Numbered from the stretch's first letter, positions 1 to 64,000 are shown. The stretch is 64,000 nucleotides of DNA from Candidatus Heimdallarchaeota archaeon (GCA_018238155.1 JABCTZ010000046.1:1-64000), one strand, 5' to 3'. Notes: a model not told the origin generated them from the letters alone. Numbers and translations: made by a program.

Positions 1-1
1 C

Positions 2-526
2 AATATCTGCAATAGAGCCACCCACTTGACCACACCAGGACCACATAACAACATTGACATCTTCATTTCCTGCAGTCTCAAGATATATTCTTGTACGACC
101 CGCCCAAGCAGTTCTATTTGGATTCCCTAAATCACCACTAGCGAAATAATCATCAATATCTAGTGCACCACTGGTTCCACCTTCGTTCCAATCATACAAG
201 CCTTCAGTGAAGTTTGAAGGACCTGCTTGTGAGCCAACATAATTTTCTTTAAAATTAGACAAACCACTCATGCCAGTAGTTATTTGGCTTCCATGAGAAG
301 TGTGTCCATAAGCGATGTGAAGAGTATTCTTTGCGTTGATAATAGCTGAATCAGGTATCTGATTTAGACGCACTAGATTCATTATTGAATGATCAGCAAT
401 AATTGCATTAGCATTTATTCTAGGTCGTTCATTTTGAGGGGCATTTTCATTTGCAGTAAGAGTAAAACCAATTAATAGTCCCCCAATAATACAAACTGCA
501 ATAATTTGTTCAAATTTATATTTCAT
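2..526 (-). CDS. Secreted hypothetical protein, possibly SGNH/GDSL-hydrolase-like; only the 5' part is in the window
   Basis: Not in the ORF track; translated by hand from ATG 526: MKYKFEQIIAVCIIGGLLIGFTLTANE...LHIAYGHTSHGSQITTG...DVNVVMWSWCGQ. It has a signal peptide, a GGTGG SD-like sequence upstream and is open to position 2. Confidence 0.8.
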   Translation of the reverse strand, partial: MKYKFEQIIAVCIIGGLLIGFTLTANENAPQNERPRINANAIIADHSIMNLVRLNQIPDSAIINAKNTLHIAYGHTSHGSQITTGMSGLSNFKENYVGSQAGPSNFTEGLYDWNEGGTSGALDIDDYFASGDLGNPNRTAWAGRTRIYLETAGNEDVNVVMWSWCGQVGGSIADI

Positions 527-618
527 TTCTTTCCACCAAAACATAATAAAAAAATATCTTTTTCTTTAAGTAAATAAAGGTTTTCAAATTACATATATTT
601 ACATAGATTATTTGAATT

Positions 619-649
619 AAAAAAGAAAGGATAGCTGAAAAGCTAACCT
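619..649 (-). terminator. Putative hairpin plus U-tract terminator of the 652..3327 gene
   Basis: AGGaTAGCT-GAAA-AGCTAaCCT inverted repeat at 628-649 just after the stop, followed on the minus strand by a T-rich run. Confidence 0.45.
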
Positions 650-651
650 AA

Positions 652-3327
652 TTATTTGATTCTTCGACGATCTGTAAACCAGGCAAAGAATGCTAATAAA
701 GTCATTGCTGAGAAGGCAAGAAGGAAACCACTCTCAAATCCACCTTCCTCTGTTGTAGGAGTAGTTGTTGTAGGTGAAGAAGTTGGTGTTTCTTCGGGAG
801 GATCGGTAGAATCAGTTGGATCTGTACCATTGGCGATTTCCTCGCCATCATCGATACCATCGCCGTCAGTATCTGCGTCATTTGGATCTGTGGTATATCC
901 ATCTATTCCATCAACAACTTCTTCTCCATCCAAAATTCCATCATTATCGGTATCGTCATCAGTAGGATCTGTAAGATGAGTGTTGATTTCTATATTATCA
1001 TTTAGGCCATCCGAATCGGTATCTATGTCGTTTGGATTCGTAATGTATCCATCTACACCTGAAACTACTTCTTCTCCATCTAATATTGTATCATTATCAG
1101 AGTCATCATCAAGAGGGTCAGTTGTATGAGTGTTAATTTCTGCACCATCGCTTAAGCCATCTCCGTCTGTGTCCCACAAATTAGGATCCGTAAAGTAACC
1201 AGTTCCTCCCGTTAATTCAATATAATCACTTAAACCATCGCTATCTGTGTCTGTTGAAGTTGGGTCTGTGAAAAAGGTAAATATCTCATCGTAGTCTCCT
1301 ATGGTATCTCCATCAGTATCTTCATTGTCAATATCAGTGCCATATTCATTTAATTCCATATAATTCGATAATCTATCAGCATCATTATCATGTAATAATA
1401 CTTCAAAACCACCAGAGGAGTCACCGACATACATTGTTCCATTCACAACATCGATATCTACTGCTTGACCATCGTCGTCAGTATAATGACCTACTTGTTG
1501 GAATTTGGAATCTGAAGTCAACTCATAAACATAGACACCCATATTATATGATGTATAATAGATATACTGTCCCTCAATGAAAACATCATATCCGAACCCA
1601 CCAGGATCGATTTTATCAAAATTGTAAATGTTACTCATATCAGTAGTATTGTAAGCATATAATCCTCCATATCCATTACCTAACAAAACCATTCCAGAGG
1701 TTGCAAAGACATCATAAGCATATCCTGTTGTATGTTCTCTAAATTGATATGTGGGATTTTCTATATCCGTTATATTGATTATTTGCAAGCCACCAGAATG
1801 AGCAGCTATGTATGTGAAATTACCTAATACATCAATACTGTGAGTATTATTTCCATCTGTCAATTGTGAAACAAAAACCAAATCTGTTGGATCTGTAACA
1901 TTGATAATTTGTAATCCAAGATCGTAGGTTGCACAATAAGCATAGTTTCCTCGGACTTTGACATCAAAGCCATTAAATGAAGTTGTATATCTATCTAGCT
2001 CCACAGGATTTTCAAGGTCAGTTATATTGTATGTTACAAGTCCACTTGAACTGGCAGCAACATAAAGAATATTATTTTTAATATCAAGATTTTGTATATT
2101 TATAACATCGGTTATTGAAGCAACTAAAGTTATGTCTGTTAAATCACTGATGTTAAGAATATCTACTCCATGTGAGTAACCGGCAATAAAAGCAATATCA
2201 CCTTGCACTTCAACGTCTCTCACATTACCATAAGAATCTTTTTTAAAGACTTCAGAAATACTAGCTGGGTTTGAAACATTATAAATTCCAAAACCTCCTT
2301 CGTTATAGGAAACATAAAGTAAACTGCCATTTATTGTTAGTTCTGGAGAGTAATATCCAGTATTAGCTATATTCCCTTCTTGAACCGTTGCTAATGGATT
2401 TGTGACATTTATTAGCTCAACTGCGTTATTTTGAACTGCATAAACAATATTATTAGAAAAGTCTGTCGCTTCATACCAAGCAATAAAACCTAAATGTGTG
2501 TTAACCAAAGTAGGATCCGATTTATTTGAAACGTCAATTATTTCCATTCCATTAAAGCCTACTGCGGCATAGACTGTAGTACCATCAACAACAAGATTGT
2601 CAATGTTATCTCCACTGTAGTAATTTGCTAATTTCGTAGGATTTGTAACATCAGTTACATTAATTATATCAAAACCAAAGTTGTAAAGTACACTATAAAC
2701 ATAGTTACCAGAAATTTCCACTTGTCGAGTAACTGTGCCATTGTAATAATTGTTCACATAGGTTAGATCCGAGAGATTCGTTGCATTAAGAATAACCAAA
2801 CCCTGATTATAATCTGCAACGTATATATAATCTCCAGCGACTTTTAGATCTTGGGCAGCTCCAACTGTGTCATATCTATCAAGTTGTACTGGTGTCGAAG
2901 GGTTTGAGATATCAACTGTGACTACTCCATAAGCTCCACATGAAAGATAGGCAACATCATTTTGAACATCTAATCTAATAACTGCATTATTGTCTGGCAA
3001 AATAAACTGACTAACAATAACACTACTAGAAGGATTAGAACAATCAAAGATGAGAAAACCATCGTATCTACAAGCAACAAAGGCATATTGATCTTTAATA
3101 ACGATATTTTTAGCATCACTATAATGTTCATCCCAAGTGCCTAATTCAGTAATGTTCTCAAGAACGGCATTCATTGCGAATTCTTGTTGTATAGTATCTG
3201 GATTTGTATAAATAGCACTATTTCCAAATTCAATTCCTGTTTCTGCAGTATTCGTATTTAGCATTGGTGAAAAAACACTTACTAGAACAAATACTATAAA
3301 TAAACTTCTAATTTTAATCAATTGCAT
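652..3327 (-). CDS. Cell-surface protein: LVIVD-repeat beta-propellers, DxDxDG Ca-binding (TSP3-like) repeats, Thr/Pro linker and C-terminal anchor
   Basis: Signal peptide; many 'YAYVA...GL.I.D.S.P..P' repeats; many 'DP...DTDGDG..DG.E' repeats; C-terminus GGF plus hydrophobic helix plus RRRIK. Confidence 0.9.
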   Translation of the reverse strand: MQLIKIRSLFIVFVLVSVFSPMLNTNTAETGIEFGNSAIYTNPDTIQQEFAMNAVLENITELGTWDEHYSDAKNIVIKDQYAFVACRYDGFLIFDCSNPSSSVIVSQFILPDNNAVIRLDVQNDVAYLSCGAYGVVTVDISNPSTPVQLDRYDTVGAAQDLKVAGDYIYVADYNQGLVILNATNLSDLTYVNNYYNGTVTRQVEISGNYVYSVLYNFGFDIINVTDVTNPTKLANYYSGDNIDNLVVDGTTVYAAVGFNGMEIIDVSNKSDPTLVNTHLGFIAWYEATDFSNNIVYAVQNNAVELINVTNPLATVQEGNIANTGYYSPELTINGSLLYVSYNEGGFGIYNVSNPASISEVFKKDSYGNVRDVEVQGDIAFIAGYSHGVDILNISDLTDITLVASITDVINIQNLDIKNNILYVAASSSGLVTYNITDLENPVELDRYTTSFNGFDVKVRGNYAYCATYDLGLQIINVTDPTDLVFVSQLTDGNNTHSIDVLGNFTYIAAHSGGLQIINITDIENPTYQFREHTTGYAYDVFATSGMVLLGNGYGGLYAYNTTDMSNIYNFDKIDPGGFGYDVFIEGQYIYYTSYNMGVYVYELTSDSKFQQVGHYTDDDGQAVDIDVVNGTMYVGDSSGGFEVLLHDNDADRLSNYMELNEYGTDIDNEDTDGDTIGDYDEIFTFFTDPTSTDTDSDGLSDYIELTGGTGYFTDPNLWDTDGDGLSDGAEINTHTTDPLDDDSDNDTILDGEEVVSGVDGYITNPNDIDTDSDGLNDNIEINTHLTDPTDDDTDNDGILDGEEVVDGIDGYTTDPNDADTDGDGIDDGEEIANGTDPTDSTDPPEETPTSSPTTTTPTTEEGGFESGFLLAFSAMTLLAFFAWFTDRRRIK

Positions 3328-3508
3328 AGTTTAACTCCTTCCTAATTAGAATAAGTAATAATCAAATATGTTAACCATTTCTCAATTCATTAATAAGAGT
3401 TATTAGCCCGTTAAATGGAATAATTTCCGTAGCAAAATTTCATATGGACGAAAGTTATTTCTCAAGTATGTGAGAACCTTTATAACAAATCCATCAGAAA
3501 ATAGAGCT

Positions 3509-4393
3509 ATGACAGATTATACACTTAAAAACTATGAAAAGGGCATAGAAGAAGCGCAAGCAGAATTGGGTACAGAAGTAACCAAAGACTGGTCTTTTTT
3601 TGGACAATCTGATGCAGCTGCTTTGAAAAATGCCTACTCTCGAGAAGGGTTTGATCCAGAAACTCGTCATTATGCTTTCAAAGATGGTAAACTCGTTGGT
3701 TTCTTAGTATCACGCATTTTACCTGACACAGAAGATGGTATAAAAAGAGCAACTTTTGATTTTCCTTTTGTAAGGAAAGGTCATGAAAAAGCTGGAGAAT
3801 TGTTATACAAAAGAGGAATTGCAACACTAAAAGAAAAAGGTGTTAAAATTGCTGATGTTCGTGTATTAGATGGTTGGAAAGGTACAACAGAACATGCTGA
3901 GAAATATGGCTTTAAGAAAGGCAATCTTCAATTTGTTCGCATCAAAGGTAGCTTGAGTGATATACAACCAAAAGATCATACTGAAAAGTTTGAGAATTTC
4001 GATCCTGAGAGAGACAAAGAACAAATCATGAAGCTTTTCACAGAGCAATACGATATGACATCAGAACAAGCTGAAACAAACTTTGATGGAATTGTTAACC
4101 CTCCAGAGGGCCAATATTTTCAACCAATCTTACGAGAAGGAGACAAAATAATCGCACGTGGATTACTCTACATTCCAGACGACCCTAAAGATGCGACCTT
4201 TAGACTTTTATCTCCGAACGCTACACAATACTTTGATGCTTATTTAGCAAATATTATTCCCGTTGCTAAGGGAAACGGAGCAGAAAATTTCGAGTTATTT
4301 TTGGGTGGTCCTACTTTAGAGCAACTTGACTTGTTTAAGTCATACGGCTTCTCTGTTGTTGATGAAGCATTCACTTATGAAAAAGAGCTCTAA
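3509..4393 (+). CDS. Tandem GNAT-fold protein (acetyltransferase-like)
   Basis: RHYAFKDGKLVGF beta-hairpin, FPFVRKGHEKAGELL motif-A-like segment, EKYGF and KSYGF motif-B ends in both halves; ATG 3509 preferred over GTG 3470. Confidence 0.65.
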   Translation: MTDYTLKNYEKGIEEAQAELGTEVTKDWSFFGQSDAAALKNAYSREGFDPETRHYAFKDGKLVGFLVSRILPDTEDGIKRATFDFPFVRKGHEKAGELLYKRGIATLKEKGVKIADVRVLDGWKGTTEHAEKYGFKKGNLQFVRIKGSLSDIQPKDHTEKFENFDPERDKEQIMKLFTEQYDMTSEQAETNFDGIVNPPEGQYFQPILREGDKIIARGLLYIPDDPKDATFRLLSPNATQYFDAYLANIIPVAKGNGAENFELFLGGPTLEQLDLFKSYGFSVVDEAFTYEKEL

Positions 4394-4503
4394 ATTGGTT
4401 CTCTCTTTTCTTTTTCTTATTACTTTTTTGCATTTAATCTAGCATTGTTATTCAATATAAGAAAAATTTCAAATGAATTAAATAAATCACTCATTTGAAT
4501 TTA

Positions 4504-4926
4504 TTATCGATTTAATGCAAGTCCACAAGTACTACAATAAACTGTTTCAGTTTCGTTTATTGAACCACATTCAGGGCAGTAAATTACAGGCTCATTTGAT
4601 TGATATTGTGTTTTTTCGGTTGGTTGTGAAGAATAAGCTGATTGAGGATTTTGAGGTGGGAAAGGATGTGGTTGTGCTCTATAAATTGGTTTAGGAGTTT
4701 CATCCCAATTTATAATTGGAAGTCCATGTCCATCATAAAAGCCACCTGTAGCAATTAAAATGATATCCACAATTACACCTATGCCAAATAACCCCTCTGT
4801 ACATAAGTATAAGACACCTGATGCAATTCTATCAGCATAAAATCTATGAGCACCAAAAATACCTAGAAAAATAGCTAATAACAAAGTAATTAGTCTACTT
4901 TTTTTTGAAACTTGTCTATTTATCAA
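4504..4926 (-). CDS. TM2-domain protein with Pro/Gln linker and C-terminal double zinc ribbon
   Basis: KSRLITLLLAIFLGIFGAHRFY...LYLCTEGLFGIGVIVD is the TM2 signature; CPECG...CSTCG; GGAG SD before TTG 4926. Confidence 0.85.
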   Translation of the reverse strand: MINRQVSKKSRLITLLLAIFLGIFGAHRFYADRIASGVLYLCTEGLFGIGVIVDIILIATGGFYDGHGLPIINWDETPKPIYRAQPHPFPPQNPQSAYSSQPTEKTQYQSNEPVIYCPECGSINETETVYCSTCGLALNR

Positions 4927-5118
4927 GATTTTATTTCTCCAAATAATAGATGGGTGATTTATCATATAAATATTAGGAAATGAACAAAGATTGTTTTTTT
5001 TCAATAAACAATTATAAACTAAAGCCATTGTACACACAGATTTGTTCACAATCAATTGATATAGGAAATCCTTTTTTATTAAAAAGAAACTTAGGAAATT
5101 GTTTCAGGAATTATTCTA

Positions 5119-6063
5119 ATGACTACTAAATTATCAAAAATTCAAACTCTAATTTCAAAGTTAGAGAATGCACCAAAAGAAGGGTCTCGATCCGAAGCAG
5201 CTAAAGCTTTAGGTAAGTTGGAAAAGAACGCTGTTAGTGCCTTACCAGCCTTAAAAGAAGCATTGAGAAGTGATATCAGCGAAAGAGTGCGAGGTCGTGC
5301 AGCTCTTGCTTTAGGTAGAATAGGTGAAGAAGCATCAATAGTAGATTTGATTAAAGCAATGGAAGATGACATTAGTATTGAGGTTCGTTCTCGAGCTGCT
5401 TGGGCGCTTGGTGATTTTAAAAATAATGGAAGAGTTGCTATCGAACCTTTATGGAAGGAAGAAAAAGATACACGAAACAAGGATCGTCTATTTTATTACA
5501 GGATATCACTTGCAAAAATTGAAGGAGCAGAAGGTGAAGGAATTAATAAATTACAAGAAATGAAAAAAGAAGGAGAGCTTGAGCGTTGGCAAATAATTCG
5601 ATATGGGAACCTTGTAAAAGAGTTAGAAATTCAAGCTAAAGTCAAAGAAGCTAGTGAGGGTATAGCTTCAGTTAAAAATGGGGCGAAAGATGTTCAAGAA
5701 GAAGTTCAAATGCTACAACAAAAAGTTGATCAACAACCTGCTGGGCAAATAAAAGATGATTTACTCAATGTTACTTCTTTACTCCAAAAAATGATTGGAG
5801 AACAACAAAGGACTATTGAACGTCAAGAAAACACCATTAAAGGTTTGAATGATTCTCTCCAAGAATTAATCAAAGCTCATCAAGAAGCAATACGTGATCC
5901 TAGGATCACTTCTGAACAATTTCAGGAATTTATTGAAAATGAACCGAAAGAGAGCTGGTTTAAACGAAATCTTCCCGCTCTTATTGGGGGTATGGGAACA
6001 ATCATTGGTGGAGTAGCAGGACTTTTAGGTTGGCTTTCCGGTCTACTAGGTTGGTTTAGTTAA
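5119..6063 (+). CDS. HEAT/PBS-lyase repeat protein with coiled coil and C-terminal membrane anchor
   Basis: Three R..AA.ALG repeats, long heptad region, C-terminal Gly-rich hydrophobic segment, no signal peptide. Confidence 0.85.
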   Translation: MTTKLSKIQTLISKLENAPKEGSRSEAAKALGKLEKNAVSALPALKEALRSDISERVRGRAALALGRIGEEASIVDLIKAMEDDISIEVRSRAAWALGDFKNNGRVAIEPLWKEEKDTRNKDRLFYYRISLAKIEGAEGEGINKLQEMKKEGELERWQIIRYGNLVKELEIQAKVKEASEGIASVKNGAKDVQEEVQMLQQKVDQQPAGQIKDDLLNVTSLLQKMIGEQQRTIERQENTIKGLNDSLQELIKAHQEAIRDPRITSEQFQEFIENEPKESWFKRNLPALIGGMGTIIGGVAGLLGWLSGLLGWFS

Positions 6064-6069
6064 AATTCA

Positions 6070-6098
6070 AATGAAGAATAAATTTCTTCATTCTTTTT
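6070..6098 (+). terminator. Hairpin plus U-tract terminator candidate
   Basis: AATGAAGAA-TAAAT-TTCTTCATT, a perfect 9-bp stem just after stop 6063, then CTTTTT. Confidence 0.55.
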
Positions 6099-6171
6099 GG
6101 ATTCTAAATCATCATTCATTCTTTATCAATAACAATAATTCACAATAAAAAAAACAAATATGGATGCAATA

Positions 6172-6840
6172 TTAACCACTTTCAAATGCTCTGATTAGTG
6201 CTTGTCTATTTCTATAGCCTAATTTTTCAGCTAATTTTTCCAGCGTTATTTCGATTTCACGAAGAACATGTTGATTTTTTTGTTTTTTATATGATTTTAT
6301 CAAAGGTTTAACAGCAGCTTTACCCATTTTTAAAATAGCATTGGAAGCTACTCGATGTAATGTCTCGAGTGAATTTTCTGCTATTACTTGAATAATTTCT
6401 AGTACCAAAGAATTGATTAAATCTGGTGCTTCATTTTTTGCCCAAGCACCAATAATACCGAGAGCATCAATGACTTTTTCTTTTACATCAATATTACTCT
6501 CTTTTCTCAAAACATCAAACAATGCGGGAACAGCTACATCACCTATTTCACCCATTGATTCAGCAGCATACACTCTAACATTTTCTGCAGAATCATCCAT
6601 CATTGCATCCACTAGAGCAGCAGCAACTTTGTTTATCCCTTTTCCCACTTTCCCTAAAGCTTTCGCTGCTTCTACGCGTATTCGTGAACTTTCGTCTTCT
6701 CGCAATGCTAGTATTAATGCAGGAATTGCTTCATCAGTTTCTTCCTCCAATTTACTTAGAGCTATTGCTGCACGCATTCGCTCAATCTTGTCACCTTCGA
6801 GCAATTTTCTTGTTAAATCTTCAATAGTATTTTTTGACAT
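6172..6840 (-). CDS. HEAT/PBS-lyase repeat protein
   Basis: Repeats RMRAAIALSKL, RVEAAKALGKV, RVYAAESMGEIG, KVIDALGIIG. Confidence 0.9.
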   Translation of the reverse strand: MSKNTIEDLTRKLLEGDKIERMRAAIALSKLEEETDEAIPALILALREDESSRIRVEAAKALGKVGKGINKVAAALVDAMMDDSAENVRVYAAESMGEIGDVAVPALFDVLRKESNIDVKEKVIDALGIIGAWAKNEAPDLINSLVLEIIQVIAENSLETLHRVASNAILKMGKAAVKPLIKSYKKQKNQHVLREIEITLEKLAEKLGYRNRQALIRAFESG

Positions 6841-7024
6841 TATCAATCAGGTTTCATATTTGATACTTGTTAAGAAGAATTTTCATTTATGAGTGTATCT
6901 AACCACTTTCTATTTTCAGAATAGCATTGTTATTTCCATGAAAATAAAATATATTCAACTTCAACTGTAGAATTATTTCATTGAAGAGTTGAGTGAGTGA
7001 TTTGTTGAACAGTTAACAGACTAA

Positions 7025-7939
7025 TTATAAAAGATCTTTTAGAATCCAGACTCTAACAGTTTTATCTGCTGACCCAACTGCTAAATACTTATTATCAGAT
7101 GAAAATGCTGCAAAATAAACTCCTTTTGGTTTTAATGGAATTTCTTTAATCAACTCGCCTGTTTTCAATGATCTTAATTGTAATTTGTAAGGCAAGGATA
7201 AGGTAAAATGTTTTTCATCAGCAGAAAAAGCAACAGAATGCATTTCTGTAAATTTAACGTTAAATTCTTTTTCTAAAATCCATCCTTTTGTTTTCCAGAT
7301 TTTCACTTTACCATCATTAGCTATTGAAACCAATTTTTTCCCTTTCGCTAAATATTTTAAAGCGATGATGCCAGATGAATGTGAATCGATTTCCTTTACT
7401 AATTTACACGAAGGTAGTTTCCAAATAGCAATTTTGTTATCACTTGCTCCTGTCGCAATATGAGAGCAATTTGGTGCAAAGCTTACACTAGTAACATTTG
7501 CTATATGACTATCCAAAGTATCAAATAATTCCATTGATTCATAAGACCATAAATGAACCTTATTGTCGTAAGATCCTGTTGCAATTAGAGCGTTACAAGA
7601 GGAAAATTCAACAACAACTATTGATTTTTTGTGAGCAGAAAATACACCTATTTCTTTTTGTGAATTTAATTCCCATATTCTCATGGTTTTATCACTTGAA
7701 CCTGTAATAAGCACATCCTGGTCATTGCTCAATGCAAATGCATTCACACTTTTTTCATGACCTATTAATTCTCCTTTGAGTTCCCACGACGGGACCGACC
7801 AAAACTTTATCACATTATCCATTCCGGCTGTGATAAGTATCTCATTGTCGTGTGAAAATCTTATCTGCATTACATGACTAGCATGTGCTTGGATTATATC
7901 AGGTTCAACCATTCGATTCGCCTTTTCGTTTAAGTGCAT
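7025..7939 (-). CDS. WD40-repeat beta-propeller protein (7 blades)
   Basis: Repeated H...V....FS....L.TGS.D..V.IW units. Confidence 0.95.
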   Translation of the reverse strand: MHLNEKANRMVEPDIIQAHASHVMQIRFSHDNEILITAGMDNVIKFWSVPSWELKGELIGHEKSVNAFALSNDQDVLITGSSDKTMRIWELNSQKEIGVFSAHKKSIVVVEFSSCNALIATGSYDNKVHLWSYESMELFDTLDSHIANVTSVSFAPNCSHIATGASDNKIAIWKLPSCKLVKEIDSHSSGIIALKYLAKGKKLVSIANDGKVKIWKTKGWILEKEFNVKFTEMHSVAFSADEKHFTLSLPYKLQLRSLKTGELIKEIPLKPKGVYFAAFSSDNKYLAVGSADKTVRVWILKDLL

Positions 7940-8104
7940 TATATACTCTATTCAATGTGTTAGAAGAATTTAGTCATTAAGAATATATTAAACGCTTACT
8001 TATTTTTTTTAGAATCTAATGTTTTCTAAATTTATCTTTTTAAGGGAAAAAGCTTTCTTTATAAAATAAAAGAATAATCGATTTTAAGACAAACACTTTT
8101 CAAA

Positions 8105-11100
8105 TTAGAGATGGTGTTTCCTTAAGATATCGATTAATTCATGATTCAATGGGTAAAGAATGAATAATAAATCATATTCAATTGTTTTTTTAGGTGGAAT
8201 AATTATTTTGCTGATTGAATTTACGGAGTTTGATAATTCTCCATCATCACTAATACTCAAATAAATATCATCTCTATCAGGTCCAACGATTGCTAGAGCT
8301 AATTTTGATTCTCTATCAACAAAAACAGCCCATTTGTCTTCTTGTTTCTGTATCCAAATTTCATTGAAATAGTTGTGTTTTATAAGTTGATCATTTTGGA
8401 TAAAAAATAAATCATTATCCACCCGTTTTGATACTGCTAAGTTGGAGTCAAATCCACCTCTAAACAACAAATGAGCTTCTGAGCTATTTATCAATCTGAA
8501 AGTTGCCCTAAGGATATTTGATTTTGGAAGTGTAGTATAATCCACTTCCAATCTTAAGCCATGGTATCTGTCTTTAGTCTTAAGTTCTGAGTAGAATCTA
8601 ATGCCTTTTTCGTTTCCTTTCGTAAGAAGCTCAGATTCAAATTTCTCCAAATGAGTTATGGAACCCCAACCTGAAGGATTGCCGATTATTGGTACAATAC
8701 CACCTATCCAATCACTTTCCCAAACAAATGGTTTTACTTTTGGCCAGGAAGACAATAAATTATTCTCCTTAACAATTGATGGTATTTCTAAGGAAACTAT
8801 GGAACCAAAATGATCTTTGGAAGCTTTGAAAACGATTTTCCCATTTGATACTTCTACTAATTCTTTTCCTTCTTCCGTTTGCACTTTATTTCGTTTTACT
8901 TTTTGATCTTTATTTAGTACTTGAACAAGAAATGGTAAACTGATGCTCATATCAAGTAAAATAATTTTTACATCTATTGAATGAATTCGTCCTTGTGAAG
9001 TTTCTTGTGCAAGAATTTTTTGCGCGCAATGATAAGGTTGTTTTTCTGATAATTCATCCACCTCTTCTTCAAAGAGATGTAATCCGTTTTCAAAGGTTAA
9101 ACCCTTAGGTAAACAAATGTGTATTTTTCCTTTTATTTTTCTCCGAGTATTGTTGTGAATTGTCAATTTTAGCGTATCATCAAAATTTAATGGAAGAATA
9201 TCAAAATAGGTTTGCTTACCGAAAGTGTCTGATTCAACCTCTACGAACAATTCATCAATAGTTTTATTTTTTTGTTTATTGGTAGAAATACTTGTTGAAA
9301 ATTTCTTTTCAACGGTATCCTTCCAGATTTTCCGAATATCTGTCCAAGAACCTCTTCCAAGATAGTAATAATATTTACCTTCTTTCGATTCTCCGGGAGC
9401 AATATCACCAAATTGAAATTCCAATTGAGGGATATTCAATGCTCGAGTTTCTATTTTAGTGACAAAATCTTTATGCCAAATGAAACCAAATAATTGACTT
9501 TTAGATAATTCAGCACTGATCCAATTTTCAGCAAAATCTTGTGCTTTTTCCGGGAAATGTCTTGTACTTTTGAATACTAACGAATTGCTTGTTCTTAAAA
9601 TTCCTTTTGAAAGTGGGAAATATGTTATTCCTTCTGTATCGATATTATCCCAATCATCATTTAGTACACGTAATCCGATATTTTTGACTTTTTGATTAGA
9701 AATATTTATTGCTTTTACAGATGCTTCGATTAGATCTGAATTTGTTCGCAAAGTAAAACTTCTTTTAATGTGTATACCATTTTTTTCTTTTGATTTTACA
9801 AGTAATTCCAAGGTAACTTTCCCTACACCTTGAACAATTTTTGCTTCTTGTGACAATCTTCCGAGTTCTGAGCCCCAACCAATAAATGGTAATCCCAGGT
9901 CTAACCATGAAGTTTTCAATGAAAACATTCGATTGTTCCTTTTATCAGTTACACTATGAAATAAATAAGCATCAGCTAAAGTGAATTTTAGTCTAAGATT
10001 ATTATTTTCCAATATTGCATATTTACCTTTCAGACAATAACCAGTACAATTCAAACCTATACCGAGAGGATCAATAATAGGTAAATAGATTGTTTCTTCA
10101 GGTAATTTTACACTTCTTTCTTTTTCATCAATGAATATATTTAGCTTTAATGAAACATTCTTATCAGAAATGTTCTCTAAAGCAGTGAAACTAAGATTAA
10201 TATCCTTTTTTTCATTTGCATTTAATAAGATTGGAATTTTGTTAGATTCAAAACTAATGTTAGGGTTTTCAGAAAGAACCACAGAACCTTTAATTTTACT
10301 GAATGTTCTATTCCAAGCACGCAAATTAATCGTTGATTTTTCTCCAGGTATGATTGAACGTAATTGTGGATATAACTCAATTTCTAAAGGATCGACAGGA
10401 GCTAAACCTACAGCTAAATCAATTTCTTCCTCATTGAAATGAATTATTGACTCGATTCTTGGTTTTACTCGAGTATGAGAATCTTTTGGATTAGCCAGAG
10501 GAGTTACGGTTTCATCTAAAATCGCAAATGCTTGAATTATTGTAGTTTTACCTGATTTCACAATGATTTGTCTTTCAGGTTCAGATTCAAATGTCATTCC
10601 GTTGAGACAGTTTGTCTTCAATGTGAATGTAATATCATTCTCAGTTTCATTTAGAAAAGTCCAAGATACAGGAACCTTGTCAAAAGCAACAAACCCCACA
10701 CTATTTTTTATTAGACATTTTATACCAATTCTACCTTCAGGAGATTTTAATTCGAATCCCGAGATTTTTTTAGCTTTTGTATCGATAATAACCTTTAGTG
10801 AATTTTTTTCATCTGCTTCAAAATAGTAATTGTAAACAGACATATCGTCTATTAACTCAATATCAGGAGCTAAATCCAATGTCCGCATAAAGGTTTCATA
10901 CCAGCTGTGTTTATCAAAATAACTCTGAAACAACTTTCGTCGAAAAATTCCTGGAAGATAATTCTCCATATAGACCGAGGATTCTGGTGCCCAAAAGAAG
11001 CCGGTCTTTTTGTAGAGAGGCATGGCTTTAAGATTGCCGCCCCAAGTATGAAGAGTGATAATATCTTTTTCTAGTTCTAAGGCACGAAAAGTTGCATGTA

Positions 11101-11449
11101 TTAGAAGGGTTTTGCCTATTTTTTTCCCTTGGTATTCTGGGTCTACTCCAAGTAAACCAATATACACAGTATCTTCTTCGTTGAAATGGTTTATGACATC
11201 ACAATGACCAACGATCTTTCCATCAGTAATTGCAACAAATTTAGAGAGAGGAGAGACCCTTTCCAATTCCTCAAGAAGTCTTTCACCGATAAATGGATCA
11301 CCATGTCCAAATCCACCCGGCCATGATTCGGGATCATCCCAGGTATTGAAGCAATCTGCCAGCATTTGAGCATCTGATTGATTTTTCTGAAACTCTCTTA
11401 TAGAAAAGTTAAATTCTTCTTGAGCTTTCTTTATCATTTCTTTGGACAT
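8105..11449 (-). CDS. Large GNAT-family N-acetyltransferase with extended beta-rich C-terminal domains
   Basis: LLGVDPEYQGKKIGKTLL (motif A) and LHTWGGNLKAMPLYKKTGFFW (motif B); GAGG SD before ATG 11449. Confidence 0.85.
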   Translation of the reverse strand: MSKEMIKKAQEEFNFSIREFQKNQSDAQMLADCFNTWDDPESWPGGFGHGDPFIGERLLEELERVSPLSKFVAITDGKIVGHCDVINHFNEEDTVYIGLLGVDPEYQGKKIGKTLLIHATFRALELEKDIITLHTWGGNLKAMPLYKKTGFFWAPESSVYMENYLPGIFRRKLFQSYFDKHSWYETFMRTLDLAPDIELIDDMSVYNYYFEADEKNSLKVIIDTKAKKISGFELKSPEGRIGIKCLIKNSVGFVAFDKVPVSWTFLNETENDITFTLKTNCLNGMTFESEPERQIIVKSGKTTIIQAFAILDETVTPLANPKDSHTRVKPRIESIIHFNEEEIDLAVGLAPVDPLEIELYPQLRSIIPGEKSTINLRAWNRTFSKIKGSVVLSENPNISFESNKIPILLNANEKKDINLSFTALENISDKNVSLKLNIFIDEKERSVKLPEETIYLPIIDPLGIGLNCTGYCLKGKYAILENNNLRLKFTLADAYLFHSVTDKRNNRMFSLKTSWLDLGLPFIGWGSELGRLSQEAKIVQGVGKVTLELLVKSKEKNGIHIKRSFTLRTNSDLIEASVKAINISNQKVKNIGLRVLNDDWDNIDTEGITYFPLSKGILRTSNSLVFKSTRHFPEKAQDFAENWISAELSKSQLFGFIWHKDFVTKIETRALNIPQLEFQFGDIAPGESKEGKYYYYLGRGSWTDIRKIWKDTVEKKFSTSISTNKQKNKTIDELFVEVESDTFGKQTYFDILPLNFDDTLKLTIHNNTRRKIKGKIHICLPKGLTFENGLHLFEEEVDELSEKQPYHCAQKILAQETSQGRIHSIDVKIILLDMSISLPFLVQVLNKDQKVKRNKVQTEEGKELVEVSNGKIVFKASKDHFGSIVSLEIPSIVKENNLLSSWPKVKPFVWESDWIGGIVPIIGNPSGWGSITHLEKFESELLTKGNEKGIRFYSELKTKDRYHGLRLEVDYTTLPKSNILRATFRLINSSEAHLLFRGGFDSNLAVSKRVDNDLFFIQNDQLIKHNYFNEIWIQKQEDKWAVFVDRESKLALAIVGPDRDDIYLSISDDGELSNSVNSISKIIIPPKKTIEYDLLFILYPLNHELIDILRKHHL

Positions 11450-11799
11450 CTGATTTTTCCTCAACCTTTATGTTACAATAATTTTAACTAAATCTGTCAA
11501 AATGTTAATGAAAAATTTTCTACTTTCAAATTTTACTTACATTAAGAATATATATTTTACTGAACTAGTGTGAAAAAAGAGAGAAAAGTAGAGATTATCT
11601 TGCAATTACAATATGGTATATATATACTTGAAGCTTTTTTTAGAAAAAAGTTAAAAATTGTAGATTGACACAATCCTTTTTTTCTTTTCCTATATTTAAA
11701 ATTGATAAATTAAATTACAAATGTTTATAAGATTCTTCAACTAAAATTAATTAGTAAGAACGTTTGTTCAATTATGGCGTGGAACAGAGAAAAGTTTAG

Positions 11800-13857
11800 T
11801 TGGTGGAATTTATTACTGTTAGAGATAAAGTCAATGCAGAAGAAAGTGAAACTCTTCCTCCGATTGGTGAAGAATTAATTAGTAAACTTATGGCGAATTC
11901 AGATTTTGATTTTGAATTAGATGTTCATAGAGAACATTTCATTCGAAATAGTCTTTTCCTCGTTTTGTTTGGTATAATTGCAGGTGGAATACTTGGAACA
12001 ATATTTTATTTTATACTCGAATATACCAATATTATTAATCAATATGCGATTCTAGGAATAGGTGCTGGTGTTGGTCTTGCATTTGGCATTGTTATTGGAA
12101 TTTGTCTAATTATCGCTTTAAAAGCACAAATTGTTCCTGATTTTGGCTCTAGCTATGGTATTGGATTTGGAACAAATATTTTCATAGGAGCAGTTATTGG
12201 AATGGTTACTGGTGCCATTATTGGATCTCTTTTTGGGTTAATCCTTAAAGCAACAGGCTATATCATCTATACCGATCTCTCCTACCCTGTTTATGGGATG
12301 TTAATTTGGATTGTTTTAGGATTAAATATTGGTGTTTTAATTGGGCTGATTACGAGTTTTGGTTCAATAGATATTATTGTAGGAGGAGCGATTGCAGGTT
12401 GTATTGTTGGTCCTTTAGGTTCGCTTGCAATTTTTGGTCCAAATTGGATTGTTGTTGGAGGAGTGGCAGTAGGTCTTGTTGTAGGGGCAGTTATTGGTGT
12501 CTTTTCAAAATATAGTATTAGAGCAAGTATGGGATCAATTTCACAACCACTGTGTAATCCTAGTGAGCTTGGAGATAAAATAAAAAATGATATTGATGAA
12601 AGTATAAGAAAATCAACTAGGAGGAGAAGACGAAGCAGATATTATAATAGATATAGTAACTCCTGTTTTGGACCAACTTATACAACATCATATGCATGTC
12701 ACGATTCTGATGATTCAGATGATTGCGGAGGAGATAGAGACGGAGGAGGAAGTTGTGCTCAAGCATTAGTTCCTTTGATTTTATTAATTTTATTAGCCGG
12801 AGTAGTAATAGTGCTAATTTCTTTCATCTCATGGGTTTCTGTTAAAGCAAGTACGAAATTTGGAGGAGTAGTTAAAAAAGGAGCATTAACAGCTTTTGGT
12901 TCTAGTGCATCTATACTATTGATTATCGGATGTAATATCGGATTAACTGCTTCATTCCATAACTTGGAAATTTATTATTTAATTATAATTGGAGCAAGTA
13001 TAGCTATGCTAATTGGATTATTGCTTTTCGGAGGTCAAGCATTGTCGATTAAATCAACTTCACTAAATATCACTCCGAGAACATTAAAATGGAAAGATGG
13101 AACATCACAAGGACTAATCAATTTCTATAATGTCGAAAGCTATAATTTTGTCGTTCTATTAGATGATCAAGAAAATGTTCCCGAATATGATGGGCACATA
13201 AAACTCAATCTAAGTAATGGAACATCAAGAAAAGTTCACATTAGCTGTTGGAAAACACCAGGTAAAACAGGATCATCCAGATATTTACAGACTATCCTTC
13301 AACATTATCTTGTACAAGTTGCAGAAATCAAAGTTCAACAAAAAGCAAGAAGTGACAAAATTAAAAGTACAACCATTCTACAAGAAAGCGATAAACCAAG
13401 AAGAAGAACATATCGTGAAAGCATTGAAGATGGCAAAATTCAAGCAAGAGAAAAAAGAGAAACAGAATTGAGAAAGCGAGTAAGTGAAAAAGAAATCAAT
13501 GCAATAAAGGATTTAGTAGATGATCGAGACAAAATGAGTGCCAATTGGATCAGCAGAGTAACACAGATACCTGAAAACCGTGTTATTGATATTGCTACAA
13601 TGATTTTAGATAAAGAGTACAAAAATGGTTTCATTGTTTCAGCTAAGCAACTCGAAAAATCAAAAGTTAGAACTAAATTTAGTAAAAAGCAAATTCATAA
13701 GGTTAAAGATATTGTCGATGCTCGCAAAAAAATAAGTGTTGCTTATTTAAGCAAAGTAACTGGATTAACTAAGAATCAGGTAATCAAGATTGCTACTGAA
13801 CATTTAGATAAACTTGTGGTTAAGGGATATATCATCTCTAATGATATTTTCGAGTAA
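11800..13857 (+). CDS. Multi-pass membrane protein with Gly-zipper helices, Arg/Cys-rich loop and two C-terminal winged-helix-like repeats
   Basis: About 9 hydrophobic GxxxG-rich helices; RRRRRSR and Cys/Asp/Gly segment; duplicated C-terminal unit KD.VD.R.K.S....S.VT......VI.IAT..LDK....G.I.S. Confidence 0.75.
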   Translation: MVEFITVRDKVNAEESETLPPIGEELISKLMANSDFDFELDVHREHFIRNSLFLVLFGIIAGGILGTIFYFILEYTNIINQYAILGIGAGVGLAFGIVIGICLIIALKAQIVPDFGSSYGIGFGTNIFIGAVIGMVTGAIIGSLFGLILKATGYIIYTDLSYPVYGMLIWIVLGLNIGVLIGLITSFGSIDIIVGGAIAGCIVGPLGSLAIFGPNWIVVGGVAVGLVVGAVIGVFSKYSIRASMGSISQPLCNPSELGDKIKNDIDESIRKSTRRRRRSRYYNRYSNSCFGPTYTTSYACHDSDDSDDCGGDRDGGGSCAQALVPLILLILLAGVVIVLISFISWVSVKASTKFGGVVKKGALTAFGSSASILLIIGCNIGLTASFHNLEIYYLIIIGASIAMLIGLLLFGGQALSIKSTSLNITPRTLKWKDGTSQGLINFYNVESYNFVVLLDDQENVPEYDGHIKLNLSNGTSRKVHISCWKTPGKTGSSRYLQTILQHYLVQVAEIKVQQKARSDKIKSTTILQESDKPRRRTYRESIEDGKIQAREKRETELRKRVSEKEINAIKDLVDDRDKMSANWISRVTQIPENRVIDIATMILDKEYKNGFIVSAKQLEKSKVRTKFSKKQIHKVKDIVDARKKISVAYLSKVTGLTKNQVIKIATEHLDKLVVKGYIISNDIFE

Positions 13858-13862
13858 ATATT

Positions 13863-13897
13863 GATGGATGTGAAATGTCCATCTGTAAGTTTTTTTT
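13863..13897 (+). terminator. Hairpin plus U-tract terminator candidate
   Basis: GATGGA-N9-TCCATC directly after stop 13857, then an 8-T run. Confidence 0.5.
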
Positions 13898-13976
13898 CAT
13901 CTATCAAAAATATTAATATCTCCAAAAGGAGTAAGTTAATACCTTATTTCAGTCAACCATAATGGAATGTTGAAAT

Positions 13977-14987
13977 TTGTCTAACTTTGAGGATTTAAAT
14001 AACCATTTGCGTAATTTTCAAGAAACGATTTTACTTGAATCTGATTTTGCACGTGTACTCATTGTTCTTAATGCCGGTAGGGTATTAGCTGTTAGTTTAG
14101 GAGGGTCGGATAATCTTCTCTGGGTTCATCCGAAACCTCAACAGTGTGGTATGAGTGATAACTGGAATTTAGGTGGGATTAGAACTTGGATTTCTCCTGA
14201 AAGAGATTATTTCTATAAAAATCCTAATGATTTTAACGAATGGTTCTGCCCCATAGGTATTGATCCTGCTTCTTACAAAGTAGTTTCAAAAAACAATACT
14301 TCTTTGGTATTGATTTCTGATATAGAAGTGAAGAATAATACTACAGGTGAAATTTTAAAAGGCATTCTTACAAAAAGGATTGAATTAGTTTCAACGAATG
14401 AAGATAACAATATTCGTAAAGCTAAAATTCGTATACATGATATTTTACAAATTCACAATAATCATACATCTGTGGCTTTATGGTCTATTCTTCAAGTTCC
14501 AACAAATGAGTCAAAAGAAAGTAAAGTGCAATTACCAATTAATGTTGCCAATGCAATTTCTTATTTTGATCCTATCCCAGAAGAATATTTAATCTACAAT
14601 GATAATAGCATCGATTTTATTCTTGATGGAAAAAAGGAGCTGAAATTGGGTATTCCCCCCGAGGATTTTTCGGATCAAACAAAAATAGCTTTTTCTTATT
14701 CTTACAAAGTAGATGGTAAAAATGCTTGCATTACAGTTAGCTCTAACACAAATGCTTCTAACCAAGAGGAATGCTTGGATGTAGCGAAATCTTCACCAAA
14801 TGGTTTGAAGGGTGTTATCCAATTTTATAACTCTGATGTAAATAAATCAGGCTTGAAATATGGTGAGTTAGAAATTCATAGTAAACCGTCAAAGTATATC
14901 AATGGAATTTTAACTACTGAAAGCACCATTTCAATAAATTTCTCTTTAGAGAAGAATTCTAGAGCTGTGAATCAAAGTAAGCCTTAA
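13977..14987 (+). CDS. Conserved hypothetical protein (DUF6786-like, beta-sandwich)
   Basis: GRVLAV...NLLWVHP...WNLGGIRTWISPE motif; YGELEIHS near the C-terminus. Confidence 0.55.
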   Translation: MSNFEDLNNHLRNFQETILLESDFARVLIVLNAGRVLAVSLGGSDNLLWVHPKPQQCGMSDNWNLGGIRTWISPERDYFYKNPNDFNEWFCPIGIDPASYKVVSKNNTSLVLISDIEVKNNTTGEILKGILTKRIELVSTNEDNNIRKAKIRIHDILQIHNNHTSVALWSILQVPTNESKESKVQLPINVANAISYFDPIPEEYLIYNDNSIDFILDGKKELKLGIPPEDFSDQTKIAFSYSYKVDGKNACITVSSNTNASNQEECLDVAKSSPNGLKGVIQFYNSDVNKSGLKYGELEIHSKPSKYINGILTTESTISINFSLEKNSRAVNQSKP

Positions 14988-15001
14988 AAAAAATGGCAAT
15001 A

Positions 15002-16174
15002 TCATTTCAGAGCTAGATTTATTTTCTCCATCACAGAATCAACCATAAAATCTTTGGTGTTCTTCCATTTTTTCTTATTTACATCAAATGTTTGATCCCA
15101 TAAGGCATAATTCTTCGAAAATAGATGATCAATAGCAAAGAGATTATGTTGAGGGCATATTTTAAGCATGAAATCATTTAACTCAGAAAGATGTTTTGGT
15201 GGAGCTCGCACATACCATAGAAAACCATTTTCAGCAATAGTAAAGAGTCCGGAAAAAGGGAATATGGGATTTTCTTCTTGGTCTATTGGAATTTTATTTG
15301 CTATTGAATAAGCATATTGCTCTTGGTTTTTATATAGATAATTTCGGAGCTTTCTAGCAATATCAACACCACATTTTCCTCGAAAGATAACTGTTTGATA
15401 AAGATCAAAGGCAGAGTGATTTAAAGAGAGTCGATAATTTGTGATAGCTTTCTCTCTAAGAAAAGCTACTCTTCTGCTAATCTTTTGTTTGATTCCAGTT
15501 TCATTTTTTATGTTAAGATTTTTCATCATTGTTGTATTCTTTCTCTTTCCGTCCATGGTTAGCTGAGATAACAATTGAATATCTAGTTCAGTTAACTCAT
15601 CTAGAATTTCACTTGAAATCGGTCCATTATTTATTGATCTAGTGTCATTCTTTTGATAACCTTCCCTCCAGTTTCTCCAATTGAAAATCCATGTATGAGT
15701 TTTGGAATTCCAACTGCTAATTACAGATTCAATATAAACATTTTTTTCACCTCTATCTCGACCTATATATTCGTAATGTTGAATTATCCCTTTATTCCCC
15801 AGTAATTCAGCAATCTCTTTTAGATACTTTAACCCTCCTTTGGGAGTTCTAAATTGAATATAAAGACCTGAGTTATAACCAATAAACCGACCTCTATAAA
15901 TAACATAAGGGTGATAATAACAGAATACTTCTTCTAAAAGCTTCTGTGATTCACTTGAATGTATTACAAAAAAGAAATCATGTATTTCCAAACCAAGTGC
16001 ATCTAAATTCAAATCAGCAATTACACTTTGAAAAACATTCATTTCATCTAGGAGTCGATTAATTCTATCAATAGTACCAGAAATGCTCATATCAATTTTT
16101 TCTGCAATTAAACTTGCAGTTGCTAAAGGATTTAATTGAATAGTAAGTAATATTTCAATATCTTTGCTATCCAT
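15002..16174 (-). CDS. Lrp/AsnC-like transcriptional regulator with duplicated wHTH plus RAM-like modules
   Basis: MDSKDIEILLTIQLNP...IAEKIDMS and second unit LTELDIQLLSQLTMDGKR; both halves end in a W/F-x-x-x-x-x-x-W motif. Confidence 0.75.
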   Translation of the reverse strand: MDSKDIEILLTIQLNPLATASLIAEKIDMSISGTIDRINRLLDEMNVFQSVIADLNLDALGLEIHDFFFVIHSSESQKLLEEVFCYYHPYVIYRGRFIGYNSGLYIQFRTPKGGLKYLKEIAELLGNKGIIQHYEYIGRDRGEKNVYIESVISSWNSKTHTWIFNWRNWREGYQKNDTRSINNGPISSEILDELTELDIQLLSQLTMDGKRKNTTMMKNLNIKNETGIKQKISRRVAFLREKAITNYRLSLNHSAFDLYQTVIFRGKCGVDIARKLRNYLYKNQEQYAYSIANKIPIDQEENPIFPFSGLFTIAENGFLWYVRAPPKHLSELNDFMLKICPQHNLFAIDHLFSKNYALWDQTFDVNKKKWKNTKDFMVDSVMEKINLALK

Positions 16175-16250
16175 TATTTCTCACAGAACCTTATTTACAG
16201 TATATTATAATTTTTATTTAATTTCAAATCAGAGCTAATATACAAGTCAA

Positions 16251-16742
16251 TTATTGAACTAAAACCTCTATAGTTGGTTCTCCAGTCCCGGGTTTTTCAT
16301 GGGGAGGATCAAATGTAATATCTCCGTTTTGCATAACTATCAGACCATTATCCAGGAAGAAGAAACCTTCTATCTCAACATTATACCAACCAGATTCTGT
16401 GGCAGTGTTAAATGCGGTAATGATAAACGTAATACAATTATCGTCATCCATTTCAGCATTTACAACAATGAAAAAATGATGCACGAAACCGGTTGGAAGT
16501 GTAATATCAATTTTAAGATAAGAAATTATCAATCCATCGTAATCTGTAGAAATAGCTGCAATTATTCTTATATCATCTTCATTTCGATCTGAATCAAAAT
16601 CTCCATAGAAAGCATCATCTATTCTAAACTTGAAATAATCATAAGAAGTATCTGCTTTAGTGGAATAAACTTGTAAAATGCTCATACATATGATTATAAA
16701 CAAAAAAGAAATGGAAATAAATTTTTTACTGAAATTCTTCAT
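16251..16742 (-). CDS. Secreted hypothetical protein
   Basis: Signal peptide, DFDSDRNEDD acidic loop, beta-rich body; AGGAG SD upstream. Confidence 0.7.
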   Translation of the reverse strand: MKNFSKKFISISFLFIIICMSILQVYSTKADTSYDYFKFRIDDAFYGDFDSDRNEDDIRIIAAISTDYDGLIISYLKIDITLPTGFVHHFFIVVNAEMDDDNCITFIITAFNTATESGWYNVEIEGFFFLDNGLIVMQNGDITFDPPHEKPGTGEPTIEVLVQ

Positions 16743-16880
16743 TATAAAATCTCCTTTAAATATCAGTTACTATTTATGTCGTTATCGTATATATCTTTTT
16801 CAGTCTGCATTTATACTTTAATGAAAATAGTCCACAACAACCTTTGAGCGTGGAGAAAGAGTAGAGGATAAGAGATAGGT

Positions 16881-17135
16881 TCAGAAAACTAAATTGACTA
16901 ATTTTGGCCTAGATTCATATTGTTTTCGCGAAATTTTAGCTGTATGAATAACAATTTCTTTTCGATTATTATAAGAAACGGTTAAACCACAGTTTGGACA
17001 GCAAATGCTGATGTGTAGGATATATTCGGCATCCCTGTAATCTATGACAGGCGGCGTGGTCGAATTGCAAATAGCACAATCTGTTCCCCAATATTCTTGA
17101 ACCACAAATTCTATTTGTCTTCTTTTTTTTCCCAT
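16881..17135 (-). CDS. Small zinc-ribbon protein
   Basis: CAIC and CPNC pairs; GAGG SD before ATG 17135. Confidence 0.6.
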   Translation of the reverse strand: MGKKRRQIEFVVQEYWGTDCAICNSTTPPVIDYRDAEYILHISICCPNCGLTVSYNNRKEIVIHTAKISRKQYESRPKLVNLVF

Positions 17136-17409
17136 CCGTCTTATCCTCAAGATGTATAAGATTTTATGTTTTCACAGTACATTCTGATTCTTATTCTGAA
17201 GGAACTTCAGAAAAAACAATCTAGTAATATACAATATTTTGATATTATCTTTGTTTAAAAACTTTACCTACTTTTCAGTTTGTTTATATACTAAACTGTA
17301 AAAAGTCCATTTCGAATAGAAGTTTTTTTACACGATATCTGAAAGAAAGGAATATACGTTTTGGGATCAGCGAATCTTTTCTGAAAAACTCTAAGAAAAT
17401 AGTAATGAA

Positions 17410-19626
17410 TTATATCGAAGAAATCATTACATTACTAACTATACTCGATAATACTAATTCATTTTTTTGGCTTAATGTTATGGTTCTATCATATATTAAT
17501 TTTAATTCGGACCATAATTGAGCATTCAGTTTGATTTTGTCGTAGATTTTCGAAAGCTTCTGTAAAGCAGAAAAAGATTGCCCTTTGAATATGTAGCATA
17601 TTAGATATGTTTCTATATTGTTAGTTATAATGGTGAAATCATTGTGTTTTATTCTTTTTATTGGTCCAGTTGAAGAGAAAGCTTCATTGGCAAAAATATT
17701 GATTGCAGAAAGAAATCCACTTATAAGTGAATCATCCAATTCTTCATCCAATATAAAATTCTTTGAAAAGATTGGCATTCCAGTCGATTTCAATAGCATG
17801 AACATCACAGGTTCTTCTGGAGGAAATTGTATATCTAATCCTTTGTCTCGATAAAGTTTCATGAAGAACTCTTCAATGTCTGCTGTTTCGATTATTTCAG
17901 GAAGCGAAGCATTTTTTGTAGAAAGGTTTTCCCATAATTCCAATTTTTCGAGCAATTTGTCTTGATCCTTTAATATTTTCAATGCTAATTGATCAATTCC
18001 CCATTCCTCAGCAATGTTTTGGGCTTTGGTTAAATATTCTCGAGCACTTCCAATATCTAATTCTATCAAAGCAATTTGTGAAAGTAACCAATAACTTTCT
18101 GCGAAAATTATCATCGAGTGTTGTTTTTGAGCGATATCATGAATCTTATTTGCTAATGATTTTGCTTCTTCCAGCAATTCCATATTGTTGGTTTCTCTTA
18201 ATTCATTGATTTTTAATTCGCATAGATTTAGCATTGCATCAATAATATAATCCGGCTCAGAGAGTTCATTAGCAATGATTTCTTCAAAATAGTCTTCTGC
18301 TTTTGCTTTGTTCCTTACTCGATCACTTTTCATTAACAATAGTGCTGTTGCCAATTTTGTTCTAATATTAATTAGAGGATTATCAGAAACCAAATTGATT
18401 TGTTTAAGCACTGCTAATTTCTCTTCAGCTTGTTCTAAATCATTTTTCATTATTGCTGTTGATATATAGTAAAGGAGTGTTTTTGAGTTGAAATCTGCAT
18501 CAGTAATTTTTTCCATCATATTAAGTGATAGTTGGAAATTAAGGAGAGCATCTTCGAAAAGACCTTTTAATCTAAAAATTCTTCCAAGTTGATTAAATGA
18601 ATTCATAATATTTTGAATATTGCCAACTTCTTGAAATGTTGCTAAACTTTTTCCAAAATACTCTTCAGCTTTTGCTAAATTGCCCATTCTGAGATTTAGT
18701 AATCCGATATTGTTAGTTGTACGAGCAATCATTTCTTTGTTTCCTATTTGATCTTGACATTCCAAAGCTTTTTGGTAGAAAACTTCTGCTTCTCTAAGTT
18801 TTCCATTATGATTATGGATTAGTCCAAAATTGTTTAATAATCTACTAATGAAATCTTTGTTACCAATTTTCAAAAAAATATCATAACTCTTTTGATAATA
18901 TTCTTGAGCTTTTTCCTTGTTCCCTTTGTAGAAAAATATTGTGCCAAATTCATTTAAAGTGATAGCTTTCCCGAATATATCTTGAATTTTATTTTGTATT
19001 TCTAATGCTTTGTTCAGGGAAGTTACTGATAAATCAAATTCATTAACATAATGATAGTTTTTTCCTAATGAAGTCAAAGTTTCAGCTACTTTTTTCCTAT
19101 TGTCTATTTTTTCAAATTCCAACAGAGCTTTCTGAAAAGTGGTTATCGCATCTTCATTATTTCCTTTTACTAGGAAAACCTTTCCCTTGAGCAATTGTAA
19201 ATTTCCGCTTCTTAAAATAGCATCATCAGAATTTTTATTCAATATAGTATCTAAAATTTGTTCCCCTAAATATAGTTGCTTGAAAATTTCATCTATCTTT
19301 CCATAAGCAAATAAAAATGAACTTTTTATAGTTAGAATATCTATTTCTAATAATGGATATTCTTTGAGCAATGGCCGTTTTAATAGTTCTGAGTTTAACT
19401 CAAGACCTTCTGCAAATAAACCTAAACCAAGAAGCACTTCACATTTGAGAATTTCTATTTTGAGAATTTCTATTTTGAGAATTTCTTTTTTAGAAAATTC
19501 AATTCCATCTAGTATCTTTTGAATACGACTCAAAGCTTCCTTAAAACTGCCATTTATTAGCAACTTTTCAATTTCAACAAGATAATCTATCAAAGACGCT
19601 TCACAAATTAATAACAACCAATCCAT
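17410..19626 (-). CDS. TPR-repeat (MalT-like) protein with C-terminal longin-like domain
   Basis: Many 'LNN.G.I....G....A...YQKAL' repeats; C-terminal GMPIFSKNF...DDSLISGFLSAINIFANEAF...CYIFKG, typical of Asgard longin-like domains. Confidence 0.85.
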   Translation of the reverse strand: MDWLLLICEASLIDYLVEIEKLLINGSFKEALSRIQKILDGIEFSKKEILKIEILKIEILKCEVLLGLGLFAEGLELNSELLKRPLLKEYPLLEIDILTIKSSFLFAYGKIDEIFKQLYLGEQILDTILNKNSDDAILRSGNLQLLKGKVFLVKGNNEDAITTFQKALLEFEKIDNRKKVAETLTSLGKNYHYVNEFDLSVTSLNKALEIQNKIQDIFGKAITLNEFGTIFFYKGNKEKAQEYYQKSYDIFLKIGNKDFISRLLNNFGLIHNHNGKLREAEVFYQKALECQDQIGNKEMIARTTNNIGLLNLRMGNLAKAEEYFGKSLATFQEVGNIQNIMNSFNQLGRIFRLKGLFEDALLNFQLSLNMMEKITDADFNSKTLLYYISTAIMKNDLEQAEEKLAVLKQINLVSDNPLINIRTKLATALLLMKSDRVRNKAKAEDYFEEIIANELSEPDYIIDAMLNLCELKINELRETNNMELLEEAKSLANKIHDIAQKQHSMIIFAESYWLLSQIALIELDIGSAREYLTKAQNIAEEWGIDQLALKILKDQDKLLEKLELWENLSTKNASLPEIIETADIEEFFMKLYRDKGLDIQFPPEEPVMFMLLKSTGMPIFSKNFILDEELDDSLISGFLSAINIFANEAFSSTGPIKRIKHNDFTIITNNIETYLICYIFKGQSFSALQKLSKIYDKIKLNAQLWSELKLIYDRTITLSQKNELVLSSIVSNVMISSI
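19444..19486. repeat. 15-bp in-frame tandem repeat, about 2.9 copies (TTTGAGAATTTCTAT)
   Basis: Direct inspection; encodes EILKI-EILKI-EILK in the TPR protein. Confidence 0.9.
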
Positions 19627-19727
19627 TCTTTAAAGTTTATATTGTCGCAATACAAATTGCCCTTTTGTAAAGCATTATTAACAGAAGTTATTACAAGAAG
19701 AATAGAATTTTAACTGGTGTTAAGAAA

Positions 19728-20837
19728 ATGTTTGGTGACTTTAACGAAAAATTAGCAAAGTTAGTAGTAGAGTATGCTGTTGGAATAAAACCCAATGATT
19801 TAGTATTTATTACAAGCCCGGCAAATGCCGAAGGTCTAATTCGAGAGGTTTATAGAGAAGCGATAAAAGCTGGAGGGCATGTTATTCGAACAGATATATC
19901 TATTCCTGGAACGAATGAGTTATTATACAGACATGGAACTGAAGCACAAATCAAGTATATTGATCCATTAGAAACTGAATTTGTTAAAAAAATAACAAAG
20001 ACAATTCATATTTACTCATCATACAACACTCGAGCATTAACTAACATTGATCCAAAATTAAAGACAATGCGACAGCAAGCAAGAAAAGAATATAATGAGA
20101 TTTTCTTCGCTCGATCTGCAGAAGGAGAGCTCAAGTGGACATTGTGCCCATATCCTTGTTTATCTTTTGCTCAAGAAGCAAGTATGGGGATAGAAGAATA
20201 TACTGAATTTGTCTATAAAGCTCTTGCGTTGGATAAAAAGGATCCAATTGCTCATTGGAAAAAAGTAGAAAAAGTTCATGCGAAAATAATCAAGGTTTTA
20301 GATAAAGGAAAAGAAATGCGTTTTGTTGGTGAAGATACTGACATCACTTTTGGTATCGAAGGTAGAAAATGGATTAATTGCTGTGGGCACATAAATTTAC
20401 CAGATGGTGAAGTTTTCACCGGACCACATGAAGATGGAGTAAATGGAACTATTCGCTTCACCTATCCGGGCATTTATATGGGTCAAGAAATTGAAAATAT
20501 TTGGTTAAAATTCAAAGATGGGAAAGTTGTTGATTATGATGCTTCTCGTGGCAAAGAATTGCTAAAGAAGGTTCTTGAAATCGAAAATGCCAATATTCTT
20601 GGCGAACTTGCTGTTGGAACAAATTATGGTATTCAAAGATTCACTAAGAATATGCTCTTTGATGAAAAGATGGGTGGAACAATTCATTTAGCTCTTGGTA
20701 TGGGTTATCCTGAATCTGGTTCTACAAATAAATCTTCGATACATTGGGATATACTCAAGGATATGAAGAGCGATGATTCAATAATTTATCTCGATGGTGA
20801 AGAAATTTACAAAGCAGGTAAATGGCTTTTAGAATAA
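19728..20837 (+). CDS. Aminopeptidase, peptidase family M29 (AmpS/AmpT-like)
   Basis: NLPDGEVFTGP, LGELAVG, LFDEKMGGTIHLALG and SSIHWD metal-binding motifs. Confidence 0.95.
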   Translation: MFGDFNEKLAKLVVEYAVGIKPNDLVFITSPANAEGLIREVYREAIKAGGHVIRTDISIPGTNELLYRHGTEAQIKYIDPLETEFVKKITKTIHIYSSYNTRALTNIDPKLKTMRQQARKEYNEIFFARSAEGELKWTLCPYPCLSFAQEASMGIEEYTEFVYKALALDKKDPIAHWKKVEKVHAKIIKVLDKGKEMRFVGEDTDITFGIEGRKWINCCGHINLPDGEVFTGPHEDGVNGTIRFTYPGIYMGQEIENIWLKFKDGKVVDYDASRGKELLKKVLEIENANILGELAVGTNYGIQRFTKNMLFDEKMGGTIHLALGMGYPESGSTNKSSIHWDILKDMKSDDSIIYLDGEEIYKAGKWLLE

Positions 20838-20945
20838 AGAAGAGATTTTTCTCTTTTACTTTTTTTTCTTCTACAAAATAATTGACATTATGATTAAAAA
20901 AAAAAACGTTGAAAAGGTAGAAAATAACTTCATTCAAATGTAAGA

Positions 20946-21635
20946 TTATTGTGTATTTAGCTGCCAAAGGTATTTTTTGAAGTATATCTTTGAATCCTCA
21001 AGCTTATCAATTGACCCCTTCCAGTATTTGGCAATAAAATTCTTTATTCCACCTTCTATTGCAAAATCTTTCGAATACCAACTAAAAATTTTATTCAGAT
21101 AAAGCAGATTTGATTTTTCATCATAACAAACATTTTCAGTTGAATTAATGAAAAATTTTGTTAATCCATCCAGTGTTTTTTCCAAATTTCCAGAAGTGAA
21201 TAATTGGTTTGGTAAGTAAGGACAACTTGAACTTCCGCAATTTATTGCAAAATGAATTCTCGGATCTTTGAAACCTTTTCGTATTTTTTTCTGTTCAATT
21301 GAATTTAGATTAAATCTTCCTCCGGCAATTTTGTGTTTTCGTAAAATGAAAAATCTTAATTTTGATACTAATGAAAGATTTCCTTTCCAATTAGGATTTT
21401 TCTTCAATTCGAATAAAACGCTCTTAATGGTAATAAAATTATAAACATTCAACCAAAATGCCAACTTTTCACCTTGATTTTTATTTTTCAAATCATAATT
21501 TTCAATTATTTCCAGCTGTTCCCAGAATTCTTTTGATTCATTTAATTTGATATAGTTGACTTCTCCATATTCATTAATCCATTTTTGGAGTGCAGGTAGT
21601 TCTAGAATATTTTGTTGATTCTTTCTGTTTGTCAT
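20946..21635 (-). CDS. DUF547 family protein
   Basis: LAFWLNVYN, DPRIHFAINCGSSSCP, LNKIFSWYSKDF. Confidence 0.9.
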   Translation of the reverse strand: MTNRKNQQNILELPALQKWINEYGEVNYIKLNESKEFWEQLEIIENYDLKNKNQGEKLAFWLNVYNFITIKSVLFELKKNPNWKGNLSLVSKLRFFILRKHKIAGGRFNLNSIEQKKIRKGFKDPRIHFAINCGSSSCPYLPNQLFTSGNLEKTLDGLTKFFINSTENVCYDEKSNLLYLNKIFSWYSKDFAIEGGIKNFIAKYWKGSIDKLEDSKIYFKKYLWQLNTQ

Positions 21636-21742
21636 AGTGAATAGCTCTCCACCATTTTATTAAAAAATGCTCTTTTTCTTTCTTAAGAAATTAGCACTGA
21701 ATTATTATGATTATAATAACAAAAAAACTTCACTGACGTGAA

Positions 21743-22567
21743 TTACTGAATATCCAGTAATTTTGCAACATTATTTCCTAGAATAAGTTCTTTCTGTTCT
21801 TTTGGAATATCCATTTTCTTAATCTTTTTGATATTATTCTTTAGATTGTCAAAACCTAATGGGGAATCTGAACCTAAGAGAACGTGATCAGCTCCAAAAA
21901 ACCTAATGGCTTTTTTTATGCGTTTTGTGCTGACAATGTAATAAGTTGAAATATCAAAATAGAAATTCTTTAGATCCTTTCCTTTACTAATAACATTCTC
22001 TAATCCCATCATATGTGCAATAATATAATTTGTCTTGGGATATTTCCTGCCAAGATCAATCAATTTTTCTGCTTCTTTTGGATTATAAATATGAATGAAA
22101 ATTGGTAAACCATTTTCTGCTGCAAATTGTGATAATTTATTCATGTCCTCACTATCATTTGAAAATGGTAACACACATTGATGAAGCTTCAATCCTTTGA
22201 ATTTCCATTTAAGGAAATTTTCCTGTAATCCTTTAAAATAGTTTTCTTTGAAAAAATTCACCCAATAAAATTGAATTATTCGTTCGGGCAATTTTTCTAC
22301 TAATGAATGAACAAATTGATTTCCAGTATCTCTATAGCCGAAATTTTTGCCATATCTTCGAAGGAAGATATTTGAGACAAAAACAATTTTGGCATTTTTT
22401 GTGATGAAATTACCTTTCATTTTTGGTTTTATTGGTGTAACAGTAGGATCTTTGCTTGACCCAGGGCAAAGAACTATTTTATCCACTTTTAATTTATCCA
22501 GAATTGTTCTAATTGAATCAATGTTAGAAAATTCACCTAAAGCGTGTGCATGTCCATCAATAATCAT
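21743..22567 (-). CDS. Amidohydrolase family protein (Amidohydro_2)
   Basis: IIDGHAH, FKGLKLH, LPIFIH, IIAHM, YFDIS, VLLGSDSP, ILGNN. Confidence 0.9.
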   Translation of the reverse strand: MIIDGHAHALGEFSNIDSIRTILDKLKVDKIVLCPGSSKDPTVTPIKPKMKGNFITKNAKIVFVSNIFLRRYGKNFGYRDTGNQFVHSLVEKLPERIIQFYWVNFFKENYFKGLQENFLKWKFKGLKLHQCVLPFSNDSEDMNKLSQFAAENGLPIFIHIYNPKEAEKLIDLGRKYPKTNYIIAHMMGLENVISKGKDLKNFYFDISTYYIVSTKRIKKAIRFFGADHVLLGSDSPLGFDNLKNNIKKIKKMDIPKEQKELILGNNVAKLLDIQ

Positions 22568-23042
22568 TTTTATCGTCCTTTTCAATTTGTCTCTTAATTT
22601 ATTTATGTTAATGCTAAAAAATCATTAAATCAATATTCACAGTTACTTTGAGCAATAAATCTCTCCACATTGAATCTCCAGAAATGATTTTTGATCATTC
22701 GGATATTTTTGATATGAAGCGTTACTTGTCTTTCTTGTTAAATCTCACGCTTTATAATCTTTTTTAATTTCTTCGTCAACAATATGTAAGCTTTGTATCC
22801 GATAATTCTTCTAGTATCATTTTACTTCAATTAAACATTCAACTCAGTAACAGTCCAATTGCAGTTTTTTATAAAACAGATGTAAAAAAAATAAAACTTC
22901 ATTATAATTGGAAATACAAAATAACAACTACAAGAAGAACTAAAAATTCAAATAAGGAAATGGTTTTTTAAAGCAAAAACATTCTAAAAAGGATTAATAA
23001 AAAAAGAATCCAATAGTTTACTATTTAGGAGACTTTCAAACA

Positions 23043-26000
23043 ATGACTTTAAGTATAAATAAATCAAAAATTCTAAAATCCATTATTGCAATTGTTATTG
23101 TAACTTGTATGTTCCAACAACAAATTGCAGATGGCTCAGCAAATAATCATGATTCATTTAATGTAGAAATTACGGTTGCAGATACAATTCAAGATTCTAC
23201 TAATTTTGAAGTTACAGGTGGATTTAGTCACGTTTACAATAAAATCGGTAATTGGTCCGATTCCGGTTCAGTTCATAAAGTCATTGTTGAAGACGGTTAC
23301 GCTTATGTTGCAGATGGTTCAAATGGATTCAGAATATTAGATATCAGCAATGTTTCTGATATTACTCAAGTGGGATTTTATAGACCAAATTCCGCCATTT
23401 GTTATGACCTTGTGCTTGATAGTGTTAAAGAGCATGTTTATTTAGCCTATGGAACAAATGGTTTTATTATTTTAGATATTGATAACATAGCTAGTCCAAA
23501 TATTGTCGGACAAACAAATGATTTTCTGATTGGCACGAACGAAACATTAGCTATTGATATTGACGAGCATTATGCGTACTTAGCATGCGGATACCAAGGT
23601 CTTGTTTTGGTTTCTTTTGTAGATCCAGCTGTTCCAACTAGAATTGGTAACGGTTATAATAACGGTGAATATGCACGTGATATTGTTAAAAAAGAACATG
23701 CAGGAGAAGAATATGCCTTTATTACCTTCAGAAATCATGGGTTAGAAATAATCAATGTAGGAAACCCTGTTAATCCAAATTTATATAGTTCATATACTGC
23801 AGATTTAAGTGATCCTTTTGGCTTAGAAGTTGATTTTGATTCTTCAGCGAGATATGCTTACGTTGCAGATCAAAGTGGGTTCTTTATGATTTCAGTTTGG
23901 ATTGCCGCAAATCCAGAATGTGGTTCAGCCTATCGATATGTTAACGAATCATATGCTTCTAGTGTTTCAGTTACAGGAAATAAAGTATTTGTAACATTTC
24001 GGAATAATGGATTAAAAATATTTAATATCTCAAATTACGGTATAGATGGAATTGTTGGTACTTTTACTGATGGAAACGCTGGTTCCTCTTACAATCTTGG
24101 GACGTTCGTACTCGATGAATATTGTTATTACGCAGATGGTGACGATGGTCTCAAAGTTGTCGAATTAGACTCAGATGGAGATCGACTGTACGACGGTGAT
24201 GAGATCAATGTTTATCTTACAGATGAAACTGAAGACGATACAGACGATGACCAAATACTTGATGGTGACGAAATTTTCGATTATTTAACGGATCCATTAA
24301 ATAATGACACAGATGATGACTTCTTAGCAGACGGGGAAGAAATTATTGTTGGATTTGACGGCTATATCACAAATCCTTTGAATAACGATACCGACAGTGA
24401 TGGGCTTAGAGATGGAAATGAAACTCTTGGTCTATATTATCCATCAAGTCCTAATGCCAATATAACAACAGGGAATATTTTTACTAATCCAACAAATGCA
24501 GACACCGACAGCGATGATTTAACAGATGGAGATGAATATCTTATTCATTTATCTGATCCAACTGTTGTTGATACAGATACCGATGGCATGGATGATAATT
24601 TTGAAGTAACCTATGGTCTAGATCCTTTGCTCAATGATGCAGGTAACGATAAGGATGGCGATGGTGTGTCTAATATCGATGAATATGATTATCTTCCTAA
24701 TCATCTTAACCCAAATAATCCAGACACAGATGCGGACGGTTTAACTGACGGAGAAGAGCTATACGGGATTTACTGGCCAGACAATCCTTACGTAAATGGA
24801 ACTGGATACATTACAACAGGAAAACCGCTTAACAGTGATACAGATGGCGATGGATTAAAAGATGGTTTTGAAGTTAAATTGTATTTTAGCAATCCTCATA
24901 ATCCTGATTCCGATTCTGATGGTTTGAACGATTTTGAAGAGATTATTACTCATTTAACTTCTGCAAATTCATCAGATACAGATGGTGATTCTCTTGACGA
25001 TCTTTGGGAAGTCACTTGGGGTACCAACCCTCTTAGAAATGATATAAGTGATGATAACGACACAGATGGTCTTACTCATTTAGAAGAATTCAATCTTGGT
25101 ACAAATCCAATGGTTGCAGACACAGACGGAGATGGCATGCCTGACGGCTATGAAGTTGACCATGGATTCGATCCCCTTGTTTCTGATGGCAACCTTGATG
25201 CAGACGGAGATGGTTTATCCAATGTTGAAGAATATGGCATTGGAACCGATCCTCATCTTGCAGATACGGATGGAGATGGCATGAGTGATTTGTGGGAAGA
25301 TGATATTGGTACTGACCCCTTTGTTAATGATGCTTCAGAAGATCCTGATCTAGATGGGTTATCCAATTTGGAAGAGTTTGCTGCCGATACCGATCCTTTC
25401 GATGAAGATAGTGACAACGATGGATTAGATGATGGAGACGAAATCAATATTTATGGAACAAACCCCAACAAGTTTGACACAGATAGCGATGGTATAGGTG
25501 ATGCTGAAGAAATCAGCAAAGGTTCCGATCCACTTGATCCTAAAAGTACCCCTATCTCTCGCAGAAATCTTCTTGTTTTATCAATTAGTCTTAGTAGTGC
25601 CATTGTCTTAATAGCAATATTAGTTATTTTCTTGTTAACATATCGTTTTACTCGTCCAGAACAACGAATGTTCCGCTTTATAGAATCAAAGAGAGCGGAG
25701 GGAAAGGTTAGTCTTTCCACTAAAGAAATCACACAACATCTTGACAAGAAACTTAACAAAGGACAAATTAAGCAACTCATTGTTGCAAATTCTAAAGAGC
25801 ACAAGCTTGCTCTAATTGGCAATACTATTTGGTTATCTTCAGAAGAAAATCTTGAAGATAGTATTCAAGTATACAAAGAAGATATTTTCATCTTCAAGAA
25901 TGAAAAAACCTCTTCTTCAAAAATCTCTTCCCTCAAGAAAATGATTACTGCTGACCGAAAAGCAGCTTCAAAACTAAAATTAACTAAACTTGACGACGAG

Positions 26001-26189
26001 TATTCTACTCTTCTTGCTGATTTAGAGGAAATTTCTACTGCAAAACAAGCTCAAGTAGCAGCTCTTCCTCCAGAACAGGAAGATGTTGAAGAGAGCTCAA
26101 CAGAAGCTTTCTCAATGCCTGAAATAAGTTCTTCAACTTCTGAAGAAGGTCTAGAGGAAGTAACAGATCCAGAACAATCTGATAATTAA
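23043..26189 (+). CDS. Type I membrane protein: LVIVD propeller, long Ca-binding (DTDGDG) repeat stalk, TM helix and cytoplasmic domain
   Basis: Signal peptide, LVIVD repeats, >15 DP/NP..DTD.DG repeats, TM LLVLSISLSSAIVLIAILVIFLL, about 180 aa cytoplasmic tail ending acidic. Confidence 0.9.
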   Translation: MTLSINKSKILKSIIAIVIVTCMFQQQIADGSANNHDSFNVEITVADTIQDSTNFEVTGGFSHVYNKIGNWSDSGSVHKVIVEDGYAYVADGSNGFRILDISNVSDITQVGFYRPNSAICYDLVLDSVKEHVYLAYGTNGFIILDIDNIASPNIVGQTNDFLIGTNETLAIDIDEHYAYLACGYQGLVLVSFVDPAVPTRIGNGYNNGEYARDIVKKEHAGEEYAFITFRNHGLEIINVGNPVNPNLYSSYTADLSDPFGLEVDFDSSARYAYVADQSGFFMISVWIAANPECGSAYRYVNESYASSVSVTGNKVFVTFRNNGLKIFNISNYGIDGIVGTFTDGNAGSSYNLGTFVLDEYCYYADGDDGLKVVELDSDGDRLYDGDEINVYLTDETEDDTDDDQILDGDEIFDYLTDPLNNDTDDDFLADGEEIIVGFDGYITNPLNNDTDSDGLRDGNETLGLYYPSSPNANITTGNIFTNPTNADTDSDDLTDGDEYLIHLSDPTVVDTDTDGMDDNFEVTYGLDPLLNDAGNDKDGDGVSNIDEYDYLPNHLNPNNPDTDADGLTDGEELYGIYWPDNPYVNGTGYITTGKPLNSDTDGDGLKDGFEVKLYFSNPHNPDSDSDGLNDFEEIITHLTSANSSDTDGDSLDDLWEVTWGTNPLRNDISDDNDTDGLTHLEEFNLGTNPMVADTDGDGMPDGYEVDHGFDPLVSDGNLDADGDGLSNVEEYGIGTDPHLADTDGDGMSDLWEDDIGTDPFVNDASEDPDLDGLSNLEEFAADTDPFDEDSDNDGLDDGDEINIYGTNPNKFDTDSDGIGDAEEISKGSDPLDPKSTPISRRNLLVLSISLSSAIVLIAILVIFLLTYRFTRPEQRMFRFIESKRAEGKVSLSTKEITQHLDKKLNKGQIKQLIVANSKEHKLALIGNTIWLSSEENLEDSIQVYKEDIFIFKNEKTSSSKISSLKKMITADRKAASKLKLTKLDDEYSTLLADLEEISTAKQAQVAALPPEQEDVEESSTEAFSMPEISSSTSEEGLEEVTDPEQSDN

Positions 26190-26203
26190 TTTTCTAGATT
26201 GTC

Positions 26204-26238
26204 GATAGATGAGTCTTCATCTATCTTCTCTATCTTTT
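26204..26238. terminator. Hairpin between convergent genes (bidirectional terminator candidate)
   Basis: GATAGATGA-GTCT-TCATCTATC, a perfect 9-bp stem, then a pyrimidine/T run. Confidence 0.55.
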
Positions 26239-27048
26239 TTACGGTAAAGAATAGTTATTATCTTCTTCTTTTATTAATCCGTCTTTTTGTAATGATTGAA
26301 GAATTTCATCCAATTGTTCCAAAGGAATTTCACAATTCTTGGCGATTTCTATTGCATCAGCTTTTTCTTTTCTTGTAAAATACTTTACAATGATACCTCG
26401 ATAAAATCTCTTTGAGGATTTATACTTTGATTGTTTTGAAGCTGGTTTAATACCTGTTCTTGTGGCAGTTAATTCTTGTGAACCATAATCCATTAGTGCA
26501 TTATGCCAATCTCGAGATCTTCCAATTGGTAAGAGTTTAGTAGCAATTTTAAATAACTCCTTTTCTTGTGCTTTATCTTCAGCAAAATTTTCTGCAATTA
26601 ATATTCTACGGATATTTGTATCTATTGTTGCTAAATTTTCGTTAAAAGCAAAGATAAGTATTGACCTCGAGGTGTATGGTCCAATTCCCTTCAGTTTTAG
26701 TAATTCTTCTGGTGTCTTTGGGAAAAAACCTTTTTCCATTATTTGTTTTGCTGCATCATGCAACCATAGTGCTCTTCTATTGAAACCCAAACCAGACCAA
26801 TATCGTAATACATCTGCTGTTTTAGCCTCAGCCAAGATTTCTAAAGTTGAAAATCTCTCTATAAATTCATTATATTTTTCTATTGTACGATTTACTTGTG
26901 TTTGTTGTAACATTATTTCAGAGATCAATATATAATACGGATTTGTTGTCTTTCTCCACGGAAGATCTCTCTTATTGTCCTTCCACCAATTGAAGACTTT
27001 ATCTTGAAATGCTTGTACTTTGTTCCTTTTTATATCGTTCATTTTCAA
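26239..27048 (-). CDS. mutY: A/G-specific adenine glycosylase (MutY-like HhH-GPD) lacking the 4Fe-4S cysteine motif
   Basis: KRDLPWR, PYYILISEIMLQQTQV, WSGLGFNRRA, LKGIGPYT, DTNIRR and ALMDYG, which is not followed by Cys residues. Confidence 0.85.
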   Translation of the reverse strand: MKMNDIKRNKVQAFQDKVFNWWKDNKRDLPWRKTTNPYYILISEIMLQQTQVNRTIEKYNEFIERFSTLEILAEAKTADVLRYWSGLGFNRRALWLHDAAKQIMEKGFFPKTPEELLKLKGIGPYTSRSILIFAFNENLATIDTNIRRILIAENFAEDKAQEKELFKIATKLLPIGRSRDWHNALMDYGSQELTATRTGIKPASKQSKYKSSKRFYRGIIVKYFTRKEKADAIEIAKNCEIPLEQLDEILQSLQKDGLIKEEDNNYSLP

Positions 27049-27137
27049 TCAACAGTGAGCTTTCTCTATTGAGTAGAACTTTTGCATTTTCTTCAATCAG
27101 TCAGTCAATACATCTCTCATTTCAAAAAAAAGATGAT

Positions 27138-27608
27138 TCAACAATAGATTATTTTACAATTTGTCAATATTTTAGCTAACACTTGATCTTCTAATGTATT
27201 TTCTGTGGTATCTACTACAAAAATCAATTTCGTTTTCAGCTTTTCATTATTTTTTGAAAGATAAAGCATTTCCTGATTTAGGAGACTTTTTGTTAGGAGA
27301 GTATCAATATTGCTTAAATTGAAATCGTCTACAATGATGGTTCCCTTTTGTTCTGTATAGGCCACTTTTTGAGTCCAATTATCTATACTAATTCGAATAT
27401 TAGTTTCTTTTTCAGGACCGATAAATAATCGAGAATCGATCTTGTTATCTTTGAGAAAAGAATCAAAATCCAAATATGAGTAATTGAAATCATTTGCTAT
27501 GTTAAAAGCAAAGAATTTTTCGAAACTTCCTGCAAGAAAAACAACCTTGTTTTCTGTGATGTTTATCTCATTAGCAATTTGTTCTGGATTTAGAGCCATT
27601 TTTTTCAC
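27138..27608 (-). CDS. Hypothetical protein (possible degenerate P-loop fold)
   Basis: 156-aa ORF; KVVFLAG strand and GTIIVDD Walker-B-like strand, but no GKT. Confidence 0.55.
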   Translation of the reverse strand: MKKMALNPEQIANEINITENKVVFLAGSFEKFFAFNIANDFNYSYLDFDSFLKDNKIDSRLFIGPEKETNIRISIDNWTQKVAYTEQKGTIIVDDFNLSNIDTLLTKSLLNQEMLYLSKNNEKLKTKLIFVVDTTENTLEDQVLAKILTNCKIIYC

Positions 27609-27726
27609 AAGCTATTTCTTAACGCTTCTTTATCCTTATTATTAAATTATTTGATTTATTAGAACATAGCTTCAATAAAGAATAAAAAAAAGTAAGTGGA
27701 TATCTATATCAGGTCTTTCCTTGAAC

Positions 27727-28029
27727 TTATTCCACAATATTTGTACAATGCTGAGAAAGATCAGTACAGAGATCCAATATTGTATCTTTCATTGCTTGAA
27801 TCTGAATTTTATAATCTTTAATTTTAATAGCTTCATTGAATCCTTCATTATCTCTAGACATAATGCACATATAATCATCAACGAATTCCTTAACAGTAAA
27901 TCCTCTTGAAGAGAAAATACTTATAACATCAGAAAAAGATTGGAGTTTCTCTTGAATTTTAAATGTAATTGCACAAGGGAAATCGTCTTCAATACATTTA
28001 TTGTTTATTTCTGCCTTAATATCAATCAA
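27727..28029 (-). CDS. Hypothetical protein
   Basis: 100-aa ORF with purine-rich GGAAGG upstream of TTG; same strand as its neighbours. Confidence 0.55.
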   Translation of the reverse strand: MIDIKAEINNKCIEDDFPCAITFKIQEKLQSFSDVISIFSSRGFTVKEFVDDYMCIMSRDNEGFNEAIKIKDYKIQIQAMKDTILDLCTDLSQHCTNIVE

Positions 28030-28179
28030 TTTTTGCTATCCTTCCATTACACTTGCGAAATTTTTTCGCATTGTGTACATTAAACTATCTTCATTTCGAC
28101 TAAAAAGATTTCCTAAATAGAAATGATAATTTGGTAGATGTTAGAATAAAAGAAAAAAAAGGCATTTACATAAAACAAT

Positions 28180-29544
28180 CTATTCAATTGGATAGCCGGC
28201 ATTTTTCCATGCAGTCATACTTCCAAAAACGCTAGCTACATTTTTGTAACCATTTTTTATTAGCATACTTGCACCTGCTTTTGCTTTAAAACCTGAGTCG
28301 CAATACACACATATTTTTTTATCCATAGGGATTTCGGCTAATCTCTGAGATAATTCTCCCAGAAAGACATGATGGGAGCCTTTTATTTTTCCACTATCAG
28401 CAATACTACGACTTGTTCGAACATCAAGAATGAATATATTGTCATAGTCAATATTCCTATATAGTTCATGAACTGACCAAATATCTGTTTTGGATATTTC
28501 TTCCCCATTCATATACCATTCTCGAAATCCACGCAAATATCCAATTATATTATCGAAACCTAATCTTATCAAATATCGAACACTTTGCTCTATATCTTGA
28601 TGTGTACTTTTTATCAAAACAATTGGTTTATCATATGATAATAACCATAGTGCATAAGTTGGTAATCCGTTTTTCCATATACTGATTGTATTCGGGATAT
28701 GTCCACCGGCAAAACTTTCAGGTTCACGAACATCAATAATTTGTGCACCTTGAGCTATGAATTGCTTTACTTCTTTTACAGATAACGAGGGAGGTTGTAT
28801 TAGACCAGCCAAAATAGGTGGACCTTCCAAATTGAATTTTTCTAAAACGGTCATATGGGGTGCTATTTCGAATTTTTCTGTTGATTTGAAAGAAATGAAT
28901 TCTTCTTTGGATAACAATAACTTGGGATTCGTTTTCTTTTCGTATCCAATTGTCGTAAATGGTATTCCACTAATTCCTCCTCCACATATTGATCCTTCTC
29001 CATGAGCAGGGAGAACAATTGTATGATCACCTAATTTCAACAGTTTATTGAAAAGACTATCATGAAGCCATCCTGCTGCTTCCAATTGTTTTTTTGTATT
29101 TCTATAAAAATCAATTCTTCCAACATCTCCTGCAAAAAGAGTATCACCTGTAAAAACCATAAAAGGATAATCAGGATGGGCAGAATTTTTAATGATTATA
29201 GAAATGCTTTCTGGCGTATGTCCTGGTGTCTCTAGTATATTGATATTCATATCCCCAATTTTAAAGACATCTCCTTCTTTGACTGAAGTTCCATATTTGA
29301 ATGCCAATTTATTTCCGTGATAAATTATTGCACCTGTAGAGTTTGCTAGTTCTGGTGAACCATTCACAAAATCTTCATTTCTGTGTGTATCGAAAATAGC
29401 AACTAATTTAGCATCATTTTCTTGTAATAGAGCAAGATATACATCAATATCCCGTCTTGGGTCAACTACAAAAGCTTCTCCTTTTGAAGCAACAAAGTAC
29501 GAATTACTTGCAATTCCCTTTGAGGTTATTTTTTCAAAGATCAT
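28180..29544 (-). CDS. MBL-fold metallo-hydrolase (persulfide dioxygenase/glyoxalase II-like) fused to two rhodanese domains
   Basis: THRNEDF variant metal motif, TPGHTPES, FTGDTLFAGDVGR, PAHG; rhodanese IIDVR..FAGGHIP and YCDSG. Confidence 0.9.
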   Translation of the reverse strand: MIFEKITSKGIASNSYFVASKGEAFVVDPRRDIDVYLALLQENDAKLVAIFDTHRNEDFVNGSPELANSTGAIIYHGNKLAFKYGTSVKEGDVFKIGDMNINILETPGHTPESISIIIKNSAHPDYPFMVFTGDTLFAGDVGRIDFYRNTKKQLEAAGWLHDSLFNKLLKLGDHTIVLPAHGEGSICGGGISGIPFTTIGYEKKTNPKLLLSKEEFISFKSTEKFEIAPHMTVLEKFNLEGPPILAGLIQPPSLSVKEVKQFIAQGAQIIDVREPESFAGGHIPNTISIWKNGLPTYALWLLSYDKPIVLIKSTHQDIEQSVRYLIRLGFDNIIGYLRGFREWYMNGEEISKTDIWSVHELYRNIDYDNIFILDVRTSRSIADSGKIKGSHHVFLGELSQRLAEIPMDKKICVYCDSGFKAKAGASMLIKNGYKNVASVFGSMTAWKNAGYPIE

Positions 29545-29641
29545 TTGTGAATGAACAACTCTTTTCTAATAACTATATTTTCTATCATTAAAAACAATAA
29601 TGCCTTATATTATAAGTTTTAAAAATATTATAAAGAAGAAA

Positions 29642-30358
29642 TTAAACCTCTATGGGTTCATTTTGATCTTCTTGTTCTGCTTCTTTTTGAATTACAGTTA
29701 TCTCACCAGAATATTCAAAGCTTTCAAATCGTTTTGTGAAAAGTTTAATCAGTAATGCTACTACATTTTTCGTATTACGAACACATTCTTTGTACTCTGT
29801 TTCATTATAAGGTAAAGAATCTAATTTCCATGAATCAACAAGTATGTCAGCGAGATATTGATCTATCGAATTATTGATATCATCAATTACTTTTTCTATA
29901 TCTGCACCAAACTCCTTGTCATGCATGAAAACTCTTCTTCTTAATCGTGTACCCCATAATTCTCCTTTGTGTTTTTGCATCAAATTAATTTTGCTTGTAT
30001 GATCAGTATTTGGGAGCTGTTGATCAAGATAGTAAGCTAAAATAGTTGTATCTAATAGAAACCTCAATTCATGCAGAGATGAATGATAGTATCCCCAATT
30101 TGCTAGGGATTCAATAACTGAGAATCGTTTTGTAAATGAAACCATTTCGGAATAAACAAGAGATCCAACAATCTTTGACTGGTTTTCGAGATGTTTTTCT
30201 TCGAAAGCCTCCAAATCCTTACTAAGGGTTTTTTTAATTTCTTTCCAAATTTTATAAGCAGAACCGGCGTTTTTTTTCGTTTCTTTCTCTGTTTTCCGTG
30301 ACGCTTTCACCCATTTATTAGTATTCATTCCAAATCCAAACATCATGAATCCATCCAT
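29642..30358 (-). CDS. Hypothetical alpha-helical protein
   Basis: 238-aa ORF; GYY.S...ELRFLLDTTILAYYLD resembles the N-terminal helix of HEPN-like proteins. Confidence 0.65.
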   Translation of the reverse strand: MDGFMMFGFGMNTNKWVKASRKTEKETKKNAGSAYKIWKEIKKTLSKDLEAFEEKHLENQSKIVGSLVYSEMVSFTKRFSVIESLANWGYYHSSLHELRFLLDTTILAYYLDQQLPNTDHTSKINLMQKHKGELWGTRLRRRVFMHDKEFGADIEKVIDDINNSIDQYLADILVDSWKLDSLPYNETEYKECVRNTKNVVALLIKLFTKRFESFEYSGEITVIQKEAEQEDQNEPIEV

Positions 30359-30534
30359 TATCTATATCGTCTTAGATTCTCTTTATAATTATAAGCTTAA
30401 TGCTAAAAATTCTTTGAAATAACAATCAAAATTAAAAATGAATTAGCGTTTTACTCTTTTTTCTTCGTTGCTAATCAACAAAATGTTTTTCAATTAATTA
30501 GATTTCAAATGTTAACTAATGAAGGTTTACAAAT

Positions 30535-31455
30535 ATGGAACTTAATGGAGTAGAAATCGAAGATACCTATTGTGAAGCATTCGAGGGAATTGTCTCGAGG
30601 CTTATGATAACACTACGAGACGAACAATTAATACAATACACTGCAGCACAATGCTCTGCTCTTCCATCAATTGTTGTAGGTCGAACAGAAGCTGCTATTG
30701 AAAGATGGGTACGTGGAGATGAAACTCCTGATAAAAATCACGGATTTATTTTGCAAGTATGGGGCAATTGGAATCCAAAGAAACCTGAAAAAAGTCTAAA
30801 GAAATTCTACAAGGAACTTGGTTTAAGAATTCGCCAGGGAATTCTTGTTGTACCAACAACGACTGTTTTCAATCATCTTTCAATGAGTAAGACATTTGAT
30901 ATGATGGAAAGTGTCGGATATTGTGGAGACATTTACCAGCAAGAAGTGGATTTATTTGGTCGTAAGATGATAAAAATCCCACTTATGATGGGTGATTGGT
31001 TTATTGAACAAGAAATTGGTTATCAAACTGGTGTTTCTGGTGGAAACATTTGGTTGATGTGTGATTCTGAAAAAACAGCACTAAAAGCTGGAAAGAGGAT
31101 TCTAAATGTTCTTTACCCTTTGGAAAATATCATTACGCCATTTGCCATCTGCAGTGCTGGTTCCAAAACAGTGTACGAAGGACAACCACATCCGGATATT
31201 GGTCCCACAACTAATCATCCATTTTGCCCAACTTTACGTGGGAAAATTAAAGATTTAAAGGTACCAGAAGGAGTAAATAGTATTCCTGAAATAGTTATTA
31301 ATGGTTTAACATTAGTAGATGTTCGAAGTGCTATGAAAGTCGCTATGAAAGAAGCATCAAAAGTTAAAGGTGTAATGAAAATATCTGCAGGCAATTTTGG
31401 TGGTGCATTAGGTAAATATCATATTAATCTAAAAGATTTGGTTGATGAGATGTAA
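30535..31455 (+). CDS. ftr: Formylmethanofuran--tetrahydromethanopterin N-formyltransferase (Ftr) family protein
   Basis: MELNGVEIEDTYCEAF, RIRQGILVVPTT, GVSGGN, CSAGSK, TTNHPFCPTL, EIVING, ISAGNFGGALG. Confidence 0.9.
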   Translation: MELNGVEIEDTYCEAFEGIVSRLMITLRDEQLIQYTAAQCSALPSIVVGRTEAAIERWVRGDETPDKNHGFILQVWGNWNPKKPEKSLKKFYKELGLRIRQGILVVPTTTVFNHLSMSKTFDMMESVGYCGDIYQQEVDLFGRKMIKIPLMMGDWFIEQEIGYQTGVSGGNIWLMCDSEKTALKAGKRILNVLYPLENIITPFAICSAGSKTVYEGQPHPDIGPTTNHPFCPTLRGKIKDLKVPEGVNSIPEIVINGLTLVDVRSAMKVAMKEASKVKGVMKISAGNFGGALGKYHINLKDLVDEM

Positions 31456-31472
31456 TTATCTTTATATCTCTC

Positions 31473-32792
31473 TTATCTTTTCTTTGGTGAATATTCGTTA
31501 TCCCTTCCAAAGGTTTCTACACAAATTTTTGCTACATCTTGAACGTATTTTTTATCAGCAAATACATACATTCGCCACAAATCTTCATATGAATCTTCTA
31601 TTGCTTTAATGTCTGCAGCAGGATGCGGTCTCGCATTAAGTTGAGTGATCTTTCCTGAAGCATTTTTTATCAACACTTCTGCTTCTTTTAAAGAGGAAGA
31701 ACTTAAACAATGAATAATAACATCCGACTTATTTATTTTCAAATTTCTGTTCTTTTTTTGTAATCTATCAATAATCATATCTTCGATTTGATCTCTTTCC
31801 GGAGTTGGAGGATTGAATTTTTGTATAAAATCTTCACGACTTTTTCGCGAGCTTAGTGTTGCACTTGACAGGACATAGGCTCGTTTTAATAACTGTCTTT
31901 TTTCTACTCGTTCAATGAGGTTTCTAATTGACGATGTTTCAGGTCGCTCTTCTGGAAACCCTTTCAAGAATTGAAACAAGGTCCAATCATTCAAATTAAA
32001 CAAACTATCTCGAGTAAGAGTTCCTTCTTTTACAGCCATTTCAACTGCTTTTGATATCATTGCTCCCGAGGATAATTTGGCATGATGGAAATAGACTCTT
32101 TCGGTGAGAAAATATCGTAACCGTAATAGATGTAAAATTTCTGATCGAGCATCAGATCGTTCCATTCGGTTTTTAACAAAATTTAGTACAAGCTTTCCTT
32201 TTTCTACTATGAAATAACTTAGTACACGATTATCATAGTCTTTGTTAATACCTGTATGATAACAATCTCTTCGAATATAATCTAAGAGATCGGAGCAAAT
32301 AGTATCGTTGATTATTTGGCTCATCCAACTCTCTCCTCCTGTATTGATTGTTGGATCTTTATTTGTTAATATTTTAACTAACTTGTTTTTTATTCCCATA
32401 CTATTTAATTCATCACCTAACATTCCAACAGATAAATTACGCTTGAAATTTTCATCTTTATCATGTTTTTCGAAAATCTTCCGTTCATCTTCGAAAGTAT
32501 GGCCATATGGAACGTGACTAATATCATGAACTAAACCTGCAATAGCAATCAATTCTTCTCTATCAGAACCAATTTCATAGCCATTCAATCGCAATGTTTG
32601 AACTATTTTTTTAGCCAGAAAACTTGTTCCTAAGCTATGATCAAATCTGGTATGAGTTGCTCCTGGATAAACAAAGTGTGCTGTACCTAGTTGTTTTATT
32701 CCACGTAATCTTTGTACTTCGGGGCAATCAATGATTTTTCGTTCATTTTCTGTGAATGACATATCACCATGAACTGGATCTCGAACAATCAA
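31473..32792 (-). CDS. HD-domain dNTP triphosphohydrolase (SAMHD1-like, COG1078)
   Basis: RDPVHG, QRLRGIKQLG, YPGATHTRFDHSLG, LVHDISHVPYGHTFE, DLLDYIRRD, VYFH. Confidence 0.9.
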   Translation of the reverse strand: MIVRDPVHGDMSFTENERKIIDCPEVQRLRGIKQLGTAHFVYPGATHTRFDHSLGTSFLAKKIVQTLRLNGYEIGSDREELIAIAGLVHDISHVPYGHTFEDERKIFEKHDKDENFKRNLSVGMLGDELNSMGIKNKLVKILTNKDPTINTGGESWMSQIINDTICSDLLDYIRRDCYHTGINKDYDNRVLSYFIVEKGKLVLNFVKNRMERSDARSEILHLLRLRYFLTERVYFHHAKLSSGAMISKAVEMAVKEGTLTRDSLFNLNDWTLFQFLKGFPEERPETSSIRNLIERVEKRQLLKRAYVLSSATLSSRKSREDFIQKFNPPTPERDQIEDMIIDRLQKKNRNLKINKSDVIIHCLSSSSLKEAEVLIKNASGKITQLNARPHPAADIKAIEDSYEDLWRMYVFADKKYVQDVAKICVETFGRDNEYSPKKR

Positions 32793-32956
32793 TTTTTCTT
32801 TACTCCTTAAACTATTTCATTTTAAAATGGAAATAAGCGTAGCACTTTACTGTTTTTCAGCTATTAATCAATTGTTATTATATAATTTTCTTATTACTTT
32901 ATTATTTTACCTTAATCGAAAAACAAAAATAGTATTTTGCATAGATTACATTCATT

Positions 32957-33799
32957 ATGAGAAAATTGCAGATTGCTGTAATAGGAAGCAAATCACTTGA
33001 TTTAAATATTGAATATGATAAAGCAGCTTGGGATTTTGCTTATAAAATCGGCTTTGCTCTTGGAAGAACAATTAATGTTGCTGTGATTACTAGTGGAAAT
33101 AAAGGTGTAACAGAAGCAGTAACCAAAGGAGTAAATGATGCAGGTGGTGTCTCAGTTGGAATTCTTGCAGGTAACTATAAAGAACAAGGAAACCCCGATT
33201 CTCATGTAAATATTGTAACAACTTTTGATGGACACAAACATTGTTGGCCATTGATCTATTCAAGTGATTGTGTGATATCTATTGGTGGAGGAGAAGAGAC
33301 AGGAATTCAAATATCTTTAGCAGTAGATTTGGGAATTCATGTGGTAATTTATTCTAAAGCAGGAGGGATTTCCTCAGAAGTATTTACTTCGTTAGAACCA
33401 ACTTTTCAAAAAATGCGCTCATCTCAGCTGGTCTATCTAGTAGATGATGAGGAAGAAGCTATTGACAGAGCTAAGAAATTTGCTAAAGAGCGAGCAACCA
33501 AAGAAATATATGTAGATGATAAAATTAGTGTTGATATTTCCCCTCAAATGATAACTTTGTGTAAAAAAGAAACCATTGCTATTCTCTTGCTTCTTAAGAA
33601 AAAGAAAACCTTGTCACCCCAAGAAATATCTGATGAGCTTAAAATCCCATTTATGATGGTTCAATCTTATATGCAAGAGCTTGATAGTCATGAAATTGTT
33701 CTAGCAAAAAAAACCATTGCAGATGAGCACTTATTCTCCATTAATCAAGACAACGAACAAGTTCGTAAATTTTTACTCTTACTCGATCTTGAAAAATAA
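32957..33799 (+). CDS. SLOG/LOG-like Rossmann domain (TIGR00725-type) fused to C-terminal wHTH
   Basis: QIAVIGS, GVTEAVTKGVNDAGGVSVGILAG, DCVISIGGG; C-terminal LSPQEISDELKIP...VQSYMQELDSHEIV. Confidence 0.8.
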   Translation: MRKLQIAVIGSKSLDLNIEYDKAAWDFAYKIGFALGRTINVAVITSGNKGVTEAVTKGVNDAGGVSVGILAGNYKEQGNPDSHVNIVTTFDGHKHCWPLIYSSDCVISIGGGEETGIQISLAVDLGIHVVIYSKAGGISSEVFTSLEPTFQKMRSSQLVYLVDDEEEAIDRAKKFAKERATKEIYVDDKISVDISPQMITLCKKETIAILLLLKKKKTLSPQEISDELKIPFMMVQSYMQELDSHEIVLAKKTIADEHLFSINQDNEQVRKFLLLLDLEK

Positions 33800-33872
33800 T
33801 TTAGAACAAAATTATGAAAAAAATTGACAATTAAAAAGAGAAATACTAATACTATTTACTTTTGAGAAAGTA

Positions 33873-34571
33873 TCAGCTGTGTTCTCGTAATGAATTGACA
33901 GTATAAATTAAATCATCAGGATTGTCTAAAAGCTCCTTCAGAGCTTTTTCTGGATTTGTTTGTTCCTTCAAGTAACGAGTTGTTAGCAGTAGAAGGTCGC
34001 CTTTAAAGCCAATTACACCATGAATTGGCAATCCACCTACACGAGATACTTCCTTTACAGTAATATGGTCTGCTGGTAGTGTAATAACATTAGCAGAATC
34101 TGATAGATCAAATGCAATTGTTTTACAAGGAAGCTTTTCATCCCATTTTCCTAAAGCAGTTAGATAATTCTTACCAAGAGCCAAATAAATCAAATCGGGT
34201 TTTTCCTTATTGATAATTTCTTGGTAATCCTCAGGAATATTCAATAATTCTGCCCGATCTATGATTTGATCTTTACTCATATCAGAAAATGAACAGTTAT
34301 ATGGAGGTAAAAGATCATTCTCACCTATTATTCCAAAGCCGGCTGATACTATATAATAACAAACCTCAAAATGATTTCTTAACAACCTCACTGCAGAGTT
34401 TGTACTTAAATTTAAAGCTCCTCTATACAAATCCTTGGCAGTTTTTTTCATTGGAAATTTAAGTAATATTTGTTCACGAGACTCTTTTGATGGTATTTCG
34501 CTACAGATTGGTTGATGTGGATATTGAATAGATTTTGTTTTACTACAAGAAGCAAGAACTAATATTTTCAA
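33873..34571 (-). CDS. Hypothetical protein, DUF6884/YaaA-like Rossmannoid
   Basis: VLASCSKTK, AKDLYRG, YIVSAGFGII, PYNCSF, LALGKNY motifs. Confidence 0.65.
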   Translation of the reverse strand: MKILVLASCSKTKSIQYPHQPICSEIPSKESREQILLKFPMKKTAKDLYRGALNLSTNSAVRLLRNHFEVCYYIVSAGFGIIGENDLLPPYNCSFSDMSKDQIIDRAELLNIPEDYQEIINKEKPDLIYLALGKNYLTALGKWDEKLPCKTIAFDLSDSANVITLPADHITVKEVSRVGGLPIHGVIGFKGDLLLLTTRYLKEQTNPEKALKELLDNPDDLIYTVNSLREHS

Positions 34572-34809
34572 GTAAACACCCTGTGAAATTGTTAGCTTAA
34601 ATATCTTTTACAAAATAGATAACTAAATACTTTTTCCCTTAGAAAAGGGTTATTGGAAATTTACACTATAAAGTATTTATTTTTTCCACATATGCCTCAA
34701 GAGTCAACTATATATTTGAATAGTATACCAAAAAAGTGTTTAAATAAATTGATATTAGATATTTAATAGTAACGACTAAAAATTGTTCCAATAAATCTGA
34801 GGTTCGATT

Positions 34810-35361
34810 ATGTCTGATAAAGAATTTATTAACATAGAAAAACGCGGAATGATCAAAGTTGGTATCGCCCGTATGGCTTTATTTCCAATAAGCGATCTCA
34901 ACGCATTGTATGACAAACTTGTAGAACTCATCGGTCCTGTAGCAAATAAAGCATTTTATTTAGCGGGAGTAGAAGGAGCAACGACATTCGGAAATCCAAT
35001 GTTTGATAGAGATATCTTACAGAAGAACGAGTCAGGTTACAATGCAGCTGTGGAAGCTTATTCTCAAGCGGGATTTGGTAACTTCTATGTTAAGGAATTT
35101 AATTTTGATGAAGGCACTGCTTTTGTATCAGGAACGGAAACTTTTGAAGCTTCAGATGGGCAACGACAAATTGTCGCTCAAATAAGATCAAATGGTCACT
35201 GTAATCACTCAAGAGGAGTTTTCGCTGCATTTATGAGACTTGTTACAAATCGCAAAGATATGGAATGCGTTGAAGTTAAGTGTGAAGCTTTAGGAGATGC
35301 AACTTGCGATTTCAAAATTGCCCCAAGAAAGGTATTAGAGAGAGAAGATTTCATTTTCTAA
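34810..35361 (+). CDS. V4R-domain protein
   Basis: YLAG..GA, QAGFG, CNHSRGVFAA and CVEVKCEALGDATCDF V4R metal motif. Confidence 0.85.
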   Translation: MSDKEFINIEKRGMIKVGIARMALFPISDLNALYDKLVELIGPVANKAFYLAGVEGATTFGNPMFDRDILQKNESGYNAAVEAYSQAGFGNFYVKEFNFDEGTAFVSGTETFEASDGQRQIVAQIRSNGHCNHSRGVFAAFMRLVTNRKDMECVEVKCEALGDATCDFKIAPRKVLEREDFIF

Positions 35362-35375
35362 GGAGATTTTCAAAA

Positions 35376-35741
35376 ATGTCAAAAACACGCCAAAAATTAG
35401 AAGGTATTTTGGAAAGGCTCGGACAAAGAACAGATATTACTTCTAGCGCTATTGTAACAATTGATGGTTTGATGATGGCTTCTGTTCTTCAAAATAAAAT
35501 TAATTCAGATGCTGTGTCCGCAATGTCAGCAGCAATGATTGCTCTTGGTACAAGAGTAGGGAAAGCTTTGAATCAGGGTTCCATTGAACAAGTTATAGTC
35601 AAAAGTGAAAAAGGTTATACCATTGCTGTTGAATGTGGAAGTACTGCTGCATTAGTTGCTTTAACAAATAAAGATGCTCAATTAGGGTTAATATTCTTTG
35701 AACTTAAAAAATCGGTTTTAGAAGCTCTTTCAATGCTTTAG
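35376..35741 (+). CDS. Roadblock/LC7 (MglB-like) domain protein
   Basis: SAIVTIDGLMMAS, VSAMSAAMIALG, LGLIFFEL; AGGAG SD at 35361-35365 before ATG 35376. Confidence 0.92.
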   Translation: MSKTRQKLEGILERLGQRTDITSSAIVTIDGLMMASVLQNKINSDAVSAMSAAMIALGTRVGKALNQGSIEQVIVKSEKGYTIAVECGSTAALVALTNKDAQLGLIFFELKKSVLEALSML

Positions 35742-35849
35742 AAGCATAATTCATTTTCCATTTTAAAGTGAGTTCTTTCTAAAACATTTCAATTCAATTT
35801 TTAAAAAGCAAATAGATAAATAAAAAGAACAAAAGAGATATGGATCTCT

Positions 35850-38339
35850 CTATTCTTCAATTTCTGCAGTAACTTCTTCTCCAGCAGTAATTATTATTTC
35901 ACCAACATGTACTGGTAATTTTATTAAATGCTCAAATTCTTTGATTTGATCGATTTTATCACCTGGAACAGTCACTGTTGCAGATTTTATTGATTGATTC
36001 AAAGCTATTCTCTTTGTAGCTTTACATTGACGTATCTGTGCAATTAGCTCAATTAGTAATCCACCAAGCTCTGCTTTTTCTGGATCGAGTTTTCTTCGAT
36101 CCTTTGCAGGCCAAGAAGTTGCATGTATTGATATATCACCTATTTTATCTTTGAACATTTTCAAATAGATTTCTTCCGTTATATGCGGACAAAATGGAGC
36201 AAGTAATCGTAACACAGTCCATAGGGTATCTCGTAAAATACGCTTAACTGTTGCAGATCTAACAGTATCATCTGTTTTGAAGAACGATTTTACGCTCTCT
36301 AGATAGTTATCACAGAGTTTCCTCCAAGTGAATTCATGGATTTGTTGTAAACTAATATTAAATTCAAATTTGTCCAAGGCAGTAGTTATTTCTTTCCTTG
36401 TTTTTTCAAGTTCAGTTAATAACCAAATATCAATTGGTGAGTAATTTGATTTGCCATCTGGAACATCATCAATATAGATACTAAGATATCTTGAGACTGA
36501 CCAAAGTTTTTGTAAGAAGGATTTACCATATTGAGCTTTATCCCATTGAAATGGAAAATCATAGCCAACTTTCTTTCCTAAGATTGTCTGTCTAATAGCA
36601 TCTGCACCATATTTTTCTATTCCATCTCGAGGGTCAACTACATTTCCTTTCGATTTTGACATTTTCATTGAATCAGGACCCAGAACATGACCATTAATTA
36701 GAACACTGCCATAAGGCATCTTACCACCAGTTAATTTCAAAGTTCTAAACGTAGTGTATGTGTACCAAGTTCTGATTATATCATGCCCTTGCAATCTTAT
36801 GATATCATTTGATTTATTTGATATCCATCGCTTAGCAAACTCAGGTTCTTCATAATATCTTGTGATGGTTAAAGGCGTTAGACTCGAGTCTACCCAACAA
36901 TCACAAACATCTGTAGTTCCTTCAATATTCTTTGATCCACATTTTGGACATTTGGATACAGGTGAATCTGTTACAGAAGTATCAATTGGCAGCTCCATAT
37001 CCTCTGAAGGAGCTATAACTTCATTACAATCAGAACAACTCCAGAATGGTATTGGTGTTCCAAAAAGTCTTTGACGAGAGATTATCCAATCCCACTCCAA
37101 AGCTTGAATCCAATCTGTAGCTCGTTTTAGATACAGAGAAGGATACCATTTCATTTTCTTTGCTGCTTTGATTAGCTCTGGTGCAAATTCTTTCAATTTA
37201 ATCATGTATTGCTTCGTTGTGAGAAATTCCATAGGAGTTTCACAGTCACCTCGTTCGGTATGACAAAGAACCCTGTGTTTAATCCGTTCTTGTTTAGTGA
37301 TATAACCTTTCTCTTTCAAAGCGATGGATATTTCTCTTTGGGCATCTTTAAGCAACATCCCATCATATCGGAATCCTGTGCCAACTATTTTACCTTCAGG
37401 AGATACAATGCTTTTAATTGGCAAATTATGTCGTTGTTGCCATTTGATGTCTTGTTCATCACCGAAAGTACAATTCATTACTGCACCTGTGCCAAATTCC
37501 ATATCAACGTCTTCATCACTAATTATTGGAATGGTGCGACCAAAAATTGGTATGACTGCTTTTTTACTAAGATATTTTTTGAAACGTTTATCTTTTGGAT
37601 GAATTAAAATTGCTTGACAAGCAGGAATGAGTTCGGGACGTGAAGTGGCGATTTCAATAAAACTTTCTTCATCGTCTTCTATAGGGAATTTAACCCAATT
37701 CATAAATCCTTTTTTCTCAATGTAACCAGTTTCAGCTTGAGCAATGGTTGTTTCACAATGTGTGCACCACATATTTGGAAAGTTATCAAAATACACATCA
37801 TCCTTTTGATGCATTTCTAGAAGAGAATTTTGAACACGTTTTTGATAGGATAAATCCATCGTTCGATATTCAAATGCTTCCCAATCAGGACGATAACCAA
37901 TCTTGGCGATGACATCCTTCATATCTTGAATCATTAACTCAGTCCATTCTTTACACTTGGCTTTAAAATGAGCACGATCATCTCGAGAGATATTCCATTT
38001 ATATTGTACCTTTAGCTCAGTAGGTAATCCTTGAGTATCCCATCCTTGAGGAAGAAGCACATTATATCCTCTCATACGTTTGTATCGTCCGATTAAATCG
38101 GAAATGCTGCACCAATAAACGTGACCCATGTGGAGCAATCCACTTGTGAAGGGGGGAGGAGTATCAATAGCAAAAAGTGGTTTTTCAGTATCTTTAAAAT
38201 CAAATCCATATACTGCCTTATAATGCTCTTTTGTAGTCCACAAATCTTGTATTCTTTTTTCAGCTTCAGCTATTTTATAATGTTTTTCAAGTTTAGGTTG
38301 AGGACCATCACCATTTGTTTTCTGTTTTTTAGCATTCAT
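35850..38339 (-). CDS. valS: Valine--tRNA ligase (archaeal type)
   Basis: IDTPPPFTSGLLHMGH (HIGH), GWDTQGLPTE, DWIISRQR, QGHDIIRTW, KMSKSKGN. Confidence 0.97.
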   Translation of the reverse strand: MNAKKQKTNGDGPQPKLEKHYKIAEAEKRIQDLWTTKEHYKAVYGFDFKDTEKPLFAIDTPPPFTSGLLHMGHVYWCSISDLIGRYKRMRGYNVLLPQGWDTQGLPTELKVQYKWNISRDDRAHFKAKCKEWTELMIQDMKDVIAKIGYRPDWEAFEYRTMDLSYQKRVQNSLLEMHQKDDVYFDNFPNMWCTHCETTIAQAETGYIEKKGFMNWVKFPIEDDEESFIEIATSRPELIPACQAILIHPKDKRFKKYLSKKAVIPIFGRTIPIISDEDVDMEFGTGAVMNCTFGDEQDIKWQQRHNLPIKSIVSPEGKIVGTGFRYDGMLLKDAQREISIALKEKGYITKQERIKHRVLCHTERGDCETPMEFLTTKQYMIKLKEFAPELIKAAKKMKWYPSLYLKRATDWIQALEWDWIISRQRLFGTPIPFWSCSDCNEVIAPSEDMELPIDTSVTDSPVSKCPKCGSKNIEGTTDVCDCWVDSSLTPLTITRYYEEPEFAKRWISNKSNDIIRLQGHDIIRTWYTYTTFRTLKLTGGKMPYGSVLINGHVLGPDSMKMSKSKGNVVDPRDGIEKYGADAIRQTILGKKVGYDFPFQWDKAQYGKSFLQKLWSVSRYLSIYIDDVPDGKSNYSPIDIWLLTELEKTRKEITTALDKFEFNISLQQIHEFTWRKLCDNYLESVKSFFKTDDTVRSATVKRILRDTLWTVLRLLAPFCPHITEEIYLKMFKDKIGDISIHATSWPAKDRRKLDPEKAELGGLLIELIAQIRQCKATKRIALNQSIKSATVTVPGDKIDQIKEFEHLIKLPVHVGEIIITAGEEVTAEIEE

Positions 38340-38899
38340 TTCTATGCACCATTTCTATTTATTAGTTGAATTTTCAACCAATATTTCTAATTTGCCGAGT
38401 TGGAATATTTTAGTTTCAATCATGAAACGACTATGTCTTTTAATTTCGAGAAGCAAAAGTAATTATAAGCTTTTTTGCTTGTTCTGTGAAATCTTATTTG
38501 GTAGTAAAAATCTATTATAGACCTCGAAATAGAAGATTTGAGAAACCAAATATCTATTGTATTCTAAGATTTTCAACTTTATTTGAAAATGGTTTACAAT
38601 GAGTAGATCTAATTGAGCAAATTGATAAAAAAATAAGTCATTGAAAAAGGTACCATTTAATTCCAACTTGAAAAGACTCTTAGAAATTGATGTTTTTAAA
38701 ACCGACAGCAATACTTTGCTCCTCGAGTGTGCTCACTTCTTATCCTCCAAGAAGTTAATTTTCCTTAAAATCTCAGATTCAATGATTTTTTCTATATTAC
38801 TAATTTATAGCTTCTTAACTACTTCATTCTAAGTAAAAATTATTCAAAATTATTAATTAATATTTTATCCGTTAGGAAAGCAAAAAAAGAGGAATATAG

Positions 38900-38916
38900 G
38901 AAACGATTATCGTTTC
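38900..38916 (-). terminator. Palindrome immediately after the TM2 gene stop, then a U-tract
   Basis: GAAACGAT-T-ATCGTTTC; A-run at 38882-38888 reads as a T-run on the minus strand. Confidence 0.45.
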
Positions 38917-39117
38917 TTATTTACTCCAGAACCAGTTGGTACTGTTCTTTACAAAGAAAGTGTAGAGATCAATTATCCAACCAATTAAGAATAATCCAGC
39001 AGTAAAGAACCTGAGAATACCTGATAGCCATTTACCATGATACATACGGTGGAAACCACCTAAACCAATTAACTGTATAAGTAATAAGATAGTTGTTACT
39101 GTTTTATCTTTAGCTAT
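38917..39117 (-). CDS. Small TM2-domain membrane protein (66 aa; absent from the ORF track; apparent ATA start)
   Basis: Manual translation (I/M)AKDKTVTTILLLIQLIGLGGFHRMYHGKWLSGILRFFTAGLFLIGWIIDLYTFFVKNSTNWFWSK*, carrying the TM2 G.HR.Y and G..IGWIID motifs. An in-frame TAA upstream leaves no ATG/GTG/TTG before the TM2 motif; GGTGA SD precedes the ATA. Confidence 0.85.
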   Translation of the reverse strand: MAKDKTVTTILLLIQLIGLGGFHRMYHGKWLSGILRFFTAGLFLIGWIIDLYTFFVKNSTNWFWSK

Positions 39118-39144
39118 TTTTTTTTCACCATATTCTTATTTTAA

Positions 39145-39166
39145 TATTGACAAAAATCAGTCAATA
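39145..39166. promoter_or_regulatory. Palindromic operator candidate TATTGAC-N8-GTCAATA
   Basis: Inverted repeat between the divergent TM2 and HEAT genes; the same TTGAC-N8-GTCAA core recurs at 39851-39868. Confidence 0.6.
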
Positions 39167-39236
39167 ATCTATTTTTGTGGTTGTAATCATTTAGTATAAA
39201 TAGTAGAAAAACATAGTATATTGTGGAAGTATTAAA

Positions 39237-39584
39237 ATGAGTAAAAGTATTAATACATTAACTCGACAACTTAGAGATCTTAACGCAGATACACGTAGCA
39301 AAGCAGTGATGAATCTTGGAGAAATGGGAGCAGATGAAACTGTACCATCTATAATTAGTGCATTTAAAAAAGAACAAGATGAAAATGTTCGTTCTGTTTT
39401 TGCGGAAGCTTTTGCTCTTTTTGGACACTTTGATTCTGTTGTTAAAACATTGATTACCACTAAAAATAATGACGAAAGTGAAAAAGTAAAAATTTCTGCA
39501 GAGTGGTCTTTGGGACAAATTGCAAAGAAGCGCGGTTTTACAAACGTTCAAGAATTACTTGAAGATATTAATTCTCAAAAATAA
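39237..39584 (+). CDS. Small HEAT-repeat protein
   Basis: RSKAVMNLGEMG, VRSVFAEAFALFG, VKISAEWSLGQIA. Confidence 0.85.
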   Translation: MSKSINTLTRQLRDLNADTRSKAVMNLGEMGADETVPSIISAFKKEQDENVRSVFAEAFALFGHFDSVVKTLITTKNNDESEKVKISAEWSLGQIAKKRGFTNVQELLEDINSQK

Positions 39585-39614
39585 CTATTCTTTATAAAAA
39601 AAGAAAAAATAGAA

Positions 39615-39635
39615 TCAATGATTATTTATCATTGA
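39615..39635. terminator. Hairpin between convergent genes
   Basis: TCAATGAT-TATTT-ATCATTGA, 8-bp stem; A-run at 39595-39609 reads as a U-tract for the minus-strand gene. Confidence 0.5.
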
Positions 39636-39640
39636 ATCGT

Positions 39641-39832
39641 TTACTTTTGCCACATTAGTGGCTTATCCATTATTACATAAATAAGGTCGACTAAAACACC
39701 TATTCCAAAAAGTCCAACAGTGCACAGATATACTACACCAGATAAGTTGAAGCCTTTCATGAATCTATGAATTCCTAGGAAACCTAATAACCAGGTTATT
39801 AAAATATCTTTTACTTTATTTTCTTCAGCTAT
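39641..39832 (-). CDS. Small TM2-domain membrane protein (63 aa if ATA start; track start TTG 39868)
   Basis: LGFLGIHRFMKG...VYLCTVGLFGIGVLVD TM2 signature; GAGGT SD then A-run then ATA GCT, as in the 39117 paralog. Confidence 0.85.
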   Translation of the reverse strand: MAEENKVKDILITWLLGFLGIHRFMKGFNLSGVVYLCTVGLFGIGVLVDLIYVIMDKPLMWQK

Positions 39833-39849
39833 TTTTTTTACCTCATAAA

Positions 39850-39869
39850 ATTGACTATCTGTAGTCAAT
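39850..39869. promoter_or_regulatory. Palindromic operator candidate ATTGACTA-N4-TAGTCAAT (TTGAC-N8-GTCAA)
   Basis: Inverted repeat just upstream of the SD of the second TM2 gene. Confidence 0.6.
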
Positions 39870-40344
39870 GCCTTATTTATTATTTCATTATATAATAGTA
39901 TTTTCCTTCAATAGAAAAATAAGAAAAGGAAATTTTTCTTAAAGAGGGGTTTATGAAAAACACTTATTTTTATTGAAAGATATTGTAAATTCATTTTTTC
40001 AAAAATAACTAATATGAAGTTAATGATATAGTCTATATCAAAAAGTTTAGCTATTCATAATTAGACAGTTACTGAAAAATATCAACTTTGATATTGGATG
40101 TATAATATAATTTCATCAGTATACTTCAAAGGTAATTATAATTTCATCATTTTCTCTTGTAATTATTCTTTACTTCAACGATTTTACAATTTGGGTAATG
40201 AGTTTTTTGCGAATTAGATTAGATATTTCTCAGTGACTTTCTTACGAATTTATTATTTAGTATTCAACTACTTGGCACAATTAAACCCGAAATCTTATTT
40301 ATTATAGGATACTAACATTAAAATCAATTGAGAAGTTGATAAAT

Positions 40345-40644
40345 ATGGTTAAAGAACGAGATCCAATTATGGTAATTGTTTACACATTGTTAACTAGTGG
40401 TTTATACATTTATTATTGGTTTATTCAAACAAAAAATGAGATCAATGAACTGGGAGGAGAAATCCCTACAGCTTGGTTACTTCTTTTGCCTCTTGGCAAT
40501 ATTTACTGGATATGGAGATATCTTGAGGATTGGTATAAATTGACTAAATTTGAATATGAACATATTATTGTCTTTTTAGTTTTTATGACTGTCTCTCCAT
40601 TAGCTATTTATTGGATTCAAATTGAACTCAATAAACTTGCATAA
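40345..40644 (+). CDS. DUF4234-like small membrane protein
   Basis: RDPIMVIVYTLLTSGLYIYYW...IP.AWLLLLP..NIYW.W...IQIELNK. Confidence 0.75.
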   Translation: MVKERDPIMVIVYTLLTSGLYIYYWFIQTKNEINELGGEIPTAWLLLLPLGNIYWIWRYLEDWYKLTKFEYEHIIVFLVFMTVSPLAIYWIQIELNKLA

Positions 40645-40877
40645 AACATCCAACCCTTTTTTTTACTTAATTCAAGAATATGCTAACATTTTTTTTCTGA
40701 ACAACTTCTATGTTTACATTGATAAATTAAAAAATTAGTCTATAAAAAATTCTATTTCTTATTGTCAATATTTTTGGATTGAGTAAGCATCTATATCATA
40801 TAGACCTCAGCAAACAAAAGGGGAGGCGAATCTTCCTCAAATCTTCTCTTAATCTCAATATGTCATTCTCTTGAAAT

Positions 40878-41834
40878 TCACTCATTTTCAATCCTTAGAA
40901 TTGGTTTTGCCTTGTTCCATGTTTTGTTAAATGTAGAATGAGCTTTTTTAACCATTTTAGAATCTCTAATCTCAATGATTAAATAAGTTCTAGGGTTTAA
41001 ACCTCCTATACCAATTGGGAACAGAATCTTATCATCACTGATTACGAAACTAGACAAAGTAGTAATGGGTTCTCTCAGTTCATAATTGATCATTTGAAAA
41101 TATTTTTGATAAAAAGCAGGTATTTTATTTATTTGAGTGAAATTGGCTACTTTTTTACTCTTGACATTAGAAAGCACTTTGAGAGTTATTTTTCCGTTTC
41201 TCTCATAATTTTTTTGCATGATTGTGGAAAATGATTTGAAATTTTCTTTTTGAAATTGTGCTTTAATCGAATCGAAGCTTAGCAAAGTTTCGAGGTTTGA
41301 GTTAGAAATCATAATAGATTTTGATTGAAATACTCGTTTCATATATCTCTGCAATCCCTCTGTATCAGTTTTGAAAATATCTACTATTGGATAAGGATTA
41401 AAGTTAATTATTGGAATCTTCGAAAGGCTAGTAGAATCTTGCCTTTTTTTCAGAAATTCCGGTAAGAAAGGATACGAAGCAGCCCATCGCCTCAGAAGTT
41501 CTTCTCGTGTATCCATAAAGAATTTACTTGCAAGTTCTTCTAAATTTTCTCTAGCCAAATTGATGGTATAGACTGGAGGTCTTTTAGAAACTCTGTCAAT
41601 CATTCCTTTCGCAAGCAATTGTGATACTTCTTCATAAACACGTGTTTTTGAAGCTTTCATTCCTTTTTCTTGCAAACTCTCAACTAATCCTGCTACAGTA
41701 TTCCCTCCATCCTCAACAAGTTGATTAAATATAGCAACAGCTAATTTTGATTGGAAAAGTTCCATTAAGAAATTATTTAGTTCTTTATTTGAATACGATA
41801 TCCCAGGCATGTTTTGCAGCTCTCTTTTCTTCAA
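40878..41834 (-). CDS. TrmB-family-like transcriptional regulator (wHTH plus PLD-like effector domain)
   Basis: SKTRVYEEVSQLLAKGMI...RPPVY wHTH; SFVISDDK and FNKTWNKAKP in the C-terminal domain. Confidence 0.7.
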   Translation of the reverse strand: MKKRELQNMPGISYSNKELNNFLMELFQSKLAVAIFNQLVEDGGNTVAGLVESLQEKGMKASKTRVYEEVSQLLAKGMIDRVSKRPPVYTINLARENLEELASKFFMDTREELLRRWAASYPFLPEFLKKRQDSTSLSKIPIINFNPYPIVDIFKTDTEGLQRYMKRVFQSKSIMISNSNLETLLSFDSIKAQFQKENFKSFSTIMQKNYERNGKITLKVLSNVKSKKVANFTQINKIPAFYQKYFQMINYELREPITTLSSFVISDDKILFPIGIGGLNPRTYLIIEIRDSKMVKKAHSTFNKTWNKAKPILRIENE

Positions 41835-42087
41835 ACAAATATTCTATTATCACCAATGTGTATCATTTTCCTTTTAAAAATTCCGAAAAAAAGCGGAAAT
41901 TTTCTCTGGAAACCAAACAAAAAGAGTTCATTTCGAACTTCGATGTTTATAATTATATACGTTTTTCAATACTTGTAAATTAGTATCTAAACAAAAAGGA
42001 AGAAAAAATCTCAAAATATAAGAAAAAACTATTATTAATAGCAAAGATATAACCAAATTAGTTCAAAAATTAATAGGAGAATTTGAT

Positions 42088-42573
42088 ATGGTAAAAGAAA
42101 AACATGATTTAGCTCAACTTAAGAAAAATGCTAAAACCGTGGAAGATTACATGAGCTGTTTAGAGGGAAAGAGTGGAGAAGAAATAAAAGCTAACTGTGA
42201 ATCGTATGAACCAAAACAGGATGTAGTAACGGCGCTTGCAGAAAAAGCTAAGGGATACACTTTTGTTGTTTTTTCTGCTGTTTGGTGTAAAGATTGTAAA
42301 ACGAATGTAGCAGCATTTGCAAAAATATTAGCGCAACAGCCTGATATCGAAGGTATCTTTTTCGGCGGTATTAAAACTGCACCTTTGGATCCAGAAATCC
42401 GTTGGAGAGTTCCACCATCACCTCCAGAAGTAGATGATTTTGATCTTCGTAAAATTCCAAGCTTCTATATACTCAATTCAGAAGGTGTTCAAGTTGGAGA
42501 AATGATAGAAAATCCAGAACACAAAGAAACATTGGAAGAAGAACTACTATATATTTTAGAGAATCTTCAATGA
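42088..42573 (+). CDS. Thioredoxin-family protein
   Basis: FSAVWCKDC active site, cis-Pro KIPSF, GEMIENP. Confidence 0.85.
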   Translation: MVKEKHDLAQLKKNAKTVEDYMSCLEGKSGEEIKANCESYEPKQDVVTALAEKAKGYTFVVFSAVWCKDCKTNVAAFAKILAQQPDIEGIFFGGIKTAPLDPEIRWRVPPSPPEVDDFDLRKIPSFYILNSEGVQVGEMIENPEHKETLEEELLYILENLQ

Positions 42574-42584
42574 TTCTCCTTTTT

Positions 42585-43358
42585 TTATGTTAAAGGGTTT
42601 AACCATTGGAGCCCTAATGCCCAAGAAATTAAAACCATTATTATTGGAACAGTTAAATTATCAAAATCTGAGGGGCTTAAACCTTCTGTAATTGTAGCCA
42701 CGAAAGCAAGTATGAGTATTTTTCCCCAGAGCCAAGGCCAAATTCCTCCAAATAACCAATTCTCACCATGAACTAAACCAAATAAAAAGACAATGAGATA
42801 ACTAAATGCTACAGAAAAAATGAACATAGCAATACTTCCCTCAAGCGATTTTTCTGCTCCACCAATAGAACGATACTTATGTTTTCCAAAATATCTCCCA
42901 GCTATTGGAGCAATGCCATCACCCCAAGCAATAGTCATTATGATGATTAATCCCCATGGTTGATCTTTCCAAATAAAAATACAAATCAAAGCCATTATTA
43001 AAGCATAAAATAGAGTTCCTTTAATTAAATCAAAAGGTTCACCAGTTCGAGACATACTGTCTACCATAAAACGACCTGGTATGACTTTTAATCCAATTAA
43101 GATGAAAATAATAGCAGTAAGAAAAGGTAAAATGGCTCCTACCCATCTTGCCCAGCTATTATCAGAAGCCATAAGCCAAAAGAAAGAATAACACCCCGCA
43201 GAAATATGTACTCCTTTACGAGTAAAGAAAACATCCATACCATTTTTACTTAAGAAATAGAATATAGTAAGAAAAATCATTAATACAAGAAACATACAAA
43301 TAAGCATAATCCAATCTTGATATTTAGTATACCATTCAATGAAGGTCATTTTTTTCAA
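42585..43358 (-). CDS. CTP-dependent isoprenoid alcohol kinase (phytol/farnesol/dolichol kinase-like; cytidylyltransferase family)
   Basis: RKGVHI, GTLFY, WGDGIAPIAGRYFG, KSLEGS, DNLTVP; multi-TM. Confidence 0.85.
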   Translation of the reverse strand: MKKMTFIEWYTKYQDWIMLICMFLVLMIFLTIFYFLSKNGMDVFFTRKGVHISAGCYSFFWLMASDNSWARWVGAILPFLTAIIFILIGLKVIPGRFMVDSMSRTGEPFDLIKGTLFYALIMALICIFIWKDQPWGLIIIMTIAWGDGIAPIAGRYFGKHKYRSIGGAEKSLEGSIAMFIFSVAFSYLIVFLFGLVHGENWLFGGIWPWLWGKILILAFVATITEGLSPSDFDNLTVPIIMVLISWALGLQWLNPLT

Positions 43359-43539
43359 ACCAAAAGATTTGTGAAATTAATAATTAATATTAAAAAACAC
43401 TTATCTTATTTAATTATTTTCTGAGCTTACGAAAGAACAAAATAGTAGTAAATTTGCCGAGAACATTAAGTTCAATATGTGATATTTTTTAAAGTATAAA
43501 GAACAAATAATAAGAAGAAGATATGGAGTAATAAAATAT

Positions 43540-46500
43540 ATGAACTCTAGGATTAAAATTCTTAAAGATATAATGGAAATCGAAAAGCAATTCGCTCTTG
43601 AGAAAATTAATTCTGAAGTTTTCGAAACCAAAATGCATGTATTAGAACAAAAATTCCAACAAGCAAATGCACTAACAGAAGATGAATTACGATTAGCAAT
43701 CGATACAAAAGAAATCCCTCTTAGTGCTAATAGTTTAATTGGTAAAATATCAATTGAAAATTTGATACCAAACAGTAAAGTCCCTCGAACGTTCTTTAGA
43801 CACCTTAAAATTCGAAGAGAAATAAGTGAATTAGAAAGGAATGTAAAAAAATTAAAGCATGATATGCACAAAATAAAGATCCTATTAGCAGAGAAAAAAG
43901 TAAATCAAGATTCTGCTACAAGAAAATTGGAAACGTTAGAGTATGATCTTAGACTAGCTCAAAATCGATTTGGTGCTCGAGAGAAATATCTAAAACGAAA
44001 CCCATCAAAAGGTCACCTACTTAAATTCACTCTGACGAATTTTCTGCAATTCTCCTATGGTCATGGCGTGGAAAACAATGCTGAATTATTAACGATAACT
44101 CAAGAACTAAAGAAGGAAATTAATTTAAGAATTAAATATCGTGATGCTTTAGCAGAGTTACTTGCAACACTAAAAACAACTCAATTGGAAATTCGTTCCT
44201 CTTCAAAAATCGGCTCACTTCCTGACTTTAAAAAATTACGCGAATTTCAACAAACAATAAATGAACTTCATGATTACATAAAATTACTAACTGTTGATAT
44301 AAATGACTTTCAAAATTGTTTAAGCAGATTAGAAAAAAATAATTTAAAAATGGATGAATCACATGAATTATTTGTTGATAATTCATTTGGAATCAATGTG
44401 GATGCCAGTACAGAGAACCTTTCATCACCGATAGAAAATGAAAGTAAACTTAGTGCTTCTGAAGTTGAAACTGATCCGTTACTTAAAACTATAGCTATTG
44501 ATGAAGATAAGTTTGAAAATACTTTCTTTTTAATTGACACATTAGATATTGAAGATACTATTGAAGAAGATAAAGTATCTTTGAAATCAGAAGAAATTGA
44601 TGCGAAATTACGTGTACCTGAAACACCACAATTAACAATTTCAACTGATATTGGTTTAGAAATAGTCGGTATGGAAGATTTCAATTTACAATATAATATT
44701 AAAGGGTCTCCAAAAAGAATGAACGAGCTAACTGAAGGAGTAATCCTCAATTCTTTTGAAGAATTTCTAACTCAACTTTTGGATTCAAAAGAAGTTGAAG
44801 AAGAACCAAAAACGGTAAAAGTAGAAAAACCACAAAGCAAACAAGTGATTGCAAAAGCAACCTTCAAAAGTTTAGCAGAAGAAGTAAAAAAACGAAAGAC
44901 TTCTGATATTCCTAAACCCTCTAAGAGAGATTCAGAACATAGTATTGAAGCTCAAGAAGTAGGAGAAGCTTTTGATGAAATCACTGAAATAAAAGAAATT
45001 AGTGCTTTACAACAAGATGAATTAGAAGCAATTGAAATACATGAGCCCGAAATTCCAGTAAGTGAATCAACAGAAGCAGTTGGAGAGATACCAACAATTC
45101 CGGATGTAGAAAATAGCTCCCTCCCCGAAATTGATTCTTCTTTAGGTGAAGCTTTGTCACCGGAAAAAGCTCAACAAGAGACAAAAGAAATTAGTCCTTC
45201 TCGTCAAATTGTTGAAGAAAATCTGATAAAACCACAAAAAACTTCTATGGTTTCAGAGAAATTATTGGAAGCAGCAACAGAAGCATGGAAATTAACTGGT
45301 AAAGCTCTATTTAATCTCAAAGATGATGGTTCACGTGAATTTTACGGTTACTTGCAAGAAGCAGTAGTTTATGATAAAAATAAATTAGGATACACTTTGG
45401 TAACAGAACCAATTGCAGATCAAACTGTGATTGATAAAATATTCGATCAAATAAAACCTCTCTGGGTTACAGAAGAGCTATTGGAATCAGCAACAAAACG
45501 GAAAGTTTTTCTTATTCAAGAAGTAGTTGACTCTTTACAGATACAGAGAGATGTAGCTTTACATATTTCCAAATTACAAGAATTCTCGAATTTTAGAAAT
45601 ATCAATTTCCCAAGCTCAGATAAAATTGGAAAACCAGAGATTCTTGGCCTGGTGCCAATCAATAAAATAAGAATTAAACGTGGATCGATTATTTGCAAAT
45701 TAGATGATATTGCAGCACAACAACCATATAGAACTGCTCCATGGTCAGCAAATGATTTTGAAAATGAAGAGAATAATCCGATAGGAAAAAACTGCTTATT
45801 ACATCATGGAGTTTCATTTGGTAAAATAATAGCTTCCGTGAAGCATCCACTTATGGGGAATGTTTTTCTTGTAGACACAAATCAACCTGATAAATCAATT
45901 GTCAATTATTTAGTCCAGAGATTGAATATTTCTGAAGATGATAAAACGGAACGACTTTGGCTATTGAAATACCTAATAGCTAAACAGTTGCGGATTCCAG
46001 AAGGTGAAGCTCTTAAACCAAAGACATTAATTAACTACTCATTACAAAGAGGTTTCCCAATACTCCCTAATGAAATTCTCAACTCTTATAGAGTATTTAT
46101 TTCAGGTGGATCTATCAATAGTATCAAAAGAAATAATGTTACTTTAAAAAATTCTGCACGAATTTTCCATCCTTCTGAAGTCATTCCAATAGAATGCTTA
46201 CGTGTTCGAACAACAAATGGTCGGCATTTGGGAACCTGTCTAGGTATTTCCTTATCAGATAAACCCGTTCTTCTTATTTCTGAAAAATTATCTCGAGAAA
46301 TGGTTGCACTTTTCACCAATGCAACTGTAGAAAAACAAATTATGACTGACATTTCAGACTCAGTAATTGGAAGTATTGGAGTAGAGTTACGAGATTCCTT
46401 GTGTCCACATAATATTTTGAAAACACTTATTGTTGGAAGAAAAATACAAACATTAACAGAATATGGTCATTATCTTTCAAAAATGATTGTCACAGGTATT

Positions 46501-46596
46501 GATCTGTCGAGAATTCAAGTCGTAGAGAAAGGAACGGTCTATATTACTGCAATGGAAGTATTTTCAAATCCAAATATCTTTGGACAAGAAAACTAA
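43540..46596 (+). CDS. Large protein: N-terminal coiled coil, acidic low-complexity middle, three PRC-barrel-like repeats
   Basis: Heptads in aa 1-270; E/S/P-rich linker; repeats starting LTGKALF, PIGKNCL and IECLRVRTTNGRHLG. Confidence 0.7.
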   Translation: MNSRIKILKDIMEIEKQFALEKINSEVFETKMHVLEQKFQQANALTEDELRLAIDTKEIPLSANSLIGKISIENLIPNSKVPRTFFRHLKIRREISELERNVKKLKHDMHKIKILLAEKKVNQDSATRKLETLEYDLRLAQNRFGAREKYLKRNPSKGHLLKFTLTNFLQFSYGHGVENNAELLTITQELKKEINLRIKYRDALAELLATLKTTQLEIRSSSKIGSLPDFKKLREFQQTINELHDYIKLLTVDINDFQNCLSRLEKNNLKMDESHELFVDNSFGINVDASTENLSSPIENESKLSASEVETDPLLKTIAIDEDKFENTFFLIDTLDIEDTIEEDKVSLKSEEIDAKLRVPETPQLTISTDIGLEIVGMEDFNLQYNIKGSPKRMNELTEGVILNSFEEFLTQLLDSKEVEEEPKTVKVEKPQSKQVIAKATFKSLAEEVKKRKTSDIPKPSKRDSEHSIEAQEVGEAFDEITEIKEISALQQDELEAIEIHEPEIPVSESTEAVGEIPTIPDVENSSLPEIDSSLGEALSPEKAQQETKEISPSRQIVEENLIKPQKTSMVSEKLLEAATEAWKLTGKALFNLKDDGSREFYGYLQEAVVYDKNKLGYTLVTEPIADQTVIDKIFDQIKPLWVTEELLESATKRKVFLIQEVVDSLQIQRDVALHISKLQEFSNFRNINFPSSDKIGKPEILGLVPINKIRIKRGSIICKLDDIAAQQPYRTAPWSANDFENEENNPIGKNCLLHHGVSFGKIIASVKHPLMGNVFLVDTNQPDKSIVNYLVQRLNISEDDKTERLWLLKYLIAKQLRIPEGEALKPKTLINYSLQRGFPILPNEILNSYRVFISGGSINSIKRNNVTLKNSARIFHPSEVIPIECLRVRTTNGRHLGTCLGISLSDKPVLLISEKLSREMVALFTNATVEKQIMTDISDSVIGSIGVELRDSLCPHNILKTLIVGRKIQTLTEYGHYLSKMIVTGIDLSRIQVVEKGTVYITAMEVFSNPNIFGQEN

Positions 46597-46647
46597 AATA
46601 AGAAAAAAGTTTTTCTAAAAAAATAAGAAAGAAGTCTATGATGACGA

Positions 46648-47025
46648 TTAACCTGGTTTCACTTCAGATGCTAAACGGGCAATATCAACATATGCATGTC
46701 TTACTTGATGAGAAGGTGAACACCAAGCCATCACGAAACCTTGCCAGAAGGGAGTTTTTGCAATAACTATGTGCCCTTGTTTTTGAGTGTTTGTGCAAAT
46801 CATTCGACTATTTGTTATATCAATGGTTGAATATTTTATCCCTTGTATCACTATCCAAGGAGCTTTTTTTGTCCATGAATCAATCATGGTTGGTCCATCT
46901 ACTTGCCAATTTTGTGTTTGCCAATGGACAGCACCATCAGCCCCTATTAAAGCAAGTGCTCCTACTACACCATCATTTTGTAATCTTGCAGCTTCTGATT
47001 CAAATGTCAATTTAGTTATCTCCAT
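46648..47025 (-). CDS. Profilin (Asgard-type actin regulator)
   Basis: ALIGADGAVHWQTQNW, WIVIQGIKYS, RMICTN..KQGHIVIA pattern and 125-aa length match Asgard profilins. Confidence 0.85.
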   Translation of the reverse strand: MEITKLTFESEAARLQNDGVVGALALIGADGAVHWQTQNWQVDGPTMIDSWTKKAPWIVIQGIKYSTIDITNSRMICTNTQKQGHIVIAKTPFWQGFVMAWCSPSHQVRHAYVDIARLASEVKPG

Positions 47026-47160
47026 CTATTATTTTTCTACAAATGTTAGTTTGACGTTTAATATTGTCAAATCTATTTTAACAACTTATTTATTAAGTCC
47101 TATGGTTGATGTAAAAAAATTTCAATTGCGGCAAATGAGTATCTCTATTAGAAAGAGGCT

Positions 47161-47214
47161 AAAAAAAACAGCAAAAAAGGAAAAAGAAGCGAAATACGAG
47201 ATTTCTCGTTTCGC
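47161..47214 (-). terminator. Hairpin plus long U-tract after the S8 protease gene
   Basis: GCGAA-AT-ACGAG-ATTT-CTCGT-TTCGC at 47189-47214; A-rich 47161-47188. Confidence 0.55.
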
Positions 47215-47226
47215 ATCATAGATAGT

Positions 47227-50175
47227 TTATTTCTTTCGTCTTGAAATCAGATAGCTACCTGCTAAACCTAAAATGCTAATTGAAATCAAAATTATTGGTG
47301 TAAATCCAGCCTTAACTGTCTCAGTACATTCAAAGAGCAGATAATCAAATTCATCGACACCTGTTGTTCCACATTCAGGATAGAAATGATAGGTACCAAG
47401 GGATTCACATTCATAAGCAAATGACCACATACCATTAGTTAATTCTACCCAAGTAAGGTTGTGACGTGTATCTTCGGGAGTGATAACATATCCACCAAAG
47501 TCTGCACCAGGACCACTAATGTATTCATAAGTCATGTTCATTACTCCAGCAGTAAAGGAGTAATTATATTGTTTAATCCTATGCTCTGCTGTTGCCCATC
47601 GGACAAGATTTCGACCGAAAACATCATTCTGTGTACCAATGCCACTGTATTTGTTTTTATACCCATCACTATCTAGAGCAAAGTTTGTTGACATAACAAT
47701 AACTCTTCCGCCAGATGGTGCTTGGTAATAAGCAACTGTGGAATAATCATATCCTGCAGCAAATTCAGTGACTTGAACCGCATCACCTGATGTTTCTAAA
47801 GAACATCCATAATGATCAACACCGGTAACTCCAGCTGTAAGAGCATGATTGCCTACTGGATTTACGATGAGTGTAGATGGTGAACCCCAAATATCATCTC
47901 GAACGTGTATACCATATTGATCTGTGAATTCATTGATGTGAGTAACATTTGTTCCATAAACCATTGAGAGTTCATCATTAAAGGCGTTTCCATTGAAATT
48001 AAGGAAAACACTTCCACCTGCAGTGACAAAATTACTTAATGCTGTTAATTCTGCTGTAGAAAGTGGATTATATGTAGAACTATCCAATGCATCATCTATG
48101 AGAATGCTGTATGGATCTGGGAACCACACTGCTTCATAATTGCTTAATATATCTGCAGTAAGAACAATACTTTGTTCACTAATAACCCAACCTCTATTCA
48201 ATAGATCGGCAGTAAAGAATTTATATTGTCCATACATGTGATCATTCATCCAATTTGTTGTCCTATAATTGAGGAGCATTCTATGTTCCCCATGGCTTGG
48301 AACAACTTTGATTTTGACATCAACAGTATCTAAAACGGTTCCTTTGTATTTAAAAGTAAATTCTCCGTTGTAAGTACCAGGCGCAGTGGTTACTGGAACT
48401 GAATAAGTGACTCTAGCAGTTGCAGAGTAGTAGTTACTAACTTCATCTAAATCTAATAAAGCTGCAGCGGTACCTGAAACTTCCAAAGTTAAATTATTGT
48501 CTCTAAATGGTGAGACACAAGTGACAAATTGTTCTACCACTTGACCTTGAAGTAATTCAGCATAAATAGATACTGGATTAGTAAGTGGATTAAGAGCACC
48601 AATGATTGGATAATTGCCTTCTTTATCAGCATTTATTAACAAAGTAGCTGCGGCACCAACGTTAGCCATACCTCTACCTTGTATTAAGTGATCAAATGAA
48701 TGTGTTGGTAATGGTTTTGCTGTGTACATTAAAGCACTTTTAATTGCACCAGGATTATATGAGAGACTTTCTGTTTTACAAACATCAACTAATATAGCTG
48801 CAGCACCGGCTATTTGTGGTGCGGACATAGAAGTACCACTCATTGAAACATATCCAGTATCAGATTGATAACTGCAAGACATGATACCGTAACCAGGAGC
48901 TACTAAATCTGGTTTCATTGTATTATCAGCATTTGGTCCTAGAGATGAGAAATAAGCCATACTTAATGGAAGTGAAGAGTCATCTGCTGCACCAACAGAA
49001 ATAGCTGCGGTAGGAGAATCTGTAGAATAAACACCTTGATCGCCTTCATTACCGTTTGAATGAACAAATTTTACTCCGTTATTATTAACAACGTTCGTAA
49101 TAGCTGCTTCTAGAATATTGATACTTGGTTCCGCTCCACATCCAAAGCTCATATTGATAACATCAGCACCTTGAGCTGATAACCAATTTACACCGGCAAT
49201 CATTGATACCAATGTTGCGGGAGCACCATCTTCGTGATGATCACCAATTTTTGCTGCATAAAATGTTACTCCAGGAGCAATACCAACTCTTTGTGAATTA
49301 GCTGTACCATCACCACCAACTATACCTGCGACATGAGTGCCGTGCCCAACAAAATCAGTGTTGGATGTATCAGTAAAATCATATCCATATCCTATTGTAA
49401 CGAAACTTTGTTGTTTACCAACTCTACCTGATAGGTCTGCATGAGTTGAACGAATGCCAGTATCAAGAATTCCGACATTAACTCCGCTTCCATCATATCC
49501 AGCATTTACCAATAGAGTAGCATTCATTGTATTGGCATTTTTTAAAGTATCAGGAGAAAAGGAATAATCAGTATCATCCTTAACAGTATCAAATGTATAA
49601 TAAATATCAGTTGTATCAGCTATTGTTGAATATGCACCAAGACTTTTGATGTCATTTTCAACACCAGAATAATAAGGTACTAAAGCACAACCTGTTTCCC
49701 AAAATATTTCACTGTTTTCAAAAGCTAACAAAGTGGATAGATCAGAGAAATCAGATCCGACAATTGCAACCATGATAAATCTTATTTCTGCAGTAGTAAT
49801 AAAAACAACATCAGTCAATTCTGCAATTTGATATAATGAATCTTCTGTTGTAGAGATTTTTACTCTTGTTCCTGCATCCCAAATATCGTTAGTGCAAACA
49901 GCACCAAGATTAGTCAATTTTTGCAAATCAAGGGAATCAATGCGATGATTGAATTTGATAGCAATCTCATCTGAGTATCCGTTGGTAAATGCCGTGGTAC
50001 TCAATAATTTATCGTCTATTTTATCTCCATTATTATCAATTGCTTCTTTCATGTACAAAGTTGGTTCTGTAACACTAAAAGCGGACACATTAATATTAGC
50101 AATTATTTTGGGTCCGGCAGCAGATAATATGAATAATGATAGAAGACTTAAACCTAGAATAGTTCCTTTCTTCAT
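47227..50175 (-). CDS. Membrane-anchored S8 subtilisin-like serine protease with site-1 protease (SKI-1/S1P)-like C-terminal domains
   Basis: Catalytic motifs VGILDTG, GHGTHVAG, SNGNEG, SGTSMSAP; signal peptide and prodomain; Ig-like and GATase-like domains; AGF plus TM plus RRKK tail. Confidence 0.92.
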   Translation of the reverse strand: MKKGTILGLSLLSLFILSAAGPKIIANINVSAFSVTEPTLYMKEAIDNNGDKIDDKLLSTTAFTNGYSDEIAIKFNHRIDSLDLQKLTNLGAVCTNDIWDAGTRVKISTTEDSLYQIAELTDVVFITTAEIRFIMVAIVGSDFSDLSTLLAFENSEIFWETGCALVPYYSGVENDIKSLGAYSTIADTTDIYYTFDTVKDDTDYSFSPDTLKNANTMNATLLVNAGYDGSGVNVGILDTGIRSTHADLSGRVGKQQSFVTIGYGYDFTDTSNTDFVGHGTHVAGIVGGDGTANSQRVGIAPGVTFYAAKIGDHHEDGAPATLVSMIAGVNWLSAQGADVINMSFGCGAEPSINILEAAITNVVNNNGVKFVHSNGNEGDQGVYSTDSPTAAISVGAADDSSLPLSMAYFSSLGPNADNTMKPDLVAPGYGIMSCSYQSDTGYVSMSGTSMSAPQIAGAAAILVDVCKTESLSYNPGAIKSALMYTAKPLPTHSFDHLIQGRGMANVGAAATLLINADKEGNYPIIGALNPLTNPVSIYAELLQGQVVEQFVTCVSPFRDNNLTLEVSGTAAALLDLDEVSNYYSATARVTYSVPVTTAPGTYNGEFTFKYKGTVLDTVDVKIKVVPSHGEHRMLLNYRTTNWMNDHMYGQYKFFTADLLNRGWVISEQSIVLTADILSNYEAVWFPDPYSILIDDALDSSTYNPLSTAELTALSNFVTAGGSVFLNFNGNAFNDELSMVYGTNVTHINEFTDQYGIHVRDDIWGSPSTLIVNPVGNHALTAGVTGVDHYGCSLETSGDAVQVTEFAAGYDYSTVAYYQAPSGGRVIVMSTNFALDSDGYKNKYSGIGTQNDVFGRNLVRWATAEHRIKQYNYSFTAGVMNMTYEYISGPGADFGGYVITPEDTRHNLTWVELTNGMWSFAYECESLGTYHFYPECGTTGVDEFDYLLFECTETVKAGFTPIILISISILGLAGSYLISRRKK

Positions 50176-50310
50176 TTTCTACACCCATATATTATTTCTT
50201 TCTACTAAACATTGAATCTAGAAATGAATCTATCTACTTCTAAATCCAAAACTAAAAGAAGATAAGAAAATTCTTCTAAAAAAAGGTTTCTTCAAAACTT
50301 ATTTTAAATT

Positions 50311-51261
50311 TCACAAACGACTTGCTATTTTAAAGGTAATTTCTATGAGTGCTTGTAAAGAATTGCTGAACAGATATGTAATGGGTTCAATTCCGACTCC
50401 CCCAGTATTTAGTATGGCGAAAATTCCTCCTACTTTAATTGGTTCAATTAGTTCTTTCAATATCACATGCGCTTTTTTCGTTTTTTTCTCCTTGAATAGT
50501 TTTTCAAATTCATTATTTGGAAAAGTATGATATTTGATAGCCAAATTCTCCATTATTCGAAGAACTTTATCATTGTTAACAATATTTATTGTGCTATTAA
50601 AGGAAGGAGAATAAGCATTTATAGTCAAAAGTATTTGAGCCATGTGTTTTGATGCACCAAATTCTGGTGGAAGAAGTGCGCGTACTTTCCCTCTAATTTT
50701 TGTTATTCGTCCAGGAAACGCAGCAATATCATCTATTGTTTTCGGTTCTGGCAAACATTTGCATATATTGAGCAACACTTGGGGCATTACCTTTACAAAA
50801 TCTTCCTTTCTCTCCATTGCGGATAATACTTCCAATAATTCAGTAATAACTTTCTTTCTACTTTCGATTAGAATTTCATCTGTTATCGGTAAGCATCCTT
50901 GGCACCCGGCAGTTATTCCCGGATAACTTTTCACATGCTTTCTACAAGTTAAACCACTTATTCGGAGATTCACACAACTAGAGCAAATTTTTCTGATGAT
51001 TTCTTCAGGTGAAGCATTGTTGATAGAACTAGCAACAATATCATTAACTAGCAGCTTCACAGTATTACTTTCAAGATATTCCTCCTTACCTTCCGCTCGA
51101 ATAGTATCTAATGATTTAAGATAACTACTTATCGTTGGTTGGCTTACACCCATTTTTTCAGCAACTTCACTTTGGGTCATATGATTTATCAATTCTTGAG
51201 CTACCAGCCCACGGACAAGTGGTAAAAAATTCTGAGTTACAATTTCACAAGGAGGACGCAT
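50311..51261 (-). CDS. ThiR-like regulator: HTH fused to thiamine-phosphate synthase ThiN-like domain
   Basis: MRPPCE...MTQSEVAEKMGVSQPTISSYL HTH; PQVLLNI, AAFPGRI, PEFGASKHMA, GGVGIEPITY. Confidence 0.85.
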   Translation of the reverse strand: MRPPCEIVTQNFLPLVRGLVAQELINHMTQSEVAEKMGVSQPTISSYLKSLDTIRAEGKEEYLESNTVKLLVNDIVASSINNASPEEIIRKICSSCVNLRISGLTCRKHVKSYPGITAGCQGCLPITDEILIESRKKVITELLEVLSAMERKEDFVKVMPQVLLNICKCLPEPKTIDDIAAFPGRITKIRGKVRALLPPEFGASKHMAQILLTINAYSPSFNSTINIVNNDKVLRIMENLAIKYHTFPNNEFEKLFKEKKTKKAHVILKELIEPIKVGGIFAILNTGGVGIEPITYLFSNSLQALIEITFKIASRL

Positions 51262-51341
51262 TTTTCAATACCCAGTAAAGATTGTATTAAGTCAAATAAA
51301 TGATTTTCTATTTTTAACTTTAAAATGGCAAGAAGAAAAGA

Positions 51342-51363
51342 ATGAAAGCTATTTAGCTTTCAT
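51342..51363 (-). terminator. Perfect palindrome after the 51383 gene stop
   Basis: ATGAAAGCTA-TT-TAGCTTTCAT, followed on the minus strand by TCTTTTCTTC. Confidence 0.5.
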
Positions 51364-51382
51364 AAATAACCTTTTTTTGATC

Positions 51383-52678
51383 TTATTTATCCATATTGGC
51401 AAGAAGCTTAGGTTTACGATTTCCATCTGCTTCAAGAATTTTATTGCATTTATTGCAAACTCTTACCTTAACCTTCTCGAAAGTGTATGAAGACAATTCA
51501 TGTTTTGCAAAAGATTCACCACACTCTGCACAAGTTTTAAGATGGACGGTTTCATCAGATGCTAGTTCCTCTTGTTGAGGAGGTAGTGCAATTAAATTTC
51601 TTTGAGAGTCACTGAGCATTGGTTGTTGAGTTTGTTGTGGTTGCAGAGTTTGTTGTGGTTGCTGAGTTTGTTGTTGTGATTGCTGACCTCTAGCAAGTGC
51701 TTTTACCGCATCAAATGAGCTTTTTGGTACTGCAGGTAAGTTAAAATTATCAGTAAAATTAAGAATTTTCTGGTGATCTTTTTCACGACCAACACGCTTG
51801 AGAAAGTCACCAAGTTCAACATCTATCAAAGAAAGCTCTGAAAGTAATGCAGTATTTTGAATGGTTTTTGGATCTCGTTTTTTCAGTGTAGGTTGTTGAC
51901 CGGGTTGTCCTGGAATATATTCAGGAGGTTTATTTAAAACATCTAAATCTACGTTTTTTAATCGTAGGAGGATATCATCAAGGAGTTTATTATAAAGGTC
52001 ATCCCGTTTTTGGCGATTCAAGATTTCAATGTAAGGTTCAATAGCTTGATAATGATAATGATTGAAAATATTATCATAAAAGACATCTATACCAAATTCC
52101 AATATTCCATCCAAAAGCTCTTGCTCAGTGATTTTAAAATTTTCAGATAAATAGCTAACCCAATCAGCAGGTAAATCAAACGGTTGAAGAATCAAAATTG
52201 AAACAATTTGATCAAACAGTGCATCCTGATATTGTGACATATCATCAACTTTGCTCATAGCTTTTAATGCTTGATTGAAGAATATTTTAGTTCCACTAAT
52301 TGCATATCTGGATAAACCAACAAAAACTCGTTGATGAGGTTTGAGATTAGAAATCATCATACGAGTAAGAATGAATGCTGCGAGAAAATTAAGCAGAAAA
52401 GATAATAAGAGTCCATAGAGACCATAAGAAAATCTTGTCATAAGCTTCGTTTCATTAGAAAAAATAATCATTGAAGCAATTAACCAAATAATTCCTGTCG
52501 CACAAGAACCTATCCGGAAGTAGTGATAAAATTTACCAATTTTTGCTTGGCGAGCACATGTTTGACATGCACCACTATTATCAAGTTCTGCTTCAGTTAC
52601 ACAACTTTTACAGATAGAAACATTACAAATAGCACATCTTTCTTCAGATTCTACGATTGGATGATAAACGCATTTCAT
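51383..52678 (-). CDS. Membrane protein with N-terminal B-box-like zinc finger, two TM helices, Gln-rich repeat and C-terminal CxxC..CxxC finger
   Basis: CVYHP..CAIC..CKSC..CQTC; two hydrophobic helices; QQTQQP repeats; CAEC...CNKC. Confidence 0.8.
   Translation of the reverse strand: MKCVYHPIVESEERCAICNVSICKSCVTEAELDNSGACQTCARQAKIGKFYHYFRIGSCATGIIWLIASMIIFSNETKLMTRFSYGLYGLLLSFLLNFLAAFILTRMMISNLKPHQRVFVGLSRYAISGTKIFFNQALKAMSKVDDMSQYQDALFDQIVSILILQPFDLPADWVSYLSENFKITEQELLDGILEFGIDVFYDNIFNHYHYQAIEPYIEILNRQKRDDLYNKLLDDILLRLKNVDLDVLNKPPEYIPGQPGQQPTLKKRDPKTIQNTALLSELSLIDVELGDFLKRVGREKDHQKILNFTDNFNLPAVPKSSFDAVKALARGQQSQQQTQQPQQTLQPQQTQQPMLSDSQRNLIALPPQQEELASDETVHLKTCAECGESFAKHELSSYTFEKVKVRVCNKCNKILEADGNRKPKLLANMDK
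51621..51674. repeat. 18-bp tandem repeat x3 (GGTTGYWGAGTTTGTTGT)
   Basis: Direct inspection; encodes QQTQQP/QQTLQP units. Confidence 0.9.
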
Positions 52679-52796
52679 TGGAATCCCTCGAAGTTACAAA
52701 TAATACTAACAGCGTTAATATATTTTACCAAAATTACTCCTTTTTAATTATTCCTTCAGCTTTTGACAAAAGAAAAAAGAAAGAAACGGGAAAAAA

Positions 52797-53465
52797 TTAT
52801 CTTCCAATTTCTTTTGATACACCAGGTTCTAAAACATAAACATCAATCATTGGACCAGCAATTTCAATAAATTCCTTTGGATCTTGAACTAAAACTGGGA
52901 ATGTTTTGTAGTGTATAGGAACCACTTTTTGAACGCCAAGTAGTTGAAGTGCTTTCGCAGCTTCTTTTGGACCCATTGTGAATAAACTACCAATAGGTAA
53001 GAAAGCAAGATCAATGTCATATAGATCTCCGAGTAGTTTCATATCAGTGAAGATACCAGTATCTCCAGCATGATAAATAGTCATATTCGGAAGCATGATA
53101 ATAAAACCAAGAGGATGACCAATAGTTGAGCTATGTAAAGCAACTGTGAAAACAAATTTCATTCCTGCAACTTCGGCTGTTCCACCAATATTCCCACCTA
53201 AGACATTTTTTACTCCTTCGCTCTGGGCTTTATTTGCTAATTCAAAAATGCTAACAAAAGTTGCCCCGGTATTTTTACAAATCACTACTGCTTCTGCATA
53301 TCCATGATCTCCGTGATCATGTGTCACAAAAACAGCATCTGCTTTCTTAATATCTTCCACTTTTATTGGTGCTACAGGGTTTCCATTTAACCAAGGATCA
53401 ATTAGAATGGTTTTTCCTTCATCTTCAATCATTATTCCTGCGTGCCCAAGCCATGTTATTTTCAT
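52797..53465 (-). CDS. Metal-dependent hydrolase, MBL fold (UPF0173)
   Basis: WLGHA, LIDPWL.GNP, THDHGDH, YHAGDT, LPIG..FTMGP, PIHY.TFP. Confidence 0.93.
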   Translation of the reverse strand: MKITWLGHAGIMIEDEGKTILIDPWLNGNPVAPIKVEDIKKADAVFVTHDHGDHGYAEAVVICKNTGATFVSIFELANKAQSEGVKNVLGGNIGGTAEVAGMKFVFTVALHSSTIGHPLGFIIMLPNMTIYHAGDTGIFTDMKLLGDLYDIDLAFLPIGSLFTMGPKEAAKALQLLGVQKVVPIHYKTFPVLVQDPKEFIEIAGPMIDVYVLEPGVSKEIGR

Positions 53466-53548
53466 TTCGTACTTACCTCTATTATCTCAACATTAATTGT
53501 TTAAATGGGTGCTTTTTACTTTTTTGGAACAAAAAATGCTTTTGATTG

Positions 53549-53703
53549 TAGATTCTAAGGGTGCCAAACGAAAACGAGCGGTGTTCTATATTAGGAGATG
53601 GGGCACCCCTAAAAAATCTAGGTCTCTAAGTTGTAGTTTTTACACTACATTATTTATAGTCACTGGACTCTGTACTATTTTCTTTATAAGGATATAAATG
53701 ACC
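53549..53703. ncRNA. Candidate structured RNA or cis element (unclassified)
   Basis: Long stem 53549-53565 / 53602-53620 with a GGGTGCC/GGCACCC core, followed by a GGTC/GACC-closed junction with three short hairpins. Confidence 0.35.
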
Positions 53704-53760
53704 CTAATCCTAGAAATTATTTATTAGATACTTCTTTTTTCTTGACTTTTTTTGTTAAAG

Positions 53761-54543
53761 TCATTTTCCTTTCTTTATTGCATTAATTTTCTCGACAACA
53801 AAATCTAATCTAGGATTAATATCAAATGCTCTTTCTAGATATTCTATTGCTTTCTCCCGTTCACCTTTCGTATCATAAGCTAATCCAACATTGATAATTG
53901 CTTTCAGATAATCTTTGTTGAAGTCAATTGCTTTGAGATAATTTTCAATTGCTTTGTCCAATTTCTCTTGGATATGATAAGTACAACCTAAATTGTAGTA
54001 AACCTTTGAATCATCTTGCCACGTGAGAAGAATATCTTCAAAAGTTTTTATTGCTAGAGAATATTGATTTATTTCTCTGTAAGCATTTGCAAGATTGAAT
54101 CGTGCATCCAGAAAGGTTTTGTTTGCTTGAATAGATTTCTTGTACCACTTAATCGCTTCTTCCTTATCAGATAATTGATAGTAACTGTTTCCAAGATTAA
54201 ATGAGCTTTGGAAATAATTTTCATCTACAGTGAGTGCTTCTTTGTAGAATTTTATTGCCTCTTCTAATTTTCCTGATTTATAATATGCAACTGCTATGTT
54301 GTGTAAACTTTCTATGAATTTTGGATTCATTTCTAATGATTCTTTAAAATATTTTATTGCTCCATCAAAATCTTCTTTGATAGTAAATAATTTCCCTAGA
54401 TTGCACTTGCTTTCAAAACAATTCTCCTCCAATGTGCATGCCTTCTTGAAGAGATCTTCTGCTCGAGATAATTTACTTTCTAATAGAGCATAAACTCCTT
54501 CTATATTTAGCATTTCATAATCAAGTTCTTCGTCTTTACTCAT
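53761..54543 (-). CDS. TPR-repeat protein
   Basis: About 7 repeats of NLG..Y......EAI..Y.KA. Confidence 0.95.
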   Translation of the reverse strand: MSKDEELDYEMLNIEGVYALLESKLSRAEDLFKKACTLEENCFESKCNLGKLFTIKEDFDGAIKYFKESLEMNPKFIESLHNIAVAYYKSGKLEEAIKFYKEALTVDENYFQSSFNLGNSYYQLSDKEEAIKWYKKSIQANKTFLDARFNLANAYREINQYSLAIKTFEDILLTWQDDSKVYYNLGCTYHIQEKLDKAIENYLKAIDFNKDYLKAIINVGLAYDTKGEREKAIEYLERAFDINPRLDFVVEKINAIKKGK

Positions 54544-54760
54544 TTAGCTACCTCTGAAATAAAGCTAAAGTAGTTTGGTATTAAGTTCTTTTTCACCCAA
54601 ACGTTTTTCTCAAGTTGCAAATTCTCTTGTAAATTTATTTATTCTTAGAAAAAATGCTTTCGAGTAAATTGACGAAATGTAATTATATTATGGAAAAGAA
54701 GTCATATTGTCATCTTCTTTGTCAAATTTAGAGATTACAATAAATAATGGAGAACAATCA

Positions 54761-55552
54761 ATGTCAAGTAGTACGAGTCAGCAGTTAACTAAGGAAGAAA
54801 AACAAGTTGAAAAAGATTTGAAAAAGATTTACTCAGAGTCCCCCAATTTATATTACATTGTAAAAGAAGAAGGACACATTATCAGAATTGATCTTGATTA
54901 TGGGGGAAACATGGAACCTGAGGTAGATATTGGCAAACTACCAGAATCTTTCAGACATCTCAAATGGTTGCGAATGTTAAAAATACATGACAATGAGTTA
55001 TGGGAACTTCCAAACTGGCTATGTGAGCTAACAGCACTTCAAACTCTAGTATTAAACGACAACCCAATTTGTAGCTTCCCGGAAACAATAGGCAATCTAG
55101 CTTCTCTACGAGAACTAAGTAAGTATCACCAAAGAGTTTCGAAATGGAGTGATCATCGTTTGACACAGCTCCCAAAATCATTTTGTAATCTAACCTCGCT
55201 TGAAAAACTGGACTTGAGAAGTAATAAGATAAATATGCTTCCCGAAGCTTTCGGTAATCTCAAGTTTCTTCGGATTTTAAATTTAGATAGTAATAAATTA
55301 GTTAGCCTTCCTGAATCCTTTGGGGAGCTGGAATCTCTTCGAGAACTGAGCCTTAGTGGTAATGAATTAACATCCCTTCCCGAGTCTTTTGGCAATTTAC
55401 GTTCGTTAAAAAAATTAGACTTAAGAGTTAACAATTTAACATCCCTTCCTTCCTCAATGAGAAATTTAACTCACTTAGAAGAACTAGAATCAGGGGGAAA
55501 TAACTTTGATGATGATGTAAAAGTGCTCCTTAAAAATTTAGTACCAAAATAG
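54761..55552 (+). CDS. Leucine-rich repeat protein
   Basis: 23-aa LPESFGNL.SL..L.L..N.L repeats; GGAG SD before ATG 54761. Confidence 0.95.
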   Translation: MSSSTSQQLTKEEKQVEKDLKKIYSESPNLYYIVKEEGHIIRIDLDYGGNMEPEVDIGKLPESFRHLKWLRMLKIHDNELWELPNWLCELTALQTLVLNDNPICSFPETIGNLASLRELSKYHQRVSKWSDHRLTQLPKSFCNLTSLEKLDLRSNKINMLPEAFGNLKFLRILNLDSNKLVSLPESFGELESLRELSLSGNELTSLPESFGNLRSLKKLDLRVNNLTSLPSSMRNLTHLEELESGGNNFDDDVKVLLKNLVPK

Positions 55553-55632
55553 ATAGTTCATGAGAAGGATAAAGTTTAGTATTTGGAGATTATTTTATCT
55601 AAGCTCAGATTATATTTTTTTTGATGCAAAAA

Positions 55633-57294
55633 TCAAATCGGACACCCATCTAAAAGAACTTTAGGAGAAGCTATTTCAATATCTTCACAGGTTGTATCGA
55701 TCAGATTCAAAATTAGTAACCCTTTCACTTTATTTGGGTGCTTACTCAAGCAGTTTAATAATTGTAACCAATAGAATATTGATTCTACTTTTCTAAATTT
55801 GTAGATTTTATTGATATAGGTCCCTTCTTTTAAACCAATAGCCCAAACTCTTGTTTCTCCATTTGATAAAGTTTCAATTAAAACTTCTACGTTAACTTTT
55901 GTTCGCAGTAGTTGTCGTTTCTCCTGTTTCTTAAAATCGAATTTATCCAATAGAACTGATAAATTTTCTTCGGGGAGAATATTCTTCAACTTTATTTGAA
56001 ACTCGATCAATCTACTTTTAGAAACGATAAATCCAACATCCAAAACCTTTTGGGGAAATTTAACGAGTTCCATTGATCGATTTTTCATAGACTTAAATTT
56101 CAAATCCAATATATTCGTTCTAAATTTTTCTAACCATTCTTTATCCAATGAAATATCAACAGATGTATTTGCAATGGTATCTATAGCAATGAGGCTTTTA
56201 CGGAAGAAAGCATTTTTCTTTTTGGATAATTTTTCTTGAAAGAGCCACAGAGATTCTTCAGGGAAAGATTGTTGCTCTTGTTCTTCTAGCAATTGAATTG
56301 AAATAGAACTATCCGCTTGCTCAAGTGTAGTTGCTGACTCATTTAATTCAAAAGATGTATTTGCTACTTCAAAGATCTGTGTTAACTGCCTTTGTTCTCG
56401 TTTACACAGATACTTGTCATACATTCCAACCCAATCAACAAATGTCACAGCTACTACTAATGTCGCAGATATTATCCAAATCGCAATTGATGTCCAAATA
56501 TTATTTCCTGCAGGTAATTTTTGATTAATTAACATCGTTCTTGTTAGACCAAAAAGTGTTTCAAGAAACCACTCACCAATAGCTGTTGTACTAAAAAGAT
56601 TGGCTACGACAGATATACTCAATGTTAAAATTATTTTTCCAATAAAACAATAAATCAACGTCTTTCCCAGTGAATAGCCAATAAGACCAATCATTATTAG
56701 TAATACTTCATCTGGAAGTGGAGTAGCAGCAAAAATGAAAATCATAATTGGAGCTAAACCTCTTTCAACCCATCTTTGTGTTTTTCTTAGTTGTTTTTCT
56801 AGTTTATCTCCAGCAACTTCTCGAGTAGCTCTCCCGACAAACCAGGAAGCTATTTGCCCAATGGAAGCACCAATTCCTGCTGCCAATCCCAATAGAAAAA
56901 CGTTTATCCCGGGCATCACGGCAACAAACATTAAAACAACTGCATAGAGCACTGGTATAAACATCACAAAATTACCAAAAATTGAGATTATTCCTACGCC
57001 TAAATATAATCCCACATCACCTGTTCTATCTTGAAACCAATAGACAAGCTCAAGCATCAATGAAGTTGGATCTTTTTCAAATATACCTAAGAAAATCATA
57101 AATGCAATAAAGAGCAAGAGAAATGCAAGTGAAAGAGTTCTTTGTTTACTCTCTTTCAACCAGAACCAAATTTTTTTAAAAAAAATCCTTGAACGGTTTT
57201 CTTCCGAGTTATAAAGGAGAATATCTTTGTGTTCGTTTTGAGATGATTCGTCATTAAAATTTCTAATTTCTAAACCATCTTCAGAGTTAGACAT
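55633..57294 (-). CDS. VTT/DedA (SNARE-associated Golgi protein) domain membrane protein with large soluble C-terminal domain
   Basis: GIGASIGQIASWFVGR, IFIFAATPLPDE, FIGKII. Confidence 0.85.
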   Translation of the reverse strand: MSNSEDGLEIRNFNDESSQNEHKDILLYNSEENRSRIFFKKIWFWLKESKQRTLSLAFLLLFIAFMIFLGIFEKDPTSLMLELVYWFQDRTGDVGLYLGVGIISIFGNFVMFIPVLYAVVLMFVAVMPGINVFLLGLAAGIGASIGQIASWFVGRATREVAGDKLEKQLRKTQRWVERGLAPIMIFIFAATPLPDEVLLIMIGLIGYSLGKTLIYCFIGKIILTLSISVVANLFSTTAIGEWFLETLFGLTRTMLINQKLPAGNNIWTSIAIWIISATLVVAVTFVDWVGMYDKYLCKREQRQLTQIFEVANTSFELNESATTLEQADSSISIQLLEEQEQQSFPEESLWLFQEKLSKKKNAFFRKSLIAIDTIANTSVDISLDKEWLEKFRTNILDLKFKSMKNRSMELVKFPQKVLDVGFIVSKSRLIEFQIKLKNILPEENLSVLLDKFDFKKQEKRQLLRTKVNVEVLIETLSNGETRVWAIGLKEGTYINKIYKFRKVESIFYWLQLLNCLSKHPNKVKGLLILNLIDTTCEDIEIASPKVLLDGCPI

Positions 57295-57529
57295 TTTCGT
57301 TATACTCCAATTAACTATCTTATTTACAACTGAAGTAATGACCTAAAAAGAAATTGTCTTATTTTTTGAGCCAAATATGCATTATCATAAGTGAAAAATT
57401 CTTGAAATGTTATTCATTTTTGAATGATTATTATAGTAGAAACATTTAATTTTATAAATAGATAAAAATAAATTAGAGAATTAATACTTAAAAAAATGTA
57501 ATAAAGAGTGACATAGAAGAGAGAACGTA

Positions 57530-58168
57530 ATGACTCATCAAGATATTATAACTAACCAACAAAAACTTGTAAAGGTGCTATCTGATATTTCTGTTGGAAA
57601 TGTATTAGATGATAATAATCATAGATTTCTTTTGCATTTCTTAGTAAAACAACCTTTAACTGTAGAAGAAATCAAAATTGAATTTCAAAAATCAGGGAAC
57701 GATAAATCAGATAAGACTATTTATCGTTATTTAAAAAAACTCAAAAAAGCAGGTTTAGTGATAGAAGCAGGGAAACGAATTTTTTCTGATAGCAATAACC
57801 AAATCAAAACTCAAACATTGTTCGCACGAGTGGCAAAAATAATCTTTACTCCCCATAGTAAAATAGACAGTAAACCAGAATTAAAAGAAACAGCTTTAAA
57901 AATAACCAGTATGTTGCTTAAAGAACGTCTGAATCTAAAAGAAGATGCAGATTTGTCTTGTATTCAGAAACAAGTAGATAATATTGCTAAAGTCAAAAAT
58001 GAACTAATAGCTGATCATTTTCAAAGCTCTGAGAATCCAGAATTAATGAATCTCATTCAAACTATGGATATCTATGAACTTTACCCTATTTTAGATACAG
58101 TCAGTTGGATTCTACTCTTAAATGAAAACCCAGAAGCAGTAGAAGAAATTATCAAATGCTTCGAGTAA
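57530..58168 (+). CDS. wHTH (ArsR-like) transcriptional regulator, paralog 1
   Basis: PLTVEEI...KSDKTIYRYLKKLKKAGLVIEAGKR...LFARVAKI. Confidence 0.85.
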   Translation: MTHQDIITNQQKLVKVLSDISVGNVLDDNNHRFLLHFLVKQPLTVEEIKIEFQKSGNDKSDKTIYRYLKKLKKAGLVIEAGKRIFSDSNNQIKTQTLFARVAKIIFTPHSKIDSKPELKETALKITSMLLKERLNLKEDADLSCIQKQVDNIAKVKNELIADHFQSSENPELMNLIQTMDIYELYPILDTVSWILLLNENPEAVEEIIKCFE

Positions 58169-58185
58169 TAGTTTAATGTTATTAT

Positions 58186-58202
58186 TGTCCCAAATTGGGA
58201 CA
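58186..58202. promoter_or_regulatory. Perfect palindrome TGTCCCAA-A-TTGGGACA (operator or terminator stem)
   Basis: 8-1-8 inverted repeat between the tandem wHTH paralogs. Confidence 0.5.
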
Positions 58203-58266
58203 TTCAGATAATTTTTTGTGAAAAACATTAAAAGAAGTTAGTACAGTAATTTAATGGGAACTACTC

Positions 58267-58902
58267 ATGAAATTGCAAGATGTAATAATAAATAAAGAAA
58301 AAATCGTCAAAACAATCTATGACACACAAAGTGCAAAGTGCCTTTCTGATGACAAAAATTGCCAACTTTTACTTTCCTTTCTTTTAAGTGGTCCAATGAC
58401 TTTTGAAGACCTCAAACAAGCTTTCAAGAGTGTTCAATCAGAAAAATCAGATAAAACTATTTATGGTTATTTAAACAAATTAAAGAAAGCAGATCTTGTT
58501 ATGGAAACTGGCAAACGTTTTATTACTTATTCTGAAAGCCATATTAAAACATTAGCATTATATTCTCGCACAGCAAAAGTCTTCTACATCGCCATCGATA
58601 TTGATGAAAAGAAGAGTAGTGTTTACTTTGAGCTAGTTGGAGCTCTTCTTTGTGAAATTCTCGGATATGAAGAATTTGATGAAAATTGTTTTAAGAAGAT
58701 TTATGAGGAGTTTAAAGATGAGAAACGAAGTGAAATTTCAAAAATAAACGAAATCACTAACCCAAAAATTATGAAACTTTTAGCTTCTCCAGATGTTTTA
58801 GGAGCAAAATATGTTATTGATACAATGATGATGTTTGCTTTTATTGGAAAACAAAAGAACCTAAACGATGAATTTCTAAAATGTTTTAAAAAGAAAATTT
58901 AA
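58267..58902 (+). CDS. wHTH (ArsR-like) transcriptional regulator, paralog 2
   Basis: PMTFEDL...KSDKTIYGYLNKLKKADLVMETGKR...LYSRTAKV; colinear with 57530..58168. Confidence 0.85.
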   Translation: MKLQDVIINKEKIVKTIYDTQSAKCLSDDKNCQLLLSFLLSGPMTFEDLKQAFKSVQSEKSDKTIYGYLNKLKKADLVMETGKRFITYSESHIKTLALYSRTAKVFYIAIDIDEKKSSVYFELVGALLCEILGYEEFDENCFKKIYEEFKDEKRSEISKINEITNPKIMKLLASPDVLGAKYVIDTMMMFAFIGKQKNLNDEFLKCFKKKI

Positions 58903-59016
58903 TACCATCTTTTTTGTTCTTTCATTGATTAGGAGAAAGACAAAAAAATCATTTTATCCAAAAGTCATATAATTAATATTACTATAGTCAATTTAAACTA
59001 TGGAAGTAGACTTCAA

Positions 59017-59370
59017 ATGCCAAATAAACAAGAAGAAAACAGTGATGTAAAAACCAAGAAAATTAAGCCAAAGAGTAAGCACATAATTGATGCTATGCTA
59101 TTTATCGAAGCAACATCTGCAGAAAACCCCTGTCATTTAGAGCAATTGGCATTAGATCTTTCATTGTACGAAAAACGTATTAAACATTTCATCAAAAATA
59201 AAGTAATAATACCTGTATCAGATATCAATGAAAATAACTTTTATTTGGATTATGATTTTTATCTTAAATTTAAGGAACAAGAAGATAAACGTTTTTTCAT
59301 AACCATTGTATCTATAGTTATACCTGGATTTTTACTTCTAGTATTGGGATTTGCTTGGTTAATTATGTAG
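59017..59370 (+). CDS. Small tail-anchored protein (possible wHTH-like soluble part)
   Basis: Helix-helix-IKNKVII..FYLD pattern, then C-terminal TM FFITIVSIVIPGFLLLVLGFAWLIM. Confidence 0.7.
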   Translation: MPNKQEENSDVKTKKIKPKSKHIIDAMLFIEATSAENPCHLEQLALDLSLYEKRIKHFIKNKVIIPVSDINENNFYLDYDFYLKFKEQEDKRFFITIVSIVIPGFLLLVLGFAWLIM

Positions 59371-59377
59371 GAATGAC

Positions 59378-60886
59378 TTATTTCTTAGATGAATTATCAA
59401 TTAGCTCTCCCAATTCATGATAGAATTGTTTTATAGAAATATCAATAAAATTATGAGCAACAATTCGAGCCATTTCATCAACCATGGCAATTGGAAATGG
59501 AACGATCTGTGGTGTTCCGGGTTTTGAATATTCAATTGAAGATAAACTATAAACTAATTGAGCGATTTCATTTCGATAACCGATTGGATCATGTCTACAA
59601 ATAGCCCAAGGAACATCTATTCTCGCCACCCAGGTGAAAATTTTGAGATAAAAACTCATATATGGTACAAGACATTTCCTTTGAGTTTCGTCATAACCTC
59701 GTCCCAATTGAATTATTGGTACGGTTACATCTTTATCTTCTAGAACTTGACTAAGTAATCCAAAATCTGACCAGAAATTTTCAGGAACAGAACCTTTCAA
59801 AATATTTTTGAAAATCACTCCATTTATAAGAGATGTAAGAGCTTTATCTGCAGAATATTTCACATACCCAAAATAGAGGATATTTTTACTCAATGCGATA
59901 TCTACAAGCATTTTCGCTTGAGCTAATGCTTCATAGAATTTAGGATCACGATAACTGTGAGGAACTATAGGTCCATCTCGAATATGATAGTGAGTTGGAT
60001 TTTCTTCAAATCCTATTAAATCGATATCATTATGCATTTTTTCCATTTGGAAATATGATTGAGCAAAATTCTGATCAGCAACAAAATCACTTTGATTTAA
60101 AGTTGTAATCTCTTCAATTGCTCCATATCCATGTGAGTCATCAATATTGACTAAATCAGGTATACTTTCAAATTCCCCTTCAGGTCCCTCTGAGGAAAAT
60201 TTCCCGACCCATCTACAAGCAGATGCAACAGTAAACAAAAGTTGTCTCGAGCGAGTGAGATCATTTGTTGCAATTGGACTTTGAACTGGAACAGTATATC
60301 TACTTGCATCTGAAGCAGAAATTTTCTTTTGATCTGCAAAGTCAAATTTAAGATCCAAGGGTTCTATGATAGCAGTATCATAAATGATTTGAAAATTTGG
60401 ATAAGAATCTATTCTACCAATTAATTCAGCAATCTCTTTGCTTGCATCAATTTCTCTAAGTTCATAGTGATATTCTTGACTCCCGATTGGCGAATGACAT
60501 GTTATTGTGAGAGGGTTGTTAGGTAAGATACAATCAGAGACTTTTTTCCCTAATAGGGCTTCTCTAATTTTATCTCCAGGAATTGTCGAAACAGTTCTCC
60601 TGGCAATCTCTTTTGCTTTCCGAGTGAATCCATTTGAAATAGATTCGGAAATTGAAAGTTTAGCTTTATCAGCTTTTTTGAATTTCTTCTTATTATCAGG
60701 TAAATTATTGATTAATTTTGAATCAATTAAGAAAGCAATTGACTTTACAATAGTTGTTTTTACTTTCTCATTTTCAATACCTGTTTTTTGAAATATGCGT
60801 TCAATAATTTCATCCTCAGAAATTCCACGATTATTTTTAATAAGATTGAAAACTGCAACTATCAAATATGGAGAAAGTTCTAACAT
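59378..60886 (-). CDS. NurA-like nuclease with N-terminal wHTH
   Basis: SASDAS (DGS-like), IRDGPI, GYVK, SDFGLL..VL, ARIDVP and PFPIAMVDEMARI match NurA motif order. Confidence 0.75.
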   Translation of the reverse strand: MLELSPYLIVAVFNLIKNNRGISEDEIIERIFQKTGIENEKVKTTIVKSIAFLIDSKLINNLPDNKKKFKKADKAKLSISESISNGFTRKAKEIARRTVSTIPGDKIREALLGKKVSDCILPNNPLTITCHSPIGSQEYHYELREIDASKEIAELIGRIDSYPNFQIIYDTAIIEPLDLKFDFADQKKISASDASRYTVPVQSPIATNDLTRSRQLLFTVASACRWVGKFSSEGPEGEFESIPDLVNIDDSHGYGAIEEITTLNQSDFVADQNFAQSYFQMEKMHNDIDLIGFEENPTHYHIRDGPIVPHSYRDPKFYEALAQAKMLVDIALSKNILYFGYVKYSADKALTSLINGVIFKNILKGSVPENFWSDFGLLSQVLEDKDVTVPIIQLGRGYDETQRKCLVPYMSFYLKIFTWVARIDVPWAICRHDPIGYRNEIAQLVYSLSSIEYSKPGTPQIVPFPIAMVDEMARIVAHNFIDISIKQFYHELGELIDNSSKK

Positions 60887-61118
60887 CTTAATCTATCGTT
60901 TGAAAATGAACTATATAAATATTGAAGGTAATCAACTAGTTTTATAGCAAAAAAAGGTATCAAATACATGAATTTATAGAAAATCGTCATTCAATAACTT
61001 AAAAAATAATAAAAAGAACGAATAAAATTGAATATTTCACAAAGCTAAAGCTTGCTTAAGATAAAAAAAAGGCTCATAAAGAATCACAATGAAATAAATG
61101 ACATACTCGGTGTAAAGA

Positions 61119-62615
61119 ATGATACGATCCAAAACCCCTAAAGGAGAAGAATTAACAAAAGAAAATCTGGTGGGCAAATCAATTGTTGATTCGGATGGTC
61201 ATATTATTGCCAAATGCGTTAGTTTATTTGAAGATGAAAAAAACAAAATCAGAATGAGAGTCTCAATTTTAACTGAATTAAATAGTGATTTTATTGTAGA
61301 AGAATCCATTCCTCTAAATCTAATAAGTAAAATAGGAGAAGTAATTCTTCTGAAAAAATCATTCAAAATAAAACCAGTAGCAACACGAGATTTAATTCAA
61401 GTGGAAATCCCATCCATAATTGAAACTGAAACAGAAGTTAAACCAGCTACTGAAGAAAAAATAGACTTTAAAATTCAAACTCCAGAAAAGATTCCTGAAA
61501 AATTAAACAAAAAGAAAAATGAATCTAACATAACAAAAGAAAGAAAAATAATACCACAAAAAAGATCTAATAAAAAAACAAAAAGCACTACAAAAGCACA
61601 AGTAAAAAAAATGTATGAAACAATTTTACTAAAAATTTTTGAAACGGCCAATCAAGAAGAAAGAACTGATTTAATTGACTCTCTGATTTTACTCTTCAAA
61701 AAAGAAAAAAACTTTCAAAAGAAGATTCTAACCAATCTCTTGGAATCAAGTAATACACCTGATCAAAATACAAGAATGATTGTTGTAGACGTTCTGGAAA
61801 AAATAGCCGAAGAATTTAGTGAAGAAATAATGACTATTTTTATTCCGAGTCTAAAAGCAACATACAACGAGCCGAATAAATCTTTAGAACAAAAACTTGC
61901 TCAAGTTTTAACTAAACTTGCTTCAAAACATAACTCAGAAATTGTTAATGCAAATTTCCAAAAATTCTGTAAGGATTTACTTGTAAAAAGAAAATTCGGC
62001 AAAAATGTATCACTAAACCGAATCCACAATTTAAATTTAAAAATTTTTGTTAATAATTTTAGCGCACAAGAAATAATCATTGGTACATATATTGCAGAAA
62101 TTATTGCTAATCAAAATGAAGCAATAGAATATGCAGAGTTCTTGAAAGATTTCAATGCAATTATTATCGCTTATTCAATTATTCAAACTATAGAGCAAAA
62201 AAAATGGCCGAAAATAATGAAATGTAAATGCATGACAGAAATACATAACGAAGCTTTTATTGAATCAATAAATTCGATTCTAAATCTATTTCAAGAAGGG
62301 AATATTAAAAAACTAAGTGCCATTTTTGATCCAAAATTAGGAATCAATTTTTCTAACAGGTTATTGAATAAGATGGTAAAAGCAAACGTTGCAACCATTT
62401 TATCAAACGTAACAATAATACCACTGGAAACTTTAAGTGCTGTTTATAATGATGATAACAATCGTATAATACCGATTATTTATGAGCTTATTAATAATCG
62501 TGAAATAAATGCCCAAGTTTCTTTTATTAACAACAAAACTTTCCTCTCTCTTCCTGAAGAAAGCGATTTTGTTTCTTTTAATAAAGTGCAGCCAATCAAA
62601 AGAAAAGAAAAATAA
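61119..62615 (+). CDS. PRC-barrel, Lys-rich linker, HEAT repeats and C-terminal PCI-like winged helix
   Basis: LVGKSIVDSDGHIIA...IPLNLISKIGEVILLK; TRMIVVDVLEKIA; IPLETLS...IIYELINNREINAQV. Confidence 0.7.
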   Translation: MIRSKTPKGEELTKENLVGKSIVDSDGHIIAKCVSLFEDEKNKIRMRVSILTELNSDFIVEESIPLNLISKIGEVILLKKSFKIKPVATRDLIQVEIPSIIETETEVKPATEEKIDFKIQTPEKIPEKLNKKKNESNITKERKIIPQKRSNKKTKSTTKAQVKKMYETILLKIFETANQEERTDLIDSLILLFKKEKNFQKKILTNLLESSNTPDQNTRMIVVDVLEKIAEEFSEEIMTIFIPSLKATYNEPNKSLEQKLAQVLTKLASKHNSEIVNANFQKFCKDLLVKRKFGKNVSLNRIHNLNLKIFVNNFSAQEIIIGTYIAEIIANQNEAIEYAEFLKDFNAIIIAYSIIQTIEQKKWPKIMKCKCMTEIHNEAFIESINSILNLFQEGNIKKLSAIFDPKLGINFSNRLLNKMVKANVATILSNVTIIPLETLSAVYNDDNNRIIPIIYELINNREINAQVSFINNKTFLSLPEESDFVSFNKVQPIKRKEK

Positions 62616-62647
62616 TCACCAAAAATTTTTCTCCTTAATTTTAAGGT

Positions 62648-62875
62648 CTAAATTATTTTTAAAATACTTTGTTGTTTTTTGACTCTCAATGAAGCTGCAA
62701 CCATAGCTAATTGTGTAATTATCATTGATGCATGTTGAATGACCAAATCAGATTGCTGATCTGATTCAGATATTAAATCATTGATTGCATTTTGCAAATT
62801 TCCTTCCATTTCGTCAATTTGTTTTATCTGTTCTATTTCAGAATAATCATTGACTTTATTTGTTTTATTTATCAC
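62648..62875 (-). CDS. Small helical hypothetical protein
   Basis: GAGGTGA SD then GTG 62875; two amphipathic helices. Confidence 0.6.
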   Translation of the reverse strand: MINKTNKVNDYSEIEQIKQIDEMEGNLQNAINDLISESDQQSDLVIQHASMIITQLAMVAASLRVKKQQSILKII

Positions 62876-62928
62876 AATGTTCACCTCTTATACTCTCAAT
62901 TGTTTTTAGGCAATGAAAGAGTCTAAAC

Positions 62929-62966
62929 TACATATATCTACATACATATTACATATGTCCACATAT
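62929..62966. repeat. Helically phased ACATA(T) direct repeats in a divergent promoter region
   Basis: ACATA at 62930, 62940, 62951 and 62961 (plus 62944). Confidence 0.55.
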
Positions 62967-63081
62967 TTAAAGGATTGTTTATAACCAAAAATTGAGAGAG
63001 AAAAAAGAAAAGCTTGCAATAAACTTATCAACAAATTGTAAGCAAATAAGCATTTGAGAAAAGAATGTTGGATGTGTCATC

Positions 63082-64000
63082 TTGGGACAAACCGTATTTC
63101 AAAAAATCATTTCCAATGTAACAGGAATAGAAAAACCGGAAGAAGGCTCTATTGTATTTGTAGAACCACACAGGATTTTAACACACGACAATTCTGCCGC
63201 AATTGCAAAGAATTTCAAAGCAATTGGAGCAAAAAAAGTTTGGAATCCTGATAAAATTTTCATTGCTTTAGATCATGCAGTGCCACCACCTGATGAGAAG
63301 AAAGCTCTTAATCATAAAATTATTAGAGAATTTGTTAATGAACAAGGAATCAAACATTTTTATGATTGCGGAGTAGGAATTTGTCATCAAGTGTTGCCAC
63401 AAGAAGGACATGTAATACCAGGGGTAGTTATTTTTGGTTCTGATTCTCATACAACATCACATGGAGCTTTGGGAGCTGCTGGAATACCTATCGGAAGGAC
63501 AGAGGCAGCAAGTATTTGGGCTATTGGTAAAACATGGCTTCGAATACCTGAATCAATAAAAATTAACTTGGATGGTAAATTATCTAAAGATGTTTTTGCA
63601 AAAGATGTTATTTTATCGATTATTGGAAAAATGTATTCCGATGGAGCTAGCTATAAATCTGTTGAATTTCATGGAGAAGGATCTCAAGCATTTTCTATCA
63701 GTGAAAGATTAACGATAAGCAACATGGTAGCAGAAATGGATGGAAAAGCAGGCATTTTTCCAGCGGATAAAGTAACGGATGCTTACCTCAAAGGCAGAGT
63801 AAATGAACCATATAAGAAAATTCAACCAGATGCTGATGCAACATATTATCAAGAAGAAACCTTTGAATTAAGTGAAATCGTTCCTGTTGTTTCCAAACCT
63901 CACAACGTTGACAATGTTTCGCCAATATCAGAAATACCTGAAATAGAAATTGATGTTGGACTTTTAGGAACATGCACAAATGGAAGAATTGATGATCTCA
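63082..64000 (+). CDS. 3-isopropylmalate dehydratase / homoaconitase large subunit (LeuC/HacA family), truncated by the window end
   Basis: Not in the ORF track; manual translation from TTG 63082: MGQTVFQKII..THDN..LDHAVP..GICHQV..GSDSHTTSHGA..NMVAEMDGK..LGTCTNGRIDDL (aconitase-family motifs). Confidence 0.93.
   Translation, partial: MGQTVFQKIISNVTGIEKPEEGSIVFVEPHRILTHDNSAAIAKNFKAIGAKKVWNPDKIFIALDHAVPPPDEKKALNHKIIREFVNEQGIKHFYDCGVGICHQVLPQEGHVIPGVVIFGSDSHTTSHGALGAAGIPIGRTEAASIWAIGKTWLRIPESIKINLDGKLSKDVFAKDVILSIIGKMYSDGASYKSVEFHGEGSQAFSISERLTISNMVAEMDGKAGIFPADKVTDAYLKGRVNEPYKKIQPDADATYYQEETFELSEIVPVVSKPHNVDNVSPISEIPEIEIDVGLLGTCTNGRIDDL

Follow-up and report, generated by a model that had tools for sequence, protein, structure and literature searches.

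Does the eukaryotic site-1 protease have a counterpart in Asgard archaea? The question is raised by one gene of a Candidatus Heimdallarchaeota archaeon. Site-1 protease (S1P, SKI-1 or MBTPS1) makes the first cut in membrane-bound transcription factors (SREBP, ATF6 and other regulators) ahead of the site-2 protease, and is activated by SPRING. To our knowledge, S1P has been treated hitherto as a eukaryotic invention. The gene lies in a 64,000-nucleotide stretch of DNA (the window, with a G+C content of about 32%), and the host genome assembly is 4.08 Mb in size and about 91% complete. A first-pass annotation of the window read the product as an S1P homologue and gave it a role in regulated membrane proteolysis. 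According to the present analysis, the gene probably encodes an active, exported, type-I anchored subtilase, whose catalytic head, built of S8, P-like and GIFT domains, is as a whole a homologue of the eukaryotic S1P head. The head architecture and the collinear alignment bear out the S1P part of the annotation in part, whereas the signalling role and the proposed substrates were not borne out.

Gene and domain organization

The reading frame runs through 982 codons without interruption, and the features of the gene and its product are listed in Table 1. About 40 Asgard orthologues with 41–85% identity were detected by the homologue search. Among the named relatives, the nearest carry the annotation of S8 peptidases from Heimdallarchaeota; others come from Gerd-, Thor- and 'Asgard group' archaea. 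These relatives and the adjoining profilin gene point to a host of the Heimdall group. In public annotation, these relatives are described only as 'S8 family serine peptidase'. An alignment of 37 full-length orthologues (43–83% identity) was prepared and was also used as the input for the AlphaFold2 model. The model of the full 982-aa protein shows a mean pLDDT of 84.7 and a pTM of 0.76, and a second model of residues 515–955 shows values of 92.2 and 0.90.

Table 1. Features of the subtilase gene and its product, in window positions
Feature	Residues	Position	Strand	Basis
Membrane-anchored S8 subtilase gene	982 aa	47227..50175	(-)	ORF listing and translation
Signal peptide or hydrophobic helix	1–27	50095..50175	(-)	MKKG then hydrophobic run; model helix 2–27
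Propeptide region, two tandem I9-like domains (67–128, 131–187)	39–200	49576..50061	(-)	Model secondary structure
Peptidase S8 catalytic domain	208–515	48631..49554	(-)	Pfam PF00082 and model
Catalytic Asp	238	49462–49464 (codon)	(-)	Invariant in orthologues
Catalytic His	278	49342–49344 (codon)	(-)	Invariant in orthologues
Oxyanion Asn	376	49048–49050 (codon)	(-)	Invariant in orthologues
Catalytic Ser	449	48829–48831 (codon)	(-)	Invariant in orthologues
P-like beta-sandwich	527–629	48289..48597	(-)	Models; S1P, Tk-SP and Vpr alignments
GIFT (class-I glutamine-amidotransferase-like, alpha/beta) domain	630–862	47590..48288	(-)	
Second beta-sandwich ('stalk')	865–951	47323..47583	(-)	Model strands 866–950, pLDDT > 90
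TM helix (958–977) and basic tail SRRKK (978–982)	958–982	47230..47304	(-)	Sequence; model helix 959–981

The single sequence gave one recognised Pfam domain, Peptidase_S8 (PF00082) at residues 229–496 with an E-value of 1.7e-46. The NCBIfam search of the whole protein gave subtilase matches only, all below threshold. For the part C-terminal to the S8 domain, single-sequence searches of Pfam, NCBIfam and the PDB gave sub-threshold matches only, and family profiles were needed. The features listed in the first-pass annotation (signal peptide, prodomain, S8 domain, Ig-like domain, alpha/beta domain, TM helix and basic tail) are all present.

The N-terminal helix is probably a cleaved Sec signal. 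Both propeptide domains of the model have the beta-alpha-beta-beta-alpha-beta arrangement of subtilase propeptides, and the structures of the Tk-SP and subtilisin propeptides are aligned from model residue 37 or 130. The alpha/beta domain behind the P-like domain has a GATase1-like fold with the GIFT sequence motifs. The 'stalk' beta-sandwich gave no specific match, and it has no resolved counterpart in the S1P structures. The hydrophobic-then-basic C-terminus is also found in nearly all full-length relatives. According to NCBIfam, it contains no sorting signal of the archaeosortase/PGF-CTERM type, and thus it is read as a plain TM anchor. The predicted topology, from the signal peptide through the large ectodomain to a single TM helix and a basic tail of five residues, is that of an outward-facing type-I membrane protein. 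This topology is S1P-like, and it is a generic feature (positive-inside rule).

Active site and propeptide

The protein has the S8 fold with the catalytic Asp, His and Ser and the oxyanion Asn. Asp238, His278, Asn376 and Ser449 are aligned to S1P D218, H249, N338 and S414 in the profile alignment, and they show no variation across the 37 orthologues. Because of this invariance, the 982-aa subtilase should be catalytically active. GIFT domains are known in ABC-transporter auxiliary proteins, and weak PF09822 matches were obtained, so that a role without catalysis, as a surface protein or a transporter accessory, was also considered. The four invariant residues argue against such a role, and no ABC transporter gene adjoins the 982-aa gene or its orthologues. 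We regard this explanation as scarcely credible.

In S1P, an acidic S4 pocket formed by T286, D312, D315 and N348 gives the P4-Arg specificity RX(L/I/V)Z (PMC12067269). The D312 position corresponds to Ala348 in the Heimdallarchaeota protein and to Asp in the orthologue consensus (SFGGGD vs S1P SIGGPD). S1P D339 is aligned to Glu377, an acidic residue beside the oxyanion Asn, as in subtilisin. Neither T286 nor N348 is conserved. The linker ahead of the S8 domain (residues 188–210) is modeled with low confidence, with a poorly predicted stretch at about 200–207, and contains no Arg. A nearly invariant R132-x-I-M is observed in the orthologue alignment; in the model, it forms part of a strand in the second propeptide domain.

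Sequence comparison with S1P

The five sequence motifs quoted from the window in the first-pass annotation were all found in the translation, in the order given there. The human S1P strings given there were confirmed in the PDB sequence of S1P and are aligned to the Asgard motifs by HMMER. They are NPASMKQALIASARRLP..QGHG, IKVKIIPTPPRSKRVL, DWNGDHIHTNFR, GANIPALNEL and one string of 21 residues. A profile covering the S8 to GIFT domains was built from 48 diverse Asgard segments and searched against the PDB sequences. Human S1P was third in the PDB, with an E-value of 1.5e-78 and about 266–268 bits. The match is one unbroken alignment of profile positions 9–628 to S1P residues 193–851, across the S8, P-like and GIFT domains. 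Both domain junctions are spanned; at the one between P-like and GIFT, the alignment passes from the final P-like strand into the opening GIFT strand (VKIKVVP..RMLLNY vs IKVKIIP..RVLWDQY). Tk-SP of Thermococcus alone outscores S1P on this profile, with 294 bits in the S8 domain only; subtilisin BPN' reaches approximately 240 bits. The other PDB matches listed for the profile are S8 proteases, which are covered mainly in the catalytic domain. A profile of 62 C-terminal modules matched IFT52 with an E-value of 8e-12 and human S1P with an E-value of 1e-7 (profile positions 99–318 to S1P residues 602–851). At the level of sequence, the likeness to S1P goes far beyond chance, whether the full module or only its post-S8 portion is compared.

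Taken singly, the S8 and GIFT domains do not have S1P as their nearest relative. According to the first-pass annotation, the S1P reading would be refuted by a C-terminal region matching generic DUF4350/GATase-like domains no worse than MBTPS1, together with an S8 domain branching away from S1P. Half of this was observed. S1P is no nearer to the isolated GIFT domain than IFT52, DUF4350 or ABC_transp_aux are. The S8 domain alone has a higher bit score against Tk-SP than against S1P. For the GIFT domain, IFT52, OST48 and DUF4350 are relatives at least as close as S1P, and the orthologue profile of the post-S8 region gives comparable sub-threshold matches to IFT52_GIFT, ABC_transp_aux, OST48_N, DUF4350 and MBTPS1_4th. 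The S1P-specific Pfam domain MBTPS1_4th gives 12.2 bits on the 982-aa protein, below the 27-bit cut-off. It matches 12 of the 37 orthologues at E ≤ 1 (best 1.6e-4), which is no better than IFT52_GIFT or ABC_transp_aux. A paralogue in another Heimdall-class genome reaches 27.7 bits, just above the cut-off, against 31.9 bits for DUF4350. A search of 41 Heimdall-class and 14 control genomes with MBTPS1_4th gave matches in 8 of the former and in none of the latter, which speaks for the S1P reading.

The better Tk-SP match of the S8 domain and the generic matches of the GIFT domain agree with a generic archaeal pyrolysin/Tk-SP-type subtilase that gained a common GIFT/DUF4350 domain on its own. In the case of such an independent fusion, the likeness to S1P would reflect shared domain types, and the enzyme would serve bulk extracellular degradation for a peptide-fermenting cell. 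A 2090-aa metagenomic protein with an S8 domain, a spacer and a GIFT-like domain in a giant, different architecture shows another combination of this kind, and several paralogues in most genomes, as in the present one, are expected of diversified exoproteases. However, the HMM alignment to S1P is unbroken across both domain junctions, and the 2090-aa protein gives 157 bits on the Asgard profile against 266 for S1P.

Structural comparison with S1P

The model was compared with the PDB structures by Foldseek. The S1P ectodomain is the first match of the full model (9CSD, E-value of 1.5e-37; 8UW8, 1.3e-35; 758 aligned columns), followed by Vpr (3e-28) and Tk-SP (4e-26). The comparison of the C-terminal region with MBTPS1, which had been proposed as a check of the homology, gave S1P as the top match of the 515–955 model. 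In VIA, 591 residues are superposed at 3.8 Å, model residues 207–867 to S1P residues 190–874, and the next longest alignment comprises 401 residues. The S8, P-like and GIFT domains of the model are superposed on S1P as one rigid body. The S1P structures (2024) are later than the AlphaFold2 training set, and thus a memorised arrangement is unlikely.

S1P is composed of the S8 domain, the P-like subdomain (479–616), the GIFT subdomain (617–998), the TM helix and the tail (PMC11231238). In the model, the P-like domain directly follows the S8 domain, is packed against it, and corresponds in the alignment to the P-like subdomain of S1P from chain residue 483 on. It is also aligned to the beta-sandwich after the S8 domain of Tk-SP and Vpr, and hence this feature is not exclusive to S1P and agrees with an independent fusion as well. 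The GIFT domain follows the P-like domain and is packed on the S8 domain as in S1P, which is the only match in these PDB searches with an alignment covering both S8 and GIFT.

A rigid-body superposition of three domains over this length is not expected from an independent fusion. We consider that origin unlikely. Homology of the whole head to that of S1P is the best reading, because the alignment is collinear across both junctions and the three domains are superposed rigidly.

Distribution, paralogues and gene neighbourhood

A scan of a sample of 201 Asgard genomes from 59 genera detected the P-like and GIFT module in 193 of them and in every genus, usually more than once per genome. An exhaustive phmmer search of residues 515–982 against 1.8 billion representatives gave 76 proteins. 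All matches with a source name are from Asgard archaea (Heimdall, Hodarchaeum, Thor, Gerd and Njord). The top matches have approximately 600–1200 residues, a few partial repeat-only ones aside, and the S8 domain is present in all nine that were scanned. A word-seeded profile search of longer proteins found no S1P.

Besides the 982-aa gene, the host genome encodes two further full S8-GIFT paralogues, three in all: one at C7:192 kb with 49% identity and one of 734 aa on C41. Separate GIFT-domain proteins are present as well. The genome also encodes OST48-like and IFT52-GIFT-like proteins. Look-alikes of all three eukaryotic GIFT-domain lineages are thus found in one archaeon.

A profilin gene is located directly downstream of the protease gene. 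The order of a metallo-beta-lactamase gene, a gene of approximately 415–430 aa, the protease, the profilin and a convergent gene of approximately 1000–1040 aa is kept in one Heimdall-labelled and one Gerd-labelled genome. Across these syntenic loci, the identity is 46–49% for the protease and 74% for the profilin. A ThiN/HTH gene just upstream of the protease is found only in the window and at the Gerd-labelled locus. In the case of a more distant orthologue, the gene order is not kept. Among the conserved neighbours, no gene for a protease partner, an ABC transporter, an M50 peptidase, an anti-sigma-like protein or a membrane regulator was found.

Proposed regulated proteolysis and candidate substrates

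A true site-1 protease would make the first cut of membrane-tethered transcription regulators, and an M50 site-2 protease would follow, as an archaeal forerunner of SREBP/ATF6-type proteolysis. The topology and the head architecture are the same as those of S1P, the orthologue consensus has Asp at the D312 position, and Glu377 corresponds to D339. The search for M50 site-2 proteases gave three copies in the host genome, but M50 peptidases are also present in all 14 control genomes, and this result is therefore uninformative. In the 982-aa protein itself, the D312 position is occupied by Ala instead of Asp, no candidate partner or regulator gene is kept beside it, and several paralogues per genome are ill-suited to a single dedicated regulator.

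As substrates, membrane-tethered wHTH-type proteins encoded at 11800, 23043 and 59017 had been suggested. None of the three has an HTH domain in Pfam. For the product of 11800–13857, about 11 hydrophobic (TM-like) segments are predicted, and Pfam gave no match. The product of 23043–26189 is an LVIVD/TSP3 surface protein. The third, encoded at 59017–59370, is a tail-anchored protein of 117 aa that stops at the TM helix and so has no part outside the cell. The suggested role in regulated proteolysis is without support, and we regard it as very improbable. Thus, we commit ourselves only to a tethered cell-surface endoprotease as the presumable function of the enzyme.

Proposed mechanism

The tethered endoprotease would act as follows. 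The signal peptide would direct export through the membrane. The pair of I9-like propeptide domains would act as a folding chaperone and would then be removed autocatalytically. The C-terminal helix would tether the mature enzyme, and the beta-sandwich stalk would hold it off the membrane. In S1P, the GIFT domain has a stabilising effect on the S8 loops that surround the oxyanion Asn (PMC11231238). The Asgard GIFT domain, which would be packed on the S8 loops near the oxyanion Asn in the same way, may shape or gate the substrate cleft. The tethered enzyme would then cut proteins at the cell surface. Because of the numerous paralogues, we lean towards a diversified surface role. The single conserved orthologue and its synteny fit either selective processing of surface proteins or feeding of a peptide-fermenting cell.

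Possible archaeal origin of S1P

The family claim concerns homology and architecture, and it hints at an archaeal root for S1P. The fused module of the Asgard family and S1P would have a common descent. Vertical descent of eukaryotic S1P from the Asgard-wide family is proposed only tentatively: the fused S8/P-like/GIFT/TM protease would have been present already in the archaeal ancestor of eukaryotes, and the Asgard enzymes might already perform selective juxtamembrane processing of surface or membrane proteins. If this is the case, S1P would be a eukaryotic signature protein of the secretory pathway that has been overlooked. The shared head and topology would place the body plan of a Golgi protease before eukaryogenesis, and would add a secretory-pathway enzyme to the links between Asgard archaea and eukaryotes.

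A literature search found no paper linking Asgard archaea with site-1 protease, MBTPS1, the GIFT domain or IFT52. In the main text of two recent structure-based Asgard surveys (PMC12962969; 10.64898/2026.10.28.762692), S1P, peptidase and protease are absent. The present analysis adds the single collinear profile alignment, the phylum-wide distribution count, the protease–profilin synteny, and the result that S1P is not the nearest relative domain by domain.

Comparison with known systems

We know of no C-terminal membrane anchor in subtilases of the Tk-SP, Vpr or pyrolysin type. The alignments of Tk-SP of Thermococcus kodakarensis (PDB 3AFG, 9UES), Bacillus Vpr (8JMW) and the pyrolysin-type enzymes stop in or just past the beta-sandwich and show no GIFT domain. 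GIFT domains also occur in IFT52, OST48/Wbp1 and the bacterial GldG/DUF4350 proteins (Beatson and Ponting 2004, cited in PMC11231238). The PDB chains of IFT52 and OST48 that match the GIFT domain are not proteases; they are subunits of intraflagellar transport and of oligosaccharyltransferase without an S8 domain.

S1P (PDB 8UW8, 8UWC, 9CSD; PMC11231238, PMC12067269) and the Asgard protein share the domain order of signal peptide, propeptide, S8, P-like, GIFT, TM helix and basic tail, whereas the identity is only approximately 22% over the aligned residues. Unlike S1P, the Asgard protein carries two I9-like propeptide domains in tandem, and a further ordered beta-sandwich separates its GIFT domain from the TM helix. 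Its GIFT domain is without the large insertions of S1P, no RSLK/RRLL-type site is apparent at its propeptide junction, and Ala is found at the D312 position. Several paralogues are found per Asgard genome, and the Asgard enzyme would work at the cell surface, whereas S1P works in the Golgi.

Gene neighbourhood of the protease

The protease is flanked by a conserved gene block (see the table), and its order is mostly repeated at the orthologue loci of two other Asgard genomes, one Heimdall-labelled (L014) and one Gerd-labelled (L016). Of these two, only the Gerd-labelled locus contains the ThiN/HTH gene again. On the same strand as the protease, the profilin gene follows 200 bp downstream. The protease–profilin order is kept in the Gerd-labelled genome, with the profilin 74% identical, and a 120-aa gene occupies the position of profilin beside the protease in the Heimdall-labelled genome.

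Two ORFs of the window had been proposed in the first-pass annotation as membrane-tethered wHTH-type proteins on which the protease might act. The 1048-aa protein has hydrophobic segments at the N-terminus and near residue 841. It carries LVIVD and TSP3 repeats and is a surface protein rather than a transcription regulator. The 117-aa protein shows no Pfam match, and its architecture is of the tail-anchored type. As the C-terminal helix is terminal, nothing follows beyond the membrane on the outside. Thus, the 117-aa protein is unlikely to be a substrate of an extracellular protease. The proposal is not supported for either ORF.

Features in the window, the source genome (G000) and related loci
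Feature	Position	Strand	Remarks
1048-aa protein	window 23043–26189	+	LVIVD repeats (E 2.8e-26); bacterial TSP3 repeats (E 2.6e-22)
1018-aa protein	window 43540–46596	+	convergent; no Pfam match
Profilin, 125 aa	window 46648–47025	-	Pfam Profilin, E 6.7e-5
HTH+ThiN protein	window 50311–51261	-	
431-aa protein	window 51383–52678	-	weak zinc-finger-like matches
Metallo-beta-lactamase-fold protein	window 52797–53465	-	
117-aa protein	window 59017–59370	+	charged N-terminal part; hydrophobic helix at extreme C-terminus
S8 + P-like + GIFT paralogue, ~990 aa	G000:C7:190801–195060 (L002)		~143 kb from protease, same contig
S8 + P-like + GIFT paralogue, 734 aa	G000:C41:80778–84974 (L003)		S8 from residue 39
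Tandem S8-GIFT paralogues	L011:2985–5897; L011:6797–8839	- (both)	
P0133, 2090-aa metagenomic protein	L017:4001–10273	+	contig 47% G+C
GIFT protein, 335 aa	G000:C3:103902–107501 (L005:1324–2331)	+	IFT52_GIFT, 54 bits (cut-off 27)
GIFT protein, 583 aa	G000:C11:26638–29997 (L007:1075–2826)	+	OST48_N, 41.5 bits (cut-off 36)

Forms of the S8-GIFT family

In the genome search, a form of ~660–700 aa was detected in many Asgard genomes (e.g. family f10, n = 43), often with 4–8 matches per genome. This form stops directly after the GIFT domain, and the relatives of this length that were examined are hydrophobic at the N-terminus and lack a TM helix at the C-terminus. Together with the full-length form carrying the C-terminal TM helix, these features indicate at least two styles of membrane anchoring in the family.

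The source genome encodes two more paralogues with the S8, P-like and GIFT domains. The ~990-aa paralogue is 49% identical to the protease over the C-terminal module. The 734-aa paralogue lacks a long propeptide, given the early start of its S8 domain. Tandem pairs of S8-GIFT paralogues are present in two other Heimdall-class genomes (L011 and L013). The more divergent tandem member (P0134, P0135) belongs to the type that scores up to the cut-off of MBTPS1_4th, the Pfam model specific for S1P. In the metagenomic protein P0133, the S8 domain is accompanied by a spacer and a DUF4350/GIFT-like domain, as well as by more GIFT-like segments and five CARDB repeats. This architecture indicates that S8-GIFT fusions are not confined to the Asgard family of roughly 1000 aa.

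Stand-alone GIFT-domain proteins are also encoded in the source genome, namely the IFT52_GIFT and OST48_N proteins. Two DUF4350 proteins are encoded on another contig, C8 (L004 and L006). Thus, with the S1P-like protease and the IFT52_GIFT and OST48_N proteins, one archaeon has look-alikes of all three eukaryotic GIFT-domain lineages.
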